Part shown: piece after piece, positions 1 to 41,511 of the stretch
Layout: the number at the start of each line of letters is the position of its first letter
Position numbering within the stretch: the stretch's first letter is position 1
DNA from: a virus
Direction: 5' to 3' (one strand)
Length of the DNA: 41,511 bases
Virus record (IMG/VR): IMGVR_UViG_3300045988_044506
Translations under genes and position numbers: made by a program
The notes under the pieces: generated by a model
What the model saw: the letters and a program-made list of their open reading frames with translations, nothing else
What the model was told of the DNA's origin: nothing
The model's database searches: none

Positions 1-119
1 AAACCGGAAGCAAAACGCAAGCAAACGTTAAGCAAAACGGAAGCAAACGGAAACGAATGCGCAAGCGATAAGAGAATAGAGAATAGAGAAGAGAGAATAG
101 AGAGTATACCCCCCATACC
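1..119 (+). repeat. Terminal direct repeat identical to 41393..41511, from circular-assembly overlap or terminal redundancy
   Basis: Exact identity of the window ends, read directly. Confidence 0.9.
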
Positions 120-516
120 CCCCAAGAGGGGGCGGAAGAAAACCACGCAAGAGCTGCCTGATCCGGATTTTGAAGCGTTCTGGGCTTTGTACCCGAAAAA
201 GAAATCAAAAGGCGACGCCAAGAAGGCGTGGGCGCAGTTAAAGCCTAGCAGAGAGATCATCTCGGCCATAATGGCGAAGCTGCCACTGTTAGCCGCCTCC
301 CACGACTGGACGAAGGAGGGAGGGCAGTACGTCCCTAACCCCGCAACATGGTTACGCGCCGAAGGCTGGGAGGACGAGGTGAAAGACGCTCCACGCAAGG
401 ACAGCTTTCCCACCCCGGCAAAACCCGGAGAAGCGCCGCGTGTGCCCAGCAGGGCGAAACAGAACGCGGAGTGGATGCGGGAAATGCTCGAAAGCGACGG
501 CGAAGAAGAACATTAA
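1..516 (+). CDS. Phage replication protein (replisome organizer / DnaD-like), C-terminal part. About 244 aa in total together with 41174..41392.
   Basis: Frame 1 is open from position 1 to the stop at 514-516. The C-terminal motif FWALYPKK..KAW...W...YVPNPATWL..GW.DE is typical of Firmicutes phage replication-initiation and DnaD-like C-terminal domains. Confidence 0.6.
   Translation, partial: KPEAKRKQTLSKTEANGNECASDKRIENREERIESIPPIPPKRGRKKTTQELPDPDFEAFWALYPKKKSKGDAKKAWAQLKPSREIISAIMAKLPLLAASHDWTKEGGQYVPNPATWLRAEGWEDEVKDAPRKDSFPTPAKPGEAPRVPSRAKQNAEWMREMLESDGEEEH
5..140 (+). repeat. Iteron-like short direct repeats inside the rep-gene linker: AAGCAAA(A)CGG x4 with about 10-11 bp period, GAGAATAGA x3, ATACCCCCC x2, followed by a CCCCC/GGGGG hairpin
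   Basis: Read directly. They lie in the low-complexity interdomain linker, the same arrangement as lambda ori within gene O. Confidence 0.5.
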
Positions 517-539
517 AGCGCGGCGGCGGAGCCTAGATT

Positions 540-1200
540 AGCCGAGAGCGGAAATGCATCGGAATGGCCATGATTAGACTAGCAAAGGCGAGGCGAAGCA
601 CTGAGAAGCCGTGCATAGCGATGGCAGAGCGACGGAGAGCTGCGAAGAGCACCGAATAGCAAAGGAACAGCGCAGACAAGCGTTGAAACGCATCGGCACA
701 GCAGAGGACAGCTTAGGCATGGCACCGCGATGACAGCCGAAGAAGAGCGTTGGCAAAGCAAAGAGCGGACTTACGCTGATTTGCAAAGGCTGGGAAAAGC
801 GGAGCGTTGGCAGGGATACGTCAGGCGTGGATTAGCTGCGCAGCGGAATAGCTTTGGCATTGATGAGACTGGAGACGCTGGAATCGCAAAGCAAGGATTC
901 GACGCGACAGGCAAAGGATTCGCAGAGCAAGGAGACACGGTGCAACGGAGAGGCTGCGAATAGCATGGCTGGGGCTATGCGGTGCAATGCAAGGCATAGG
1001 AATGGCAAAGCATCGAAACACTACGCAATGGGACTGCAAAGCGAAGCGCAGCAATGGATATGCAATGCGAGTAGATGCGGCGGAAAGGCGACGCAAAGCC
1101 CCGCAATGCGAGTAGATGCGGTGGAAGAGCAAAGCAAAGCACAGCGAAGGAGATGCATGGCGCGGACACGAACGGAAAACAACATTTTGGAGGTATAAGC
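540..1200 (+). repeat. Non-coding, strongly purine-skewed (T-poor on +) repeat-rich region downstream of rep. Putative origin or iteron region.
   Basis: No credible ORF in any frame; the predicted ORFs are low-complexity and mutually overlapping. Recurrent GCAAAGC / GCGAAGC / GCATAGC / GAATAGC words. The 19-mer GCAATGCGAGTAGATGCGG occurs twice (1054, 1095) and GGCAAAGGATTCG twice. Confidence 0.5.
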
Positions 1201-1917
1201 ATGGATATTTTGAAAGCAATGACGAAGAAGCACATCCGCATGACTTTTACGGAGGAAGTTTTGGGAACCTGCTCCAACAACCCGGAGCTGCACGATGAGT
1301 TTATCGCCAGCAAAGCACCAGACGCGATGACACGCGAACAGGAGGTTGCGGCAATCGGTGTCGGCAATTCGATTGAGAAGGGTATGACTGTTTTCCCCCG
1401 CAACTCCGATGGCGTACCTATCCTCTGGGGATACCAGATCGAGGGATTCATGAAGGAGGCTGTAAAAAATATCAAGAAGCATTGGCCGGATAGCGAGTGC
1501 GCTAGAATCAAAGCCAATAAACAGACTATCGACAATGCGATTTTCGTCTATTATAAGGCAATCCCTTATAAGGATTCCAGCAAGTATACCAGTAAGCACG
1601 GAAACTCTCCGCATAACGTAGATGGTATTTATTACGATACAGCTATTCCGGTCAACATGAATGGCGGTGTTGTCGGTGACTGTCAGCGTCCGTTGAGAGC
1701 GCAGACGGCGCAGGGTGAGCGTGTAGCCCTCGCGCACTCTGAGAGCTTGCCAGCTGGAAGCTCGATTGAGTTTTGGCTCGAATTCGCGCCGACTCTGGGC
1801 AAAGGCATTGATACTGATGAGGTCATGCGGGAAGTGCTGGATTACGCCCAGCTGAAAGGGATTGGCCAGTGGCGCAACTCCGGCAAGGGCCGAGCCGTTT
1901 GGGAGTATATCGACTAA
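1201..1917 (+). CDS. Hypothetical early / replication-module protein (239 aa)
   Basis: GGAGG RBS 8 nt before the ATG at 1201. The longer ORF from 1075 would start inside the repeat region. Confidence 0.6.
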   Translation: MDILKAMTKKHIRMTFTEEVLGTCSNNPELHDEFIASKAPDAMTREQEVAAIGVGNSIEKGMTVFPRNSDGVPILWGYQIEGFMKEAVKNIKKHWPDSECARIKANKQTIDNAIFVYYKAIPYKDSSKYTSKHGNSPHNVDGIYYDTAIPVNMNGGVVGDCQRPLRAQTAQGERVALAHSESLPAGSSIEFWLEFAPTLGKGIDTDEVMREVLDYAQLKGIGQWRNSGKGRAVWEYID

Positions 1918-1945
1918 TCTTAAAGATTGATAAGGAGGAAATATC

Positions 1946-2233
1946 ATGGACAGCAAATACTACATTGTGAGAGCAAAGGACGCGGGTGTTTTCGCAGGAA
2001 AAATCAGGGAGCGTAACGGCACCGAGGTGACGATGACGAGCGTGCGTCAGCTGTGGTATTGGGACGGTGCCGCATCCTTGATGCAGATGGCTCAGAGCGG
2101 GGTCACTAAACCGCGTAATTGCAAATTCACCGTCACCATTGAGGAGCTGACCATTATGGGCGTGTGCGAAATTCTCCCTTGCACCGACATTGCCGAGAAG
2201 TGCATTAAGGCGGTGGCGGAATGGAAGCGGTAA
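1946..2233 (+). CDS. Hypothetical protein (95 aa)
   Basis: AAGGAGG RBS and ATG. Confidence 0.6.
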   Translation: MDSKYYIVRAKDAGVFAGKIRERNGTEVTMTSVRQLWYWDGAASLMQMAQSGVTKPRNCKFTVTIEELTIMGVCEILPCTDIAEKCIKAVAEWKR

Positions 2234-2955
2234 AAATCCGAGAGTGGATTAGTTCTAATTCCGGTTACGGTTACGGTGACGGTTCCGGTGACGGTTCCGG
2301 TTTCGGTTACGTTGACGGTTCCGGTTACGGTTCCGGTTCCGGTGACGGTTCCGGTTCCGGTTACGGTTCCGGTTCCGGTTTCGGTTCCGGTTCCGGTTTC
2401 GGTTACGGTTCCGGTGACGGTTCCGGTTTCGGTTACGGTTCCGGTGACGGTTCCGGTGACGGTTCCGGTGACGGTTCCGGTTCCGGTGACGGCCTCAAGG
2501 CATTTTGCGGAAAAGATGTATTTTACATCGACAATGTTCGCACTATTATCAATCGTATCAACGGAAATGTCGCATATGGCGCTATCATCACCGCAGATTT
2601 AAGCCTGAATAAATGCTTTGTCGTCAAGCAGGACGGAAAATTTGCGCACGGCTATCCGCTGAGAAACGCAATGTCTGCCCTTGCGGATAAGCTCTTCGAG
2701 GATATGCCAACAAATGAACGTATTGAGCGTTTTTGGGGCGAGTTTACACCCGGTGTAAAGTACCCTGCAAAGCTGTTTTACGATTGGCATCATAGGCTGA
2801 CCGGGAGCTGTGAGATGGGGCGCAGACAGTTTGCAGAGGATCGCGGAATCAATGTGGAGACCGCAGAGTACACACCGGAAGAGTTCATCGAGTTGACGGA
2901 GAACGCATACAACGGGCAAATCATCAAACGGTTGAAGGAGGCAATGCCAAAATGA
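2221..2955 (+). CDS. Protein with an N-terminal (Gly-Ser/Tyr/Asp/Phe)n low-complexity region and a conserved C-terminal domain of unknown function
   Basis: Long ORF whose start overlaps the upstream stop. The alternate-frame TVPV ORF 2276..2602 is the shadow of the same repeat. Confidence 0.6.
   Translation: MEAVKIREWISSNSGYGYGDGSGDGSGFGYVDGSGYGSGSGDGSGSGYGSGSGFGSGSGFGYGSGDGSGFGYGSGDGSGDGSGDGSGSGDGLKAFCGKDVFYIDNVRTIINRINGNVAYGAIITADLSLNKCFVVKQDGKFAHGYPLRNAMSALADKLFEDMPTNERIERFWGEFTPGVKYPAKLFYDWHHRLTGSCEMGRRQFAEDRGINVETAEYTPEEFIELTENAYNGQIIKRLKEAMPK
2260..2493 (+). repeat. Hexanucleotide tandem repeat GGT-(TCC/GAC/TAC/TTC), about 39 units, encoding (G-x)n
   Basis: Read directly. Confidence 0.85.
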
Positions 2956-2994
2956 AGATTGTGAAGCGCGGGCACTCGGCTTTGGAGTATATCG

Positions 2995-3369
2995 ATGAGC
3001 AATAACGCAAAATGCCGTAGGTGCAAATACGGGTTTGGGCAAGGGTGGTGTGATTACATCGGCGCGACAAACAAGCGCTGCCCATGCCCGCCGGGCAAAG
3101 AATGCACGGTGTACGAACCACTTAGAGGCGCAAAGGAGAAGAACCGGCTACCGGCTCCAATGCCGAAAGCCGACATTGAGCCGGAAAAGAAGCCGTGGAA
3201 TGTGACGGCACAGCTCAACGATCAGCTGACGGCCATGTGGGAACAGGGGCTGACGGACTACCAGATCAGCGCCGAAACCGGCCTGAACCATACGACGATT
3301 GGTTATTGGCGGCGCAAGCGCGGCCTGCCAACCCAGAGGGAACGAAGAAATGCTCAGGGTCACAGTTGA
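2995..3369 (+). CDS. Putative DNA-binding regulator with an N-terminal Cys-rich zinc-finger-like region and a C-terminal HTH
   Basis: Motifs C..C.......C.C..GKEC, and an HTH-like segment LTDYQISAETGLNHTTIGYWRRKRG. Confidence 0.5.
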   Translation: MSNNAKCRRCKYGFGQGWCDYIGATNKRCPCPPGKECTVYEPLRGAKEKNRLPAPMPKADIEPEKKPWNVTAQLNDQLTAMWEQGLTDYQISAETGLNHTTIGYWRRKRGLPTQRERRNAQGHS

Positions 3370-3505
3370 GGTCGATGCACCTACCGGGCAGGCTATCGGA
3401 GTGAAGGAGCAGATAGCAATGGATCTGGAGCGCTGGGGCGATACAGTGGTTGTTTCCGTTGAGGAAATAACCCCGGAGCAGATGAAGTTAGGAGGCATGG
3501 CATGA
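3350..3505 (+). CDS. Small hypothetical protein (51 aa)
   Basis: ATG at 3350 within ORF 3299..3505. It overlaps the upstream stop in an operon arrangement. Confidence 0.4.
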   Translation: MLRVTVEVDAPTGQAIGVKEQIAMDLERWGDTVVVSVEEITPEQMKLGGMA

Positions 3506-3909
3506 GAATTACGATTCCGGGCGCTCCAAGGGGCAAGGCGCGGCCTAGAGTGACTAGGAGGGGAACTTATACCCCGGAGGAAACACGGCGCTACGAGGAG
3601 CTTGTGAGAGCTTGCTGGGCGAAAGCGGGAGGGGAGCGGTTTAAGGACGATACCGCGCTGAATGTGCTTATTATGGCATGGTTTCCCATTCCTCAAAGCA
3701 CCAGCAAGGCGAGGCGGCTGGGAATGCTGCTGGGGCGTATCCGCCCAGCCAAAAAGCCGGACTGTGACAACGTGGCAAAGATCATTTGCGATGCGTTGAA
3801 CGGATGCGCGTACAAGGATGATGCACAAATTGTACGCTGTACGGTAATCAAGTATTACTCGGAGACTCCGAGAGTCGAGGTAGATATACAGGAGGTAAAG
3901 CATGAATAA
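3502..3909 (+). CDS. rusA: RusA-family Holliday junction resolvase
   Basis: Motifs GKARPR near the N-terminus and KPDCDNVAKIICDALNG..YKDDAQI. GGAGG RBS. Confidence 0.85.
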   Translation: MRITIPGAPRGKARPRVTRRGTYTPEETRRYEELVRACWAKAGGERFKDDTALNVLIMAWFPIPQSTSKARRLGMLLGRIRPAKKPDCDNVAKIICDALNGCAYKDDAQIVRCTVIKYYSETPRVEVDIQEVKHE

Positions 3910-4480
3910 CAAGTATGAATTTACGAGTGACACGTTAGTCACAGATGACGGTGCTGTACTCCACAGGATAAAAGCGCGGATCAGCTTTGCGGGTGTCCGC
4001 GAGGGAGACCTGGGCGGCTGGGTCGAAAATGAAAAAAATTTAGACGTGTCCGGCAATGCGTGGGTGTACGGCGATGCGCAGGTGTCCGGCAATGCGCTGG
4101 TGTACGGCAATGCGCGGGTGTCCGGCGATGCGCAGGTGTCCGGCGATGCGCTGGTGTCCGGCAATGCGCTGGTGTACGGCAATGCGCAGGTGTCCGGCAA
4201 TGCGCGGGTGTCCGGCAATGCGTGTGTGTCCGGCAATGCGTGGGATGTCTCGCCGCTCCAAATCCAGTCGTCTAAATATTACGTCAACATGGCAAGTGCG
4301 ACTGAGTTGCGCATCGGCTGTCAGGTGCATACGATCGCATGGTGGCTTGAAAATAATGAACGGCACGCCGCCGAGACAGGAGAAACGCCTGAATTTGCGG
4401 CTGAAATGCGCCTATATATCGAGCTGGCCGCAAGGAGATATGCGCCGGAATTGCTGGAACTTGCGGCCGATGAACAGTAA
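3902..4480 (+). CDS. Hexapeptide-repeat protein (left-handed beta-helix-like) with 11 tandem VxGxAx units
   Basis: Repeats VSGNAW VYGDAQ VSGNAL VYGNAR and so on. GGAGG RBS. Confidence 0.7.
   Translation: MNNKYEFTSDTLVTDDGAVLHRIKARISFAGVREGDLGGWVENEKNLDVSGNAWVYGDAQVSGNALVYGNARVSGDAQVSGDALVSGNALVYGNAQVSGNARVSGNACVSGNAWDVSPLQIQSSKYYVNMASATELRIGCQVHTIAWWLENNERHAAETGETPEFAAEMRLYIELAARRYAPELLELAADEQ
4046..4243 (+). repeat. 18-bp tandem DNA repeat (GTGTCCGGCAATGCGCTG-like), 11 units
   Basis: Read directly. Not CRISPR: the units are contiguous, with no spacers. Confidence 0.85.
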
Positions 4481-4492
4481 CAGAGGCATGAC

Positions 4493-4885
4493 ATGAACAA
4501 ACTACAAATTACAATGACCACGGAACAGGCGCGTATCATTAAAGTTGCACTGGAGGAGTACTTCCGCGCCCCGCTTGGACAGTGGCGCGACCTTGCTGAC
4601 CGGCTGGCGTTCCGCGGCTTTGACTGGGACAACCACACAGACGAGGAGCTTGACAAACGGTGTGAGAAGAAAGAATACGCCCTATACGCATTTGATGCGG
4701 CTGGAAACATCGTGATGGACAGAACCGGAACTATCCCGCGCCCAACCGATGAGGCGATTGCGTCAGATATGTGGCGCATTCTGAGGCAGTGGCTGATGGC
4801 AAAAGAGATGCGGCAGGACATCCCGCTGGACACATACCACGAGAGCGACGAACCGCCTATCAAGGTGGAGGAGCTATCAGAATGA
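4493..4885 (+). CDS. Hypothetical protein (130 aa)
   Basis: ATG 8 nt after a GAGG-like RBS. Acidic C-terminus. Confidence 0.55.
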   Translation: MNKLQITMTTEQARIIKVALEEYFRAPLGQWRDLADRLAFRGFDWDNHTDEELDKRCEKKEYALYAFDAAGNIVMDRTGTIPRPTDEAIASDMWRILRQWLMAKEMRQDIPLDTYHESDEPPIKVEELSE

Positions 4886-5079
4886 CACTGGAAAACAAAA
4901 AAGAGCTTGTGCGGCTTTTGCACCTGTACATGGCTGATATTATGCGGCAGGATTCGGTTGAGAAAAGAAACCGCTCCCTTGCGATGCATGTTGGGATTAA
5001 AAGCCAGTTTGACCACGCACGAATCATCGTAAACAAGCTGGAGCGCGAGCTTTCAACCGGACTTTTTACGAATGGATGA
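4882..5079 (+). CDS. Hypothetical small protein (65 aa)
   Basis: GAGGAG RBS, and its ATG overlaps the upstream stop. The ATG is the internal start of ORF 4771..5079. Confidence 0.5.
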   Translation: MTLENKKELVRLLHLYMADIMRQDSVEKRNRSLAMHVGIKSQFDHARIIVNKLERELSTGLFTNG

Positions 5080-5190
5080 CGAATTGCACTTGAACTTGAA
5101 TTTCGTCACCAGAAATGGCGGTATTCGGATAGGGCGAGAGAATGAGTTCAACTTTTCAGCCCTATAAAGTGAAACTGAAGGAGGTAAAAC

Positions 5191-5346
5191 ATGGATGATC
5201 TGAAACCCTGCCCGTTTTGCGGATGCGTACCGATAATTCAATGGGCGCGATATGTGTGCAAAAAACGCAGTTATGCTGGACGGAAGAGAAGTAGGGCTTC
5301 GTGCGACCGGCAAAGACGAGTTTTGCAGTTACGGGAGGTGAAATAA
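5191..5346 (+). CDS. Small zinc-ribbon protein, possibly a Lar-like restriction alleviation protein (51 aa)
   Basis: Strong RBS GAAGGAGG. N-terminus MDDLKPCPFCG matches the Lar-family start. Below the ORF-track size cutoff. The C-terminus is unusually basic, and an A6 run at 5261-5266 could hide a frameshift. Confidence 0.35.
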   Translation: MDDLKPCPFCGCVPIIQWARYVCKKRSYAGRKRSRASCDRQRRVLQLREVK

Positions 5347-5745
5347 ATGGCCCAATACCTTGAACGGTCAACCGCAATCGACATTGCTATCAGCGCAGAA
5401 GACGTGCATCCGTACAAAGTGGTTGGACAGCTGGAAACCTACAGCGACTACAATCAGGGGTGGAGCGATGCTTGCGGTTATATCAGCGAGTTGTTTGAGA
5501 CTGCGCCGACGATAGATGTGCTTGCCGTGACAAGTGATAAGCTGGTCGGAAGCGGGGCAACTGAGCTTGCACCGATGTTGCGCGGCAAGTGGATTTTGCG
5601 GCACATAGGATGCGTACATTTTTTTGAGTGCTCTGTGTGCCATGCCACTCCTATTTACGGCACGAAGAACACAAAGTTTTGTCAAAACTGCGGGGCAAGG
5701 ATGGATGAGGAGGATGATTCGAGTGATCCTGATTTGGTTGACTAA
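5347..5745 (+). CDS. Hypothetical protein with a C-terminal zinc ribbon (CSVCH...CQNCG)
   Basis: GGGAGGTG RBS and ATG at 5347. Confidence 0.55.
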   Translation: MAQYLERSTAIDIAISAEDVHPYKVVGQLETYSDYNQGWSDACGYISELFETAPTIDVLAVTSDKLVGSGATELAPMLRGKWILRHIGCVHFFECSVCHATPIYGTKNTKFCQNCGARMDEEDDSSDPDLVD

Positions 5746-5989
5746 CTTTGCATTTGCCGTTGGCGGCATGATTATCGGAATCCTCCTGACAGCCTGCATC
5801 GTTGCGGCGGACTGGCACGAGAAGCCCCGGAGACACCGGGGGTGGTGGATTGAGGACGAACAGGGCAATATGCACTGCACTAGGTGTAATTGCAACATCA
5901 CATTCTCTAATTCTGAATCAAGCGATTACTGCCCGTGTTGTGGCGCGGAGATGAAGGGGGTTCGAAACAGTGGAAATTGTGATTCCTGA
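5714..5989 (+). CDS. Small membrane protein with one TM helix and a C-terminal zinc ribbon
   Basis: ATG at 5714 after GGATGAGGAGG. Hydrophobic segment LIWLTNFAFAVGGMIIGILLTACIVAA. Motifs CTRCNC...CPCCG. Confidence 0.45.
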   Translation: MIRVILIWLTNFAFAVGGMIIGILLTACIVAADWHEKPRRHRGWWIEDEQGNMHCTRCNCNITFSNSESSDYCPCCGAEMKGVRNSGNCDS

Positions 5990-6314
5990 CGAGCTGTATG
6001 AACTCATATGGGGAATTGAGGAGCGAATAGATACAGACAACCAGCTGACTCAGCTTGCGGAAGAAGCTGCGGAGCTGTCTCAGGCGGCTCTAAAATACAG
6101 AAGAGCGCTCCAAACTGCGCGATGGGAAGAGAATATCAGCCCGACGCCAAAAGCTTTAAACGATTCGTATGACAGTCTTACGGAAGAATGCTCCGATGTT
6201 ATGCTTGCGGTGCTAGTAACTACCAGACACCTAATATCGAATGACATTATGCTCAACAAGGCCAAACGCTGGCTAGACCGTTTGAAGCGCTATCGGGATG
6301 AGGAGGGCTTATGA
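5970..6314 (+). CDS. Possible MazG-like nucleotide pyrophosphohydrolase (GTG start)
   Basis: EEAAEL motif resembles the MazG EExxEL motif. All-helical, 114 aa. Confidence 0.4.
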   Translation: MEIVIPDELYELIWGIEERIDTDNQLTQLAEEAAELSQAALKYRRALQTARWEENISPTPKALNDSYDSLTEECSDVMLAVLVTTRHLISNDIMLNKAKRWLDRLKRYRDEEGL

Positions 6315-6709
6315 GCAACACAAGATACCCGTGGTGGGGATATGCTCGCAAGATTATCTATCTGTACCCTGAGCGGTGCCGTCAGCATCAGGAAATGCTG
6401 CGGCAGAATATCACGCCCGGGTATTGCGAGCAGGTTGGTGGGCATACGGCAAGCAGGACGGTCGAGCAAATTACGGTGAAAGCGATGACCGCACCAGAAT
6501 ACAGGGAGTATAAGGCTGTATATGATGCAATCGCCGTAAAAGGCAACCCGGAACTGATGCGGCTGCTGACTTTGCTGTACTGGCAAAAGCACAAGCGTTA
6601 CACTATCTATGGCGCGGCGCAAGAGTGTCATATTTCAGAGCGCACGGCACGGCGCTGGAGCGTCGATTTTACCCGGCAGGTCGGACGAAATATGAATTTC
6701 CTTGAATAA
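6311..6709 (+). CDS. Putative late-gene transcriptional activator (ArpU/RinA-like)
   Basis: About 130 aa with a C-terminal HTH-like segment ISERTARRW. Sits immediately upstream of the packaging/structural operon. Confidence 0.45.
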   Translation: MSNTRYPWWGYARKIIYLYPERCRQHQEMLRQNITPGYCEQVGGHTASRTVEQITVKAMTAPEYREYKAVYDAIAVKGNPELMRLLTLLYWQKHKRYTIYGAAQECHISERTARRWSVDFTRQVGRNMNFLE

Positions 6710-6730
6710 TGGCCGTTTAAAGCCATTTTT
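6706..6730 (+). terminator. Hairpin AATGGC-N8-GCCATT followed by TTTTT
   Basis: Read directly. Short stem. Confidence 0.35.
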
Positions 6731-6756
6731 GCGTGGTAAAATAGTAGCGTAGATAA

Positions 6757-6789
6757 AGGGGCATCCGAAAGGGTGCTCCTTTTGTGTTG
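6757..6789 (+). terminator. Hairpin GGGGCAUCC-gaaa-GGGUGCUCC (two G-U pairs) followed by UUUUGUGUUG
   Basis: Read directly. Confidence 0.45.
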
Positions 6790-6859
6790 CCGAAAGGCGG
6801 GTATCAACATCGCATTATTGGACAGGGGCGGGGTCGGGCGATGAGAAAATGGAGGAAAC

Positions 6860-7402
6860 ATGGACAGTCTCGATATTGTATATGTCAGCATGGATGAAAT
6901 CACGCCTTATGAGAACAACCCACGCATGAATGACGGCGCTGTCGAATCTGTCGCAAAAAGCATTTCCGAATTCGGGTTCAAAGTGCCAATCGTGCTGGAC
7001 AAAGATTATGTCATTGTTTGCGGTCACACCAGATATAAGGCAGCAAAGCAGCTTGGCCTGACCGAAGTGCCCTGTGTGATTGCCGCCGACCTTACGCCCA
7101 AGCAGGTCAAGGCATTCCGTCTTGCCGATAACCGAGTGTCTGATAACTCCATCTGGGACAACAAAAAGCTGCTGGAAGAACTTGACGATCTGGATGATAT
7201 TTTCACCGGGTTTGAGCTGAGCGACGTTTTCGACAATACGCTCGACGAGAAAGACAATAGCGCACTGGACGATAACGAGTACGGCGTGACTTACGAGGTT
7301 GTATTCAGGAGCGAGGACGAGGAAAAGATTAAGCGCATTCAGTCTATGTGGGAACAAATGGAAAAGACAGAGAGCGCTGGAGAACAAAGCGATGAGGAAT
7401 GA
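6860..7402 (+). CDS. ParB-like nuclease-domain protein
   Basis: ParB N-terminal domain motifs (ITPYENNPR ... VCGHTRYKAA). GGAGG RBS. First gene of the late operon. Confidence 0.8.
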   Translation: MDSLDIVYVSMDEITPYENNPRMNDGAVESVAKSISEFGFKVPIVLDKDYVIVCGHTRYKAAKQLGLTEVPCVIAADLTPKQVKAFRLADNRVSDNSIWDNKKLLEELDDLDDIFTGFELSDVFDNTLDEKDNSALDDNEYGVTYEVVFRSEDEEKIKRIQSMWEQMEKTESAGEQSDEE

Positions 7403-8375
7403 CGTGCTTGTGTGCGAAATATCCGGCAAACGACCCGGAACATCTCAGGCGCGGAAAACGGAGCGCTTTAACGTGTCTTATCCGCACTGCATTATCTCCA
7501 ACGACTCCAATGGCTACGAATCCCAATGGGAGATTGTGAACGTCCCTGACGATTATGCAGAGTGGTACAAAAGTACTGTGAAAAACTCGGAAAGCGCATG
7601 GTACGCACCGATGAACCGTTCCTACGCAATCAAATATGCGAAGGAGCATGGCTACAAGTATCTGGTGCAGCTCGACGATAACATTAATTTCCTCGAGCTT
7701 GCCTATCAGGACAAGCGCAAGGATAAAATCATTCGCCGGTATAGAGTGCATGAAACCCAGAATATGCTGGATGATTTTGTGAATATCCTTGTAACAATCC
7801 TTGAAAACACAAATGCCGGAATGGCTGGGTGCAATTTGGCTGCTTGCTCTAACCCGGATATGACATTTATGTCCGAGCGGTATGTATATAGCTTTTTCGC
7901 ACTCAACTTAGAGATTTGCCCCCCTGTATTTCACGGTGACTTTGAGGATGACATCGAATATCGGTTGAAATGCTGGCAGATGGGCGTTCCCTCTATTCAG
8001 GTCGCTTGCTTACGCTACTCCAAAACAGGGCAAGCGAAAAACAAAGACTTGACAGGGTGTCGGAAAGCATACGCCGCCGCCGGAGTGAAACGCGGAGAAC
8101 ATATGCGCCGCCTGTATGGCGATAAGTACAAGTGCGGTATGCGGTCAAGAGGGCAGAACATTACAGCGCAAAACGAACCGGGCGAACAGTGGTTTAAGCA
8201 TATCTTGAAACCGTTCAAAGTCGGCGTATTGGTGAAGAACAAGAAAGCTATTGATGCTGCTATAGCGGAGGCGTTCCGCAAGTATGCAAAGCCGAACCCG
8301 GATAAGGTACTTGTGAAAACGAAAAAGGTCAAGAAAAGTGGTGAGAAGAGTGGCTCGACCGAGAAAAGAGATTGA
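7392..8375 (+). CDS. Hypothetical 327-aa protein with a DxD-like motif (LVQLDDN) and a Lys-rich tail. Possible glycosyl- or nucleotidyl-transferase-like enzyme.
   Basis: ATG at 7392 in frame within ORF 7299..8375, overlapping the ParB-like stop. GC lower than neighbouring genes. Confidence 0.55.
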   Translation: MRNDVLVCEISGKRPGTSQARKTERFNVSYPHCIISNDSNGYESQWEIVNVPDDYAEWYKSTVKNSESAWYAPMNRSYAIKYAKEHGYKYLVQLDDNINFLELAYQDKRKDKIIRRYRVHETQNMLDDFVNILVTILENTNAGMAGCNLAACSNPDMTFMSERYVYSFFALNLEICPPVFHGDFEDDIEYRLKCWQMGVPSIQVACLRYSKTGQAKNKDLTGCRKAYAAAGVKRGEHMRRLYGDKYKCGMRSRGQNITAQNEPGEQWFKHILKPFKVGVLVKNKKAIDAAIAEAFRKYAKPNPDKVLVKTKKVKKSGEKSGSTEKRD

Positions 8376-8724
8376 CAAGGAAGCATTTGAAAAGCTGTGC
8401 GCACTCCAATGCACAAAGGACGAGATTTGCGCATGGTTCAAAATCGACGAAAAGACACTCACCGCATGGTGTAAGCGTGAATACAAGGAAGGTTTTTCCG
8501 ATGTATATAAAAAGAAGCGCTGTGTGGGTAAAATCTCACTACGTCGGTACCAGTGGAATTTGGCAAAGAAGAACGCTGGCATGGCGATTTGGCTTGGTAA
8601 GCAGGTACTCAACCAGACGGAGACCGGCGAACAGAACGCCGACAGCGATACAGGCCGTGAAGATGAGCTGAGCAAGAGCCTGCGGGAGTTTGCGGAAGGG
8701 TTGGAAAGCGATGAAGTTTGTTAA
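8338..8724 (+). CDS. terS: Terminase small subunit (GTG start)
   Basis: Directly upstream of terL. N-terminal HTH-like region and the motif AIWLGKQVLNQ seen in phage TerS proteins. Confidence 0.6.
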   Translation: MVRRVARPRKEIDKEAFEKLCALQCTKDEICAWFKIDEKTLTAWCKREYKEGFSDVYKKKRCVGKISLRRYQWNLAKKNAGMAIWLGKQVLNQTETGEQNADSDTGREDELSKSLREFAEGLESDEVC

Positions 8725-8890
8725 GTGTCGGGGTGATATTTATATCCCGCTGGCTGAGGTGACGAAGATCACACATAACAGCAACCCGCATAGAGCGGCC
8801 ATCATCGAGACCAAAGGCGGGAACCAATACGAGGTCTATGACGGCATTATGGCGGCTCCCACGATTGAGAACTGCGTCATTGACCTATGA
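8711..8890 (+). CDS. Small hypothetical protein between terS and terL
   Basis: ATG at 8711 after GGAAGGG. Its stop overlaps the terL ATG (ATGA). Confidence 0.4.
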   Translation: MKFVKCRGDIYIPLAEVTKITHNSNPHRAAIIETKGGNQYEVYDGIMAAPTIENCVIDL

Positions 8891-10110
8891 TCAGCAAAAA
8901 GCAAAAAGCAATCCTAGCATATCCGTACACTGATAAAGATGTGCTGATCTGCGACGGAGCTGTCCGTTCTGGCAAGACGACATTCATGATGTGGGCTTTC
9001 ATCCGCTGGGCGATGGATAACTTCGACGGAATGCGGTTCGGCATCTGTGGAAAGACTGTCGATTCAGCGGCAAAAAACATCATCGTTCCTTTCATCTCTA
9101 TGACTGAGGCCAAAAAGCAGTACGGCCTGAGGTGGAGACGCGGTGAACACATCCTTGAGGTGTCGTATAAAGGACGCAAAAATTTCTTCGAGGTTTTCGG
9201 CGGAAAAGATGAAAGCTCATTCATGCTGATTCAGGGTCGAACGCTGGCCGGTGTCCTTTTGGATGAGGTCGTGCTCATGCCGGAGTCGTTTGTCAATCAG
9301 GCTTTGGCTCGTTGCTCTGTGGACGGGTCGAGAATCTGGTTTTCGTGTAACCCAGCTTCCCCCCAGCATTGGTTTTACACGAACTGGATTCAGAGGGCGG
9401 ATGAGCACAACGCCCTTTATCTCCACTTTTCGATGGATGACAACCCGGCGCTGTCTGCCAAAGTGCTTGAGCGCTATAAATCGATGTACACCGGTGTCTT
9501 TTATGAGCGCTACATCTTAGGTCGCTGGGTGCTGGCAGAGGGTTTGATCTACCCGATGTTTACCGATGAGTGTATTGTGGATGATGAGCCAAAGCAGGGC
9601 GATTATTACATTTCGTGTGACTACGGAACACTGAATCCGTTTTCAGCTGGGCTATGGTGCTGGGACGGTAAAACCGCAACAAGAGTACGCGAATATTACT
9701 ATTCCGGGCGCGAAACGCAAGCCAACAAAACGGACGAGGAGTATTACGCCGAACTAGAAAAGCTGGCTGGTGACCTCTACGTCAAAAGCGTCATTGTTGA
9801 CCCGTCGGCTGCGTCGTTCATCGAGGTCATTCGGCGGCACAAGCGCTTTATCGTCCGCAAAGCAAAAAACGAAGTTATCGCCGGAATCAACACAACTGCC
9901 CGGTATTTGCAGGATGGCACAATCAAGGTGCATCGTAGCTGCAAAGACTGCATCCGAGAGTTTGGCCTGTACCGCTGGGACGACAAGAGCACGGAGGACA
10001 AGCCAATCAAGGAGAATGACCACGCGATGGATGATGTGCGTTATTTTGCCTATACTGTCCTTCGACAAAAGGTAGGCAAAGAAAAATATACTCCGCTGTA
10101 TGAGAGGTGA
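8887..10110 (+). CDS. terL: Terminase large subunit (PBSX-type)
   Basis: Walker A motif DGAVRSGKT and a C-terminal nuclease-domain acidic residue pattern. 407 aa. Confidence 0.92.
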   Translation: MISKKQKAILAYPYTDKDVLICDGAVRSGKTTFMMWAFIRWAMDNFDGMRFGICGKTVDSAAKNIIVPFISMTEAKKQYGLRWRRGEHILEVSYKGRKNFFEVFGGKDESSFMLIQGRTLAGVLLDEVVLMPESFVNQALARCSVDGSRIWFSCNPASPQHWFYTNWIQRADEHNALYLHFSMDDNPALSAKVLERYKSMYTGVFYERYILGRWVLAEGLIYPMFTDECIVDDEPKQGDYYISCDYGTLNPFSAGLWCWDGKTATRVREYYYSGRETQANKTDEEYYAELEKLAGDLYVKSVIVDPSAASFIEVIRRHKRFIVRKAKNEVIAGINTTARYLQDGTIKVHRSCKDCIREFGLYRWDDKSTEDKPIKENDHAMDDVRYFAYTVLRQKVGKEKYTPLYER

Positions 10111-10137
10111 GACGAACTGAAAACCTATCAAGACCTT

Positions 10138-11493
10138 ATGGATGTGGGTACCGACGAGGAAGCCCGCATTGCTTTTATTCTGGGCGCGATTCACGAACAC
10201 AGGGCATCAAAAGCATATAAAACCGCCGTCGATGCAAGAGCCTATTACGAAGGCCGGAACCCCACAATCAACAAATATGAAAAGATCATCTATGATATGC
10301 AAGGGAAAGCGCATCGGGATATGTACACGGCAAACCACAAGTTGGCGAGCCGTTTTTTTGGCTTTGCAGTCGATCAGGAAGTGTCCTATCTACTGGGCAA
10401 CGGAGTGACATTCGGCGATGAGTCCACAAAAAAGAAGCTATGCCCGGACTTTGACCTTGAGCTGATTCATGCGGCCCGAGAAGCAAAGATAGGCGGCGTT
10501 GCATACGGCTTTTGGGATTGGGATCATCTGCTTGTGTGGTCGGCTCAGGAGTTCGTGCCATTAATGGATGAGGGAAACGGCTCTTTACGGGCTGGAATCA
10601 GATTCTGGCAGCTTGAGCCGTCCAAGCCGATTCGGGCGACTCTCTATGAGACGGACGGCTATACGGAGTACTTTCAGCCGAAACACGAAGATATGCAGGT
10701 GCTCAAGCCGAAGAGCAGCTATATTAAGTTGGTCGTGTCTGCTCCAGTAGGCGGCACAAGGATCTATGATGGCGGCAATTATGACGGGTTCCCGGTGGTT
10801 CCGCTGCGGAATAACGAATCGTTCCTGTCGGAGATTGTTGGCAAACGGAACACCATTGACGCACTTGACCTCGCCACAAGCAACATGGTCAACAACGTGG
10901 ATGAGGGCAACCTGATTTATTGGGTGCTGACCAACTGCGAGGGCATGAGCGACCTGGACGATGCAAAATTTATTGACCGACTGAAAACGACCCATGTTGC
11001 ACACGCCAACGGTGACGATGGTGCGAAGGCCGAAGCAAAATCCGTCGAGGCCCCGTACAATGGGACAAACATCACCATTGATATGCTCAAGAAAAAGCTG
11101 TACGAGGATTTTCAGTGCTTTGATGCGTCTGCGGTCACGGCCAGCAATCAGACGGCGACCGCCATTAAGGCCAGCTATATCCCGCTTGACCTCAACACGG
11201 ATAAATTCGAGGCGGAAGTCACCCGGTTTATCGTTGAAATTCTCCGGCTGGCCGGAATCGATGATGCGCCGTCTTACACCCGGAACCAAATTATTAACAA
11301 AAGCGAGGAGACACAGACACTTCTCTCAGCGGCGGATTATTTTGATGATGAATACATGATCAAGAAGCTGCTGACGCTGAACGGCGACATCGACCAGTAC
11401 GAAGATCTGATGCGGCGCAAGGCTGAACAGGCCATGCCAGCTTATGAGGATGACAAACAGGAGGGCGAAGAGAATGGCGACCAGTACGATTAA
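10138..11493 (+). CDS. Portal protein
   Basis: 451 aa, directly after terL, with an acidic C-terminal tail. Confidence 0.8.
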   Translation: MDVGTDEEARIAFILGAIHEHRASKAYKTAVDARAYYEGRNPTINKYEKIIYDMQGKAHRDMYTANHKLASRFFGFAVDQEVSYLLGNGVTFGDESTKKKLCPDFDLELIHAAREAKIGGVAYGFWDWDHLLVWSAQEFVPLMDEGNGSLRAGIRFWQLEPSKPIRATLYETDGYTEYFQPKHEDMQVLKPKSSYIKLVVSAPVGGTRIYDGGNYDGFPVVPLRNNESFLSEIVGKRNTIDALDLATSNMVNNVDEGNLIYWVLTNCEGMSDLDDAKFIDRLKTTHVAHANGDDGAKAEAKSVEAPYNGTNITIDMLKKKLYEDFQCFDASAVTASNQTATAIKASYIPLDLNTDKFEAEVTRFIVEILRLAGIDDAPSYTRNQIINKSEETQTLLSAADYFDDEYMIKKLLTLNGDIDQYEDLMRRKAEQAMPAYEDDKQEGEENGDQYD

Positions 11494-11552
11494 CATTGCG
11501 ATCATCTGCATGGCAGTGATTTTTCTCTGCCTGTTAAACAGGTTCACACGCG

Positions 11553-12539
11553 GTGAGTAAGGCGGACGAAGGCCACAAGCTGACAGACAAAAAGCTGGTT
11601 CAGCTGGAACGGCGCATTACGCAGGTATTCCGAGATGCGGCGGCGGAAATGCAGGGGACCGTCGCCGCGTATTTTGCCCAGTTTGAAAAGCGGGACGCAG
11701 AGATGCGGGCCATGCTGGAGGCTGGAGAGATTGACGCGGCGCACTACAAACAATGGCGGCTGAACCAGATCGGACGCGGAAAATCGTTTGAAGCGCTCCG
11801 GGATGAAATGACCCGCCGGATGGCGGATGCCGGAGCTGTTGCATATAGCTATATCAACGATGCCACACCGGGGATATACTTCCTGAACCGCAATTTTGCC
11901 GCTTATACGGTCGAACTCATGAGCGGCAAAACTGGCTTTGCCTTGTGGGATGAGCGCACAGTGCGTCGCCTGTTGGTCGAGCATCCCGATTTGATGCCGT
12001 ACTATCCGAAAAAACTGGCGCTCAAACGTGGTTTTGATATTGCATGGGGTAAAAAGTGCATTAAATCCACCGTAACAAGCTCTATCCTGCAAGGACAGGG
12101 CATCAAACAGATGGCAGACACCTTACAGCGGAAAATCCCCACCATGAACCGCGACAGCGCGATTAGAGCTGCCAGAACGGCGGTCACGGGAGCGCAGAAC
12201 GGCGGGCGGCAGGACACATATCATGCGGCGGCAGGAATGGGCATCAAGCTCAAAAAAGAATGGTTGGCTACACTGGACGGGCGTACCCGCCCGGCACATG
12301 GTGCCGCAGACGGCCAGCAGGTGGACGAAGATAAGCCGTTTATCGTAGACGGGTACAAGATGATGTACCCCGGTGACACAAGCGCACCGGCCTATCTGGT
12401 ATATAACTGTCGGTGTACGACGGTCGCTGAAGTAGACGGCGTTAATATGTCCGACGCATTGCGGCGGGACAAGGATGGCCTTGTAACAAATATGACTTTC
12501 GCCCAGTGGGAAGCATCAAAACAAGGGGGAATTTTGTGA
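11553..12539 (+). CDS. Head morphogenesis protein (Mu F / SPP1 gp7 family), GTG start
   Basis: C-terminal motif LDGRTRPAH ... YNCRCT. Confidence 0.85.
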   Translation: MSKADEGHKLTDKKLVQLERRITQVFRDAAAEMQGTVAAYFAQFEKRDAEMRAMLEAGEIDAAHYKQWRLNQIGRGKSFEALRDEMTRRMADAGAVAYSYINDATPGIYFLNRNFAAYTVELMSGKTGFALWDERTVRRLLVEHPDLMPYYPKKLALKRGFDIAWGKKCIKSTVTSSILQGQGIKQMADTLQRKIPTMNRDSAIRAARTAVTGAQNGGRQDTYHAAAGMGIKLKKEWLATLDGRTRPAHGAADGQQVDEDKPFIVDGYKMMYPGDTSAPAYLVYNCRCTTVAEVDGVNMSDALRRDKDGLVTNMTFAQWEASKQGGIL

Positions 12540-12928
12540 GCGTTGTATTTGAAGATCACTCCGAAGAAATCCTTGCCGAGATGGAGGACGCCGTGCAGAA
12601 AGCGCTGGAGGAATGCGGGCTTACTGCTGAGAATTACGCGAAGCGGCTTTGCCCCGTTGATACCGGCAATCTGCGAAACGGGATTACGCACAGCGTTTCG
12701 GAGAATGTGGCCTACGTTGGTACAAATATTGAGTATGGCAAATATGTGGAGCTGGGCACCGGCAAATTTGTAGCTGGAGGCCGACCGACGCCGTGGGTGT
12801 ATCAGGATGCAAAGGGCAACTGGCACCGAACGCACGGACAGAAGGCACAGCCATTTATCAAGCCTGCTGTGGCTGACCATCTGGGCACCTATCAGGTAAT
12901 TATCGAGAGAAATATGAAACACGGATAA
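12536..12928 (+). CDS. HK97 gp10-family virion protein (GTG start)
   Basis: Motif CPVDTGNLRNGI typical of the gp10 family. Confidence 0.55.
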   Translation: MSVVFEDHSEEILAEMEDAVQKALEECGLTAENYAKRLCPVDTGNLRNGITHSVSENVAYVGTNIEYGKYVELGTGKFVAGGRPTPWVYQDAKGNWHRTHGQKAQPFIKPAVADHLGTYQVIIERNMKHG

Positions 12929-13065
12929 GCTGAACGGCGTGAAAGCGCTGGTTCGGCTTTTATTATGCCCATTTTCGGGCCAATTTACGGTAAATACCGC
13001 GAAGAACAGCGGTTTTTATAGAACTCAAATGGCGAAGGACTGCCACCGAAGAAAAGGAGAGCAAA

Positions 13066-13677
13066 ATGAGTATTACACGCAAGCTGCTGAAAGGTATGGG
13101 TCTGACCGATGAACAGGTCGATACCATCATCGAGGCACACACCGACACCGTGGATGGCTTGAAGGCTGATGTTAGCCGGTACAAGTCCGACGCGGAAAAA
13201 CTGCCCGGCGTCCAGAAGGAGCTGGACGATCTCAGGGCTAAGGGCGATGGCGGATATAAAGATAAGTACGACAAGGAGCACAGCGCCTTTGAGGCTTATA
13301 AGGCCGACATTACCGCAAAAGAGACGAAGGCGGCAAAGGAAAAGGCCGTCCGCGCCTACTTTGAAAGCAAGAAAATCGTGGGGGATAATCTTGACCTCGC
13401 AATGCGGGGCTGTGGGGACGAAGTCTCCGCTGTTGAGCTGGTGGACGGCAAGATCAAGGACACAAAGGCGCTGGATTCGTTGATTGCCGGTACCTATAAG
13501 GGCCTTGTGTCTACCACCAAGATCACCGGCAGCCACCCCGATAATCCCCCCGGCAGCACCGGCGGAAAAATCACCTCCAGAGCGGACGTGTATCGCAAAG
13601 ATGACAATGGCCGCTATGTGCTGAGTACGTCGGAGCGGCAGAAGGCCCTTGCCGAATTGATGGCAGAGGGCGAATAA
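13066..13677 (+). CDS. Scaffolding protein
   Basis: Position before the major capsid gene. Charged, helical, lysine-rich sequence. AAGGAGAG RBS. Confidence 0.7.
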   Translation: MSITRKLLKGMGLTDEQVDTIIEAHTDTVDGLKADVSRYKSDAEKLPGVQKELDDLRAKGDGGYKDKYDKEHSAFEAYKADITAKETKAAKEKAVRAYFESKKIVGDNLDLAMRGCGDEVSAVELVDGKIKDTKALDSLIAGTYKGLVSTTKITGSHPDNPPGSTGGKITSRADVYRKDDNGRYVLSTSERQKALAELMAEGE

Positions 13678-13692
13678 CGAAAGGAGAATTAT

Positions 13693-14601
13693 ATGGCAGC
13701 AAAAGAAAATCTTACTACTTCTGCACAGATTACCACTTCCGCCAGAGAGGTGGATTTTGTTACCCGTTTTGCGGACAACTGGGACGCGCTGCGCACCATT
13801 ATGGGCATCATGCGCCCCATTCGGAAGGCACCCGGCACCAAGCTGGTTTCCTACAAGGCGGCCGTTGACGGAACCCTTGTTGGCGGCACCTCCGTGGGCG
13901 AGGGCGAAGAGATCCCCTTCACCAAGATGAAGGTCACTCCGGTGTCCTATGATGACATTGAGGTTGCGAAGTATGCCAAGTCCGTGTCTGTGGAGGCCGT
14001 GGCAAAGTACGGCGCGGACATCGCCGTGGAAAAGACCGATGACGCGTTTATCGTGGCCTTGCAGAATAAGGTGCTCACTGATTACTACACCTTCCTCGGT
14101 ACCGGCACGCTGAAGCTGACCGAGACCACCTGGCAGCGCGCGCTTGCTATGGCAAAGGCGAAGGTGCTGGACAAGTTCGCCGGTATGGACAAGGACGTGA
14201 CCGAGGTCGTCGGCTTTGCCAACATCATCGACGCATACAGCTACTTGGGCGATAAGGACATCACCGTTCAGAGCGCGTTCGGCCTGAACTATGTGGAGAA
14301 CTTCCTCGGCTACCGCACCCTGTTCCTGCTGCCCGATAAGTACATCGCCAGCAACAAGGTGATCGCAACCCCCGTCGAGAATATCGACCTGTATTACGTT
14401 GACCCCGGCGACAGCGATTTTGGCAAGCTCGGCCTGAATTACACCGTTGAGGGCGAGACCAACCTGATCGGCGTCCATGTTGAGGGCGATTACAGCCGCG
14501 CCACCGGCGATATGTACGCCATCATGGGTATGAAGCTCTGGGCCGAGTATTTGGACGGCATTGCCGTTGCAACCGTTAAGCCCGCCGGTTCCGGCGGTTA
14601 A
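13693..14601 (+). CDS. Major capsid protein
   Basis: 302 aa at the expected position with AAGGAGA RBS. Composition matches an HK97-fold capsid. Confidence 0.85.
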   Translation: MAAKENLTTSAQITTSAREVDFVTRFADNWDALRTIMGIMRPIRKAPGTKLVSYKAAVDGTLVGGTSVGEGEEIPFTKMKVTPVSYDDIEVAKYAKSVSVEAVAKYGADIAVEKTDDAFIVALQNKVLTDYYTFLGTGTLKLTETTWQRALAMAKAKVLDKFAGMDKDVTEVVGFANIIDAYSYLGDKDITVQSAFGLNYVENFLGYRTLFLLPDKYIASNKVIATPVENIDLYYVDPGDSDFGKLGLNYTVEGETNLIGVHVEGDYSRATGDMYAIMGMKLWAEYLDGIAVATVKPAGSGG

Positions 14602-14620
14602 TCTGTAAGGAGGCGGCGAA

Positions 14621-15067
14621 ATGCTGGAAGAAATTCTGCGGCATCTGAATAACTGGTTCTGCGTCGAAGCACACGAGGGCGAGTTCAGCGTGGAGAACGG
14701 CAGCATTTCGCTGCCTTTTTTGCAGTATGGCCAGTACTACCGCATCTGCGGCTCTGTTCGCAATGATGGATTGCATCAATATACCGGGCCGGACTCAAAC
14801 GCGGCTGAATTGTTGTCTGAGACATGGACGGGTACTATTTGGGCGCTTTCAATCCCTGCTGATGTGCTCCATCTCGCAAAGGACATCGAAGCGTGGCAGG
14901 AGAAGAACGCAGAGGCCGCTCAAAGCCCGTATCAGAGCGAGAGCTTTGGCGGGTATAGTTACACCAAATCGAGCGGAAATGCCGACAGCGGCGGCTCTGT
15001 GAGCTGGCAGTCGGTATTCCGCTCACGTCTTAATTGCTATCGGAAAATCAGGGGGTGCGAACCGTGA
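14621..15067 (+). CDS. Head-tail connector / adaptor protein
   Basis: Position after the capsid gene. AAGGAGG RBS. Confidence 0.55.
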   Translation: MLEEILRHLNNWFCVEAHEGEFSVENGSISLPFLQYGQYYRICGSVRNDGLHQYTGPDSNAAELLSETWTGTIWALSIPADVLHLAKDIEAWQEKNAEAAQSPYQSESFGGYSYTKSSGNADSGGSVSWQSVFRSRLNCYRKIRGCEP

Positions 15068-15414
15068 GCTTGATCTTAGACAGCTTTGCGCATACCTGCA
15101 CCATCATGGAGAAAAAGCGCATTGCAGATGGAGAGGGAGGCTGGGACATTGTTTGGACTGATGGCGCTGAGTTTACGAACTATCAGACGCTGGATACGTC
15201 GATGCAAGCGCGGCTGGCGGAAAAAGAGGGGGTAACAAGCACCTACTCTGTTCTGGTCGATGTCGCCGTGCCTCTCGATGAGCTGGACTATTTCCGGGAC
15301 AACGAAACTGGGTTGACCTATCGCGTGACCTCTCCCCCCGAGGCAAAGAAAACGCCGAGATCGGCATCATTCTCTCTGAAATATTTCACAGCGGAACGAA
15401 AGGAGCTGCCGTGA
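15064..15414 (+). CDS. Head closure / head-tail joining protein. GTG at 15064; an alternative TTG start lies at 15034.
   Basis: Position and size. Start codon is ambiguous. Confidence 0.5.
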   Translation: MSLILDSFAHTCTIMEKKRIADGEGGWDIVWTDGAEFTNYQTLDTSMQARLAEKEGVTSTYSVLVDVAVPLDELDYFRDNETGLTYRVTSPPEAKKTPRSASFSLKYFTAERKELP

Positions 15415-15788
15415 TGACAAAAGCGGCAGCGCTACAAGCGTGGTTCGAGCAGTTCCTACCGGCCTATACCGCCGCAAATGTGCCCGAGGATGTCATTTTC
15501 CCGTACCTGACCTATGAGCTTATCACGGATGCATGGAACGGTGACGAGGGTTCTGCGGCACTGACCGTCAATCTCTGGTTTTACACCGAATCTGAGAAGG
15601 TTCCGAATGCGAAAGCGCAGGCACTTTCCGCGGCGCTTGGCATTGATGGAGTGCGGCTGCGGTGCGATGAGGGTTTTATCTGGCTCCAGCGTGGCTCTCC
15701 GTTCTGCCAGAGCATCCGGGACGATACCGATAGCAAGATCAACCGGCGGTATATCAACATTACTGCCAAATATTTCACGTTTGACTAA
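15411..15788 (+). CDS. Tail completion / tail-terminator-like protein
   Basis: Position. Motif PYLTYELI resembles DUF3168-like tail proteins. Confidence 0.45.
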   Translation: MMTKAAALQAWFEQFLPAYTAANVPEDVIFPYLTYELITDAWNGDEGSAALTVNLWFYTESEKVPNAKAQALSAALGIDGVRLRCDEGFIWLQRGSPFCQSIRDDTDSKINRRYINITAKYFTFD

Positions 15789-15802
15789 AAAGGAGGAAGA
15801 TA

Positions 15803-16375
15803 ATGGGTAAGTTTACCGTTATCCCGCAGGACACCTTTGAAGCGATGCAGCTTGACGCTGGTGTCCTGCTCAAAAAATTTACGCCCAACGCAGTCAAGGC
15901 CCCGGATGATGCGGACATTGTGTGCGCCACCACTGGAGGCATTACCATTACCTGCACTCCGACCCATTCCGATCTGGGTGATGATGTAGACAACTGCCCG
16001 CCTAACACTAAAGAACTGAAGCATCTGGATAGTTGGGAGTGCAAGGTCAGCTTCACCGGATTGGGCACGTCTGCCGAAGCAATCAAACTGGCGCTGTCTT
16101 CCGCTGACATCAGTTCTACGGTGGAGAGCAAGAACGACATCGTGACGCCTCGCCGCGATTTGAATCAGAGTGATTTCTCTGATCTTTGGTGGGTTGGTGA
16201 CCGGGCGGACGGAGGATGTGTGGCGATTCAGATCAAGAATGCGCTGTCCACCGGCGGTTTCAGCCTGAAAACCACCAAGAACGGCAAGGGCCAGTTGTCC
16301 ATTGAGTTGACCGGCCATGTCTCTATCACCGATCAGAATACAATGCCGATGGTGTTTTATAGCCTTGCGGCGTAA
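15803..16375 (+). CDS. Major tail (tube) protein
   Basis: AAAGGAGG RBS. 190 aa. Located immediately before the chaperone/TMP genes. Confidence 0.7.
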   Translation: MGKFTVIPQDTFEAMQLDAGVLLKKFTPNAVKAPDDADIVCATTGGITITCTPTHSDLGDDVDNCPPNTKELKHLDSWECKVSFTGLGTSAEAIKLALSSADISSTVESKNDIVTPRRDLNQSDFSDLWWVGDRADGGCVAIQIKNALSTGGFSLKTTKNGKGQLSIELTGHVSITDQNTMPMVFYSLAA

Positions 16376-16384
16376 GGAGGACTC

Positions 16385-16759
16385 ATGAAAAAAATCTCTG
16401 AGCTGACCACCGAGGAGGCCGTCGATTACCTGTGCGAAATGACTCCCTATGTGGCGAATATTTCTGCCGATGAAGAGCTTTTGAAGGTTCTGCGGGAAAA
16501 GCTCGAGGGTGCGGCAAAAGCGTCCAGAGCTGAAATTTACACGTTCGGCGCGGCGAAAATTGCTAAACTGGTGCCCATCTTGCTGAAGACTCACCGCAAC
16601 GACGTGTTCGGTGTCCTGTCAGTGGCAAACGGCGTCCCCGTGGAGGAGATTGGCAAGCAGAACATCATGGAGACCATGAAGCAGGTCAAGGAGCTGTGCG
16701 CCGATGAGGAGCTGTTGAGTTTTTTCAAACCGTCCGCCAAGTCGGCGGACGAAGAGTGA
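16385..16759 (+). CDS. Tail assembly chaperone (G-like)
   Basis: Acidic 124-aa protein immediately before the -1 frame ORF and the TMP. Confidence 0.7.
   Translation: MKKISELTTEEAVDYLCEMTPYVANISADEELLKVLREKLEGAAKASRAEIYTFGAAKIAKLVPILLKTHRNDVFGVLSVANGVPVEEIGKQNIMETMKQVKELCADEELLSFFKPSAKSADEE
16720..16726 (+). promoter_or_regulatory. Slippery heptamer T_TTT_TTC for a programmed -1 ribosomal frameshift
   Basis: X_XXY_YYZ in the zero frame of the chaperone, 33 nt before its stop. The -1 frame is open from here to 17049. Confidence 0.55.
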
Positions 16760-17049
16760 TTTCCGCGCTGATCGCTATGCCCAGAATGCGGGGGAGAGCT
16801 GTTTTGTCGGCTCTCCCCTATGTGCTGGAGTCGAACACGCGCCGGGAGGCCGCTGTGGTCTACCTGACAGATGCGCTTATGGCAGTCAGCGGGAACACCG
16901 CAATGTATGAAAATAGCAGGATCATGAGCCGCCGGTTTGCTGACATCATCGACCCGCAACATGAAGTTGAAGAAACCAGAACCAGCGAGGACGTGATAGC
17001 CCATATGAAAGCGAAACTGCAGGAGGTGAGCGAAGATAGACCTGTTTGA
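16726..17049 (+). CDS. -1 frame extension of the tail assembly chaperone (GT-like fusion product)
   Basis: Open -1 frame after the slippery site. This is the canonical arrangement upstream of a tape measure gene. Confidence 0.55.
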   Translation, partial: QTVRQVGGRRVISALIAMPRMRGRAVLSALPYVLESNTRREAAVVYLTDALMAVSGNTAMYENSRIMSRRFADIIDPQHEVEETRTSEDVIAHMKAKLQEVSEDRPV

Positions 17050-17089
17050 TCTCTATGCGAAAATCAGTTTAGACGACACCGAATATAAA

Positions 17090-19441
17090 GTGGCAGTTGA
17101 GTCTGCAAAAGACGACGCAGACAGCACAAAAACCGCTTTTGACAAGCTGTCCACGCAATCGGGAACGCTGCAAAGCGCCATTGATAAAATCAGCAATCCG
17201 ACGAAAATTGTTACTTCGCGATTCGGTGAACTGAAATCCCAATTAGAGCCTATCGCCCATCCGATTCAAACAATACAGGCTGGCGTGGAGTCCCTTAAAG
17301 GGAAGCTTGAGACAATCGTTCACCCTGTAAAGGCGTTTCAGGATAAGCTACAATCCCTAAAAGACAAGATGGCGCAACAAGCTGACGCTGCGGAATCGGC
17401 GAAAAACAAATTATCTTATTTGCAAAGCAGCTACGATAGCGCTAAGGGCAAGGTAGATTCCCTCACTCAGCAGTTCAACGCATCCATCAAAAGCACAGGA
17501 GCACTATCCGACGAGACAAAGGCTCTCGCTGAAAAATTGGCCGAAGCGGAAAAAGAGGCCGATCAAGCAAAAAGGTCGCTAAATTCTTGCGCTGAAGAAA
17601 TCAACAGCACCGGAAATGAAGCGGAACAGTCTGCCGAGAAAACTGAAAAACTGAATGACAAAATGTCTAAGATTGGCTCTGCGGTAAAAGGCGGTCTTTT
17701 AACTGCTGCAAAAGTCGGCGTTGCCGCAATTGGAGCTGCTGCAGCAGGTGTTTCGGCACTTGTTAAAGCATCAGTTGACTCCTATGCGGACTATGAGCAG
17801 CTTGTGGGTGGTGTGGAGACCCTGTTTAAAGATTCCGCTGGCGTGGTCGAGCAATATGCGGCAAATGCCTACTCGGCTGCTGGCTTGAGTGCAAACGAGT
17901 ACATGGACACGGTCACAAGCTTCAGCGCATCTCTGCTGCAGGGACTGGGTGGCGACACCGCCAAAGCAGCTGAAATAGCCAATCAGGCTGTCGTGGATAT
18001 GTCCGATAACGCAAACAAGATGGGTACTGACATGGCGTCAATCCAATATGCGTATCAGGGATTTGCAAAGCAAAACTACACCATGCTGGACAACCTGAAG
18101 CTTGGATATGGCGGAACTGCATCCGAAATGGCTCGTCTTATCAATGATTCCGGCGTACTAGGAGATAGCATAACGGTAACAGCAGACACCGTGAATGATG
18201 TGTCCTTCGACAAAATGATTGAAGCAATTCACGTCGTTCAGGACAATCTGGGGATTACTGGGACAACTGCGAAAGAGGCCGCTACAACGATTCAGGGGTC
18301 TGTAAGCGCCATGAAAGCGTCTTGGCAGAACCTTCTAACAGGTGTTGCGGATGATACGCAGGATTTTGACCTCCTTGTAACTAATTTTGTCGATAGTGTT
18401 GGTACTGTCGCCGACAATATACTACCTCGAATCGAGACGGCATTAAACGGTGTCGGGAAACTGGTCGAGAAGTTGGCTCCGATAATCACAGAGCGGTTGC
18501 CGGGTATAGTTGAATCTGTCCTTCCCGTGTTAATTTCTGCTGCAGAATCGTTACTGAATGGCGTAGTTGAGGCAATCCCCGGCTTGCTTAACGCGCTTAT
18601 TGCCGTTGCACCAATGGTACTGGAAACTATTGTAAATGCATTCGGTGAGTATGCGCCGATGCTCATTGACGCCGCATTGCAGCTAATTGTATCGCTGGGC
18701 GATTTTTTGGGCGATTCCTTGCCGGAGCTAATTCCGGCGATTGTTGACATCGTGCTCCAAATCGCTGAAACGTTAATCAACAACATCGACAAGCTGATTG
18801 ACCCGGCGCTCAAGATTATCGTAGCGCTGGCAGAGGGGCTGATTAATGCACTTCCGCGTCTGGTTGAAAAAGCCCCTACAATCATCACAAAGCTCATACA
18901 AGCGATTGTCCAGCAGTTGCCTAACGTCCTTAATACCGGCATCGAAGTGCTTGGCAGTCTGATTTCCGGCATCCTGAGTGCAATCCCAAGCCTGGTTGCA
19001 GCAATCCCTGGATTAATTAACTCTTTTGTGAGCGGGATAACAGGCTTGCTTGGAAGTGTTGTTAATGTTGGCGAAAAAATCGTTGACAGTATCAAGCAGG
19101 GTATCTCGAATGCATGGGAAGGCCTAAAAAGCTGGTTCTCTGGCATCTGGGACGGCCTTTTTGGCAACAAAAAAGTAAATGTGTCCGTCAACAAATCCGG
19201 AACAGCAGGTTCCCACGCTGGTGGCCTTGATTACGTCCCGTACAACGATTATGTGGCGAACTTGCACCGAGGCGAAATGGTTCTGACTGCGCCGGAGGCT
19301 GATGCATACCGCAAGAACGAACGCAAAAGCTCCGGCGGTGTGACGGTGGTGCAGAATATTTATTCCAAAGCCCAGACCGCCGCAGACCTGATGCGGGAGG
19401 CCAAATGGGAGCAGGAAAGGGCGGTGATGATGGGTGTATAA
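17090..19441 (+). CDS. Tail tape measure protein (783 aa)
   Basis: Long helical protein with a hydrophobic/Gly-rich central region. The start is uncertain: GTG at 17090, but the open frame from 17030 encodes DLYAKISLDD, a typical TMP N-terminus. Confidence 0.9.
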   Translation: MAVESAKDDADSTKTAFDKLSTQSGTLQSAIDKISNPTKIVTSRFGELKSQLEPIAHPIQTIQAGVESLKGKLETIVHPVKAFQDKLQSLKDKMAQQADAAESAKNKLSYLQSSYDSAKGKVDSLTQQFNASIKSTGALSDETKALAEKLAEAEKEADQAKRSLNSCAEEINSTGNEAEQSAEKTEKLNDKMSKIGSAVKGGLLTAAKVGVAAIGAAAAGVSALVKASVDSYADYEQLVGGVETLFKDSAGVVEQYAANAYSAAGLSANEYMDTVTSFSASLLQGLGGDTAKAAEIANQAVVDMSDNANKMGTDMASIQYAYQGFAKQNYTMLDNLKLGYGGTASEMARLINDSGVLGDSITVTADTVNDVSFDKMIEAIHVVQDNLGITGTTAKEAATTIQGSVSAMKASWQNLLTGVADDTQDFDLLVTNFVDSVGTVADNILPRIETALNGVGKLVEKLAPIITERLPGIVESVLPVLISAAESLLNGVVEAIPGLLNALIAVAPMVLETIVNAFGEYAPMLIDAALQLIVSLGDFLGDSLPELIPAIVDIVLQIAETLINNIDKLIDPALKIIVALAEGLINALPRLVEKAPTIITKLIQAIVQQLPNVLNTGIEVLGSLISGILSAIPSLVAAIPGLINSFVSGITGLLGSVVNVGEKIVDSIKQGISNAWEGLKSWFSGIWDGLFGNKKVNVSVNKSGTAGSHAGGLDYVPYNDYVANLHRGEMVLTAPEADAYRKNERKSSGGVTVVQNIYSKAQTAADLMREAKWEQERAVMMGV

Positions 19442-20273
19442 TTGCAGATTTGTGGCCGAGGACGGAAGAAATTTCCGCTTTGGTTATGAGTATGGCACGA
19501 TTTTTGACCTGTCGCCGCTATCCGAAATTGACGTTGATGTGAGCACATCGCAGGGCTTTCAGCAGGTCGGAACAACGGTCGAAGCTGAAACAGTTGGGGG
19601 TGTTAGCCGCACCATTTCCGGCAAGTTTCTGGACACCTCCAGAGACCTGCCTGAACGAATTCTGCGGACGTTCGTTCCCGGCACCCACGGAAAACTGTAT
19701 TTCGGTGACAATTATTATTGCGACTGCGTAGTGCAAAAGACTCCGGCCATTACGCTTGCGGCGGATAAGCGCAGCTTCTCCCTGATGCTTTACTGCGCCT
19801 ATCCGTATTGGATGCAGGATGTTGAGTCGGCTTACATTTTAGGCGGCTACACTGCTGCTTTTGCGTTTCCGGTCTGCTACGACTCCCACACCTTCGGTGT
19901 CAAATCCTCCGCCCTGTTCACCAACTGCCGCAACGACGGCATGGTTTCCGTGCCCTACGCCGTGCAGTTTCGCGCTGGCGCCCCGGTGACAAACTACGGC
20001 ATACTCAATGCGGCCACCGGTGAAAAGCTCTCCCTGACCGACTCGCTGGCTCTGGGCGACGTTGTGACCGTGTACCGGGACAATGGGCGGCTGAAGGTGG
20101 AGAAGGAGTCCGGCGGCGTCACCACGGACATCTTTTCCCGGCTGGATGAGGACAGCACACTTTTCTCGCTGGCGGTGGGCGACAACATCATCAAGATGAC
20201 AGCGGACAGCGGCGTGGACAACCTGACCGCCTATGTGACGCTCAACCCGGCCTTTGTGGGGGTGCTTGCATGA
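19434..20273 (+). CDS. Distal tail protein (Dit)
   Basis: Position after the TMP. 279 aa. Confidence 0.7.
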   Translation: MYNCRFVAEDGRNFRFGYEYGTIFDLSPLSEIDVDVSTSQGFQQVGTTVEAETVGGVSRTISGKFLDTSRDLPERILRTFVPGTHGKLYFGDNYYCDCVVQKTPAITLAADKRSFSLMLYCAYPYWMQDVESAYILGGYTAAFAFPVCYDSHTFGVKSSALFTNCRNDGMVSVPYAVQFRAGAPVTNYGILNAATGEKLSLTDSLALGDVVTVYRDNGRLKVEKESGGVTTDIFSRLDEDSTLFSLAVGDNIIKMTADSGVDNLTAYVTLNPAFVGVLA

Positions 20274-21253
20274 CGGTGTCTGTCTACAATCTCTGGCTGG
20301 AGCGCATCGGCGTGATCGAGACGTGGGTCTCACTGGTGTGGCAGGAGTGCTACAACACAGAGGGCAGCTTCCAGCTGGAGGTGCGCCAGCGCTCTGACCT
20401 GATCCCGCTTTTGCAGGAGGAGTATTACTGCGGCCTGACTGGCCATGATACGCTCATGGTCATTAAGTCCAGGCAGATCAAAGACGGTATGATCGTGGTC
20501 AACGGCTTCCCGGCCACCCACATCCTGCATGACCGGGTGTCTACGGATGTGGTGAGCAATGAGAATGCCGAAGCGGCTATGCGCCGCCTGTTTGCGGCAA
20601 TGGCCCCGTACCCATGCTTAGAGCTGGGCGAATCTGCTGGGCTGACCGCAAACTATGCCCCACAAATCAGCGACAGGAGCCTGAAGGAGTATTTTGAGAA
20701 CATCGCGCAGGAATGCGCCATCGGCTTCCGGCTCCGCCATGACAAAAAGGCACAAAAGCTGCTTTTTGAGGTCTACCAGCGCGGCGAAAATCCAAATGCG
20801 AAATACTCCACCGCCTATGGGAATATGGGCGATATCGCCCACTCTGTGACCACCAACGGCTATAAAAATGTGGCCGTTGTGGCCGGTGCCGGGGCGGGCG
20901 ACGCCCGGATCACCGTGCTGGCGGGCAACACCTCCGCCACCGGCGCAGACCGCCGGGAGATGTATGTGGACGCCCGGCAGGAGCAGCCCGAGGACGGGGA
21001 GAGCGATGCCGCTTACAAAGCCCGGCTCGTCGCGCTGGGGGAGCAGAAGCTGGTGGAGCAGATCAAGGTGGAGAATATCACCTTTACGCTGGACGACGAC
21101 CGCGCCCGGCTGGGCGACATCGTATTTTGTTACATCCCCGAGATCGGCGTCAACGTCAAGGCGCGGGTCATCGGCATGACTGAGACCAGTCAGGACAACG
21201 TGACCACCCGGGAGGCCGCCATCGGCACCCCGGTGGTCGTCAGGAGGTATTGA
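20270..21253 (+). CDS. Tail-associated / baseplate hub protein (Tal N-terminal domain-like)
   Basis: Position. 327 aa. Confidence 0.55.
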   Translation: MTVSVYNLWLERIGVIETWVSLVWQECYNTEGSFQLEVRQRSDLIPLLQEEYYCGLTGHDTLMVIKSRQIKDGMIVVNGFPATHILHDRVSTDVVSNENAEAAMRRLFAAMAPYPCLELGESAGLTANYAPQISDRSLKEYFENIAQECAIGFRLRHDKKAQKLLFEVYQRGENPNAKYSTAYGNMGDIAHSVTTNGYKNVAVVAGAGAGDARITVLAGNTSATGADRREMYVDARQEQPEDGESDAAYKARLVALGEQKLVEQIKVENITFTLDDDRARLGDIVFCYIPEIGVNVKARVIGMTETSQDNVTTREAAIGTPVVVRRY

Positions 21254-22251
21254 TGGCAATCGTGACATATCCCCTCAACGGGATTACCTACAACGCGGAA
21301 GACGCGGAAACCTATCTGAGCACCCGCATCAGCGGAATTTATGCGGCAGATGACTGCTTTGACCTGAGCATCACCGCCGACCGGACCGTGACCATCGGCC
21401 CCGGCCTTGCGTGGGTGCGCAACACCAGATTTGCAGGCAAAAGCATCTGCAACCGGGAGGTGCTGGCGCTGGCCATCCCGATGGCGGACAGCTCCAAGCC
21501 CCGCACGGACCGCATCGTGCTCCGCTACGACAAGGCGGAAAACAAATCCGAGCTGGCAGTCAAGACCGGCACGCCCGGCTCCGCCGCCGCTGCGCCGGAT
21601 GTGGTGCAGACCGAACTCGTCTATGAGTTGGGCCTGTATACTGTTTCGGTCGCAGCAGGCAGCACCGTCATCAAGGCGGCGGATGTCACCGACACCCGGC
21701 TCAACGAGCAGGTGTGCGGCCTGATGCGGGACGGGGTGACCGGTGTACCTACGCAAAGCATCTATAATGCAGCGCAGGAATTTTTGGAGTCCCTCGAAAA
21801 GGAACTGAATGGCGTTAAGGACAGGAGTGGACTGCTCACCACATCGGGCGGAACGATTGCGGGTTCGCTTGCCGTGACGGGAAAGCTGTCTGTCGGCGGA
21901 AACGCTATTGCCGACTATGTGGCGGAATCCGGGACGAGTGATGGATGGGAGTATATCAAATACACTTCCGGCCTTGCCATGATGTGGCGCAACGTGACAG
22001 TGGAATATTCCGCCGCATCCGTGCTGGAAAAATGGGTGAGCTATCCGTTTGCCCTGCAAGCGGGTGTAGTAACCTTCGGAACTTTGGAGAGTGTCGGAGA
22101 CAATGTTGGTGCTGCGCTTGGCTGGAATGTGAAGGTTGTCCCGCAGAGCGATAACCAGAGCGCCCGCGTCTTTGTGCATAACCCATCCGGCAGTTTCGGC
22201 GGCGCAGATGCGCTTACCGTGTCGGTGCTGGTGCTGGGAAGGTGGAAGTAA
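21250..22251 (+). CDS. Tail fiber / receptor-binding protein candidate
   Basis: Position. High GC. The antisense ORF 21190..22404 is judged to be a shadow. Confidence 0.55.
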   Translation: MMAIVTYPLNGITYNAEDAETYLSTRISGIYAADDCFDLSITADRTVTIGPGLAWVRNTRFAGKSICNREVLALAIPMADSSKPRTDRIVLRYDKAENKSELAVKTGTPGSAAAAPDVVQTELVYELGLYTVSVAAGSTVIKAADVTDTRLNEQVCGLMRDGVTGVPTQSIYNAAQEFLESLEKELNGVKDRSGLLTTSGGTIAGSLAVTGKLSVGGNAIADYVAESGTSDGWEYIKYTSGLAMMWRNVTVEYSAASVLEKWVSYPFALQAGVVTFGTLESVGDNVGAALGWNVKVVPQSDNQSARVFVHNPSGSFGGADALTVSVLVLGRWK

Positions 22252-22261
22252 AGGAGAAATG

Positions 22262-22588
22262 ATGGAATGGATAAAAAGGTATTGGATTGAAGCCGTGTTC
22301 GGCGCTGTGATCGCTGCCCTTGGCGGAGCGTACCGCAAGATTGCCAAAAGGCTGAAAGCCCGGCAGGCTGAAGATGAGGCGCTCAAGGACGGCCTGCTTG
22401 CCATCCTGCACGACAGGCTCTACACGGAGTGCAGCAGACACATTGATGCGGGACAAATCGACCTGACAGCAATGAAAAACATCGAATACATCTACAAGGC
22501 GTATCATGCGCTCGGCGGAAACGGAACCGGCACGGAGTTGTATAAGCGGGTGAAGGCGCTCGACCTTGAGAAGGAGGAACATAAATGA
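22262..22588 (+). CDS. Membrane protein with an N-terminal TM helix, possibly a holin partner
   Basis: AAGGAG RBS. Hydrophobic segment WIEAVFGAVIAALGG. Directly upstream of the holin. Confidence 0.45.
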   Translation: MEWIKRYWIEAVFGAVIAALGGAYRKIAKRLKARQAEDEALKDGLLAILHDRLYTECSRHIDAGQIDLTAMKNIEYIYKAYHALGGNGTGTELYKRVKALDLEKEEHK

Positions 22589-22785
22589 AAGAGAACTGGA
22601 AAACGTGGTTTAAGGCAGCGGGCATCCGCGCCATCAAAACCATCGCCCAGACCGCCGTGGCCACCATCGGCACCAGCGCGGTGCTGGGAGATGTAAACTG
22701 GGTGGCCGTGGTCAGCGCGTCGGTGCTGGCGGGCGTGCTCAGCCTGCTGACCAGCGTGGCTGGCCTGCCGGAGGTGGAGGTGTAA
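22585..22785 (+). CDS. Holin (LL-H / phi-LC3-like small holin)
   Basis: 66 aa. Motif RAIKTIAQTAVA plus a second hydrophobic helix. AAGGAGG RBS. Confidence 0.7.
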   Translation: MKENWKTWFKAAGIRAIKTIAQTAVATIGTSAVLGDVNWVAVVSASVLAGVLSLLTSVAGLPEVEV

Positions 22786-22788
22786 GAC

Positions 22789-24831
22789 ATGCCGGACAAG
22801 ATCGTCCACACAATACACTTGGATCGGTACGCGCCTATGCCCGCCCAGATCCAGCTTGGTACAGTCGAGAGCTATGGCGTTGAGCAGATTGCCGTTGTCG
22901 CCGGTGCCGGTTGGGACGGGCTTGACATTGTAGCGGTGTATCATCCGCCCAAAGCGGCGGAGCCGGTGCGTGTGCTCGTGCCGTCAGACGGCCTGTCTGA
23001 TGTGCCCCCGGAGGCGACTGCGTCTGCTGGCCGTGGTGCGCTTGTGATCGCAGGTATGGCGGACGGTGTGCAGATTGCATCCTGCAATATCGCCTATACG
23101 GTGATTGCGCAGGCTGGCACAGACGGCACAACCAGCGACGCGCCAACGCCTGATCTGGTGCAGCAGATCTTGTCTGCCGCGAATGGTGCAGTCAAGACCG
23201 CCGATGGAGTCCGGGCGGACATGGACAAGGTGCTGGAGGCGGAGTCCGGACGGAAAACCGCCGAAGCCGACCGGGCGGCAGCGGAGTCTGAGCGCGTCAC
23301 GGCTGAGACGGCCAGAGCGGAGGCAGAGGCTGACCGCGCCGCCGCTGAAAAGGAGAGGCAAACCGCAGAAAGCGCCCGTATTGCCGCCGAGAATGACCGT
23401 CAGAGCGCGGAGACGGCCCGGGCAAAAGTGGAAACAGCCCGCGAAAGTGCTGAAACTGACCGGGCAACCGCAGAATCCGCCCGCGTTGAGGCGGAAGCGG
23501 AGCGCGCCGATGACGAAAGGTTACGAAAAGATCACGAAACCCAGCGCGTTACCGATGAGAACGCCCGTCAGACTGCCGAGTCCAAGCGGCAAGAGGCCGA
23601 AACAGCCAGAGCTGACGCAGAATCCAAACGCGCTGACGCAGAGCAGTCCCGTGTCAAGGCTGAAACTGATCGTGTGACCTCTGAGACGGCCAGAAAAGAC
23701 GCTGAATCCGAGCGTGCCAGCGCCGAGCAGGAGCGGCAGACGGCAGAGGAGGGGCGTGTAGAAGCCGAATCCTCCCGAGTGAAAGCAGAAGCGGAGCGCG
23801 AAAAGCAGCTGCCTGCGCTTTCTCACTCCGTGGACGAACTGCGCGCCAGACAGAATATCCTTGTCGGCAGTGAGACCGGCAATCCGGTCGCCGTTGACGA
23901 TGCTTTTGCCGCCCCCCTGTGCGGCCTGACCATATACGGCAAGAGCACGCAGGACGGGACGCCGACACCAGATGCGCCTGTACCTATCGTGAGCGCTGGT
24001 GACGGGGGGAGCGTGGCGGTGAAGGTGACGGGGAGGAATCTGGTTTACACGCATGAGTATCAATCTTTTTTCATCAACACAAACGGGTCGCTGGTTGGTT
24101 TAGCCGATGGGAATACATCAATCGTCTTGCAAGTACCCACAGAAGCTGAATACTACGTCACACGGAAGGCTGTCGGAACCAAGTTTAGAGTTGCGGTTGT
24201 CGATAAACTACCTCAATATGGTCATCCTGTTGCCCCGTCCAACAGTGTTTGCAAGGACTCAGCGCGGCAGATAAAAATTTTGACAACGGCCAAATATATG
24301 ATTATACAATGCGAGGCCGAATCTGCTTTTGACGAGTTAATGGTATCATTAGATTTGTCAACCACCTACTCCCCCTACCGCGAACAGATCCTCACACTTT
24401 CCACTCCCAACGGCTTACCCGGCATCCCTGTCACCTCTGGCGGCAACTACACTGACCAAAACGGCCAGCAGTGGGTGTGCGACGAGGTGGATTTGGCAGG
24501 AGAGGTTATGGTGCAGAGGATTGATAAGGCGGCTCTCGACGACACAAAACCGCTTGCCGAACAAAATGCGACGCTCTCAACCCCCATCGAAACACCACTC
24601 ACCGCTGATGAGATCGCCGCATACAAAGCCCTCACCGCTTACGGCCCTGACACTGTGGTGCAGGCCAGCGACGGCGCTGGCATCAAGCTGGACTACCAGC
24701 GGGACGTAAATCTCGTCGTCAAAAATCTTGAGGACGACATTGCAGAGATCGAGGCGTTGGCACAGGCATATTACGACGCGCTGGACGCCGCATCCGCATC
24801 CGCGCCAGCAAAAGAGGAGGAATCCAAATGA
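22789..24831 (+). CDS. Tail fiber protein with a central Ala/Glu/Arg-rich coiled-coil repeat and a C-terminal globular domain
   Basis: 680 aa. About 16 imperfect 11-residue repeats (TAESARxEAEAxR). Confidence 0.65.
   Translation: MPDKIVHTIHLDRYAPMPAQIQLGTVESYGVEQIAVVAGAGWDGLDIVAVYHPPKAAEPVRVLVPSDGLSDVPPEATASAGRGALVIAGMADGVQIASCNIAYTVIAQAGTDGTTSDAPTPDLVQQILSAANGAVKTADGVRADMDKVLEAESGRKTAEADRAAAESERVTAETARAEAEADRAAAEKERQTAESARIAAENDRQSAETARAKVETARESAETDRATAESARVEAEAERADDERLRKDHETQRVTDENARQTAESKRQEAETARADAESKRADAEQSRVKAETDRVTSETARKDAESERASAEQERQTAEEGRVEAESSRVKAEAEREKQLPALSHSVDELRARQNILVGSETGNPVAVDDAFAAPLCGLTIYGKSTQDGTPTPDAPVPIVSAGDGGSVAVKVTGRNLVYTHEYQSFFINTNGSLVGLADGNTSIVLQVPTEAEYYVTRKAVGTKFRVAVVDKLPQYGHPVAPSNSVCKDSARQIKILTTAKYMIIQCEAESAFDELMVSLDLSTTYSPYREQILTLSTPNGLPGIPVTSGGNYTDQNGQQWVCDEVDLAGEVMVQRIDKAALDDTKPLAEQNATLSTPIETPLTADEIAAYKALTAYGPDTVVQASDGAGIKLDYQRDVNLVVKNLEDDIAEIEALAQAYYDALDAASASAPAKEEESK
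23240..23800 (+). repeat. Imperfect 33-bp tandem repeats encoding the coiled-coil segment
   Basis: Read directly from the protein periodicity. Confidence 0.6.
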
Positions 24832-25043
24832 AAAAGATCAAGTATCTCATCGTCACCGCCGCCCTTGCGGCCTGTCTGATCGGCACTGCGTCTGCCGTCA
24901 CGCCCACCATCAAGCCGCCCAAGCTGCCGACGCTGCCGAAAATCAGCGTGACGGTGCCGACCATCAAATTCCCGGACGGGTATTTCGCCGGTATCGTCGG
25001 CAATGTGAAAATTCCGGTGGACAAGCTGCCCAAACTCAAGTAA
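24828..25043 (+). CDS. Small putative lipoprotein with a Pro/Lys-rich mature part
   Basis: Signal peptide with an LAAC lipobox. AGGAGG RBS. Confidence 0.55.
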   Translation: MKKIKYLIVTAALAACLIGTASAVTPTIKPPKLPTLPKISVTVPTIKFPDGYFAGIVGNVKIPVDKLPKLK

Positions 25044-25055
25044 GGAGGAGATTAC

Positions 25056-25955
25056 ATGAGCGTAACCATTGGCCACGCATCTATTGACGAGCGCGGCAAG
25101 GCTTCCGGCGGCAGAGCCGGTGACCAGACCGGGGGCGAAGTCTGCACCCGCAGCTGGTACAACAAAGGCTGGAAATACTGCCTGCGACCCAAGTCTGCCA
25201 GTGTGGCGGAGCGCATGGCGAAAGCCTGCGAACAGGGCTGTGCAAACAACAAAATCGGTTATGACCAGAGCCAGCGCAACGCCCTGCATTACTACGCAAA
25301 GCGGTGCGGCTATAATCTGGCCATTATCAACACCAAATGCGAGACGGACTGCTCTGCATTTATGACGGTTTGTGCCCTCGCTGGCGGTGTCTCCGCACTG
25401 GAGTACAACGGCAATGCACCCACCACCAGAACGATGGTGGACAAGTTCCGTGCGACAGGTGCGTTTACCGTGCTGACGGACGACAAATACCTGACCGGCG
25501 ACGCCTATCTCAAGCGAGGTGACATTCTCGTTAAGCCGGGTAGTCACACCGTCATGGTGCTTTCCAACGGCTCCAAAGCAAGTGCGACGCCTACGCCTTC
25601 CGCTGCTCCTACGCCCGGCAAGCTGACCGTAGACGGACAAATCGGGAAAGGCACCATCAAGGCGTTTCAGCAGCTTCTGGGCACTGCGGCTGACGGCTAC
25701 ATTTCCGGCCAGTCCGCATCTTGCAAAAAGTATTGGCCTGCGATTTGCAATTCCGCTTGCGGCTGGACTGGCGGCAAGTCTCAGTTTGTGGCCGCAATGC
25801 AGTCCGCCGTCGGCACGTCTGCTGATGGTCTGCTGGGCAGGGGTACCGCAAAGGCGTTGCAGTCCTTCCTGTGCGGCGAGGGGTTCCCATGCTCTGTTGA
25901 CGGCGTATTTGGCGCAGAGTCCGCAAAAGCGCTTCAGCGCTGGCTTAACGCATGA
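25056..25955 (+). CDS. Endolysin: NlpC/P60-like cysteine peptidase domain plus two C-terminal peptidoglycan-binding repeats
   Basis: Motifs DCSAF (Cys) and GSHTVMV (His) about 50 aa apart. PG_binding-like repeats DGxxGxGTxKAxQ. AAGGAGG RBS. Confidence 0.8.
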   Translation: MSVTIGHASIDERGKASGGRAGDQTGGEVCTRSWYNKGWKYCLRPKSASVAERMAKACEQGCANNKIGYDQSQRNALHYYAKRCGYNLAIINTKCETDCSAFMTVCALAGGVSALEYNGNAPTTRTMVDKFRATGAFTVLTDDKYLTGDAYLKRGDILVKPGSHTVMVLSNGSKASATPTPSAAPTPGKLTVDGQIGKGTIKAFQQLLGTAADGYISGQSASCKKYWPAICNSACGWTGGKSQFVAAMQSAVGTSADGLLGRGTAKALQSFLCGEGFPCSVDGVFGAESAKALQRWLNA

Positions 25956-26254
25956 CCGACGCTGTTCTTGCCGAAACCCGGCTTAAAATCATCCGCATCC
26001 TGCTGGACGCGCTGAACGAACTTGACCCTAATCCGGCGGACGTAAAGCGTCGCCTGAAACGGATTGCACGGTCTTATGACCTCGCAGAGCTGATTGAGTC
26101 CGCGAACCTGGATGACGTCACAAAGGACATCTTGCACAGGCGCTTTTGCAAACATCAGGATTATGCCACGATTGCCGATTGGGTCGGCTATTCTGAGCGC
26201 ACGATCCGGGCAAAAGTTGACGATGCAATGCCTATCTTAACCAATTTAATTTAG
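25952..26254 (+). CDS. Sigma-70 region-4-like HTH protein
   Basis: HTH-like segment ILHRRFCKHQDYATIADWVGYSERTIRAKV. Confidence 0.5.
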   Translation: MTDAVLAETRLKIIRILLDALNELDPNPADVKRRLKRIARSYDLAELIESANLDDVTKDILHRRFCKHQDYATIADWVGYSERTIRAKVDDAMPILTNLI

Positions 26255-26266
26255 TTTCCTCCTTTT

Positions 26267-26303
26267 GGGCGGTGAGCTTCGGCTTGCCGCCCTTTATTTT
26301 TTT
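26267..26303 (+). terminator. Rho-independent terminator (GGGCGG...CCGCCC followed by a T-run)
   Basis: Read directly. Confidence 0.55.
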
Positions 26304-26353
26304 GCCAATATTGGCAAATTATACTTTACAATGTGCCAATATTGGCTTATAAT
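26301..26353 (+). promoter_or_regulatory. Operator-controlled sigma-A promoter: TTTACA-17-TATAAT with two palindromic operators sharing the core GCCAATATTGGC
   Basis: Perfect 18-bp palindrome TTTGCCAATATTGGCAAA at 26301..26318, just upstream of the -35 (26325..26330). Palindrome GCCAATATTGGC at 26335..26346 lies in the spacer; -10 at 26348..26353. Palindrome centres are 31 bp apart. Confidence 0.7.
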
Positions 26354-26383
26354 ATAGATAACAAAACAAAGGAGGCCACGATT

Positions 26384-26899
26384 ATGCCCACACAGATTTG
26401 CAATTATATCAACGATGCCCCCGCGCCGGACATAGGAATTAGCTATGTCCCCGAAGATGTGGCTGCGCTCGGACTGATCGGCACGGAAAAGCAAATTGCT
26501 TATGCGAGAGACTTGATCTCCAATTATTACCGTGTAATCGAGTTTACGGCCTACAACATCTATTCCCACCGCGACGGCAAGGTTTTGAAGCGGGTCAAGA
26601 AAGATGGAACCACCCTGATTTCCCGGAATACTAAGGATTATACCGAATCCGACCTGCTCGAGCTGCGAAAGTATATCACCCATCAGATCATTAACAATGA
26701 AAAGTTGCATGATGCATCCATCATCATCGACAAATTCCGCCGTATGTGCGAAGATTCCGCACGCAGAGAGGCAAGAGACATCCACCTAGCTGGGGCGGTG
26801 TTCAGCGCCAAACACGGCTGCATGGTCAACTCGGAAACGTCCGAGCCTGTGTCTCTCATCGGGCGGAACGTCGGTCAGATTTCCACAAAATTCGATTGA
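26384..26899 (+). CDS. Hypothetical 171-aa protein, first gene of the operator-controlled cassette. Candidate anti-defence or lysogenic-conversion effector.
   Basis: AAAGGAGG RBS 7 nt before the ATG. No recognisable motifs. Confidence 0.6.
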   Translation: MPTQICNYINDAPAPDIGISYVPEDVAALGLIGTEKQIAYARDLISNYYRVIEFTAYNIYSHRDGKVLKRVKKDGTTLISRNTKDYTESDLLELRKYITHQIINNEKLHDASIIIDKFRRMCEDSARREARDIHLAGAVFSAKHGCMVNSETSEPVSLIGRNVGQISTKFD

Positions 26900-26919
26900 T
26901 GCGGAAGTGAGGGGCAAAA

Positions 26920-27216
26920 ATGGAAATCAATGAGCAACTGGTATTGAGCGCCTACAATAGGCGAAAATCAATCAAGGCAACTGCGCGGGAATTGGGAATC
27001 TCCGAAGGCGTTGTGCGTAAGCACCTGATCGGCGCGGGCGTTGTGGAGACTGCAACGACCCGCAGGATCGCGGAACTCCGTGCGGCAGGAATGCCGCTCA
27101 AAGATATAGCGGAGCTACTCGGAGTTTCCAGCTCCTCCGTTTCGGTCAACACGCCCTATCAAAAGGGCAGTTATCTCACCGCGAACAAAACATATAACGC
27201 TATCAAGATTAGGTAA
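26920..27216 (+). CDS. Small tandem-HTH DNA-binding protein (98 aa)
   Basis: Two HTH-like segments: SIKATARELGISEGVVRKHL and PLKDIAELLGVSSSSV. Confidence 0.6.
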   Translation: MEINEQLVLSAYNRRKSIKATARELGISEGVVRKHLIGAGVVETATTRRIAELRAAGMPLKDIAELLGVSSSSVSVNTPYQKGSYLTANKTYNAIKIR

Positions 27217-27251
27217 TGCAGAGAGCGCAAACGCGCAGAAGGAGAGAAAAA

Positions 27252-27731
27252 ATGAAATCCATCCAGCTGTATCGAATCTACGGGACGCTAGGGCATGAAC
27301 TGCAACCGGTATACGCCGATGCAGAATGCTGCCCGCCTGAAAACCCGTATGAGCTGATTGAGGTAGACCTCCCCAAAGGTTGGGAAGCGTACAAAAATGC
27401 ACTCGGAGAGACTTTGATCGAAAGCCCGGACGGAACGGTTTATCTTGTCGGCGACTGTATCAAAGCGGTTTCCGATAACCCCGTTCTCGCCTGGCACGAC
27501 GAGACAGACCATACCACCGCGCTGAAATGGCGATATAAGAACAATAATGTCCGCGAAATCCGCAATCGGTGCGGGTTAACGCTGCAAGAGCTTTCCGACC
27601 GAACCGGCGTCAACATCCGCCAAATCACGAAACTCGAACAGGGCGAAATCAATATTGAGAATATCACCGCAAAAAATCTAATGGCGCTGGCCGAAGGGCT
27701 AGGAGTAGCCCCGCAGGATCTGTTCTTGTAA
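27252..27731 (+). CDS. XRE-family regulator with an N-terminal domain of unknown function and a C-terminal HTH
   Basis: C-terminal segment IRNRCGLTLQELSDRTGVNIRQITKLEQGE matches HTH_XRE. GAAGGAGAG RBS. Confidence 0.7.
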   Translation: MKSIQLYRIYGTLGHELQPVYADAECCPPENPYELIEVDLPKGWEAYKNALGETLIESPDGTVYLVGDCIKAVSDNPVLAWHDETDHTTALKWRYKNNNVREIRNRCGLTLQELSDRTGVNIRQITKLEQGEINIENITAKNLMALAEGLGVAPQDLFL

Positions 27732-27744
27732 CATTTTCTTCTTA

Positions 27745-27789
27745 CCCGCTGAATCCGATAAAAACGGATTTGGCGGGTTTATTTTTTTA
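27745..27789 (+). terminator. Rho-independent terminator (ACCCGCTGAATCCG-loop-CGGATTTGGCGGGT followed by a T-run)
   Basis: Read directly. Confidence 0.7.
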
Positions 27790-27819
27790 CCCCCTCGAAA
27801 TCGAGGGGGTATTTTTTTT
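27790..27819 (+). terminator. Rho-independent terminator (CCCCCTCGA-aa-TCGAGGGGG followed by T8)
   Basis: Read directly. Forms a tandem pair with the previous terminator. Confidence 0.8.
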
Positions 27820-27893
27820 GCCGTTTTTCATCCGCTTTGCCGCCGAAACGCTTCCCTGAAATGCCGGATAATGAGGGGGAAAGGAGTAGTCCT

Positions 27894-28043
27894 ATGAAAG
27901 CGTTTGAACGGCTGATTCGCGCCGGTGTCCCTGTATGGGAAGCGGCAGAGATCATCGAATGGTATAAGTTGCAGGGCGATGATAACGCCCTTGAGAAATA
28001 CATCACAGAGATTGAGGGCAGGAACCGTGTTCCGGCCTTATAA
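27894..28043 (+). CDS. Small hypothetical protein (49 aa)
   Basis: GAAAGGAG RBS before the ATG at 27894. Confidence 0.45.
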   Translation: MKAFERLIRAGVPVWEAAEIIEWYKLQGDDNALEKYITEIEGRNRVPAL

Positions 28044-28407
28044 TCCAAACCCAACCGGGAAGAACGTGGGCGATTGCACTGTAAGGGCTCTAACAAAAGG
28101 GCTTGAACGCAGTTGGGAAGAGATATATACCGCCCTTGCCCTGCAAGGCTACTTGATGGGCGACTTACCCAGTGCGAACGCCGTCTGGGGCGCGTATCTC
28201 CGGCAGCAGGGTTGGGCGCGGCGCATAATCCCGGACACCTGCCCGGACTGCTACACCGTGGCCGATTTTGCCGCAGATCACCCACGCGGGACATATATCC
28301 TCGCCCTGTCCGGCCACGTCGCCTGTGTGTCAGAGGGCGATCTATGGGACAGCTGGGATTCCAGCGGCGAAGTCCCATTGTATTACTGGGAAAGGAATGA
28401 ACAGTGA
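28027..28407 (+). CDS. Putative papain-superfamily cysteine peptidase (C39-like fold, Cys-His-Asp). GTG start.
   Basis: Motif GDCTVRAL resembles the C39 DCGxAAL Cys motif. SGHVACV resembles the His motif. An Asp follows. Confidence 0.4.
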   Translation: MFRPYNPNPTGKNVGDCTVRALTKGLERSWEEIYTALALQGYLMGDLPSANAVWGAYLRQQGWARRIIPDTCPDCYTVADFAADHPRGTYILALSGHVACVSEGDLWDSWDSSGEVPLYYWERNEQ

Positions 28408-28835
28408 TGGCCTATAACCCCTATATGTACGGAAACCCCTATTATCCGCAGATGCAGTTCCAGCCGATGATGAATCAGCCTAACACCGCGATGGCGCAGC
28501 CTGCACAGCAGCAGAATATGGCACAACCTACACAGCAAATCAATGTGGTCGAGGTCGGCAGTGAGAACGAGGCAACAGGCTATCTTGTCGCTGCCGGTGC
28601 ATCCGTCCTCCTTTGGTGGAGAGCTGGACATAAGTTTTTCTGGAAAAGCCGTGATATGAATGGATCTCCTTACCCGATGAAAACCATGTCTTACACGGAC
28701 GATGACGAACCGACAGCTCCACAGGTTACACCGGAATACATTACCCGGGACGAGTTTAACGGGCTTGTACAAAAGGTGAACAAATTGGAGCAAAAGCCTG
28801 CAAGAAGGGCAAAGGAGGCAGAGCCAGATGTTTAA
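28407..28835 (+). CDS. Q/P/M-rich protein with a hydrophobic WW-containing segment (about 142 aa)
   Basis: AAAGGA RBS. Its N-terminus is paralogous to the next small ORF (MQFQPMMNQ versus MMQFQQMMNQ). Confidence 0.55.
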   Translation: MAYNPYMYGNPYYPQMQFQPMMNQPNTAMAQPAQQQNMAQPTQQINVVEVGSENEATGYLVAAGASVLLWWRAGHKFFWKSRDMNGSPYPMKTMSYTDDDEPTAPQVTPEYITRDEFNGLVQKVNKLEQKPARRAKEAEPDV

Positions 28836-29010
28836 CGGGAACCCGATGATGCAGTTCCAGCAGATGATGAACCAGTTTCAGCAGTTCAGGCAATCGTTTC
28901 AGGGCGACCCGAAGGCCGAGGTGGAAAAGCTGCTCCAGTCCGGCAAGATGAGCCAGCAACAGCTGAACCAGCTTCAGCAAATGGCGAAAATGTTTCAAAA
29001 TTTGATGTAA
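28828..29010 (+). CDS. Small Q/N/M/F-rich prion-like protein (60 aa)
   Basis: AAAGGAGG RBS. Extreme Gln content. Confidence 0.55.
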   Translation: MFNGNPMMQFQQMMNQFQQFRQSFQGDPKAEVEKLLQSGKMSQQQLNQLQQMAKMFQNLM

Positions 29011-29058
29011 ATTTGTGGCCGCAAATTACAAATAAAATCAAACGAGAGGAGTCTTCCA

Positions 29059-29811
29059 ATGAGTCTTAATTCCGATAGCGGCACTGTGATGACAATGCCG
29101 GTTCAGCCTGCCAACACTGGCAATGGTAATGGCTTCGGCTGGGGCGGAGACGGTGCATGGTGGATCATTATCCTGTTTTTGTTCGTGTTCTGCGGTTGGG
29201 GCGGAAACTGGGGCAATAGTGGCTTCGGGGGCAATGGTTCTGGCGCTGTCGATGGCTACGTTCTCACCTCTGACTTTGCCAATATTGAGCGCAAAATCGA
29301 CGTAGTGAACAACGGCTTGTGCGACGGTTTTTACCAGCAGGCGCAGTTGGTCAACGGCGTCCAGCAGAGCATGAGCAATGGCTTTATGTCAGCTGAACTG
29401 TCCCGCGCAAACCAGCAGGCCGCGCTGATGCAGCAGCTGTTCCAGATGCAGATGGCGCAGCAGGAGTGCTGCTGCGAGAACCGGCAGGCGATCGCTCAGG
29501 TGCGGTATGACATGGCTGCACAGTCTTGCGATACCCGCAACACCGTGCAGAATACCACCCGCGACATCATTGACAGCATGAACGCCGGTTTCCGGGGCAT
29601 TGAACAGCGCTTGACCGCGCAGGAGATGGCCCAGAAGGACGCGAAGATTGCCGAGCAGAATCAGCAGATCTTCGCCGCCCAGCTGGCTGCGTCTCAGGCG
29701 GCGCAGAACAACTATCTGGTCACCACCCTTAGACCTACCCCTATCCCTGCCTACCAGTCCTGCAACCCGTGGGCTAGTAACGCGGCTCTGGGGTGCTGCG
29801 CCTCCTGCTGA
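29059..29811 (+). CDS. Membrane protein with Gly-rich flanks, a WW-containing TM helix, Gln-rich helices, a CCC motif and a Cys-rich C-terminus (GCCASC)
   Basis: GAGAGGAG RBS. Composition read directly. Confidence 0.6.
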   Translation: MSLNSDSGTVMTMPVQPANTGNGNGFGWGGDGAWWIIILFLFVFCGWGGNWGNSGFGGNGSGAVDGYVLTSDFANIERKIDVVNNGLCDGFYQQAQLVNGVQQSMSNGFMSAELSRANQQAALMQQLFQMQMAQQECCCENRQAIAQVRYDMAAQSCDTRNTVQNTTRDIIDSMNAGFRGIEQRLTAQEMAQKDAKIAEQNQQIFAAQLAASQAAQNNYLVTTLRPTPIPAYQSCNPWASNAALGCCASC

Positions 29812-29877
29812 TAACTAAACACATCAGCTTCCGAGAAATCCTCGGATGGTCAACCCCGTGTTGATACTGAGATTTTG

Positions 29878-29908
29878 CGGCGGGGTGATATGCCCCGCCG
29901 TTTTTTTT
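29878..29908 (+). terminator. Rho-independent terminator (CGGCGGGG-tgatatg-CCCCGCCG followed by T8)
   Basis: Read directly. Confidence 0.7.
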
Positions 29909-29923
29909 GAAAGGACTGAGAAA

Positions 29924-30346
29924 ATGGCTGAATACACAAACTCCAAGATTACGTCTGTTGTCGCCGGGCAGAATGTGCCCCTGACCGAAACCGCCGTTGC
30001 GGGTAAGCCCTGCATCGTGCATCGTGAGGGCGCTGGCATCGTCACGCTGCGTGGACTGACCAACCAGTGTAAAGCGCGTTTTAAGGTTTCCTTCGGCGCG
30101 AATATCGCTATCCCCACGGGCGGCACGGTAGAGGCAATCACCGCCGCACTGGCGATCAATGGGGAACCGCTGCCCAGCGCAACTGCTACCGTGACTCCTG
30201 CCGCTGTGGAAAATTACTGGAACATCTATGTGGCGGCCTTCGTAGAAGTCCCTCGTGGCTGCTGCGTGACCGTTGCCGCAGAAAACACCAGTGCTCAGGC
30301 CGTCAGCTTTGCCAACAGCAATCTGATTGTCGAGCGCGTATGCTGA
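29924..30346 (+). CDS. Hypothetical beta-rich 141-aa protein with conserved Cys residues (C30, C49, CC123-124, C-terminal Cys)
   Basis: AAAGGA RBS and ATG at 29924. Confidence 0.55.
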   Translation: MAEYTNSKITSVVAGQNVPLTETAVAGKPCIVHREGAGIVTLRGLTNQCKARFKVSFGANIAIPTGGTVEAITAALAINGEPLPSATATVTPAAVENYWNIYVAAFVEVPRGCCVTVAAENTSAQAVSFANSNLIVERVC

Positions 30347-30359
30347 AAGGAGGAGAAAC

Positions 30360-30752
30360 ATGGCGAACTACGATGACCTGATGAAAATGCTCTGCGACGA
30401 GCTGGAGGACATCAAAAAGGATATGAGGAGCCGTGGTGCGTCCGCTGAAACGCTAGACGCCATCCGCGATATTACCAGCTCCATCAAAAACATCTACAAG
30501 ATTGAGATGTTCGAGGATCTCGACGGTTACAGCGGCGACTGGGACGATGACCGCGATATGTACCGGCGCGGCAACAGCTACGCCAAACGCGGAACGCACT
30601 ACGTCCGCGGCCATTACAGCAAAAGCAGATACAGCCGGGACGACGCAAAGTCTCATATGATCGACCAGCTGGACGAGATGATGGAGCAGGCGGACACCGC
30701 CGAGATGAAAGACGCAATCCGCCGTTGCAAAGATCAGCTCGAGCGCGCATAA
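30360..30752 (+). CDS. Hypothetical helical protein with a central Tyr/Arg/Ser/Gly-rich low-complexity segment
   Basis: AAAGGAGG RBS. Confidence 0.6.
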   Translation: MANYDDLMKMLCDELEDIKKDMRSRGASAETLDAIRDITSSIKNIYKIEMFEDLDGYSGDWDDDRDMYRRGNSYAKRGTHYVRGHYSKSRYSRDDAKSHMIDQLDEMMEQADTAEMKDAIRRCKDQLERA

Positions 30753-30768
30753 TAAGGGGTGAGTAAAT

Positions 30769-31134
30769 ATGCTGGATGCCAAAGAGATCAACGCCGAAAT
30801 TGCGCGGCTCGAATACGTTGAATCCAGCTACCCTAATTATGCGAAGCTGGCAGACCTATACATCATCCGTGACAGAATGGAGGGCAACGCAGAAAAACCG
30901 TTAGCCTACGAACAGTTATACTCTGCTGCGCCGGCATACGAGTCTGTCCGAGCGCGTCCGAGTGTGTCCAGCCAGTCCGAGATTGATGCCTACGGAGACA
31001 GCGACTTTTTGCGCAGCATATCCGGCAAAGACCCGCAGAAGGTGTGGGACATCGTGGACGAGCTGATGGACACGCTCAAGATTGTCAACCAGCGGACGTA
31101 TGATGGAGTCATGCGCAAGATTGAGCAAATATAA
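30769..31134 (+). CDS. Hypothetical protein with architecture similar to the preceding gene
   Basis: AAGGGGTGAG RBS. Confidence 0.55.
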   Translation: MLDAKEINAEIARLEYVESSYPNYAKLADLYIIRDRMEGNAEKPLAYEQLYSAAPAYESVRARPSVSSQSEIDAYGDSDFLRSISGKDPQKVWDIVDELMDTLKIVNQRTYDGVMRKIEQI

Positions 31135-31408
31135 TGCAATCCCCCAGCCGAAAAAGCTGGGGGATTTGCCGTATCAAAAACGTATCAAAAGGCAAAATTC
31201 ACGCTACTTAATTCACACAGAAACAAGCCTTAATCTTCATCAAAATACACAAAAATGCGTTAGCGCACAATGGATTGCGTGTTTTGTCAGTCTATGATAA
31301 AATAAAACGCCCACAAAACCCGCTGATATTTACCATTGTGAAACTGATGGAATAAGCCAAAATAGTCATAATCTGCAATTTTTAAATGTAAAAAATGAAA
31401 TGCGAGAT
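31135..31408. other. Candidate attP region: AT-rich, adjacent to the integrase 3' end, with direct repeat CGTATCAAAA x2 (31171..31195) as possible arm-type sites
   Basis: Position next to int and the base composition. The core site cannot be defined without a host sequence. Confidence 0.4.
31139..31166 (+). terminator. Hairpin ATCCCCCAGC-cgaaaaa-GCTGGGGGAT with a weak U-tract
   Basis: Read directly. Confidence 0.35.
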
Positions 31409-32479
31409 TTACAGCGTAGCAGAATCGTAGCATCTCTCCAAAATTGAGCACAGATCGTCCCGTTTGGATTTATAAAGATGGGAGTAAACGCGGAGTGTTA
31501 CAGTCACATTTTCGTGGCCTAAACGCTCTGCTATGAGCAGTGGCTGCACCCCCTGGTCTATCAGCATCGACGCGTGAGAATGTCGGAGATCATGCACCCT
31601 GATGATCGGCACACCTGCCTTAACGCAGTTGCGCTTGCAGTGGTTGCGGAGCATAGACGCGCTTGCACCCTCGAATAGCCTACCGCCTGACATTGTGGCG
31701 ATAAGCGGGGCTAATTCCTCCTGCAAAAAGTGTGGGATTGATACAACTCTGACGGAGCTTCCAGTTTTAGGCACTCCGATAATTTCTTCTCCGTTCAGCT
31801 TTATGTAGGTTTTGGTAATGGATATTTTACCGTCGCTCACATCCTCTGGTGCAAGCGCCAGCAACTCGCCCTCACGCATACCCGTCCAAAACAATGTATC
31901 GAAAGCAACCTTCATAAGCTCGTTTTGCTCACAAGCACAGAATTTGGCATACTCCTGCACGGTCAGAAATTTCATTTCTCGCTTTTTTTCATTTCTCTTT
32001 TCGGCGACTGCGTTTGTGCATGGATTTGACGGCAGTCCATATAACCGGACAGCAAAGTTAAAAATGCTCGATAACCTCGATTTCAACATAGCGGTCGTCG
32101 TTTGAGATAGTTTCCCTCCGGTTATGCGCGATTTCCGGTTTTGCAGATCGCTATACCACTTGCGTACAGCCAGTGGCGTGACGTCTTGCACTGCGGTTTT
32201 TCCAAACGCTGGGCGCAAACTCTTTTCTACCGCGAATACGATGGACGAGTATGTCGTAGGCTTTACCCTTGTCTTTGCGTCCTCGAGATACAGATCAAGC
32301 AGCGACGACATTGACATTGATAGACTGCCATTCATCTTTTGCAAAAATTCGCGCTCGTACTGCTGGGCTTCTCGTTTTGTTGGAAAGCCCTCTTTTTTCT
32401 TTTGTTTTCGCGTCCCGTCAAAGGTAGTATATCTACAGGTCACCTTCCAACGCCCGTCCGGCATTTTCGATACGCTCAT
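31409..32479 (-). CDS. int: Tyrosine integrase (phage integrase family with an N-terminal arm-binding domain)
   Basis: Motifs HDLRHSHAS ... LGHENVTVTLRVYSHL (the R-H-R-Y catalytic pattern). N-terminal PDGRWKV...FPTKREA AP2-like domain. Confidence 0.92.
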   Translation of the reverse strand: MSVSKMPDGRWKVTCRYTTFDGTRKQKKKEGFPTKREAQQYEREFLQKMNGSLSMSMSSLLDLYLEDAKTRVKPTTYSSIVFAVEKSLRPAFGKTAVQDVTPLAVRKWYSDLQNRKSRITGGKLSQTTTAMLKSRLSSIFNFAVRLYGLPSNPCTNAVAEKRNEKKREMKFLTVQEYAKFCACEQNELMKVAFDTLFWTGMREGELLALAPEDVSDGKISITKTYIKLNGEEIIGVPKTGSSVRVVSIPHFLQEELAPLIATMSGGRLFEGASASMLRNHCKRNCVKAGVPIIRVHDLRHSHASMLIDQGVQPLLIAERLGHENVTVTLRVYSHLYKSKRDDLCSILERCYDSATL

Positions 32480-33075
32480 AACTTATGCACCACCGATGTT
32501 GTATAACTCGCCTTACCGTCCATGACGGCCGCACGACCTTTGCGCAGGCCGTCTCGGAAAGTCTCCACATCTGGCATGACGCGGTCTGTGCTGACCAGTA
32601 GGCCGTTCGCGCTGGCTGTCTCGTACAGGGTGTCAATCAGGGATGCGACCGCCAGACGCATTGTCATGGGGAGGTGATCTAACATCACAAATTCTTCAGA
32701 CTGAGCGCCGATGTTGGAGCCGTGTTCGCCAAACACTAAAAAATCGAATTTTCGCACGGCGCGGTCCGATGCGACATTGCCTATATAGTGTAGCGCTGCA
32801 CGGCGCAGCTCGTCGATGCTGCTATTCCGCGTGAGCGTGTACACATCCGGGTAAAGATACTCCAGCACGGAGGTCAGGGCGTCAACGCTAAATAGGTCAA
32901 ACCACGAGATAAACTCATCGACGCGAGGAGCTGTCTGCCCGGACTCGTACTTGTCCCACGTCCTCAAATCTACACCGATCATCTCGGCCATTTTATACTT
33001 CGGTAGGCCGGTTCGCGCTCTCAATTTTTGTAGCACAAGAGCACATCCACTTCGTAATTCTTCCCTCGTTCTCAT
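32476..33075 (-). CDS. XRE-family transcriptional regulator co-transcribed with int (ATGA overlap)
   Basis: N-terminal HTH segment LRARTGLPKYKMAEMIGVDLRTWDKYESGQ. AAGGAG RBS. Confidence 0.7.
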   Translation of the reverse strand: MRTREELRSGCALVLQKLRARTGLPKYKMAEMIGVDLRTWDKYESGQTAPRVDEFISWFDLFSVDALTSVLEYLYPDVYTLTRNSSIDELRRAALHYIGNVASDRAVRKFDFLVFGEHGSNIGAQSEEFVMLDHLPMTMRLAVASLIDTLYETASANGLLVSTDRVMPDVETFRDGLRKGRAAVMDGKASYTTSVVHKL

Positions 33076-33137
33076 AACTTCACTCCTTTTATGTAAAAAA
33101 TTGCGGTAAATTTTGCTTATGTCCCCTCGTTATATCC

Positions 33138-33166
33138 ATTAAAAGGATAAATGATTTCTTGTACAA
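33138..33166 (-). promoter_or_regulatory. Candidate promoter TTGTAC-17-TTTAAT for the regulator-int operon
   Basis: Read directly. The -10 is weak. Confidence 0.3.
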
Positions 33167-33190
33167 TAACGCTCAAAGGGGGAGTAGAGG

Positions 33191-33364
33191 ATGAATTATC
33201 GTATAAAAATAGCCGAACATCCTGAATATGCAGACGCCCTTGTCGCAATGTTTGGAACGGACGATATAGGTCGCATATCTGAGCAGGATGCTCGGCTGTT
33301 CTGGCACTACGTTGTGCCAGAGTTAAATGATGGTCAGTTTATGGGTAATGATCCGGTCACTTGA
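33191..33364 (+). CDS. Small hypothetical protein (57 aa)
   Basis: Strong RBS AAAGGGGGAG. Below the ORF-track size cutoff. Confidence 0.4.
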   Translation: MNYRIKIAEHPEYADALVAMFGTDDIGRISEQDARLFWHYVVPELNDGQFMGNDPVT

Positions 33365-33605
33365 TATTCCAAGAGTAACCGCAATTCTGGCAAAGGCAGA
33401 CTTTCTGATTCTCGAATTTTGTCTTTTCGTTTCCGGTTGACTTTTTCCAGAATAGATTGCTGATACCAAGTGTGCTCAATCCGACAACAGTCCGTGCCGC
33501 ATTGTTGACGTGGCCGCCAAACCCGATACCCTTTTTCGCGGTCTTACTAGCCGTCTGTTCCATCGAGATAGTTACATTTTCGCTTTTGCACTTAGGACAA
33601 ACCAT
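33357..33605 (-). CDS. Double zinc-ribbon protein with a central hydrophobic segment (82 aa)
   Basis: Motifs CPKC...CQNC. Convergent with, and overlapping, the previous ORF. Low GC. Confidence 0.5.
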   Translation of the reverse strand: MVCPKCKSENVTISMEQTASKTAKKGIGFGGHVNNAARTVVGLSTLGISNLFWKKSTGNEKTKFENQKVCLCQNCGYSWNIK

Positions 33606-33688
33606 TTTAATCACCCACAATTTTATAAATTTGCATAGCCAGCGTCGAACGAATGTGCTAGACTGTGACCATACTCCTATACACGGAA

Positions 33689-33717
33689 TTGATTAGTTAA
33701 AACATCTGTACTATAAT
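33689..33717 (+). promoter_or_regulatory. Near-consensus sigma-A promoter TTGATT-17-TATAAT
   Basis: Read directly. Drives the three-gene small-protein operon. Confidence 0.55.
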
Positions 33718-33731
33718 GAGAGGAGAAAACA

Positions 33732-33851
33732 ATGAGAGAGACCACTGAAAGCCGATTACTTACCCCCGACGAATTTAAAACGCTGGTTTGCAGCCTGAGT
33801 GCTGACCAGATCGATAGGATCAACGATATGCTAGGAGGAATTGCAAAATGA
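33732..33851 (+). CDS. Small soluble protein (39 aa)
   Basis: RBS GAGAGGAG. Its stop overlaps the next start (ATGA). Confidence 0.45.
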   Translation: MRETTESRLLTPDEFKTLVCSLSADQIDRINDMLGGIAK

Positions 33852-33991
33852 GAATTGCTAGTGTTGCCTGTACCATTAGTATGTGTGTTGTCTGCGTGTT
33901 GCAGGCAATCCGGCTGTATCAGTCGTGGAAAAAATACGGTGAATCCGATGAGTGGAAGAAGATCGAATCATCGCTTGAACTGGAGGAATAA
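33848..33991 (+). CDS. Small single-TM protein (47 aa)
   Basis: RBS TAGGAGG. Hydrophobic segment IASVACTISMCVVCVLQAI. Confidence 0.45.
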   Translation: MRIASVACTISMCVVCVLQAIRLYQSWKKYGESDEWKKIESSLELEE

Positions 33992-33993
33992 AA

Positions 33994-34305
33994 ATGAGTC
34001 TGATTAACATAGTGCTATGCCTTATCAGCTTTGGAGCGATCTTCTCCGGGCTTTGCATTCAGATTTTCATGCGGCTTCATAATCGAAAAATTGCCGAATC
34101 TTATGGACAGGTATACCAGTTGGATGACGGTACAACGGTCATTTTCGACAAACATTGCAGCATCAGGCTAGAGAAGGGCGGCAAAGAATCCATTAGTGTC
34201 CATGACTCCCGAAAGAGTGAGGACGGCGTGGGTACGTTCTTCTGCGGGTGCCTGACCGGCTTTGGATTTGCCATGCTTTCGGTCGTCTGCGTGTTGCTCC
34301 GATAA
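33994..34305 (+). CDS. Two-TM membrane protein (103 aa)
   Basis: RBS TGGAGGAA. TM segments at the N- and C-termini. Confidence 0.55.
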   Translation: MSLINIVLCLISFGAIFSGLCIQIFMRLHNRKIAESYGQVYQLDDGTTVIFDKHCSIRLEKGGKESISVHDSRKSEDGVGTFFCGCLTGFGFAMLSVVCVLLR

Positions 34306-34308
34306 AAG

Positions 34309-34608
34309 TCATCGGAAGAAAAGCCCCAGAACGGACGCCAGAGCCGCAACAGCGGCTATTCCAGCGGTGATCCTAAAGCGCCGCGTTTGAATACGCTTTT
34401 CTTCAAGCTCCTTCAAACGATCTTCTCCATATCCGGTAATAAGCGCTCGCTCCTGACCCTTTAGCGGGCCTTTCTGAGCGATGCCGAGGGAATGGATAAG
34501 GTTCTCGTTCAAGAGGATGGATGCATTCTTACGGTTCTTTTCGGTGATCTGCAAACCATTTTCTGACTGGCTTTTTAGCAGCAGTCGATATTCCGTTGAC
34601 TGTCTCAT
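34309..34608 (-). CDS. C-tail-anchored membrane protein co-transcribed with the repressor. Candidate superinfection-exclusion protein.
   Basis: C-terminal TM segment ITAGIAAVAALASVLGLFF. Its start overlaps the repressor stop. Confidence 0.5.
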   Translation of the reverse strand: MRQSTEYRLLLKSQSENGLQITEKNRKNASILLNENLIHSLGIAQKGPLKGQERALITGYGEDRLKELEEKRIQTRRFRITAGIAAVAALASVLGLFFR

Positions 34609-35132
34609 TTCTCACCCACAACTGCATCAACAACAGCCAGAATGCGCCGTCTATCTTCCTCAGACGCATTCTCATACCGCTCGACCAAGCGCTTTGCGCC
34701 ATCACTCAAACCGTCGCCCTTCGGGGCGGCGGTTTTTTTGTCGTTTCCGCTCAGTCCCATGAGGTAGTCGGGCGATACCCCAAAGTAATCTGAAATTTTT
34801 CTGATTGTTGTATCTCTCGGGGTTCTCCCCGCAGCCCAGCCAGTAACTGCCGCGCTTGTGCATCCTATTGCGAGAGCAACGGAATTGGGCGTGTCCCCGT
34901 TTTGAGAGCAAAGGTAACACAGATTTCGATAAAAAATACTTGGCTCAAAATCGCTCAGGTCATCCGGGTCAACATTGAAATAGTTCGCTATTTTGTAAAT
35001 TGTTTTGCTTCTTGGATTTGCCCCGTTCTTCCACTGAGTAACGGAAGCTGGAGAAATGCCAAGCTCAGTTACAACCGCGGTAGGGGATTTGCTATTTTTG
35101 ATACACAAGGCCGTAAATCTATCCCAAAACAT
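34605..35132 (-). CDS. cI-like lysogeny repressor with two tandem XRE-type HTH domains
   Basis: Two HTH_XRE-like segments. Divergent from the early promoter region. Confidence 0.75.
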   Translation of the reverse strand: MFWDRFTALCIKNSKSPTAVVTELGISPASVTQWKNGANPRSKTIYKIANYFNVDPDDLSDFEPSIFYRNLCYLCSQNGDTPNSVALAIGCTSAAVTGWAAGRTPRDTTIRKISDYFGVSPDYLMGLSGNDKKTAAPKGDGLSDGAKRLVERYENASEEDRRRILAVVDAVVGEK

Positions 35133-35182
35133 GGCAAAGTGATCTCCTTAAAAATAAAACTAAAAAAATATTACAAAATGTA

Positions 35183-35211
35183 TTTACAAACTAATATAAA
35201 TATATTATAAT
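35183..35211 (+). promoter_or_regulatory. Early promoter TTTACA-17-TATAAT, copy 1 of a duplicated 34-bp promoter/operator element (35180..35213)
   Basis: Identical apart from one mismatch to 36733..36766. Confidence 0.6.
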
Positions 35212-35295
35212 ACACCCAAGAAGCAAAAAACTAAAGTTACTATACTGAATATAGCACAACAAAAACCAAAAGGCAACATATAGGAGGAAATAAAA

Positions 35296-35442
35296 ATGAG
35301 ATGGGTTATCGAGTACACACCGGAAGGCAGCGATATGTGGCAGCACGCCTACTGCGATACCGAACAGGAAGCATATGAAGGAGCCGCGTATCTGGAATCT
35401 GTCGGAGCCGACATAACAGCGATATTTGAGCTGGATTATTAA
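35296..35442 (+). CDS. Small acidic hypothetical protein (48 aa), first early gene
   Basis: RBS TAGGAGG. Confidence 0.45.
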   Translation: MRWVIEYTPEGSDMWQHAYCDTEQEAYEGAAYLESVGADITAIFELDY

Positions 35443-35522
35443 GCCGAAACGCCCGCTGGGCGTCCGCAGGAACCGCCCCACCTGCGCTGAAGATGGCAGG
35501 GCATATTTAAGGAGGAATTATT

Positions 35523-36443
35523 ATGGCAGCTTTGGTTGAGACGATGATGTATGTGCGTGAGACCCCGTGGCATGGGCTGGGGACGAAGGTAGACGAAGCC
35601 CCGACCAGCGCGGATGCGCTCCGGCTGGCGCAGCTGGATTGGACGGTTGACCAGCACCCGGTATTCGCCGATGGCAATGAAGTTGCCGGTTACAAGGCAA
35701 ACGTCAGGAGTTCGGATGGCAGATGCCTCGGCATCGTAAGCAATCGCTACAAGGTGGTGCAGAACGTGGATGCGTTCAGCTTCACCGACAGTTTGATTGG
35801 TGGCGATGTGCGCTACGAAACTGCCGGAAGTCTGAACGGAGGCCGTAAGATTTGGCTGCTGGCGAGACTGCCGGAAACTGAAATCTGCGGAGACAAGACC
35901 GACCCATACATGGTGTTCAGCAACACGCATGATGGCACAGGTGCCGTGCGTGTTTGCATGACGCCTGTTCGGGTGGTCTGTAACAACACGCTGAATCTGG
36001 CGCTCGGTTCCGCGCAGCGGGCATGGAGCGTTCGGCACGTTGGAGATATTTCTGCCAAGCTGAACGAGGCGCGGCACTGCTTGGATATGGCCAATCAGTA
36101 TATGGGCGAACTTGGCATTGAAGCTGATCGCTTGGCGAACAAAACCGTTACCGACGAGCGGCTGAAGCAGATCCTTGACGAGCTGTTCCCGGCAAACGAT
36201 GACATGAGGGACATTCAGAAGCGGCACGTTCAGCGACTCAAGGATGAATACATGGTGTGCTATTTCGCCCCGGATATTGCAAAATTCCGGGGTACGGCAT
36301 GGGGCGCAGTCAATGCGATGAGCGATATGGTCACCCACAACAAGCCCCATCGCAACACCGCCAATTATCGTGAAAACAACTGGGGCAGGGTGATGAGCGG
36401 TCACTGGCTTATGGATGCCATGACGGCGGCAGTACGGAAGTAA
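35523..36443 (+). CDS. DUF932 / phage-plasmid-like protein (TIGR03299-like)
   Basis: N-terminal PWHGLG motif and a length of 306 aa. AAGGAGG RBS. The antisense ORF 35439..36515 is judged to be a shadow. Confidence 0.65.
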   Translation: MAALVETMMYVRETPWHGLGTKVDEAPTSADALRLAQLDWTVDQHPVFADGNEVAGYKANVRSSDGRCLGIVSNRYKVVQNVDAFSFTDSLIGGDVRYETAGSLNGGRKIWLLARLPETEICGDKTDPYMVFSNTHDGTGAVRVCMTPVRVVCNNTLNLALGSAQRAWSVRHVGDISAKLNEARHCLDMANQYMGELGIEADRLANKTVTDERLKQILDELFPANDDMRDIQKRHVQRLKDEYMVCYFAPDIAKFRGTAWGAVNAMSDMVTHNKPHRNTANYRENNWGRVMSGHWLMDAMTAAVRK

Positions 36444-36471
36444 CGCCGCAACGATCGGCAACAAAGAAAGC

Positions 36472-36491
36472 GGCCTCCCGTGAGGGAGGCC
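36472..36491 (+). other. Stable hairpin GGCCTCCC-gtga-GGGAGGCC without a U-tract
   Basis: Read directly. Confidence 0.4.
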
Positions 36492-36513
36492 GTCAAGCAA
36501 GAAAGGAGCGATC

Positions 36514-36711
36514 ATGTTTACATCTATCTATCACATTGTTTTCCAATGGTTTAGTCGTCACCCATTGGAGGCCGTCGAGCTGCCGAATGGCGGCTTTGCC
36601 CAGTCCGTCAGCGGCTATGTTCGCCTGTACGACAAGAACGGAGAGTTTGTCCGTGAAGTACAGCTGAGCGAGGATGCGGTGGTCAATTTGATGCTGGAGA
36701 ACGGGATTTAA
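36514..36711 (+). CDS. Hypothetical small protein (65 aa)
   Basis: RBS AAAGGAG. Confidence 0.5.
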   Translation: MFTSIYHIVFQWFSRHPLEAVELPNGGFAQSVSGYVRLYDKNGEFVREVQLSEDAVVNLMLENGI

Positions 36712-36735
36712 AGTGAAAGAATATTGGAAAGCGTA

Positions 36736-36764
36736 TTTACAAACTAATATAAATATAGTATAAT
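36736..36764 (+). promoter_or_regulatory. Early promoter TTTACA-17-TATAAT, copy 2 of the duplicated element (36733..36766)
   Basis: See copy 1. Confidence 0.6.
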
Positions 36765-36815
36765 ACCTAGTGTAAGGAGGTACATCAAGTGGTAGGAAGA
36801 AACGAGGATAACGAA

Positions 36816-36923
36816 ATGAGTACGATGCGAGAGACCGTAAAGCTCATCATTGAGATCGTTCGCAAGTGCCAGACGGTCGATGAGGTGCTCGAAGCTCTGA
36901 ACCGCTGGCTGAGAGATAACTAA
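36816..36923 (+). CDS. Tiny ORF (35 aa; 44 aa from the alternative GTG at 36789)
   Basis: RBS TAAGGAGG, 12 nt upstream of the GTG. Confidence 0.3.
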   Translation: MSTMRETVKLIIEIVRKCQTVDEVLEALNRWLRDN

Positions 36924-36928
36924 AAAAC

Positions 36929-37026
36929 GACTGCTCACCGCCGCAAACGATGAGCAGTCAGAGATCCCGCAAACCCTAGCAAAATCCACGAGATGGGACG
37001 ACGATACTCCTACCCCGTCCCATCTC
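36929..37026 (+). other. Two consecutive long stem-loops (9-bp stem GACTGCTCA / TGAGCAGTC; 11-bp stem GAGATGGGACG / CGTCCCATCTC), both without U-tracts
   Basis: Read directly. Confidence 0.5.
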
Positions 37027-37068
37027 AAGTATACCACAGAAGGTAGGAGAACGCAAGAAAGAGGTGAA

Positions 37069-37263
37069 ATGATGACCAAAATCGAGTTTGAGCGGCGAAA
37101 GGCAAATCTGACTCAGAAGCAGCTCGCCGATCTGATTGGAGTAACGTCTGGCGCAATCAGTTTTTGGGAGATACATAAAACTATCCCCCGTGTAAACCAG
37201 ATTGAAAAGATGGCCGCCGTGCTGAATGTCCCCTACGACCGTCTGATCGGCGATGTGGAGTGA
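37069..37263 (+). CDS. Cro-like XRE-family HTH regulator
   Basis: HTH segment LTQKQLADLIGVTSGAISFWE. GAGGTGA RBS. Confidence 0.7.
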   Translation: MMTKIEFERRKANLTQKQLADLIGVTSGAISFWEIHKTIPRVNQIEKMAAVLNVPYDRLIGDVE

Positions 37264-37273
37264 GGTGAAATAA

Positions 37274-37459
37274 ATGACCAGACAGCTTATCACCGCCCGC
37301 GAAGCGGCAGCTCTGCTGGGCATCGGCGAACAGTCAGCGCGGGAAGTCCTGCGCAAAATCAACACCGAAATGAAGAAGGAGGGGCTGTTCACACTTGATA
37401 ACCCCGTTAAGGTTCCCCGCCGGAGATTGCTCCAGCGGTTCGGGCTGGAAAAGGAGTGA
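37274..37459 (+). CDS. Excisionase-like small DNA-binding protein
   Basis: HTH segment ITAREAAALLGIGEQSAREVLRK, basic C-terminus, 61 aa. Confidence 0.45.
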   Translation: MTRQLITAREAAALLGIGEQSAREVLRKINTEMKKEGLFTLDNPVKVPRRRLLQRFGLEKE

Positions 37460-37463
37460 GGGT

Positions 37464-37688
37464 ATGGACAACCTGACCACTCAGCGCAAGCAAATCTTGG
37501 AGCACCTGAAAAAGCACGGCAAAATCACCAGCATGGAAGCCTTTGAGCTGTTCGGGTGCACAAGATTGAGCGGTCGTATTTACGACCTGAAGGCAGAGGG
37601 CTACACTATCCTGACCGAGCGCACGTCAGGCAAGAGCCGCACCGGGCATAAAACGGAGTATGCAACATATTACTTGGAGGAGTATTAA
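37464..37688 (+). CDS. Winged-helix DNA-binding protein (74 aa)
   Basis: AAGGAGTGAGG RBS. Motif KITSMEAFELFGCTRLSGRIYDLK. Confidence 0.5.
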   Translation: MDNLTTQRKQILEHLKKHGKITSMEAFELFGCTRLSGRIYDLKAEGYTILTERTSGKSRTGHKTEYATYYLEEY

Positions 37689-37704
37689 GACGAGGTGAAA
37701 ACAA

Positions 37705-37974
37705 ATGAACACTACGACGTTAGCACAGTACAAGATCAACCAAGAAGATGGCGATTTTCTCGTCATTGTTTCTGACGGAGACCTTACTCACGTCAACCTG
37801 AATGGCAGAGAAATTAGCGGCAGCCGCATTTCGTTTGTTGCTAGTTCCTACGATGTTCAGCTGAGCGTTGAAGATGAGTATGAAACCACCAGTAGCGTAG
37901 TTTATGACGTCTACGACCATCTTGTGAAGGAGGATAAAACAAATGAGGTATCAGGTAACGATCGACCACTGTGA
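37705..37974 (+). CDS. Hypothetical protein (89 aa)
   Basis: GAGGTGA RBS. Confidence 0.45.
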   Translation: MNTTTLAQYKINQEDGDFLVIVSDGDLTHVNLNGREISGSRISFVASSYDVQLSVEDEYETTSSVVYDVYDHLVKEDKTNEVSGNDRPL

Positions 37975-38164
37975 CAACCACACCGGCCTGCGGAGCGTGA
38001 CACAGGGCATGGTGGAGGGCGACAGCTTCCACGAAGTGGCGGAGAAGGCTATGAGCGGTTACGCGATGGATGGCACTACCGTCTATGCGATGAATTTCGA
38101 TATTGTGGTGACGCCCAAGCCGGAGACCAGTTCCCTGTTCGCGCCGAGACCTTGCGCTGTGTGA
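37943..38164 (+). CDS. Hypothetical protein (73 aa)
   Basis: Strong RBS GAAGGAGG. Confidence 0.5.
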   Translation: MRYQVTIDHCDNHTGLRSVTQGMVEGDSFHEVAEKAMSGYAMDGTTVYAMNFDIVVTPKPETSSLFAPRPCAV

Positions 38165-38231
38165 TGCTCACCGCATCTGGGGGTCATCTATCCCCCATTT
38201 GGTATCTAGAGACAAGAACAAAGGAGCAGAA

Positions 38232-38444
38232 ATGAAAATCGTAACGTTAACGCTGGCAGAAGCGGTTTCCCGGCTTCATCTGGCGGGGCTGAAAATCTCC
38301 AAAGAGACGCAGGGCGAAGGGCTGAAAAGCGGCGTTTATTCGTTCGGCGTCGGCTTCACCGGCCAGCGTGGCGGAACCGTGTATCAGATTTTCAGCCGCC
38401 AGCTGGATGAGTGGATCGCGGAACGATCGGAAGAGGAGGGATAA
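38232..38444 (+). CDS. Hypothetical protein (70 aa)
   Basis: RBS AAAGGAG. Confidence 0.5.
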   Translation: MKIVTLTLAEAVSRLHLAGLKISKETQGEGLKSGVYSFGVGFTGQRGGTVYQIFSRQLDEWIAERSEEEG

Positions 38445-38445
38445 C

Positions 38446-38646
38446 ATGGCAAGCACTACGGTTTATCTGCTGGCACTGGGCGCGACCGGCTTTGCACTGG
38501 TCGATGTGGTCGGCGCAATGGCGGTGAGAGCGTACAGACGGCGCAGAGCGCGTCTTGCGCGGGAGGCGCGGAAACGTGCCGAGGCTGAGAAAATCGCCCG
38601 TCACCAGCTGTTCTGGCGGAATATGCGGGAGACGGCCCAGCTGTAA
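38446..38646 (+). CDS. Small membrane protein (TM helix plus Arg-rich tail)
   Basis: RBS GAGGAGGG. Confidence 0.45.
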   Translation: MASTTVYLLALGATGFALVDVVGAMAVRAYRRRRARLAREARKRAEAEKIARHQLFWRNMRETAQL

Positions 38647-38740
38647 AAAATAAGTGCCGCCCACAGTGCGCGAACACCATGAGCGGCAAGAGGTATATAC
38701 AGGATACCTCTAGTATAGCGCAAGCAAGGAGAGAATGCAA

Positions 38741-39010
38741 GTGGAACAATATTATTATTGCCCGAACTGCTTCGACGTGTTTGATGAACCGGGGTTTACC
38801 CGTGAGTGGGTAGCTGACGAGTTTGGGGAACACTGCGAACTGTGGAGCTGCTGCCCCCGGTGCGAGTCCACGGACTTTGAACAGGCGGAACAGTGTGAGG
38901 ATTGCAGCGGATGGTTTGCACCTAACGAAATCAACGCCGACGGTCTGTGCGGGAACTGCACATATAAGAGCCTGACGGCTCTATTTGAAAAGAAGGTGAA
39001 AGCATGCTGA
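38741..39010 (+). CDS. Cys-rich zinc-ribbon protein with four CxxC pairs (GTG start; an alternative ATG lies at 38735)
   Basis: RBS AAGGAG. Confidence 0.5.
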   Translation: MEQYYYCPNCFDVFDEPGFTREWVADEFGEHCELWSCCPRCESTDFEQAEQCEDCSGWFAPNEINADGLCGNCTYKSLTALFEKKVKAC

Positions 39011-39189
39011 CCTGTGATGGCTATAAGATATTTCGGGGCACGATGACCGTTACCCCGCTGAACGGCCACGAGCCGTTTGACAAGCGCGGAACATGGCTGT
39101 ATAAGCCGCAGTCCGACTGCTGGTACTGCGACGGCGCCAACAGCTATGGAGCGCTGATCTGCAAGGTAAAGGAGGATGAGGCGGAGTGA
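39004..39189 (+). CDS. Small hypothetical protein (61 aa)
   Basis: ORF overlapping its neighbours in an operon arrangement. Confidence 0.4.
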   Translation: MLTCDGYKIFRGTMTVTPLNGHEPFDKRGTWLYKPQSDCWYCDGANSYGALICKVKEDEAE

Positions 39190-39959
39190 GCAATCATAAT
39201 TTCGGCGAACACGCAGAAGAATACAGCGCCAAGCAAAAGAAGAAGATCCCGGTATGGCGAAGCCCTAAATACATCGAAGCGCGGGACAAGGCCATTGAGA
39301 TGATCGAAAGCGGTAAATATGGCCTGACAGACGGCGATTTCTGGATTCTGATGAACGAGACCAAAAGCGGAAAAATGGGCTATACCGGCCTTATCATTTC
39401 CCATAACGGCTGTCTCAAGATCAACGATAGTCTCCCGGAGGAGAAGCGGTTCCGGCCACAGTGCGTAGAGCTTGACAAGGATGGCTGGGGCGAGTCCCTT
39501 GTTTACACCTACAACTGCAACGAGCAGGGAGTCTATGAAGTGGGTGAGTTCAGCCGGGTCAACGGTAAAAATGCTTATCCGTATGCGATGGCCCTGAAAC
39601 GGATGTTTGATCGCGTCGTCCTGAAAACATCCAAGCTGGCCTACTCTGGCGTGTATTCCGAATCCGAATCTGATGATTTTAGCGATACGCGCGAACCATC
39701 CTCAACGAGTGCGGAAGGGAAGCCCGCCGCAGAACCGAAAGAGCCTGATCCTAATGTGGCTCAAAAGCCCCCTGCTACCTGCGAAGAATGCGGCGAAACG
39801 ATTACCGCCACCCGGAACAATGACTATGATACCATCATCCGAAATGGGATGCACTTCAACAAGCATTTGTGCTACTCCTGCCTGATGAAGGCTTTCAAGG
39901 CCGAGAAGGCCGCAGAGGCCAAGAAGGCTCTCGCGGCTAATGCGGAGGCAAGCGCATGA
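39186..39959 (+). CDS. Hypothetical 257-aa protein with a C-terminal zinc ribbon. Possible single-strand annealing / recombination protein.
   Basis: Position upstream of the NinB-like and SSB genes. No family motif recognised. Confidence 0.5.
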   Translation: MSNHNFGEHAEEYSAKQKKKIPVWRSPKYIEARDKAIEMIESGKYGLTDGDFWILMNETKSGKMGYTGLIISHNGCLKINDSLPEEKRFRPQCVELDKDGWGESLVYTYNCNEQGVYEVGEFSRVNGKNAYPYAMALKRMFDRVVLKTSKLAYSGVYSESESDDFSDTREPSSTSAEGKPAAEPKEPDPNVAQKPPATCEECGETITATRNNDYDTIIRNGMHFNKHLCYSCLMKAFKAEKAAEAKKALAANAEASA

Positions 39960-40543
39960 CTCTGAACTGCAAAGGCTCCGACATCAAGTATTTCGGCGGC
40001 TATGTCTGCGTCCCTTGCCAGTCCCCCGGCGATACGCTGGGGGAGCTGGTGGCGGACAAGGAGTACACGGTAACGGTCAAGCGCAAGACAAAAAAGCGCA
40101 GTCTGGATGCTAACGCCTATTACTGGGAGCTATGCGGTAAGCTGGCACAGCACATGGGTGTCACGTCCGGTGAGGTCTACCGGCGGCACATCGTAGATAT
40201 GAGCAACTACGAGACGTACTGCATGATGAGTGCCGCCGTTGAAGCGTTCAGTCGGCTGTGGTGCTCCGATCACTACGGCAGAAGTATAGACACTAGGGCG
40301 AGCAAGATTCCCGGCTGTACGACGGTTTTGGCGTACTACGGCAGCTCCGATTTTGACACGGCGCAGATGTCCCGGCTGATTGACAACTGCGTGCAGGACT
40401 GCAAGGCACTTGGCATTGAGACCCGCCCAGAAGAGGAGGTGCGAAGCCTATTAGCGCAATGGAAAGAGGAGAAAAACGCTGCTGGCTCTGCGGACGAACA
40501 GACCAGCGGCTCGACCGGCACCACATATTCGGAGGTTCACTGA
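39956..40543 (+). CDS. NinB/Orf-family recombination mediator
   Basis: Motif RSLDANAYYWELCGKLA resembles lambda NinB RSLDQNRKLWACLGDVS. Confidence 0.55.
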   Translation: MTLNCKGSDIKYFGGYVCVPCQSPGDTLGELVADKEYTVTVKRKTKKRSLDANAYYWELCGKLAQHMGVTSGEVYRRHIVDMSNYETYCMMSAAVEAFSRLWCSDHYGRSIDTRASKIPGCTTVLAYYGSSDFDTAQMSRLIDNCVQDCKALGIETRPEEEVRSLLAQWKEEKNAAGSADEQTSGSTGTTYSEVH

Positions 40544-40737
40544 GAAGCAAATCCGAGCATTACGGCCTTGTGATTTACCTTTGCCATGACACCTGCCATA
40601 TCTTCGGCAGACATGCAGTGCATCGAGACCCGGAAACTATGCTGATCTGCAAGCGGTACGGGCAGGTAAAAGCGATGGCCGAAAATGGCTGGTCGATTGA
40701 GGACTTCATCGCGGAGTTCGGCCACAATTATTTGTAG
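40459..40737 (+). CDS. Small HNH-type endonuclease domain protein, overlapping the preceding gene by 85 nt
   Basis: Motifs CWLCG ... DRHHI ... LCHDTCH. Confidence 0.5.
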   Translation: MERGEKRCWLCGRTDQRLDRHHIFGGSLRSKSEHYGLVIYLCHDTCHIFGRHAVHRDPETMLICKRYGQVKAMAENGWSIEDFIAEFGHNYL

Positions 40738-40748
40738 GAGGTATATAG

Positions 40749-41162
40749 ATGCTTAATCACATCGTACTTATGGGGCGGCTCACGAAAGACCCCGAGCTGC
40801 GCCACACAAACACAGGGACAGCGGTTGCGTCCTTCTCCCTCGCAGTCGAGAGGGATTTCAAGGATAAGTCCACCGGAGAGCGCCAGACGGATTTTATCGA
40901 CGTAGTGGCATGGCGGCAGACCGGAGAGTTCGTCTCCCGGTACTTCACCAAAGGCCGTCAGGCCGTCGTGGAAGGTCGTTTGCAGATGCGCGACTGGACG
41001 GATAAGCACGGCAACAAACGCCGCTCTGCGGAGGTTATTGCGGACAGCGTGTACTTTGCTGACAGCAACAAACGTGACGATAGCGCACCGGCAACGCAGC
41101 CCGCACATGACGATTTCGCTGAGCTTGATGACCTCGACGATGATGGCGAATTGCCCTTCTGA
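40749..41162 (+). CDS. ssb: Single-stranded DNA-binding protein
   Basis: OB-fold motifs (VLMGRLTKDPELR ... GRLQMRDWTDK) and an acidic C-terminal tail DDDGELPF. Confidence 0.92.
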   Translation: MLNHIVLMGRLTKDPELRHTNTGTAVASFSLAVERDFKDKSTGERQTDFIDVVAWRQTGEFVSRYFTKGRQAVVEGRLQMRDWTDKHGNKRRSAEVIADSVYFADSNKRDDSAPATQPAHDDFAELDDLDDDGELPF

Positions 41163-41173
41163 GGGGTGAGCAA

Positions 41174-41511
41174 ATGCGGGACTCGCTGAGGATTTGGCAC
41201 TCATACATTGAGGCCGCGAGAATGCTTTCGGATGCAGACCGCCTTGCCTATTACGATGCGCTATTTGATTACGGATTTGATGGGATTGATCCGGAATTAA
41301 CCGGAATTCCAGCGGCAATGTTCCTGCTTACCAAACCGAATTTGGACAAATCAATCAGCAAATCGGAAGCAGGAGCCGTCGGTGGTGCAAGCAAACCGGA
41401 AGCAAAACGCAAGCAAACGTTAAGCAAAACGGAAGCAAACGGAAACGAATGCGCAAGCGATAAGAGAATAGAGAATAGAGAAGAGAGAATAGAGAGTATA
41501 CCCCCCATACC
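41174..41511 (+). CDS. Phage replication protein (replisome organizer / DnaD-like), N-terminal part. The ORF continues across the circular junction into 1..516.
   Basis: ATG at 41174 follows the SSB stop with a GGGGTGAG RBS. The frame is open to the window end and is in frame with position 1. Confidence 0.65.
   Translation, partial: MRDSLRIWHSYIEAARMLSDADRLAYYDALFDYGFDGIDPELTGIPAAMFLLTKPNLDKSISKSEAGAVGGASKPEAKRKQTLSKTEANGNECASDKRIENREERIESIPPI

Follow-up and report, generated by a model that had tools for sequence, protein, structure and literature searches.

To our knowledge, hardly any anti-defence or other conflict genes are known from phages that infect strictly anaerobic gut Firmicutes, because the products of such genes lack recognisable homologues. 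The window analysed here, a 41,511-nucleotide stretch of viral DNA (IMG/VR record IMGVR_UViG_3300045988_044506), contains a three-gene cassette with its own promoter between the lysis genes and int, and poses the question of how such a unit is controlled and what it does for its phage. A preliminary description, made from the sequence alone, had compared it with acr-aca loci. In such loci, for example acrIF1-aca1 of JBD30 and acrIF8-aca2 of ZF40, Aca proteins with a helix-turn-helix (HTH) repress the acr promoter through inverted repeats. Our analysis suggests that the region is probably a moron, an accessory operon that is transcribed autonomously, regulates itself negatively and carries an exchangeable, anti-defence-like payload. 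The mechanism of an autoregulated accessory cassette is very likely; an anti-defence function specifically is possible, though short of probable.

An insulated transcription unit in a variable slot

The source phage is a temperate, Chenonceau-like siphovirus of Oscillospiraceae-type gut Clostridia. As first described, the cassette lies downstream of the endolysin gene and upstream of the integrase gene; its immediate neighbours are a 100-aa gene that follows the endolysin gene on one side and a 49-aa gene and the phrog_3754 block on the other. The features discussed below are these.

25056-25955, endolysin gene, upstream of the cassette
26267-26292, plus strand, upstream intrinsic terminator: an 11-pair stem with 8 G-C pairs, then the T-run TTTATTTTTT (to 26302)
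26301-26318, operator O1, TTTGCCAATATTGGCAAA: an 18-bp perfect palindrome centred at about -50.5 from the predicted transcription start
26325-26330, plus strand, -35 hexamer TTTACA
26335-26346, operator O2, GCCAATATTGGC: in the promoter spacer, centred at about -19.5
26348-26353, plus strand, -10 hexamer TATAAT
26368-26375, plus strand, ribosome-binding site AAAGGAGG, read from the sequence, 8 nt before the ORF1 ATG and kept in relatives
26384-26899, plus strand, ORF1, 171 aa: candidate payload, an orphan soluble helical protein
26920-27216, plus strand, ORF2, 98 aa: a basic (pI 10) tandem-HTH protein
27252-27731, plus strand, ORF3, 159 aa: putative autorepressor with two domains
27252-27536, N-domain of ORF3 (residues 1-95), acidic and all-beta
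27549-27722, XRE/Cro-C1 HTH of ORF3 (residues 100-157; HTH_3, E 5e-10)
27744-27778, plus strand, first downstream intrinsic terminator: 14 pairs, T-run to 27788
27788-27811, plus strand, second downstream intrinsic terminator: 10 pairs, 7 of them G-C, then TTTTTTTT (T-run to 27819)
31409-32479, minus strand, integrase gene, downstream of the cassette
about 31.4-35.1 kb, main lysogeny module (int and repressors), separate from the cassette
32476-33075 and 34605-35132, the phage's HTH repressors

The promoter, TTTACA-17-TATAAT, matches the consensus at 11 of 12 positions with a 17-nt spacer, ranks best among only 3 promoter-like sites in 7.5 kb (shuffled sequences gave 6.1) and is predicted to leave a leader of only about 24 nt. 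O1 is the longest perfect palindrome in the window, and together with O2 it accounts for two of the only six perfect even palindromes of at least 12 bp found there. Both share the GCCAATATTGGC core, and these are the only two places within the 41.5 kb at which the exact 12-mer occurs. The combination of promoter and palindromes is far beyond chance. This bears out the earlier report of a near-consensus promoter with two palindrome copies, with some amendments: all its elements exist, but the implied positions needed one-base corrections; O1, said to abut the -35 hexamer, is separated from it by 6 bp; and the second palindrome, said to fill the spacer, does lie inside it but covers 12 of its 17 bases. 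The two centres, put at about three helical turns apart, are separated by 31 bp. A literature search for the operator sequences found no phage context, and Rfam gave nothing above gathering thresholds, its sub-threshold miRNA-like matches merely reflecting the palindromes.

Terminators bound the unit on both sides. The upstream one is kept in relatives, even in a phage that lacks the cassette (L109); it closes the late (lysis) operon and insulates the cassette from upstream read-through. Downstream, the two back-to-back terminators of the preliminary description were both found, each with a T-run. The first of them is part of the slot boundary: where the cassette is turned round or missing, it keeps its place beside the 49-aa gene. 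In L006 it lies across from the cassette, which is inverted there, and in L109 it directly adjoins an O1 remnant.

That junction is the scar in an otherwise close relative, since the flanking proteins of L109 are 96-100% identical and only the cassette is missing. A different cassette, of acidic cargo plus an HTH gene, occupies the same slot in L110, and in L006, L013, L014 and about 40 other loci the cassette sits in the slot in inverted orientation. The slot is a conflict hot spot that other conflict modules occupy in related phages; in Chenonceau, the nearest cultured relative, the post-lysis region holds a SocA/Panacea-domain module of toxin-antitoxin (TA) type. The earlier suggestion of a moron is well founded, as this is an insulated unit that is absent from one near-identical phage and replaced in another. 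Like morons of the HK97 gene 15 type, it has its own promoter and terminator, lies between conserved genes and is present, absent or replaced among relatives (PMC3594210). Its G+C content (0.495) is lower than that of the flanking late genes (0.57-0.60), which may be a further resemblance, though the window as a whole averages only 0.53. It differs from such morons in apparently having a dedicated autorepressor and in belonging to a family that shares one control module.

One control module with many cargoes

We found the pattern TTKACA-N4-GCYAATATTRGC-N-TATAAT in 87 contigs of viruses and in several loci from metagenomes; chance alone should give about 0.003 matches, a figure that is our own estimate from the pattern information and an assumed collection size and not the result of a tool. 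The comparison set that we used comprises about 100 loci, many of them near-duplicates from one IMG/VR dataset, with crude gene calling. The position and sequence class of O2 (GCYAATATTRGC) are invariant over 100 loci with differing cargo, and in 32 of 100 related loci the spacer operator is preceded, at a distance of exactly 31 bp, by a second operator that differs in sequence. An HTH of ORF3's subtype is encoded among the first four genes in 74 loci. Compared across loci, promoter, spacer operator and HTH subtype form a reusable control module in phages of gut Clostridia, and the cultured Flavonifractor phage Cormatin carries it. Genome contigs scanned with the ORF3 alignment and for the DNA pattern yielded nothing in either case, and the region had no blastn match among 50,697 phage records.

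The genes upstream of this HTH vary widely. They fall into 20 clusters, about 15 of them credible, and encode small, soluble proteins without enzymatic or membrane domains, many of them strongly acidic (pI 4.0-4.7); a Pfam search of ten representatives returned no family. Regulators and cargo also occur in various combinations. A single 93-aa regulator family accompanies at least ten unrelated cargo families. The ORF3-type N-domain, conserved over its full length at 32-50% identity, has three unrelated upstream partners, namely ORF1, a 257-aa Zn-ribbon protein and a 159-aa acidic protein, and the ORF1-related cargo c18 is in turn accompanied by the unrelated 93-aa regulator. The N-terminal domains of the regulators are themselves exchangeable (among them a beta domain and a Cys-rich knuckle), and the L015 protein instead combines the HTH with a C-terminal domain. 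This is what the acr-aca model proposed for the locus predicts of its genome neighbourhood: homologues of the ORF3 HTH, under the same promoter and operator, follow many unrelated small genes and not one fixed partner.

ORF3 as the most likely autorepressor

Two of the three proteins contain an HTH, and the preliminary description left open which of them would be the trailing autoregulator. Comparison across loci supports such a regulator well and favours ORF3. As described, its XRE HTH is C-terminal to a further domain; an AlphaFold2 model (pLDDT 78) consists of a beta N-domain and a five-helix HTH, the lambda-repressor-like fold that defines the XRE/Cro-C1 superfamily. The closest PDB sequence matches of ORF3 are CapH-NTD, C.AhdI and C.BclI, and no Aca protein is among its matches at E <=0.1, a search that covers the Aca families with solved structures. 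The N-domain also stands alone, as a 96-aa protein encoded among the early accessory genes of the Mu-like Clostridium phage Villandry.

ORF2 is a different matter. Its two HTH stretches (residues 7-36 and 49-75, of HTH_23 (E 1.8e-9) and Sigma70_r4 types) agree with the tandem-HTH protein reported before, but the 98-aa form is a truncation: a CAA>TAA nonsense change has shortened ORF2 of the window, and its relatives have 111 aa and overlap the start of ORF3. ORF2 is found solely in the window-type cassette, types B-F lacking it, and tblastn against cultured phages (50,697 phage records) gave no match. We disfavour it as the operator-binding autoregulator because it is missing from every other cassette that keeps the operator; in the L006 cassette, which has no ORF2, the regulator is an ORF3 homologue. 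ORF2 may serve as a further payload, or else as an auxiliary regulator.

Operators and HTH domains also vary together. At the position aligning with Gln33 of the 434 repressor, Lys is present in 15/15 loci with GCC..GGC operators and Arg in 51/51 loci with GCT..AGC operators, a covariation that is partly confounded by shared ancestry. The switch occurs within the ORF3-type architecture as well (L041 has Arg with GCT) and in four further N-terminal architectures. Arg is, however, also found with hybrid operators (GCCAATATTAGC). Lys or Arg matched to C or T at operator position 3 would be a plain rule of specificity for these repressors that lends itself to testing; if the rule holds, the ORF3 substitution K128R is expected to move the preference from GCCAATATTGGC to GCTAATATTAGC. 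Because of this covariation, the comparison across loci and the swapping of cassettes, the autorepressor is most likely ORF3, and ORF1, perhaps with ORF2, the exchangeable payload.

A probable orphan payload

ORF1 had been described as a 171-aa protein with no recognisable motif, and searches of Pfam, PHROG, NCBIfam and PADLOC indeed found no family at a significant E-value. Only 10 homologues turned up in 5.8 billion clusters. Of 1.84 billion representatives just 2 matched, and a profile search of these representatives recovered its own two clusters and nothing else. A profile search of PDB sequences gave noise alone, and neither Foldseek against BFVD nor tblastn against the 50,697 phage records produced a match. 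No housekeeping homologue emerged from this remote-homology search. The AlphaFold2 model is helical (pLDDT 68), the protein has no transmembrane segment and a pI of about 7, and its core (residues ~32-59 and 84-121) carries a GTEKQIAYARDLI motif. ORF1 is distantly related to c18, a cargo family of 89 aa (hhalign 93.6%, E 2e-7).

All three genes are under purifying selection (dN/dS against relatives 0.06-0.28), with values of 0.20-0.28 for ORF1, 0.07-0.09 for ORF2 and 0.06-0.08 for ORF3, so that the payload value is 3-4 times that of the regulators. In the divergent L006, homologues of ORF1 and ORF3 (40% and 50% identity) are still paired, their stop and start codons overlapping by 4 nt, and this pairing could reflect functional coupling beyond regulation.

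Proposed mechanism and function

We propose that the strong sigma-70-type promoter would fire in the absence of repressor, as in a naive cell that the phage has just entered, and transcribe ORF1, ORF2 and ORF3. Once ORF3 has built up, its XRE HTH would bind GCCAATATTGGC at O2, presumably in dimeric form, and block RNA polymerase. A second dimer could occupy O1, 31 bp or three helical turns upstream on the same face of the DNA, probably cooperatively and with a sharper shut-off as the result. Expression would rise in an early burst and then settle at a low level that the cassette itself limits, with the flanking terminators keeping the cassette independent of the late operon.

The payload, ORF1 and maybe ORF2, would most likely inhibit a function of the host or of a competitor, because payloads of this family are small, soluble, orphan, subject to rapid turnover and often very acidic and the slot holds other conflict modules; the cassette would then be an anti-defence-like unit that follows acr-aca logic. 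The earlier acr-aca reading is sound in its regulatory design and variable cargo, but the anti-CRISPR or anti-defence label goes beyond the direct evidence: neither the cargo nor the regulators match any Acr, Aca or anti-defence family or structure in our searches, which for Aca covered the families of solved structure. An anti-defence function is our inference, as no payload is linked by homology to any defence or anti-defence system. Moreover, at 171 aa and a pI of about 7, ORF1 is not a typical small acidic Acr, which counts against that identity.

The space between lysis genes and attachment site is a classical place for genes of lysogenic conversion, defence and TA systems. Payload products might instead protect the lysogen, ORF1 with or without ORF2 excluding other phages or mobile elements and ORF3 setting a steady low level, as negative autoregulation would also suit. 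A moron with promoter and terminator between the lysis genes and int is a classical site of genes expressed from repressed prophages (PMC3594210). The Panacea-domain, TA-like module in the Chenonceau slot also fits such a role, as do weak PADLOC matches of ORF3, over the HTH only, to controller and CapH-type defence regulators. No payload, however, fits any PADLOC defence model, ORF1 has no transmembrane segment, and small, soluble, often extremely acidic cargo suits inhibitors better than defence effectors or membrane superinfection-exclusion proteins. We therefore regard a prophage defence or superinfection-exclusion module as rather unlikely, if a serious candidate.

The preliminary description had also offered a TA-like or abortive-infection module. 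In a reverse-order type II pair, as in MqsRA, HigBA and HicAB, ORF1 would be the toxin and ORF3 an antitoxin whose N-domain neutralises it and whose HTH autorepresses. The locus resembles those systems in placing a payload before a two-domain protein with a C-terminal XRE HTH, behind a palindromic promoter that we read as autoregulated; the ORF3 HTH has weak matches, over the HTH only, to MqsA and HipB-type antitoxins in NCBIfam, and the ORF1 and ORF3 homologues remain neighbours in L006. In those systems, however, neutralising domain and partner vary together, whereas the regulator domains here, the 93-aa family included, pair with unrelated cargo, and this makes the TA reading improbable. 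In addition, ORF1 matches no toxin family or fold, ORF2 sits between the supposed partners in the window, and the N-domain is also free-standing in Villandry.

In P22 immI, the antirepressor gene ant is controlled by Mnt and Arc. A comparable secondary immunity module, in which ORF1 would counter the phage's or a rival's repressor under the control of ORF2 and ORF3, would account for one effector with two DNA-binding proteins, a strong promoter overlapped by operators and a location outside the main lysogeny module. We consider it very improbable, as ORF1 has no Ant, KilA-C or Bro-type domain, ORF2 is missing from all other cassette types, and a near-identical phage (L109) has no cassette at all; nor would a core decision circuit be expected to give way to unrelated cargo elsewhere. 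A restriction-modification controller unit was rejected, there being no methyltransferase or endonuclease domain in ORF1, ORF2 or neighbouring genes, and so was the main lysogeny switch, for which the window has a separate module of int and repressors.

Comparison with known autoregulated systems

The preferred reading, an autoregulated accessory operon with an anti-defence-like payload, shares its logic with acr-aca loci, in which an HTH protein autorepresses through inverted repeats in the promoter (PMC13551039). Variable small effector genes precede a conserved HTH gene in one operon, ORF3 being the last gene; inverted-repeat operators, here in two copies, lie in a strong promoter; expression is proposed to follow a burst and then a shut-off; and the regulator can serve as a guilt-by-association marker. 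The differences are equally clear. The associated genes include no validated anti-CRISPR or homologue of one, and ORF3 has no sequence relation to Aca proteins of solved structure. The regulators here have exchangeable N-terminal domains, even the DNA of promoter and operator stays conserved from one cargo type to the next, and the cassette occupies a post-lysis slot in either orientation.

The acr promoters of Listeria phages, with their AcrIIA1 palindrome, are a second point of comparison (bioRxiv 10.1101/787200). These too belong to temperate siphophages of Firmicutes and have a conserved palindrome between or near the -35 and -10 hexamers, and repression is needed as self-limitation only (bioRxiv 10.1101/787200). 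AcrIIA1 is bifunctional, its HTH autorepressor domain being joined to an effector domain; ORF3 and the L015 protein likewise combine an HTH with a second domain, but the domain order is reversed in ORF3, and an effector role of the ORF3 N-domain is conjecture. Tentatively, we suggest that the promoter, the GCYAATATTRGC operator and the XRE HTH might constitute an undescribed Aca-like regulator family and flag an island of anti-defence genes in temperate phages from gut Oscillospiraceae and Clostridia, Cormatin among them; that ORF1, c18 and about 15 more orphan cargo families might be new inhibitors of bacterial immune systems; and that the acidic beta N-domain of ORF3 might act as an effector joined to the repressor that controls it, the arrangement of AcrIIA1 and AcrIIA15. 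We hold this extended proposal to be doubtful as a whole.

C proteins such as C.AhdI and C.BclI bind two palindromic operators in their own promoter and exert feedback control. Two palindromic operators are likewise present in the promoter studied here, but their centres are 31 bp apart whereas C-boxes are adjacent, and no restriction-modification genes accompany them. Because one operator lies inside the promoter spacer, repression only is expected, unlike with C proteins.

The conserved 29-bp promoter-operator signature, a recognisable HTH subtype and a defined slot together provide a handle on about 100 cassettes with at least 15 orphan payload families. Should the payloads be ordinary lysogenic-conversion genes, the cassettes would still be a well-defined case of modular, self-limiting moron expression. 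Experiments are feasible because one cassette lies in Cormatin, an inducible prophage that is in culture and belongs to the OMM12 model community.

Setting and control region

The window is the genome of a temperate siphovirus. By portal protein (69% identity), its nearest cultured relative is Chenonceau, a Flavonifractor phage that resides as an inducible prophage in the OMM12 strain F. plautii. The integrase and the HTH repressor candidates are encoded on the minus strand.

Landmarks of the window and control elements of the three-gene cassette. Control elements were located by sequence reading, the upstream terminator also by a terminator scan.
8887: large terminase
10138: SPP1-type portal
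25056-25955: ELLD endolysin, downstream of the tail genes and ahead of the cassette
26267-26292: upstream terminator, followed by a T-run
26301-26318: operator O1, perfect 18-bp palindrome TTTGCCAATATTGGCAAA
26325-26330: -35 element TTTACA
26335-26346: operator O2, GCCAATATTGGC, within the 17-nt spacer
26348-26353: -10 element TATAAT
26368-26375: AAAGGAGG ahead of ORF1, whose ATG is at 26384
After the cassette: block of small genes (49-aa gene, phrog_3754 and others)
31409-32479: integrase

The promoter, paired palindromes and three reading frames of the preliminary description were confirmed by sequence reading, a consensus scan, palindrome and 12-mer counts, and family searches. In the consensus scan the cassette promoter scores 11/12, and promoter-like sites within 7.5 kb number only three, below shuffled sequence; the same scan recovered terminators on the flanks of the cassette. 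The 12-mer common to O1 and O2 has two exact copies in the window, both at this promoter, and O1 is the longest of only six perfect palindromes of at least 12 bp. The two operators are 31 bp apart, centre to centre.

Proteins of the cassette

ORF1 (171 aa) has no family in Pfam, PHROGs, NCBIfam or PADLOC. Its own family is tiny, with ten matches among 5.8 billion clusters and, in a profile search, only two representatives among 1.84 billion; structure prediction gives a helical protein whose insert and tail are disordered (pLDDT 68). It is distantly related to c18, an 89-aa cargo family (hhalign 93.6%, E 2e-7) whose partner is a different, 93-aa HTH regulator. Compared with their relatives, all three genes show purifying selection: dN/dS is 0.06-0.09 in both HTH genes and 0.20-0.28 in ORF1.

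ORF2 (98 aa) has two HTH stretches and may act as an auxiliary regulator or be a further, DNA-binding payload. In the window a CAA-to-TAA change places its stop at 27214-27216, so that the last 13 codons of the relatives' version are gone; the change also abolishes the 4-nt overlap with the ORF3 start that is present in relatives.

ORF3 (159 aa) carries an HTH_3 domain at residues 100-157, preceded by an acidic, beta-rich N-domain. This N-domain is an independent evolutionary unit. The Mu-like Clostridium phage Villandry encodes a 96-aa protein that consists of a homologous domain alone, in its early accessory region and near a PAPS reductase gene. The Villandry protein (WAK79658.1 in ON453902.1; L106, 3501-3791) is 35% identical (hhalign 99.3%) and is encoded two genes upstream of the reductase.

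A family of cassettes with a shared control signature

All eight close ORF1 homologues sit in this three-gene cassette, at the same place. The single distant homologue (locus L006; 40% identity, 139 aa) has an ORF3 homologue directly downstream of it, without ORF2, in a unit that is inverted relative to the flanking genes it shares with the window. At loci L007-L011, ORF3 homologues with 50% identity stand behind the same promoter and spacer operator as in the window, and are preceded by an unrelated 257-aa Zn-ribbon protein (BLASTP E = 1) and followed by a 132-aa protein.

Scanning with the exact pattern TTTACA-N4-GCCAATATTGGC-N-TATAAT recovered further types: L013 and L014, inverted in the slot (the position between the lysis genes and the 49-aa gene/phrog_3754 block), encode an 85-aa protein, a multi-Zn-ribbon protein and a short XRE protein, whereas L015 has just one gene, whose product joins an XRE HTH at its N-terminus to a C-terminal domain. 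In L015 (1437-3158), this cassette is followed by an IS200/IS605-type tnpB and tnpA pair (genes read by eye), which places the control module outside the usual phage slot as well. A protein search with the HTH alone led to L017, whose promoter, TTGACA-aca-CGCTAATATTAGCG-TATAAT, is likewise accompanied by another site exactly 31 bp upstream. The degenerate pattern TTKACA-N4-GCYAATATTRGC-N-TATAAT matched 87 viral contigs, against a chance expectation of about 0.003 matches by our own estimate from the pattern information and an assumed collection size rather than from tool output. Two genome-collection scans found nothing. The cultured Flavonifractor phage Cormatin has a cassette of a 115-aa protein, a 164-aa 'transcriptional regulator' and a 136-aa protein, with both operators present.

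The gene between promoter and HTH gene, the cargo, is highly variable. By our own crude gene calling, an HTH of this subtype falls within the first four genes at 74 loci; many retrieved loci are near-duplicates from one IMG/VR dataset, and the meaningful numbers are distinct cargo clusters and distinct HTH lineages. Our clustering of these approximate gene calls gave 20 cargo clusters ahead of the HTH; about 15 are credible, while a few with short, basic products probably stem from reading in the wrong frame. Cargo proteins span 70-257 aa, and extreme acidity is frequent among them (pI 4.0-4.7, net charge -6 to -22). Ten representatives matched no Pfam family and, in PHROGs, only entries of 'unknown function' or, once, a ParB-N-like one; none of three matched PDB sequences. 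The preliminary description had proposed to look for variable small genes beside homologues of the HTH genes, and the pattern found, in which the regulator is conserved and the small cargo proteins are hypervariable orphans and often acidic, is the guilt-by-association signature.

Several elements recur in these cassettes, the first two of them absent from the window. A protein with repeated CxxC...CxxC zinc ribbons (136-201 aa; sole Pfam signal a weak DZR match) follows the HTH gene in many (L029 g3, L027 g3, L034 g4, L041 g3) and precedes it in L013 (1216-1830). In most cassettes with the 93-aa regulator (L023, L027, L029, L065 and others), a leader located 5-45 nt downstream of the -10, ...caagagaGGGGaacaCCCCgGGAGG..., is conserved; it is a short hairpin that abuts the RBS and is kept across unrelated first genes, and it might serve for RNA-level control in the manner described for Aca2 and Aca1. 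Cassettes without O1 (L023, L030, L070 and others) carry TTTGGTCA two or three times as direct repeats, some 25-50 nt ahead of the -35, where another factor may bind.

Candidate operator-binding protein

ORF2 is confined to the window-type cassette, whereas an XRE HTH of one subtype, with the motif G-[VIL]-N-x-R-x-[IL]-x-[KR]-[LIVY]-E-x-G-E, is present in every cassette type. The ninth motif position is Lys in 15 of 15 loci with a GCC..GGC operator and Arg in all 51 with GCT..AGC; four hybrid operators all go with Arg. The association holds across different protein architectures, and in both directions. Among ORF3-type proteins, those of the window and L007 combine Lys with GCC, and that of L041 combines Arg with GCT. 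In other architectures, Lys with GCC recurs in the short L013 type and in the L015 and L058 types; the 93-aa and 144-150-aa types show Arg with GCT. In our alignment this position corresponds to Gln33 of the 434 repressor, which contacts bases in repressor-operator crystal structures. From this covariation, partly confounded by shared ancestry, and from the restricted distribution of ORF2, we infer that ORF3 binds the operator. A second operator at 31-bp spacing occurs at 32 of 100 loci with differing sequences, so the phasing appears to matter, and cooperative binding on one helix face would be its simplest reading.

Mechanism and function

An autoregulated accessory cassette is probably what these features describe, and self-limiting expression is the best-supported model: the strong promoter would give a burst while ORF3 is absent, after which ORF3 would shut it through O2 and O1. 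As an operator lies inside the spacer, repression would act by occlusion of RNA polymerase, and as the repressor gene is within the operon, the result would be negative autoregulation. Such burst-then-closure designs are documented for acr-aca operons (PMC13551039) and for the AcrIIA1 locus of Listeria phages (bioRxiv 10.1101/787200).

The resemblance to an acr-aca operon in the preliminary description holds for the way the cassette would work and for its regulator/cargo pattern, but no gene associated with it matched a known Acr in the family and PDB searches. ORF3 shows no detectable relation to those Aca proteins whose structures are solved, and the HTH proteins closest to it are CapH-NTD and the controllers of R-M systems. 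We therefore do not class it as acr-aca, and rate it a putatively HTH-autorepressed accessory or anti-defence-type operon. A literature search found no paper with either operator sequence in a phage context. The additional value lies in the shared promoter-operator signature, which exposes a whole cassette family in gut Clostridia phages.

The payload could tentatively be assigned to anti-defence or host interference; that it instead serves prophage-encoded defence or exclusion seems rather unlikely. The toxin-antitoxin-like module first offered as an alternative is improbable for three reasons: the ORF3 N-domain has three unrelated partners, a different regulator partners an ORF1 relative, and one regulator family serves at least ten unrelated cargo families. 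An antirepressor-type module is the least credible reading.

An exchangeable slot

Four observations mark the slot as a hot spot at which dispensable modules related to genetic conflict can be exchanged. At about 40 loci a cassette abuts the window's phrog_3754 block in divergent orientation. In L109 (IMGVR_UViG_3300045988_040655), with flanking proteins 96-100% identical to the window's, the cassette is absent: at ~4800-4970, corresponding to window 26324-27745, a short CTT(T)A microhomology marks the junction at which the downstream terminator directly follows the upstream terminator and what remains of O1, CCAATATTGGCAAATTACACTTTA. This clean deletion scar shows that the cassette is dispensable. 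L110 (IMGVR_UViG_3300045988_062634, 4800-5800), with equally similar flanks, holds a different two-gene cassette encoding a very acidic 89-aa protein and a 118-aa protein with a C-terminal HTH_31/HTH_3, under its own promoter (TTTACG...TATTTG) with a different spacer palindrome, CCGCACAATGTGTGG. Finally, the post-lysis region of Chenonceau (ON453904.1; L107, 7649-8671, minus strand) encodes a SocA/Panacea-domain protein (PF13274, E 7.5e-20) adjoining a 114-aa membrane protein with a hydrophobic C-terminal half, a pair that looks like a PanA-type toxin-antitoxin module. With its own promoter and terminators, and its presence in some close relatives but not in others, the cassette fits the definition of a moron (PMC3594210).

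In all relatives the slot is bounded on the left by a gene translationally coupled to the endolysin gene (window 25952-26254); its conserved 100-aa product has a weak sigma-70 region-4-like HTH (Pfam E 0.008; phrog_36/248 regulators). Between this gene and the cassette's upstream terminator, L003 (7540-7870), L004 and L005 carry an extra ~330 bp, absent from the window and L001, with its own terminator-like hairpin and no obvious ORF. Further upstream, at 22789-24831, a region of unusually high G+C (0.62-0.65) encodes a 680-aa tail-fibre-like protein with a long degenerate Ala/Glu/Arg-rich repeat run (AE(T/S)AR..AE..R), predicted to form a coiled coil.

What the first reader, a model, noticed from the sequence alone, without database searches (positions are those of the whole stretch)
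27894..31134. Eight-gene cluster of compositionally aberrant small proteins: Q/N-rich paralogs, a Gly/Cys-rich membrane protein and a C39-like peptidase
The cluster sits between the tandem terminators and attP. Every gene has a strong RBS. It encodes:
- a 49-aa protein;
- a roughly 126-aa protein whose GDCTVRAL ... SGHVACV ... D pattern resembles papain-superfamily C39-like peptidases;
- two paralogous Gln/Met/Asn-rich proteins (143 and 60 aa) with prion-like composition and shared N-termini;
- a 250-aa protein combining a Gly-rich WW-containing TM helix, Gln-rich helices, a CCC motif and a Cys-rich C-terminus;
- a beta-rich 141-aa protein with paired cysteines;
- two related helical proteins with Tyr/Arg/Ser low-complexity cores.
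None resembles standard phage structural, lysis or lysogeny proteins. The composition (Gln-, Gly- and Cys-rich) recalls spore-coat / appendage or aggregation-prone proteins. The peptidase could process them. An internal terminator at 29878-29908 splits the cluster into two transcription units.
Basis: partly seen in the sequence, partly recalled or inferred. Interest (0 to 1): 0.7.

Follow-up and report, generated by a model that had tools for sequence, protein, structure and literature searches.

The report
Conserved eight-gene phage accessory operon
The eight odd-looking small genes are real and form a fixed-order cassette, with a built-in structured RNA, carried by very many phages of gut and rumen Clostridia; its function is unknown, but it is very unlikely to be a spore-coat system.

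Summary
The eight ORFs, their ribosome-binding sites, their unusual composition and the internal terminator are all in the sequence as described.

- **Conservation.** The gene order g2 to g8 recurs in 22 genome/MAG loci and 80 IMG/VR loci. At least 577 IMG/VR contigs carry a g6 relative.
- **g6.** It is a distant relative of the BclA C-terminal domain, below Pfam's cut-off.
- **Other genes.** g5 and the remaining proteins match only PHROGs of unknown function.
- **Paralogy.** The claimed pairs g3/g4 and g7/g8 are not supported.
- **The "internal terminator".** It is part of a conserved three-hairpin RNA, present once per locus in 92 loci, with strong covariation and no Rfam family.
- **Spore-coat reading.** The whole cassette is also in the cultured, integrase-less, lytic Butyrivibrio phage Ceridwen. 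Its host does not form spores, so a sporulation role is unlikely and a purely lysogenic role is weakened.
- **Dispensability.** Phages with distantly related endolysins lack the cassette, which suggests it is accessory.

My best guess, at low confidence, is a late/lytic membrane-anchored protein assembly matured by the peptidase.

The parts
25952..26254 (+). h1: a small HTH protein resembling sigma-70 region 4. It is the conserved upstream neighbour of the cassette and a possible dedicated regulator.
   Evidence: Pfam Sigma70_r4 gives E=0.0078, below the cut-off. A gene of the same type ends just upstream of the cassette in most loci and in phage Ceridwen. In the close relative L104 it is separated from g1 only by terminators.
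27744..27811 (+). Two tandem intrinsic-terminator-like hairpins directly upstream of g1. A third lies at 26267-26292, just after h1.
   Evidence: One search finds the hairpins. Terminator-like hairpins occur upstream of g2 in 45 of 91 loci under a strict test.
27894..28043 (+). g1: a 49-aa helical protein.
   Evidence: ORF with a strong RBS. Small ORFs at the same position share the pattern ERL(I/L)xxG(F/Y)xxxxAxxI...L..YV..E in 19 loci under strict criteria.
28027..28407 (+). g2: a 126-aa papain-fold cysteine peptidase with Cys17-His97-Asp108 and an invariant CPxC motif at 72-75.
28404..28835 (+). g3: a 143-aa protein with a Gln/Pro/Tyr/Met-rich N-terminus, a conserved beta-type core of about 55 aa (WVxGExxA...LWD...YxK..D.sG.P), then a conserved 'EYVTRxEF' helix and a charged tail.
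   Evidence: It matches phrog_21718. It is fused to g2 in P0354 and P0333. Pfam and PDB give no match.
28828..29010 (+). g4: a 60-aa Gln/Met-rich helical protein with the conserved core F..F...GDP..V..LL.SG.MSQ.Q.
   Evidence: It matches phrog_22984 at 2.2e-15. Most homologues carry an extra N-terminal 'NPFFNALGGG' segment that is absent here.
29059..29811 (+). g5: a 250-aa protein. It has a charge-poor N-terminal segment, one hydrophobic helix flanked by GWGG motifs, Gln-rich helices, an invariant CCC motif and a Cys-rich C-terminus.
   Evidence: It matches phrog_16490 at 3.3e-44. More than 7700 homologues exist, none named. The invariant residues are G46, W47, G48, C88, C137-139 and C247. 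The AlphaFold2 model is not confident (pLDDT 44.6; only helix 33-44 is moderately confident).
29812..29923 (+). Conserved structured RNA between g5 and g6. HP1 is at 29830-29846, HP2 at 29849-29865, and HP3 at 29877-29901 followed by a U-run; the g6 Shine-Dalgarno sequence comes next.
   Evidence: Sequences are. HP1 forms in 22 of 22 sequences although the sequences differ. RNAalifold gives the consensus fold. Covariance model R1 finds exactly one copy per locus in 92 loci. 99.1% of cells are paired, 11 of 15 pairs show compensatory changes, and 0 of 500 shuffles reach these values. No Rfam family matches.
29924..30346 (+). g6: a 140-aa beta-rich protein that resembles the BclA C-terminal domain (the TNF/C1q-type jelly roll is assumed from that family, not modelled). 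It is the most conserved member of the cassette.
   Evidence: It matches phrog_20016 at 3.2e-58. Pfam BclA_C gives E=3.6e-4 over the full length, 20.8 bits against a cut-off of 38. Three of 20 family members match, the best at 8.7e-9. A PDB profile search gives no hit.
30360..30752 (+). g7: a 130-aa protein with two conserved helices around a Tyr/Arg/Ser/Gly-rich core (GYS...RG.SYARRG.HYVRGHYSR).
   Evidence: The alignments are. There is no convincing Pfam, PHROG or PDB match.
30769..31134 (+). g8: a 121-aa helical protein with the conserved motif GDSDF...W..(M/V)DELMDTL..(V/I)N.R.Y.
   Evidence: The alignments are. No family matches. It is present in 69 of the loci tested and in Ceridwen.
31138..31166 (.). 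GC-rich hairpin immediately after g8, marking the end of the cassette.
   Evidence: One search reports it on the - strand; on the + strand its T-run is weak.

Best explanation
This is a self-contained phage accessory operon, g1 to g8, with an upstream sigma-region-4-like HTH gene and an internal structured RNA. It is carried in the same order by many siphoviruses of gut and rumen Clostridia, usually at the far end of the late region just after the lysis genes.

I think it acts in the lytic cycle and builds a membrane-anchored multiprotein assembly. All of the following steps are inferred, not shown:
1. g5 inserts into the cytoplasmic membrane through its Gly/Trp-flanked hydrophobic helix. An N-out, C-in topology is inferred from the charge-free N-terminus.
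2. The Gln-rich, Cys-bearing helical part of g5 recruits the cytoplasmic partners, none of which shows a signal-peptide-like or other hydrophobic N-terminus: g3, g4, the BclA_C-like g6, g7 and g8.
3. The papain-fold Cys-His-Asp peptidase g2, which is translationally coupled to g3 and fused to it in some phages, matures a component. Gly-Gly sites in g5 and g4 are candidate cleavage sites. Alternatively g2 cuts cell-wall peptides.
4. The conserved hairpin-terminator RNA between g5 and g6 sets the ratio between the g1-g5 half and the g6-g8 half.

The cassette appears dispensable for making virions. It most likely helps the end-game of infection, meaning lysis, release or envelope modification.
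For: **Shown**
- The gene order g2 to g8 is conserved in 22 genome/MAG loci, down to 30% g5 identity, and in 80 IMG/VR loci. At least 577 IMG/VR contigs carry a g6 relative.
- The whole cassette is in Butyrivibrio virus Ceridwen. That phage has no integrase, all its genes run in one direction, and it has been seen only in the lytic cycle (PMC7372960).
- The cassette follows non-homologous lysis genes in different phages: ELLD in the window, PGRP in Dulem virus 33, a glucosaminidase in Ceridwen, and a holin directly before a g2-g3 fusion.
- In three Lachnospiraceae phages it lies among the head genes, on the same strand.
- g2 has a papain fold and an invariant triad. g2-g3 fusions exist. The start and stop codons of g1 to g4 overlap.
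- Only g5 has a hydrophobic helix. Its N-terminal segment almost never holds Lys or Arg.
- The RNA element occurs once per locus and covaries. Terminator-like hairpins occur only in the g5-g6 gap within the cassette.

**Inferred**
- Late expression, the topology of g5, assembly of the proteins into one complex, the substrate of g2, and any role in lysis or release.
Against: - There are no expression data.
- Up to three terminators insulate the cassette from the late operon. No sigma-70-type promoter is seen in front of g1 (my reading). Timing is therefore unknown.
- The window phage already has a holin-like gene (22585-22785) and an endolysin, so no lysis function is obviously missing.
- Phages with distantly related endolysins run directly from lysin to integrase without the cassette.
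- No physical interaction between the proteins has been shown.
- The g5 model is not confident.
- The position next to attP and the integrase in most temperate carriers is the classic place for genes expressed from the prophage.
Confidence: 0.33

Rival explanations
1. Prophage-expressed cassette (a moron). In this reading it is a membrane-associated superinfection-exclusion, defence or host-fitness system expressed in the lysogen, insulated from late transcription by the upstream terminators and switched on by the adjacent HTH protein.
For: - In most temperate carriers it lies between the lysis genes and attP/integrase.
- It is flanked by terminators.
- It is absent from phages that carry distantly related endolysins, which suggests it is dispensable.
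- Its flanks are not conserved, so it looks mobile.
- Selfish insertions inside it suggest a region that tolerates change.
Against: - It is present in the integrase-less, lytic phage Ceridwen (PMC7372960).
- It gives no PADLOC hit.
- It has no NTPase, nuclease or other typical defence enzyme.
- Its strict colinearity and its presence in at least 577 IMG/VR contigs are unlike patchy defence islands.
- It sits inside head-gene clusters in three phages.
- In several loci there is no room for a promoter between the terminator and g1.
Confidence: 0.2
2. Accessory virion appendage or decoration. A trimeric g6 knob sits on a g5 coiled-coil stalk, is cross-linked through cysteines, and is assembled with the help of g1, g4, g7, g8 and the peptidase g2.
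For: - g6 is BclA_C-like, a domain that forms terminal knobs on filaments (the role of the domain is my own knowledge).
- Every cassette protein except g5 lacks any hydrophobic segment in the scan, as expected for virion parts made in the cytoplasm.
- The cassette runs in the late direction and lies among head genes in three phages.
- Conserved cysteines occur in g5, g6 and g7.
- Carriers often share related SPP1-like structural genes. Ceridwen's major capsid protein is 34% identical to the window's and that of L023 is 55% identical.
Against: - The cassette also occurs with structural modules that show no detectable similarity (L001, L019, L022).
- g6 is the most conserved member (81-95% identity across 80 loci), unlike receptor-binding knobs.
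- g5 has a membrane-type hydrophobic helix.
- The cassette is separated from the structural genes by the lysis genes and by terminators.
Confidence: 0.17
3. Second lysin plus helpers. g2 is the catalytic subunit and g3 the wall-binding subunit of a two-part or fused cell-wall endopeptidase. The other proteins modulate lysis.
For: - The g2-g3 fusion has the layout catalytic domain, Gln/Pro linker, small beta domain, as modular endolysins do. It sits directly after a holin.
- The cassette is adjacent to lysis genes in many phages.
Against: - No Pfam CHAP, NlpC/P60 or SH3b match is found.
- The phage already has an endolysin.
- This reading leaves g5 to g8 unexplained.
- g2 homologues in Geobacillus phage GBK2 and Bacillus phage Tsamsa lie among small hypothetical genes and have no annotated lysis gene next to them.
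Confidence: 0.12
4. Bacteriocin-like or leader-processing system. g5, and perhaps g4, are precursors whose Gly-Gly leader is removed by the C39-like g2, releasing a Gly/Trp-rich membrane-active protein.
For: - g2 is structurally close to double-glycine C39 peptidases.
- One class of g5 N-termini reads 'YSLADIAAATGG'. This resembles the LSxxELxxIxGG leader consensus, which I recall from my own knowledge.
- GWGG motifs flank the hydrophobic helix.
- Most g4 homologues start with 'NPFFNALGGG'.
Against: - There is no ABC transporter, immunity gene or modifying enzyme.
- There is no Pfam Peptidase_C39 match.
- The window's own g4 lacks the GGG segment, and its g5 has the other N-terminal type (TMPVQPAN).
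- g5 is far larger than such peptides.
Confidence: 0.08
5. One reading: spore-coat, exosporium or appendage proteins that the prophage adds to host spores.
For: - g6 resembles BclA_C.
- The composition is rich in Cys, Gln, Gly and Tyr.
- The absence of signal-peptide-like N-termini would fit assembly in a mother cell.
Against: - The complete cassette is in a lytic phage of the non-sporulating Butyrivibrio fibrisolvens (PMC7372960; the host trait is my own knowledge).
- Some carrier MAGs are assigned to Subdoligranulum and Christensenella. I know these as non-spore-formers, but binning of phage contigs is unreliable.
- There are no collagen repeats and no exosporium leader.
- No NCBIfam sporulation family matches.
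Confidence: 0.03

Closest known systems
Peptidase C39 (double-glycine leader peptidase domains of PCAT/AMS/ComA transporters) and Josephin-type deubiquitinases
   Different: There is no sequence-level match. g2 is a stand-alone protein without a signal-peptide-like N-terminus and is not fused to a transporter. It carries an extra invariant CPxC motif. No substrate is known. In some phages it is fused to a Gln-rich beta-domain protein instead.
BclA C-terminal domain (PF18573), the exosporium filament knob of Bacillus and Clostridioides
   Same: g6 aligns over the whole length of the domain, and some family members reach E=8.7e-9.
   Different: The window protein scores below Pfam's cut-off. It has no collagen-like repeats and no exosporium targeting leader. 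It is encoded by phages, including phages of non-sporulating hosts. The fold was not modelled here.
Phage morons / lysogenic-conversion cassettes next to attP
   Same: The cassette is optional, flanked by terminators, lies between the lysis genes and the integrase, and is shared among phages with different flanks.
   Different: It has eight colinear genes, far more than usual. No promoter of its own is recognisable. It is also found in a lytic phage without an integrase and inside head-gene clusters.
Two-component or modular endolysins (for example PlyC; PeiW/PeiP/PeiR-type cysteine endoisopeptidases)
   Same: Both have a Cys-His-Asp catalytic unit plus a separate or fused small binding-type domain. 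Both sit next to the holin and lysin, and g2 and g3 lack signal-peptide-like N-termini.
   Different: No homology to wall-binding domains is detectable. The closest structural neighbours are protein-cleaving enzymes. The phage already encodes an endolysin.
Leader/attenuator RNAs and processive-antitermination RNAs of phages (for example HK022 put; named from my own knowledge)
   Same: These are conserved hairpins on the sense strand that end in an intrinsic terminator, placed between two parts of one operon.
   Different: No Rfam family matches. The alternative antiterminator pairing I looked for is not supported in divergent members. In most loci with insertions the element stays with the 3' end of g5.

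Membership tests
Peptidase C39 (PF03412) / papain-like cysteine peptidases | Papain-like alpha+beta fold | tested here: met
Peptidase C39 (PF03412) / papain-like cysteine peptidases | Conserved catalytic Cys and His, plus Asp or Asn, in papain order | tested here: met
   C17, H97 and D108 are invariant in 44 sequences. Their positions in the model's active site were not inspected.
Peptidase C39 (PF03412) / papain-like cysteine peptidases | Match to the family HMM | tested here: not met
   No Pfam or NCBIfam hit at E<=1. A PDB profile search gives no peptidase.
Peptidase C39 (PF03412) / papain-like cysteine peptidases | Fusion to, or partnership with, an ABC exporter, and substrates with a double-glycine leader | tested here: not met
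   No transporter is present in the window cassette or in the related loci. Gly-Gly motifs exist in g5 and g4, but they are not canonical leaders.
Peptidase C39 (PF03412) / papain-like cysteine peptidases | Proteolytic activity | not testable with these tools
   This needs an enzyme assay.
BclA_C (PF18573) | HMM score above Pfam's gathering cut-off | tested here: not met
   g6 scores 20.8 bits against a cut-off of 38 (E=3.6e-4, full-length alignment).
BclA_C (PF18573) | Family-level relationship | tested here: inconclusive
   Three of 20 homologues match at E<=0.01, the best at 8.7e-9. A profile search against PDB sequences finds no BclA.
BclA_C (PF18573) | Trimeric TNF/C1q-like jelly-roll fold | not tested
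BclA_C (PF18573) | Preceding collagen-like GXX repeats and an exosporium leader | tested here: not met
   g6 is 140 aa and consists of the domain alone.
Prion-like Q/N-rich domains | A long stretch strongly enriched in Gln/Asn and poor in charged residues | tested here: inconclusive
   The maximum Q+N in a 40-aa window is 40% for g3, 37.5% for g4 and 35% for g5. PLAAC was not available. The Gln-rich parts of g4 and g5 fall in conserved regions, and for g5 partly in helices of a low-confidence model, rather than in disordered tails.
Moron / lysogenic-conversion cassette | Own promoter and terminator, with expression from the prophage | tested here: inconclusive
   Terminators are present. No sigma-70-type promoter is found in front of g1. 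Expression cannot be tested here.
Moron / lysogenic-conversion cassette | Restricted to temperate phages | tested here: not met
   The full cassette is present in the integrase-less, lytic phage Ceridwen (PMC7372960).
Known anti-phage defence systems (PADLOC 2.0) | Match to any defence protein model | tested here: not met
   None of the eight proteins gives a hit.
Any Rfam 15 RNA family (for the g5-g6 element) | Score at or above the gathering threshold | tested here: not met
   There are no hits at gathering thresholds in the whole window. Only a weak terminator-like match overlaps the element (suhB/mmgR, 21.5 bits against 41).

The most novel reading that the evidence does not exclude
The cassette is a previously undescribed phage machine that is widespread in gut and rumen Clostridia phages. 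In this reading it is a protease-matured, membrane-anchored assembly of Gln-, Cys- and Tyr/Arg-rich proteins capped by a BclA_C-like protein. It would act at the end of infection, in envelope breaching or remodelling or in coating of progeny. Its two halves would be balanced by a new class of cis-acting structured RNA.
Probability: 0.2. Interest if true: 0.8.

Novelty: new variant of a known kind. Interest (0 to 1): 0.6.

Why it matters
- **Scale.** The cassette is one of the larger conserved blocks of unknown function in phages of dominant gut and rumen Firmicutes. The g5 family alone has more than 7700 clusters at 90% identity, and none is named.
- **A tractable system exists.** I could place the cassette in a cultured phage-host pair, Butyrivibrio virus Ceridwen on B. 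fibrisolvens DSM 3071. The question of what it does is therefore directly testable by deletion, transcript time course and virion proteomics.
- **Concrete handles.** There are three: a confidently modelled Cys-His-Asp peptidase, natural g2-g3 fusions, and a covarying RNA element absent from Rfam.
- **Payoff.** If the function concerns lysis, release or particle survival, it would bear on how temperate gut phages spread.

Tried and rejected
- **Paralogy of g3/g4 and g7/g8.** Rejected by BLASTP and hhalign.
- **Named families.** Pfam, NCBIfam, PADLOC and PDB-sequence profile searches for g1 to g8 found nothing beyond the weak BclA_C match.
- **g5 structure.** The prediction failed (pLDDT 44.6), so no fold search was possible.
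- **afdb50 library.** It was not available.
- **Domain fusions of g2.** Longer g2 relatives were scanned for informative Pfam domains. None was found, apart from tandem duplications and the g3 fusions.
- **Literature searches.** Searches for PHROG ids, BclA with prophage, C1q-like phage proteins, and phage papain/Josephin/C39 found nothing on this cassette.
- **Antiterminator pairing.** An HP2-loop to HP3-5'-arm pairing looked plausible in common variants. It does not hold in register in divergent members such as L013, L019, L022 and L023, so I do not claim it.
- **Upstream ORF at the AUG before HP2.** Rejected, because that codon is CUG or UUG in many loci and lacks a Shine-Dalgarno sequence.
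- **Canonical lysis role for g5.** A holin-like gene already exists at 22585-22785.
- **Sporulation link.** Rejected on host range.

Full report
**1. What is in the sequence**

| Gene | Coordinates | Length |
|---|---|---|
| g1 | 27894-28043 | 49 aa |
| g2 | 28027-28407 | 126 aa, GTG start |
| g3 | 28404-28835 | 143 aa |
| g4 | 28828-29010 | 60 aa |
| g5 | 29059-29811 | 250 aa |
| g6 | 29924-30346 | 140 aa |
| g7 | 30360-30752 | 130 aa |
| g8 | 30769-31134 | 121 aa |

- Each start has a purine-rich Shine-Dalgarno sequence 5-10 nt upstream. I read this directly.
- g1/g2, g2/g3 and g3/g4 overlap, which implies translational coupling.
- The unusual composition is real when compared with 26 other ORFs of the window. 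g4 is 26.7% Gln and 15% Met. g5 is 11.2% Gln, 8.8% Asn, 10% Gly and 4% Cys.
- The surrounding window is a siphovirus-type prophage or phage. It has SPP1-like packaging and head genes, a tape-measure gene, Dit/Tal-type tail genes, a holin-like gene at 22585-22785, and an ELLD-type endolysin at 25056-25955.

**2. Are these real genes?**

Yes.
- Five of the eight match PHROG families, all annotated "unknown function".
- g5 has more than 7700 homologues at E<=0.001 in the large protein collection, none of them named.
- g2 has about 1200 homologues there and 2718 cluster representatives in an exhaustive profile search.

**3. Conservation as a unit**

- In 22 loci from GTDB genomes and MAGs, the genes g2-g3-g4-g5-g6(-g7-g8) recur in the same order on one strand, down to 30% g5 identity. 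Most of these are assigned to Oscillospiraceae, Lachnospiraceae or other Clostridia. The endolysin and integrase flanks are mostly not homologous.
The 80 best all show the same order.
- g1 is too divergent for BLAST. A small ORF with the same pattern sits at the same place in many loci.
- Conservation ranks roughly g6 > g4, g5, g2 > g7, g8 > g3.
- The junctions g4/g5 and g5/g6 are hot spots for inserted genes, an endonuclease, a probable DNA methyltransferase and two unannotated genes.
- Phages with distantly related endolysins (33-66% identity) often run straight from lysin to integrase and lack the cassette. It therefore looks accessory.
- The close relative L104 lacks the three genes at 26293-27731. 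Those are a separate insertion with their own strong promoter.

**4. Individual proteins**

*g2*
- Cys17, His97 and Asp108 are invariant, as is a CPxC motif, in 44 homologues.
- The AlphaFold2 model is confident (pLDDT 93.8, pTM 0.88).
- There is no sequence-level family match.
- BFVD shows the same fold in many uncharacterised phage proteins.
- Stand-alone homologues exist in Bacillus Tsamsa-like phages, Geobacillus phage GBK2 and Lak megaphages.

*g2-g3 link*
- Two database proteins are g2-g3 fusions (P0354 and P0333).
- P0354 is a continuous gene that follows a holin and precedes a g4-like gene.
- Together with the overlapping stop and start codons, this ties g2 functionally to g3.

*g3*
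- It has a fast-evolving Gln/Pro/Tyr-rich N-terminus and a conserved core of about 55 residues.
- A conserved "EYVTRxEF" helix and a charged tail follow.
- Nothing matches in Pfam or PDB.

*g4*
- It is a conserved Gln/Met-rich helical protein.

*g5*
- It has one hydrophobic helix flanked by GWGG motifs, an invariant CCC motif, further conserved cysteines and a Cys-rich tail.
- Its N-terminal segment comes in two interchangeable types and almost never holds Lys or Arg.
- The structure prediction failed (pLDDT 44.6).

*g6*
- It aligns over the full length of Pfam BclA_C, but below the cut-off.
- Three of 20 relatives match, the best at 8.7e-9.

*g7 and g8*
- These are helical proteins without relatives in any library searched.
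- g7 has a Tyr/Arg/Ser/Gly-rich core.

*Paralogy and other checks*
- g3/g4 and g7/g8 are not detectably related.
- No PADLOC defence model matches.
- Apart from g5, none of the cassette proteins has a hydrophobic segment in a simple scan. None shows a signal-peptide-like N-terminus by eye; no dedicated predictor was run.

**5. The "internal terminator" is part of a conserved RNA**

The g5-g6 spacer is a conserved element of about 100 nt.
- **HP1.** A hairpin whose sequence varies freely but which always forms. It forms in 22 of 22 sequences. In the window it lies at 29830-29846.
- **HP2.** GUCRRC-CCCGU-GYYGAU, with A-U to G-C compensatory changes. In the window it lies at 29849-29865.
- **HP3.** A sequence-conserved GC hairpin followed by a U-run (29877-29901 plus the run), and then the g6 ribosome-binding site.

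The evidence for structure is strong.
- RNAalifold predicts HP2 and HP3.
- A covariance model finds exactly one copy per locus in 92 loci, always after g5.
- On that alignment 99.1% of cells pair and 11 of 15 pairs have compensatory changes. No shuffle out of 500, and no slid register, approaches these values.
- Frequent G-U pairs show that the + strand is the folded strand.
- Rfam 15 has no such family.
- Within the cassette, terminator-like hairpins occur only in this gap (37 of 93 loci under a strict test, none in the other gaps).
- Where genes are inserted between g5 and g6, the element usually stays with g5 and once stays with g6.
- Ceridwen lacks room for the element, because its g5-g6 gap is only 12 nt.
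- I could not support an antiterminator alternative or a leader peptide.

**6. Context and timing**

- In most loci the gene just upstream encodes a small HTH protein resembling sigma-70 region 4 (below threshold), followed by one or more terminators.
- In several loci the space between the terminator and g1 is too short for a promoter. No sigma-70-type promoter is seen in the window either.
- Expression therefore depends on read-through, antitermination or a non-canonical promoter. The timing is unknown.

**7. The key comparative result**

- Butyrivibrio virus Ceridwen (MN882553.2) is a cultured siphovirus. It carries the regulator-like gene, a terminator, a g1-like ORF, g2, g3, g4, g5, g6, an inserted gene (unannotated; only a weak HTH match), g7 and g8, directly after its endolysin and before its early genes.
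- It has no integrase, and all its genes point the same way.
- Its authors saw only lytic growth and concluded that it is virulent (PMC7372960).
- Its structural genes are 27-52% identical to those of the window.
- The host does not form spores (my own knowledge).
- This makes a spore-coat role very unlikely and a purely lysogenic role less likely. It also provides an experimental system.
- In three Lachnospiraceae phages the cassette sits between the Mu-F-like head gene and the scaffold and capsid genes. This again fits late expression.

**8. Interpretation**

*Shown*
- A conserved, mobile, accessory eight-gene operon.
- A papain-fold peptidase linked to g3.
- One membrane-type protein and one BclA_C-like protein.
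- A covarying RNA element.

*Inferred*
- Lytic or late action.
- A membrane-anchored assembly nucleated by g5.
- Processing by g2.
- Dosage control by the RNA.

I give this reading about one chance in three. No known system accommodates the set as a whole.

**9. Verdict**

The finding is a genuine, widespread, uncharacterised phage module with a new RNA motif. I score interest at 0.6.

Noticed in passing
window 29812-29923 (and one copy in each of 92 related loci): The g5-g6 spacer is a conserved three-hairpin RNA ending in a sequence-conserved terminator. It shows strong covariation (99.1% of cells paired, 11 of 15 pairs compensatory) and has no Rfam family.
   Followed up: yes
window 26293-27731: Three genes are inserted here relative to the close relative L104: a 188-aa unknown, a 98-aa double-HTH protein and a 171-aa XRE-type HTH protein. 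The insertion sits exactly between the first and second of three terminators. It has its own near-consensus promoter at 26325-26353, and the XRE protein weakly matches PADLOC 'control protein/capH' models.
   Followed up: partly
window 25952-26254; L184 22048-22269; L004 7675-7923: A small HTH gene resembling sigma-70 region 4 almost always sits directly upstream of the cassette, in phages whose other flanking genes differ. It may be the cassette's dedicated regulator.
   Followed up: partly
L001 8947-9498; L004 10816-11655; L022 11030-12145; L184 24928-25722: The g4/g5 and g5/g6 junctions, and in Ceridwen the g6/g7 junction, repeatedly hold inserted genes, an annotated endonuclease, a probable DNA methyltransferase (read from the sequence) and two unannotated genes, without disturbing the order of the cassette genes.
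   Followed up: partly
window 29059-29160 and g5 homologues: g5 N-termini come in two interchangeable types: '...TMPV(A/Q)PAN...' as in the window, and '...(Y)SLADIAAATGG...'. The second type loosely resembles a double-glycine leader.
   Followed up: partly
L185 (Geobacillus phage GBK2) 4980-5369; L186 (Bacillus phage Tsamsa) 3974-4369; Lak megaphages: Stand-alone g2-like peptidases, 30-36% identical, occur among small hypothetical genes in unrelated phages, without the rest of the cassette.
   Followed up: partly
window 22585-24831: The only holin-like gene (66 aa, 22585-22785) is separated from the endolysin by a 680-aa protein with a long run of 'AE(T/S)xR'-type coiled-coil repeats, and by a 71-aa protein with a signal-peptide-like N-terminus (24828-25043).
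   Followed up: no
P0348 and P0365 (g2 relatives): Some g2 relatives are tandem duplications of the peptidase domain. One of them (P0365) has an N-terminal hydrophobic segment.
   Followed up: no

Follow-up and report, generated by a model that had tools for sequence, protein, structure and literature searches.

A variable operon of small genes facing a repressor operon in a gut Clostridia-type prophage: a possible induction module terminated inside the repressor gene

Extended arbitrium phages of Bacillus encode AimX, a helical and highly divergent protein of 29–80 aa whose gene is convergent with, or overlaps, that of AimC (bioRxiv 10.1101/2025.11.23.689978, Kabel et al, 2025). AimX binds the C-terminal oligomerisation domain of AimC, and in the phi106 family a LexA site lies upstream of aimX. 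In the arbitrium phages tested, antisense RNA did not suffice; the AimX protein was needed (bioRxiv 10.1101/2025.11.23.689978). For arbitrium-free prophages of human-gut Clostridia, little has been described of the way they are induced.

We analyzed the lysogeny module of a stretch of viral DNA of 41.5 kb (the window), which is a complete temperate phage, and compared it with about 20 related lysogeny modules, referred to here by locus numbers. The host is a spore-forming Firmicute of gut Clostridia type, taken to be a spore-former because yabP and yqfD flank the integrated copy in L031. The module runs from int through HTH199 (−), orf57 (+) and zn82 (−) to promoters P1 and P2, which precede orf39–orf47–orf103 (+), and ends with orf99 and the repressor gene rep175 (−) (Table 1). 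All ORFs of 57, 82, 39, 47 and 103 aa that an earlier note on this DNA had listed exist in the region, and those of 57, 39, 47 and 103 aa were also found by independent public gene callers. That note overlooked orf99, the P1 remnant and the terminator on the + strand.

Table 1. Features of the lysogeny module, in window coordinates.
Feature	Position	Strand	Description
HTH199	32476–33075	−	199-aa HTH protein; conserved backbone
Palindrome TATCC-N7-GGATA	33133–33149		HTH199/orf57 divergent region
orf57	33191–33364	+	57 aa, acidic, conserved; no assigned function
zn82	33357–33605	−	82 aa, basic; one four-Cys zinc ribbon; variable slot
P1 remnant	33646–33664	+	LexA-box-like CGAACGAATGTGCT adjoining −10-like TAGACT; core 7/8
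P2	33689–33717	+	TTGATT-17-TATAAT; 6/8 box AAAACATCTGTACT at 33699–33712 adjoins −10
orf39	33732–33851	+	39 aa; small, acidic, soluble
orf47	33848–33991	+	47 aa; N-terminal TM helix (TM at 1–24), charged tail; accessory
orf103	33994–34305	+	103 aa; TM helix, four-stranded β-meander, second TM helix; orphan family
orf99	34309–34608	−	Tail-anchored (C-terminal TM) protein; orphan
rep175	34605–35132	−	Repressor: two HTH domains, linker, C-terminal tail of ~30 aa with two helices
Terminator of the operon transcript	34708–34745	+	Intrinsic; antisense within rep175 linker codons (KKTAAPKGDG)

By analogy, AimX/AimC is the closest precedent for this locus. The product of orf39 falls within the AimX size range and its gene faces the orf99–repressor operon; in the relatives, too, a small ORF is convergent with a short HTH repressor and overlaps its 3′ end, and in both systems small ORF and repressor vary together. 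The repressor itself appears to share the build of HTH, linker and helical tail, a likeness that is weak in its structural part. Specifically, the AF2 single-sequence model of rep175, of low confidence (mean pLDDT 55), places HTH domains at residues 2–59 and 64–126, no regular structure at 127–143 and helices at 144–172, and Pfam, which together with PHROGs supports the repressor assignment, returned HTH families only, with no peptidase or autocleavage domain. Instead of aimR–aimP, the upstream genes here are zn82, orf57, HTH199 and int, whose Pfam matches are confined to integrase and HTH families and to weak hits on zinc ribbons. Two membrane-protein genes on the + strand and one gene on the − strand separate the small ORF from the repressor, and the transcript is predicted to end in the repressor linker, whereas some aimX transcripts are reported to run through the whole of aimC. 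The hosts are Bacillus there and gut Clostridia-type bacteria here.

The operon genes carry Shine–Dalgarno motifs (GAGAGGAG, AGGAGG and GGAGG), confirming the ribosome-binding sites described earlier, and Kyte–Doolittle analysis bears out the two membrane proteins, with a single TM segment for orf47 and a pair for orf103. The ATGA coupling ascribed to the starts applies to the orf39/orf47 pair but not to orf103, which begins 2 nt past the orf47 stop. Coding constraint was evident in the dN/dS values of orf39 (~0.33–0.39), orf47 (~0.39) and orf103 (~0.42), as well as in those of zn82 (0.04–0.32, ten pairs). Every operon-bearing lineage contains orf39, with homologues in L006, L021, L010 (46% identity, E 8e-8), L023 and L042, while orf47 and orf103 are variably present. 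orf47 is absent from L006, L010 and L023 and occurs without orf103 in L021 and L042; its core (residues 1–46) is kept in 6 of 7 alleles, with lengths of 47, 52 and 59 aa, and the L005 copy is frameshifted mid-gene at an A-run. orf103 has homologues in L010 (33% identity, E 5e-15) and P0004, and only three 50%-identity clusters among 1.84 billion representatives; its AF2 model (pLDDT 70) gave no fold match.

Small membrane proteins of this kind call to mind morons and superinfection-exclusion (sie) genes, examples of which are HK97-type morons, lambda rexAB and sieB, lactococcal Sie2009 and TP-J34 Ltp. In Firmicutes phages, the classical place of sie genes is between integrase and repressor. 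The operon resembles such elements as a low-GC accessory insert with its own promoter, variable among relatives and placing membrane proteins between integrase and repressor; in addition, orf99 would share a transcript with the repressor, as rexAB does with cI. It differs in lacking homology to them, in lying on the strand opposite the repressor, in borrowing a resident terminator and in having a promoter that looks regulated. The GC content of 33100–34610 is 0.454 versus 0.528 ± 0.035 in windows of the same size (lowest 0.6%), a real drop but, at ~2 sd, not the sharp one noted earlier. The description as a moron island was likewise right in part: the presence of the operon varies among close syntenic relatives, and the segment is accessory, mosaic and deviant in GC, with P2 as its own promoter. 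It is not free-standing, however: the operon is inserted into a conserved + transcription unit, which faces the repressor operon and ends at a conserved terminator within the repressor gene. No terminator directly follows orf103, and the resident one 400 nt downstream is predicted to serve.

A lysogenic-conversion moron would keep P2 constitutively active in lysogens, with orf47 and orf103, perhaps together with orf39, forming an exclusion, abortive-infection or toxin-like membrane module, and with the terminator only shielding the repressor promoter. We consider this unlikely, though a serious contender. The variable presence in syntenic relatives, the lower GC, the near-consensus promoter and the classical sie position all speak for it, as does the rapid evolution of these orphans, which is like that of many phage-versus-phage proteins (33% identity, versus 84% for HTH199 between the same phages). 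On the other hand, no Sie, Abi, toxin or defence model was matched. PADLOC assigned none of orf57, zn82, orf39, orf47, orf103 and orf99 to any family, and the operon proteins showed no Pfam or PHROG match above noise, leaving the earlier typing as a defence, exclusion or toxin module without a match in any of the three collections. The products of orf47, orf103 and orf99 are orphans, and an exclusion or toxin role for orf47 and orf103 conflicts with no known function. The universal member of the operon is, moreover, the soluble orf39, the membrane proteins being dispensable, and strong constitutive transcription would proceed antisense through orf99 and the repressor tail codons.

The promoter evidence bears on the same question. 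P2 is present as originally read, although 5 promoter-like matches here versus 4.2 expected make the match alone not significant; we regard it as a promoter because both the site and its spacing to the orf39 homologue are kept between lineages with protein identities of only 26–46%. Conservation extends to L006, L010 (TTGAAA-17-TAAAAT), L024 (TTGACA-18-TAAAAT) and L042. Being near consensus, P2 might be constitutively active. Its classification as a constitutive-type promoter was nevertheless not supported: P2 retains a GAAC-N4-GTNC-type box adjoining its −10, in the geometry of the relatives' LexA-box promoters, and this too argues against the moron.

The LexA operator of Firmicutes and Clostridia is GAACN4GTTC or GAACN4GTTT (PMC4234289). 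In the relatives that lack the operon, a LexA-type GAAC-N4-GTTC box adjoins the −10 of the small-ORF promoter, and it is perfect within TTGACT-17-TATTAT in L011, L012, L016 and L027. In relatives representing four of the five promoter variants with a box, it has 7–8 of 8 core matches and is found 52–59 nt ahead of the small ORF (6/8 in L020), against a background rate of 0.049 per 130 nt, and the box adjoins the −10 in all such variants, P1 and P2 of the window included. P1 shares homology with the small-ORF promoter of the operon-less relatives; its box spans 33646–33659 and is not significant by itself in the window, and the P1 remnant also overlaps the −35 of a promoter-like site for zn82 on the − strand. 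The insertion point of the orf39 cassette, which carries P2, is directly behind the −10 of this ancestral promoter. As a counterpart to the LexA site of the phi106 family, the window offers imperfect boxes (7/8 and 6/8), and such matches are not enriched genome-wide (9 found, 15 expected); perfect boxes inside the promoter occur among the relatives. The window and L005 have different HTH domains but identical copies of P2 and orf39, indicating that P2 is not controlled by the immunity-specific repressor. The boxes could also be sites of the conserved HTH199 protein instead of LexA.

The operon is absent with small-ORF types B, C and D (e.g., L011, L012, L015–L018, L020 and L025). In its place, these relatives carry a single small + ORF that overlaps by ~80–150 nt the 3′ end of a repressor without a cleavage domain and stops ~30 nt short of the terminator. 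The convergent unit, comprising a promoter with a GAAC-N4-GTNC box adjoining its −10, a small ORF and a terminator in the repressor gene, is shared by every related phage. The small ORFs fall into six types, each matched by its own one of six repressor tail types, while the HTH types shuffle: the L010-type HTH was found with tails T1, T2 and T3b, and one identical tail occurs on four different HTH domains (window, L005, L031 and L021). This co-segregation could be plain physical linkage. Comparison of the small ORFs with the repressor tails yielded weak similarity only (E 0.01–1), and homology between orf39 and the small ORFs of operon-less relatives was not demonstrable (hhalign probability 2%).

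One locus departs from the tail pairing. L042 carries an exact orf39 and an orf47-like ORF upstream of a type D small ORF, together with a non-cognate repressor tail, an arrangement implying that orf39 can travel as a cassette, independent of its presumed target. We counted this locus against an antirepressor role of orf39. That the orf39–orf47 cassette moved as a whole into the leader of a different small ORF suits a moron; a constitutive P2 in that position would, however, read into the resident LexA-box-controlled small ORF as well.

The scan of the + strand from the orf103 stop to 34708 revealed no convincing terminator, and we therefore predict that the + transcript runs antisense through orf99 and the final ~100 nt of the repressor gene. 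The terminator beyond combines a 12-bp stem containing 8 G–C pairs, a TTCG loop and a T-run (z = −5.2). Across 10 repressor variants, 115 of 120 pair cells were paired, compared with 39–79 in slid registers, and 6 of the 12 pairs show compensatory, double-sided changes. In addition, the hairpin exceeds 99.2–99.9% of synonymous recodings in stability in six of seven lineages, only 1–8 of 1000 resamplings reaching it. In every lineage the + transcript is predicted to end at such a hairpin and T-run, antisense in the repressor linker codons, and the sequence comparisons indicate that the position of the terminator is under nucleotide-level selection. The stable G+C-rich hairpin, the direct T-run and the conservation in relatives are those of a Rho-independent terminator, and hairpin and T-run also liken it to such terminators in convergent coding sequences. 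It differs from them in occupying repressor linker codons, where it is kept by co-varying codon and amino-acid changes, and in marking the point at which HTH and tail modules recombine and HTH domains are swapped.

This geometry raises the question of whether RNA or transcription itself could be the effector. Convergent transcription from P1/P2 might interfere with the repressor–orf99 transcript, or give rise to a duplex of ~430 nt with its 3′ part, either way lowering the expression of repressor and orf99, the small ORFs being secondary; we judge such a mechanism improbable. The predicted transcript overlap is conserved in all lineages, the nucleotide-level selection on the terminator fits, the orf103 and orf99 stop codons are separated by only 3 nt in convergent orientation, and the same mechanism was first proposed for aimX and aimC. 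Yet in the tested arbitrium phages antisense RNA was insufficient without the AimX protein, orf39, orf47 and orf103 are under coding constraint with their ribosome-binding sites retained, and the terminator confines the overlap to tail codons, keeping polymerase off the repressor promoter.

Our preferred reading, to which we give a little less than an even chance, is that the operon is an induction or antirepressor module with membrane-protein passengers. The convergent + unit would be the induction arm of the lysis–lysogeny switch. In the lysogen, host LexA, or another factor common to these phages, would hold P1 and P2 low; upon DNA damage, the small protein would be made and would inactivate the non-cleavable repressor via its C-terminal tail, in the manner of AimX/AimC or SinI/SinR. 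We infer that orf39 is a candidate antirepressor-like regulator, which would act on repressors of the window's tail type. The parallel to SinI/SinR of B. subtilis is one of logic, in that an XRE-type HTH repressor would be disabled by a small helical protein acting on a C-terminal helical multimerisation domain (PMC3163267). That pair is chromosomal rather than phage-borne, and the small ORFs here lack a Pfam SinI match: neither orf39 nor five other small ORFs matched SinI (PF08671) at E up to 0.1–1, and orf39 matched no family in Pfam, PHROGs or PADLOC. Tum of coliphage 186 and the Gifsy antirepressors (PMC3121763) are comparable in that a non-cleavable repressor and a small protein under a LexA-type promoter would tie induction to the SOS response. 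They differ in their Gram-negative hosts, CTGT-N8-ACAG boxes and unrelated proteins, and show neither convergent repressor overlap nor an embedded terminator.

Within the induction module, orf47 and orf103 would be accessory membrane proteins co-expressed with orf39, and partners in function of the tail-anchored protein expressed along with the repressor. The start of orf99 overlaps the repressor stop; the two genes are translationally coupled and presumably co-transcribed. A tail-anchored gene at the orf99 position accompanies orf103 wherever the downstream flank was covered, and in L021 it accompanies orf47. The membrane proteins might relieve or replace a membrane function of the lysogenic state, or bring the host cell to arrest when the prophage is induced. 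Known inhibitors of cell division in the SOS response of Firmicutes are small and have a single TM segment. A variant in which orf47 and/or orf103 are SOS-phase inhibitors of host physiology (e.g., of cell division, YneA/SosA- or lambda Kil-like) or lysis timers, with orf99 as lysogen-state antagonist and orf39 as cytoplasmic cofactor, would fit that small single-TM build, the one or two TM segments encoded downstream of LexA-box-like promoters, and the convergent tail-anchored partner in each A-type lineage with a covered downstream flank. We nonetheless regard it as speculative and highly improbable, since neither sequence nor fold similarity to such proteins was found and the genes are dispensable in most relatives.

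A more far-reaching possibility, which we hold to be rather improbable, is a new switch design in which the induction terminator in the repressor linker codons doubles as a recombination joint and is combined with a two-state membrane device. A joint at the terminator would free the DNA-binding modules from a module of tail, small antirepressor and membrane pair. The orf99-type protein would be made with the repressor in lysogeny and the orf103/orf47-type proteins from the antisense-overlapping induction transcript; mutual antagonism of the partners, through RNA, protein or both, would amount to a new exclusion, addiction or lysis-commitment system.

If the induction module is real, the logic of a small antirepressor acting on a non-cleavable repressor extends from arbitrium phages of Bacillus to arbitrium-free prophages of human-gut Clostridia. 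The co-varying codons that preserve the terminator within a gene offer a clean example of dual coding, and the terminator also marks a module boundary of phage mosaicism. The expression logic of three orphan small membrane proteins becomes predictable, as either repressor-linked or induction-linked. A consensus promoter in front of tiny prophage membrane ORFs need not, then, signify a constitutive defence moron.

Upstream of the operon, zn82 belongs to a separate variable slot, which holds an HNH and TM-protein pair instead in L010 and L021; zn82 is also absent from L012 and L016. It is convergent with orf57, the overlap noted earlier measuring 8 nt, but it does not encode a double zinc ribbon: cysteines 3, 6, 70, 72 and 75, in the knuckles CPKC (residues 3–6) and CQNC (72–75) plus C70, make up a single four-Cys site with a ~60-aa insert between the halves. 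Its Pfam zinc-ribbon matches are weak and under curated cut-offs, and public gene callers mostly missed it, calling it in L042 and L043. orf57 is 82–100% identical over ~20 loci and differs from its L005 counterpart by 10 substitutions, all at third codon positions, of which 8 are synonymous and 2 non-synonymous. HTH199, translationally coupled to the integrase gene (31409–32479), has weak HTH_31/HTH_3 (Pfam) and phrog_2328 matches and is 70–99% identical across all related loci, irrespective of the integrase type. The palindrome in its divergent region overlaps the promoter-like site of orf57 (33139–33167), and L010 carries the equivalent TATCCATGATAAGGATA.

The window comprises an entire temperate phage, and a contig of 41,447 bp carrying the same genes turns up again in human-gut metagenomes. 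The operon region of the window is bordered on one side by int–HTH199 (−), HTH199 being the HTH protein beside the integrase, and on the other by the repressor and the early promoter divergent from it. The earlier note's claim of lowered GC content was borne out (0.454 versus 0.528 ± 0.035 in windows of the same size, the lowest 0.6%), and all the ORFs it had named were found (orf57, the 82-aa ORF zn82, orf39, orf47 and orf103), as were the promoter of the operon (P2), a Shine-Dalgarno motif before every plus-strand ORF and the membrane segments of orf47 and orf103. Of the ATGA-coupled starts, that of orf39/orf47 holds, whereas orf103 does not share an ATGA; the supposed double zinc ribbon of zn82 is one four-Cys site. 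Overlooked there was orf99, which is convergent with orf103, 3 nt separating their stop codons. We further observed that zn82 is basic (net charge +8), its single four-Cys ribbon being interrupted by an insert of ~60 aa. The early and likely repressor promoters lie in an intergenic region of GC 0.24 and face each other, so that their predicted transcripts overlap by ~20 nt, an arrangement resembling that of the P2/186 switches.

Coordinates of the features of the lysogeny region in the window and in related loci
Feature	Locus	Coordinates	Strand	Remarks
HTH199/orf57 divergent pair	window	32476-33364	−/+	70-100% identity whatever the integrase type
TATCC-N7-GGATA palindrome	window	33133-33149		promoter region between HTH199 and orf57
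orf57	window	33191-33364	+	57 aa
zn82	window	33357-33605	−	82 aa, Cys-rich; 8-nt overlap with orf57
P1 region	window	33646-33664	+	CGAACGAATGTGC then TAGACT
P2	window	33689-33717	+	TTGATT-17-TATAAT
orf39	window	33732-33851	+
orf47	window	33848-33991	+	one hydrophobic segment
orf103	window	33994-34305	+	two hydrophobic segments
orf99	window	34309-34608	−	tail-anchored; start overlaps stop of rep175 gene
rep175	window	34605-35132	−	two-HTH repressor
Terminator	window	34708-34745	+	antisense within repressor linker codons (KKTAAPKGDG); z = −5.2
Early promoter	window	35183-35211	+	TTTACA-17-TATAAT
Likely repressor promoter	window	35276-35248	−	TTGCCT-17-TATATT with TG
HNH endonuclease cassette	L010	6804-7753	−	HNH 175 aa (PF01844, E 5e-14)
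HNH endonuclease cassette	L021	5333-6232	−	as in L010
TGAACTAAAGTTCA palindrome	L017	8477-8490		perfect, 14 bp, GAAC-N4-GTTC core
TGAACTAAAGTTCA palindrome	L012	8541-8554		as in L017
Tandem repressor paralogues	L012	6659-7603		hairpin in first gene
Tandem repressor paralogues	L016	3508-4431		hairpin in second gene
Tandem repressor paralogues	L017	6595-7539		hairpin in first gene
Integrase	L031	3519-4274		called at 251 aa
Tad2-like (PF11195)	L025	6282-6587
Tad2-like (PF11195)	L028	6760-7065
Tad2-like (PF11195)	L029	6277-6582
Tad2-like (PF11195)	L032	6281-6577
Tad2-like (PF11195)	L034	4982-5287

With the conserved HTH199 and orf57 proteins as handles, we retrieved ~20 related lysogeny modules (loci with L numbers), all of which keep the HTH199(−)/orf57(+) pair. 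The slot after orf57 varies, holding zn82 in the window, L005, L011, L015, L017, L025 and others, an HNH endonuclease with a TM protein in L010 and L021, and nothing in L012 and L016. In L010 and L021 the endonuclease is translationally coupled to the 142-aa protein, whose TM segment is N-terminal; the cassette is possibly a defence or moron pair.

The complete orf39–orf47–orf103 set is confined to the window lineage. L006, L010 (46% and 33% identity) and L023/L024 carry orf39-like and orf103-like genes, L021 and L042 carry orf39 and an orf47-like gene without orf103, and L011, L012, L015–L018, L020, L025 and others have none of the three; orf39 is therefore the member common to every operon-bearing lineage. 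At all loci with downstream flank sequence, orf103 is accompanied by a convergent tail-anchored gene (orf99 in the window, 97 aa in L010, at least 67 aa in L023), and in L021 a convergent tail-anchored gene of 52 aa accompanies orf47. Comparison of orf47 in the window, L005, L031, L037, L043, L021 and L042 revealed 47-, 52- and 59-aa alleles with residues 1–46 in common and differences only thereafter; in L031, L037 and L043 the 52-aa form results from the loss of 1 nt beside the stop, in the Shine-Dalgarno/spacer region of orf103, and overlaps the orf103 start, while a separate frameshift, at an A7 run, lies midway in the L005 gene. The 1-kb stretch 33606-34608 (promoters, operon and orf99) differs from that of L005 at only 3 positions and its flanks by 2–6% (pS 0.22 in orf57); the two phages may recently have exchanged this cassette.

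In the operon-less relatives, the same position holds a single small plus-strand ORF of 45–58 aa, of four unrelated sequence types, whose 3′ end overlaps that of the repressor gene. A MAFFT alignment suggested that orf39 is homologous to these ORFs; hhalign rejected this (2% probability, no detectable homology), and we regard them as positional analogues only. The promoters of the small ORFs carry a box, GAAC-N4-GT[T/G/A]C, with 7–8 of 8 core matches (6/8 in L020), 52–59 nt before the ATG, against a background of 0.049 matches per 130 nt; in L011, L012, L016 and L027 a perfect box lies within TTGACT-17-TATTAT. In Bacillus and Clostridia, the operator bound by LexA reads GAACN4GTTC or GAACN4GTTT (PMC4234289). 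The window retains this region as P1, a LexA-box-like promoter remnant, and the orf39 cassette with P2 starts directly after its −10. In P2 a box again abuts the −10, as in the relatives and with the geometry seen in L010 and L024, yet with 6/8 matches (AAAACATCTGTAC followed by TATAAT). We infer LexA control from comparative position only; LexA-type boxes are not enriched in the window (9 observed versus 15 expected). That the window boxes are imperfect counts against it, and HTH199, instead of LexA, could bind the GAAC-N4-GTNC boxes. Separately, L017 and L012 each carry the palindrome TGAACTAAAGTTCA between a second divergent HTH-gene pair of the early region, pointing to a second node there, under SOS-type or operator control.

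The repressors facing these units are modular. The C-terminal tail GLSDGAKRLVERYENASEEDRRRILAVVDAVVGEK is identical in the window, L005, L031 and L021, where it follows four different HTH domains, the junction lying at a hairpin. Taking all loci together, there is a one-to-one match between six small-ORF types and six tail types, whereas HTH types are shuffled, that of L010 being found with three different tails. P2 and orf39 show no difference between the window and L005, whose repressors have different HTH domains, which places P2 outside the control of the immunity-specific repressor. Chimeric repressors (window, junction 34738; L005, L031, L021 and L020) indicate recombination of the HTH and tail modules exactly at this linker hairpin, and that of L031, for instance, combines the HTH of L010 with the tail of the window. 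In a low-confidence model, rep175 has two HTH domains, an unstructured stretch (127–143) and two C-terminal helices. L012, L016 and L017 have tandem repressor paralogues with similar tails, one with two HTH domains and one with a single HTH, only one of which bears the plus-strand hairpin.

A small ORF convergent with a repressor recalls the AimX/AimC module of arbitrium Bacillus phages. AimX is a helical, highly divergent antirepressor of 29–80 aa, convergent with and sometimes overlapping a short non-cleavable HTH repressor, whose C-terminal oligomerisation domain it binds in a SinI/SinR-like manner; one family has a LexA site upstream of AimX (bioRxiv 10.1101/2025.11.23.689978). Because the window's small-ORF/repressor unit matches this layout, we read the conserved convergent unit as a putative SOS-linked induction arm of the switch, a reading that is plausible while falling somewhat short of probable. 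orf39 would then be a candidate antirepressor acting on repressors with the tail type of the window, and orf47 and orf103 would be accessory membrane proteins co-expressed with it and opposed to the repressor-linked orf99. What the comparison shows directly is the anatomy and its conservation, the terminator, where the boxes lie and the co-segregation; antirepression and any membrane function are, like LexA control, inferred. Against an antirepressor count the missing homology of orf39 to the other small ORFs, the lack of detectable homology between orf39 and SinI, and the weakness of BLAST matches between small ORFs and repressor tails (E 0.01–1); SinI-like mimicry of the tail by the small ORF is speculation. 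The co-segregation of small ORF and tail may also be plain linkage. L042 also counts against it: an exact orf39 and an orf47-like ORF lie there upstream of another small ORF, with a non-cognate repressor, and the orf39 cassette can therefore move on its own.

The earlier note had instead read the operon as a constitutive exclusion, abortive-infection or toxin moron. This was supported in part: presence varies among relatives and the operon has its own promoter. PADLOC, Pfam and PHROGs gave no match above noise for orf57, zn82, orf39, orf47, orf103 or orf99, and we consider this reading rather unlikely.

Downstream of orf103, the hairpin within the repressor gene is the only strong plus-strand terminator. 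A hairpin of 9–15 bp with a T-run occupies the same plus-strand position in all ten repressor variants examined, and L025 carries it despite a different linker sequence. Since MAFFT misplaced L025 by one register, pairs were counted on fold-derived registers: 115/120 pair cells are paired in register (39–79 in slid registers), and 6 of the 12 pairs show double-sided compensatory changes. Resampled synonymous recodings of the 12 residues involved reached the real stability in only 1–8 of 1000 trials in 6/7 lineages. Selection therefore acts on the hairpin at the level of nucleotides. In the relatives that lack the operon, the small ORF stops ~30 nt before it; the window transcript would cross orf99 and ~100 nt of the repressor gene antisense, a predicted overlap of ~430 nt with the orf99–repressor unit. 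A mainly RNA-level role, through antisense or interference over this stretch, is quite improbable; the operon genes have dN/dS of ~0.33–0.39 (orf39), ~0.39 (orf47) and ~0.42 (orf103). An Rfam scan of 32900-35400 gave no match. As a layout in which a small antirepressor would oppose a non-cleavable repressor, the proposed induction arm has known counterparts; it is unusual in its embedded terminator maintained by covariation and its orphan pair of convergent membrane proteins.

Coding evidence extends to the neighbouring genes. orf57 differs from its L005 counterpart by 8 synonymous and 2 non-synonymous changes, 10/10 at third codon positions, and zn82, with dN/dS of 0.04–0.32 over ten pairs, is by this measure a genuine gene under purifying selection, although public callers skip it in most contigs, probably because of its overlap with orf57. 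orf103 is an orphan, with three 50%-identity clusters among 1.84 billion representatives, all from this phage group, after word-indexed searches (single sequence and profile), scans of viral, genome and metagenome contigs and an exhaustive HMMER profile search; the match P0005 was rejected as a spurious repeat-protein hit. Its model (pLDDT 70) comprises a TM helix, a four-stranded β-meander and a second TM helix, and fold searches gave no match at E < 0.05. That the membrane proteins arrest the host or time lysis in the SOS phase would suit both the box position and the TM helices, and is very improbable given the same orphan status. The orf99 search returned its own cluster alone, making it an orphan too, an orf39 profile scan of viral contigs yielded no confirmed match, and phage-collection DNA searches found no informative relative.

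L031, the only copy that is clearly integrated, lies in a 110-kb contig adjoining nrdD, yabP and yqfD, flanks that point to a spore-forming Firmicute host; the sole match in an HTH199 scan of genome contigs was distant (Planctomycetota) and was not used for host inference. The L031 integrase call lacks a catalytic domain match, and this prophage may be decaying or its assembly faulty. No Tad2-like protein is listed for the window's early region; several relatives carry this anti-Thoeris family protein in theirs, beside small HTH genes.

Follow-up and report, generated by a model that had tools for sequence, protein, structure and literature searches.

We found that the early region of this phage carries two closely matching rightward promoters, PA and PB, which we consider likely to be sigma-A-type early promoters silenced by one repressor, each probably through a repressor site of its own. 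The best reading of the comparisons below is that they head two co-repressed early transcription units and do not reflect a recent cassette insertion, because the sequence shared by the two promoters tracks the repressor DNA-binding domain, not the genes between them, and because a relative without the DUF932 gene keeps the promoter pair. The window, that is, the whole stretch of 41,511 nt (41.5 kb) analysed here, belongs to a temperate phage from an undescribed human-gut phage family.

PA coincides with the first copy of a 34-nt element, GTATTTACAAACTAATATAAATATATTATAATAC, at 35180-35213 on the + strand, and PB with the second copy at 36733-36766 on the same strand (33/34 identity). The sole mismatch between them is T35205 versus G36758. 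Just two copies of the element were found in the window with up to 3 mismatches allowed, and there were 0 occurrences in 100 dinucleotide-preserving shuffles. A weaker similarity reaches further upstream (35157-35213 against 36710-36766, 57 nt, 86% identity). Each copy contains TTTACA-17-TATAAT, an 11/12 match to the sigma-70-type consensus, with the −35 and −10 hexamers at 35183-35188 and 35206-35211 in PA and at 36736-36741 and 36759-36764 in PB. A promoter scan of positions 31000-41511 returned PA and PB as the sole 11/12 matches. Thus, the 34-bp element described in the initial annotation as recurring with one mismatch is confirmed as a unique pair in the window, and the rightward promoter assigned to each copy is one of the best two matches in the region.

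PA begins 48 nt from the start codon of a divergent gene (34605..35132, − strand) that encodes a repressor candidate of 175 aa. Two HTH_3 domains in tandem were detected in this protein (Pfam, E=9e-17), which also matches PHROG transcriptional regulator/repressor families; this agrees with the tandem-HTH repressor from which PA had been said to face away. No peptidase S24 domain was found in it, and Pfam reports HTH families only. The C-terminal tail of about 45 aa, KKTAAPKGDGLSDGAKRLVERYENASEEDRRRILAVVDAVVGEK, is conserved in the phage family, including relatives whose DNA-binding domains are unrelated. By their amino acid sequences, the repressors show a modular build, in which a variable DNA-binding domain is joined to a conserved C-terminal tail.

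Three genes on the + strand follow PA, and the gene calls bear out the order given for them earlier. The first is a 48-aa ORF (35296..35442) that has homologs of 71-96% identity in relatives and no family match in Pfam or PHROG. The second encodes the DUF932 protein of 306 aa (35523..36443; Pfam PF06067, E=1e-58, 199 bits with a cut-off of 23; phrog_1221, E=4e-85). At the level of titles and abstracts, a literature search gave no reported function for DUF932 (the term was absent from those of the 10 papers found to mention it), and most of the more distant DUF932 loci (56-72% identity) are without the architecture described here. The final cargo gene is a 65-aa ORF (36514..36711). No + strand terminator-like site was predicted between 35214 and 36732, so PA transcripts would probably continue through PB. 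The PB unit begins with a 44-aa ORF (36789..36923, + strand), which is 95-98% identical in relatives with other operators, and continues with a Cro-like protein of 64 aa with a single HTH (37069..37263, + strand; Pfam HTH_3, E=4e-12). The tiny ORF and the Cro gene that had been placed after the second copy therefore stand, but the 'Xis' (37274-37459) has no Pfam match.

We then compared nine genomes with both promoters: the window (WIN) and its relatives L018, L020, L025, L026, L030, L057, L062, and L064. The layout was the same in 9/9, namely a leftward HTH repressor gene, rightward PA, a cargo block, rightward PB 1.5-2.0 kb downstream of PA, and then Cro-like early genes. The pair was present in every relative whose contig spans both positions (8 plus the window). 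All of the promoters (18/18) consist of TTTAC(A/G), a 17-nt spacer, and a −10 of TATAAT, TATACT, TATTAT, or TATATT; the spacer sequence differs between immunity types, and the hexamers and spacing are constant. This two-promoter frame was found in every one of the six immunity types for which both promoters were seen. The synteny of integrase, repressor, Cro-like protein, and SSB is also conserved in relatives. The alignment places PB within a variable island of some 60-70 bp; downstream, sequence conservation between immunity types is about 95%.

The wider databases were also searched. The exact 34-nt element was absent from viral_contigs and metagenome_contigs, and the repressor protein had no match in viral_contigs. 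A degenerate pattern of the element matched 14 loci in viral_contigs and genome_contigs, which were set aside as unrelated Firmicutes promoters, having no proteins in common with the window. INPHARED gave short matches only and held no close relative of the structural half of the window.

It could be supposed that the second copy is a by-product of the insertion or duplication of DUF932, or a promoter of its own of the kind that morons carry, so that the likeness of the copies is historical and their regulation is not shared. The near-identity of the window copies (33/34) is in line with this, and gene conversion, rather than selection, could be part of its cause. The region is also mosaic: in L001, a recombination breakpoint lies 27 nt into the 48-aa ORF, and the only match of the gene after PA is an unrelated 56-aa protein of another phage-like contig. 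The cargo varies among relatives, some of which have additional ORFs of 63, 64, or 135 aa, and PA of L002 is the window's PB variant (identity over all 31 nt available), which points to an exchange between the two copies. However, the frame occurs in all six immunity types with different cargos and is thus older than any single insertion. Among the relatives, none was found that is intact and has one promoter and no cargo: the single PA of L058 belongs to a truncated prophage, and all that the orphan remnants L059-L061 retain is the repressor and a 48-aa ORF homolog. The initial annotation had proposed a comparison with relatives lacking DUF932, and L064 is such a relative. It retains not one but both promoters, matched and 1578 bp apart, as well as a 77% identical homolog of the 65-aa ORF, and is without DUF932, the 48-aa ORF, and a detectable hammerhead. 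Both copies can thus bracket different genes, a finding that the initial annotation had said would count against its proposal; it removes the link to DUF932 and leaves the regulatory reading unaffected. As a recent event, the proposed insertion of DUF932 by recombination between promoter copies is not supported, given a frame that is found in six immunity types and persists in L064. We regard this explanation as improbable, also in view of the distribution of the shared sequence, to which we now turn.

Palindromes were located by a custom scan of the promoter regions; an inverted-repeat search at the promoters returned nothing at that search's minimum length. In PA of the window, two overlapping AT-rich palindromes are operator candidates, TAATATA-AA-TATATTA at 35192-35207 and TATTTACA-N6-TATAAATA at 35181-35202, although AT-rich sequence forms palindromes easily. 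The corresponding PB palindrome (36745-36760) has one arm mismatch, which is the sole difference between the copies. The 16-mer has only two matches in the 41.5-kb window with up to 3 mismatches, which gives one candidate site per promoter. In other immunity types, the site shared by the two promoters is the palindrome ATTTATAGTATACTATAAAT with 10-nt arms (L020) or the palindrome TACTACATAAAATGTAGTA (L026). In general, the sequence around the hexamers, which is usually palindromic, is alike within a genome and different where the repressor DNA-binding domain differs. When PA-PB identity outside the hexamers was calculated for the six immunity types, the true same-genome pairing was the best of 720 permutations (1/720), with the same outcome for 52-nt flanks and for the 17-nt spacer.

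L026, L057, and L062 have DNA-binding domains that are at least 97% identical, and their C-terminal tails and cargo differ; ACTACATAAAATGTAG occurs in all six of their promoters. These alignments show that the shared site tracks the repressor DNA-binding domain and goes neither with the cargo nor with the conserved C-terminal tail. In further support, L002, whose PA matches the window's PB variant, has a repressor that is 61% identical to that of the window, and its presumed recognition helices, which we assigned, are invariant. Counting against this pattern, L001 has a 99% identical repressor and two substitutions within the element. Relative to the hexamers, the shared site varies in position: it sits on the −35 in L018 and on the −10 in L020, and falls within the spacer in WIN and L026. 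L030 has its shared 14-mer inverted and moved, overlapping the −35 in PA and adjoining the −10 in PB, which simple promoter duplication does not explain. Both this arrangement and the concentration of within-pair likeness on type-specific palindromes, which follows the DNA-binding domain, speak against an origin by insertion. The initial annotation had suggested two same-strand early units under repressor control, and the match of PA and PB within each genome, together with their change with the DNA-binding domain, supports this suggestion at the sequence level.

The same covariation bears on whether the promoters need be regulated at all. PA and PB may be unregulated strong early promoters of a phage-specific family, in which the shared sequence serves promoter strength (UP element, spacer, or discriminator) or results from gene conversion. 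Their hexamers are near consensus and their upstream tracts are A/T-rich, the generic pattern GTATTTACAAA...TATAAT occurs commonly among unrelated Firmicutes genomes, and in the distant phage L052, where no repressor lies nearby, each early gene is preceded by a copy of a different promoter. However, elements of promoter strength should not switch wholesale with the repressor DNA-binding domain, as happens here around fixed hexamers and spacing. Several shared sites form long, perfect palindromes, and their position and orientation relative to the hexamers vary between types. We therefore hold this explanation to be quite improbable.

Another regulator may be the one that targets the element. 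The presumed recognition helix of the Cro-like protein, again assigned by us, varies among immunity types, so the element might be read by Cro too, or instead. In classical switches, Cro and the repressor share operators. However, WIN and L020 have unrelated operators and yet Cro-like proteins of about 87% identity, and the repressor DNA-binding domain gives the cleanest one-to-one match to operator type. Binding of the element by both Cro and the repressor would be the likeliest case. The 199-aa HTH protein beside the integrase was also considered as the specificity determinant and rejected, because it is 97-98% identical in WIN, L026, L057, and L062, and the operators of WIN differ from those of the other three. 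That either of these two proteins is the regulator in place of the repressor seems very improbable to us.

A leftward promoter for the repressor gene, absent from the initial annotation, was predicted by the promoter scan at 35248..35276 on the − strand (TTGCCT-17-TATATT with TGc), face to face with PA. The two start sites would be about 23 bp apart, as estimated from the −10 positions. In an alignment with L001, L020, L025, and L026, the hexamers, read by eye, and the TG are kept and the spacer varies. L003 has TTTACT-17-TATACT at this position (hexamers also by eye). In L018 and L030, read in the same way, the lytic and lysogenic promoters look back-to-back instead.

The PA unit also contains a type II hammerhead ribozyme (Rfam RF02276) between the 48-aa ORF and DUF932 (35442..35505, + strand), likewise absent from the initial annotation. 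Its score of 31 bits (E=6e-4) is below the RF02276 gathering score of 37, and the orthologous hammerheads in L026, L030, L057, and L062 score above it (42-49 bits). The core is complete in the model alignment (CUGANGA, GAAA, GUH site, and stems I-III), and cleavage is predicted after C35464 (GUC). Among the five distinct sequences, double compensatory changes were found in 4/4 helices, including the pseudoknot of loop I with the 3' tail, and 98.9% of the alignment cells are paired, as against 25-39% in slid controls. One of the INPHARED matches, 65 bp to FP_Mushu, overlaps the hammerhead and ends 3 nt before its 3' end. The window hammerhead shares the CUGANGA / GAAA / GUC core, the three stems, and the loop I/3' tail pseudoknot with type II hammerheads of prophages, and like them it is intergenic in a phage polycistronic unit (Perreault et al. 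2011, PMC3088659). Unlike its orthologs in relatives, the window copy is under the gathering score, and its cleavage is a prediction.

Taken together, we propose that a repressor site lies within or beside the −35/−10 spacer of both PA and PB. In the lysogen, binding of both sites by the tandem-HTH repressor of 175 aa would keep two rightward units off together: the PA unit, with the 48-aa ORF, the hammerhead ribozyme, DUF932, and the 65-aa ORF, and the PB unit, with the 44-aa ORF, the Cro-like protein, and the genes for replication and recombination. Loss of repression would let both promoters fire. The interval between them would be an exchangeable cargo slot, of which DUF932 is one possible occupant. 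The repressor gene is probably transcribed from the leftward promoter immediately downstream of PA, in which case repressing PA would at the same time free repressor synthesis from interference. All of this regulation (binding, repression, read-through, and interference), like any loop that joins the sites, is inferred from sequence. A bolder and rather doubtful extension is that the bracket is a portable immediate-early cargo slot, whose matched operator-promoters double as regulators and as linkers for recombination, through which heteroimmune phages exchange accessory modules that may act in counter-defence. DUF932 would be a module of this kind, its mRNA cut free of the PA transcript by the hammerhead, and the multi-HTH repressor might bridge the operators in a 1.5-kb loop.

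For this uncharacterised family of temperate phages of the human gut, the analysis yields concrete operator predictions in six immunity types. It also places DUF932, which is widespread and without an assigned function, in what would be a repressor-gated early unit behind a predicted self-cleaving ribozyme, a setting that suggests when and how to seek its function. In concept, the arrangement is a variation on familiar phage switch wiring and brings no new principle.

Additional or dispersed operators in early operons are known from TP901-1 CI (OR/OL/OD), phi105, P1 C1, and the stoperators of mycobacteriophage L5 gp71. The window has in common with these phages that the same putative repressor-binding sequence is reused on the early strand. 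P1 or L5 has 10-30 dispersed sites; in contrast, only two sites exist in the 41.5-kb window, and these are full promoter copies, not intragenic roadblocks. The slot also resembles phage morons, being a short variable accessory block between conserved core genes with its own promoter. Classical morons usually close with a terminator and are active in the prophage state. Unlike them, no + strand terminator is predicted after the genes of the window slot, and since the slot is fronted by a promoter of the early operator type, it is presumably silent in the lysogen.

In coliphage 186 and P2, the lytic and lysogenic promoters are arranged face to face, and the predicted leftward promoter (35276..35248) downstream of PA would converge on PA in the same manner. 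As in these phages, repression of the lytic promoter would relieve interference on transcription of the repressor. However, there is no sequence relationship with 186 or P2, and the leftward promoter is predicted from consensus and conservation.

In lambda, CI silences two early promoters via operators that overlap them at OL/PL and OR/PR. The window differs in that its two promoters share the + strand instead of diverging, with the repressor gene outside the interval that they bound, in having one candidate site per promoter instead of the three of the tripartite OL/OR, and in having exchangeable accessory cargo between the promoters. Its repressor also differs from CI, with no peptidase S24 domain and two HTH domains per chain. 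Common to both would be one repressor acting on two early promoters 1.5-2.4 kb apart, with operators, here inferred, that overlap the promoters, and lambda-like long-range cooperation between the two sites is conceivable. As in lambda-type immunity, operators and DNA-binding specificity appear to be exchanged together among mosaic relatives, which is the pattern of heteroimmunity.

The 34-nt element GTATTTACAAACTAATATAAATATATTATAATAC lies at 35180-35213 (PA), and a second copy with one mismatch (T35205 vs. G36758) lies at 36733-36766 (PB), which bears out the duplication reported in the initial annotation. A search of the 41.5-kb window that allowed up to three mismatches gave no third copy, and 100 shuffled sequences contained none. 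Upstream, the repeat extends more weakly, with 86% identity across 57 nt. Both copies contain TTTACA-17-TATAAT, as had also been claimed, and when 31000-41511 was scanned for promoters they scored best, as the sole sites to reach 11/12. No terminator-like site was predicted on the plus strand between PA and PB; thus, judging from the sequence, transcripts from PA probably run on through PB.

The surrounding genes agree with the earlier layout. A tyrosine integrase gene (31409-32479, minus strand) overlaps that of a 199-aa HTH protein, and the candidate repressor, a 175-aa protein with two HTH_3 stretches, is encoded at 34605-35132 (minus strand). On the plus strand upstream of PB are a 48-aa ORF, DUF932 (35523-36443, E = 1e-58) and a 65-aa ORF. 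PB is followed by a 44-aa ORF, a Cro-like HTH protein, a 61-aa ORF and a winged-helix protein, with SSB further on. Only the label "Xis" could not be upheld, because the 61-aa ORF has no Pfam match. Two strong hairpins in this early operon (36471-36492 and 36928-36960) have T-runs on the minus strand only, so both resemble terminators of leftward transcription. The first overlaps a minus-strand Rfam match to the Bacillus sRNA ncr982 (36455-36524; 37 bits, below the threshold of 50), which runs antisense to the 65-aa ORF at its start and ribosome-binding site. A further stem, GAGATGGGACG...CGTCCCATCTC (36990-37026), pairs perfectly over 11 bp and separates the 44-aa ORF from the Cro-like gene; it is kept in the related contig L057 although the adjoining hairpin differs.

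We found no close relative of the window among deposited phages, and the exact 34-nt element was not found in IMG/VR and JGI contigs. A degenerate element pattern was tried as a route to relatives and rejected, since it matched unrelated Firmicutes promoters only. Relatives were gathered through protein homologs of the repressor and DUF932, followed by contig look-ups and one IMG/VR scan. They are contigs of 38-44 kb from human and animal gut metagenomes (handles beginning with L) with the same synteny as the window (WIN).

Two rightward promoters were present in every relative whose contig spanned both positions. PA adjoins the divergent repressor gene, and PB lies 1484-1982 bp downstream, directly before the 44-aa ORF or the Cro-like gene. 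In the 9 genomes, all 18 promoters combine TTTAC(A/G) with a TATAAT-like −10 at a spacing of 17 nt. The spacer and the sequence flanking the hexamers are alike inside one genome and unlike between genomes with different repressor DNA-binding domains. Grouped into immunity types by that domain and the matching site, the window has the common PA/PB site TAATATA-AA-TATATTA; L026, L057 and L062 (type L026) have ACTACAT-AAA-ATGTAGT; L020 has ATTTATAGTATACTATAAAT, with perfect 10-nt arms, over the −10; L018 has TTTACATTWAGTAAA over the −35; and L025 and L064 (type L025) have ACTAAAGA...TTTAGT.

Our pairing test showed that, for six immunity types, the true PA-PB pairing had the top summed identity among 720 possible pairings, both on 52 non-hexamer positions and on the 17-nt spacer alone. 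In L030, the common 14-mer is inverted and shifted, with TTACAATATGTTAG over the PA −35 and TTAACATATTGTAA beside the PB −10; this is explained by a protein-binding site and not by a copied promoter. Downstream of the −10, the surroundings of PB are about 95% conserved between immunity types, and a type-specific segment of about 60-70 bp holds the PB promoter and operator candidate. Thus, the match between the small PB island and the repressor gene is maintained across 1.5 kb. The initial annotation had offered two readings of the repeat, and these sequence comparisons support the first, namely two early transcription units controlled by one repressor.

The repressors are modular: the N-terminal HTH part varies and is either single or tandem, and a tail of about 45 aa follows it. 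This tail (KKTAAPxGDGLSDGAKRLVERYENASEEDRRRILAVVDAVVGEK, from the 34605-34745 part of the window gene) is nearly identical in WIN, L018, L020, L025, L057, L058, L062 and L064, is fused to unrelated HTH domains and has no Pfam match. L026, L057 and L062 share DNA-binding domains at least 97% identical, while their tails and cargo differ; the L026 tail differs from that of L057 despite the common domain. ACTACATAAAATGTAG was present in 6/6 of their promoters. The 199-aa HTH protein was rejected as the specificity determinant, because it is 97-98% identical among WIN, L026, L057 and L062 and the operators of the window are unlike those of the other three.

In the tandem-HTH group, both presumed recognition helices, which we assigned ourselves without tool mapping, are invariant in WIN, P0002 and P0003. 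In L002, whose repressor is 61% identical, PA equals the PB variant of the window over the 31 nt available. This Logan contig stops exactly where the first 31-mer of the element ends, which would fit de Bruijn graph branching at the repeat if a k-mer size of 31 is assumed. The presumed recognition helix of the Cro-like proteins also varies between immunity types, so Cro may bind the same candidate sites as the repressor. No S24 domain was detected in the repressor; therefore, induction probably does not proceed by LexA-like autocleavage. The conserved tail may serve in oligomerisation or as an anti-repressor target during induction.

The cargo between PA and PB is exchangeable. WIN and L025 carry the 48-aa ORF, a hammerhead candidate, DUF932 and the 65-aa ORF; a 63-aa ORF is added in L018-L023, a 64-aa ORF replaces the 48-aa ORF in L026 and L030, and a 135-aa ORF is added in L057 and L062. 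L064 keeps a matched pair 1578 bp apart, enclosing a 63-aa ORF, a short ORF, an 89-aa ORF, a 61-aa protein, an opposite-strand 131-aa ORF and a homolog of the 65-aa ORF, with no DUF932, 48-aa ORF or detectable hammerhead. The second reading held that the DUF932 cassette was inserted by recombination between promoter copies, and a relative without DUF932 was to show whether a single promoter remains. L064 has the matched pair instead, so the two-promoter frame belongs to the immunity/early region and not to the DUF932 cassette, which argues against a recent insertion as the origin of the repeat. No intact relative with one promoter and an empty slot was found; L058 is a truncated prophage, and of this region the chromosomal remnants L059-L061 retain no more than the repressor and 48-aa ORF homologs.

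In L059-L061, an orphan 111-aa repressor homolog and the 48-aa ORF homolog lie amid chromosomal genes (TetR, metallophosphatase, LPG synthase), and the locus may be a domesticated prophage remnant; the orphan homolog occurs in 47 blocks of the collection. The 61-aa protein of L064 (1600-1785, minus strand) is hydrophobic in its N-terminal half, ends in a highly basic tail and resembles a small membrane toxin or exclusion protein. The short contig L001 (1-260, reverse strand; repressor identity 99%) follows the window through the first 27 nt of the 48-aa ORF and then departs from it, so that a 9-codon stub stands ahead of a different gene (MATINENAARIAKEL...), the rest of its cargo lying outside the contig.

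Repeated early promoters are in themselves common. In the large IMG/VR contigs L032-L043, with DUF932 homologs of 65-72% identity, another motif flanks DUF932 on both sides (GGTTAGCAAA, about 12-16 nt, then TTCTGTAA or TTCCGTA; e.g., L039 at 3416 and 4446) and may be recognised as a promoter by a sigma factor that the element encodes. The distant low-GC phage L052 has three copies of a further promoter type, AGTTGAT...TATAAT with TGTAAATAAA-like sequence behind it (3025-3075, 3434-3490 and 4470-4520). Three early genes in a row, DUF932 among them, are each preceded by one copy, and there is no repressor gene near them.

A candidate type II hammerhead (35442-35505, plus strand) extends from the 48-aa ORF's stop codon to a point 17 nt ahead of DUF932, with cleavage predicted after C35464. 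It scores 31 bits, below the Rfam threshold of 37, and its core is complete; orthologs in L026, L030, L057 and L062 score 42-49 bits, above threshold. An eight-genome alignment, in which 98.9% of cells are paired, showed a compensatory double change in every one of the four helices (stems I-III and the loop I-to-tail pseudoknot). Type II hammerheads with this pseudoknot are already known from prophage operons (PMC3088659). A 65-bp DNA match in Faecalibacterium phage FP_Mushu (query 35440-35503) overlaps the hammerhead and stops 3 nt before its 3' end.

Downstream of PA and pointing towards it, the minus strand carries a leftward promoter-like site (35276..35248), which reads TTGCCT-17-TATATT with an upstream TG. 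Its hexamers are kept, with a variable spacer, in L001, L020, L025 and L026, and L003 has TTTACT-17-TATACT at the same position. No back-to-back promoter of similar quality fits between PA and the repressor start codon, so the repressor gene is most likely transcribed from the leftward site, which faces PA. In L018 and L030, the promoters appear to stand back to back instead. An inverted repeat, CTATA-N5-TATAG, overlaps the −10 of the leftward site (35248-35276) and might be a Cro site. L020 keeps this repeat and L025 keeps part of it; both have Cro-like proteins resembling that of the window. In L026 the repeat differs.

We infer the following scheme, including any looping between the two sites. 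In the lysogen, one repressor would occupy a site inside each early promoter and silence both units. On derepression, PA and PB would both fire: PA would give immediate cargo expression, with the hammerhead parting the DUF932 message from the upstream ORF, and PB would independently assure expression of Cro and the replication genes. Silencing of PA would, in addition, lessen the interference that the repressor's own promoter meets from convergent transcription.

The points of interest are that operator and DNA-binding domain co-vary cleanly across a mosaic family, that the cargo slot is exchangeable, and that a ribozyme candidate stands ahead of the function-less DUF932 gene. Membership of the lambda CI family was rejected: the repressor lacks an S24 domain, its gene lies outside the promoter pair, tripartite operators are absent, and both promoters are on the same strand. 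A dispersed-operator system was also rejected because only two sites exist in the window. The likeness to lambda OL/OR is functional. The arrangement resembles the multi-operator switches of the Gram-positive phages TP901-1 and phi105, and, with its predicted leftward promoter, that of 186/P2, in which the lytic and repressor promoters stand face to face.
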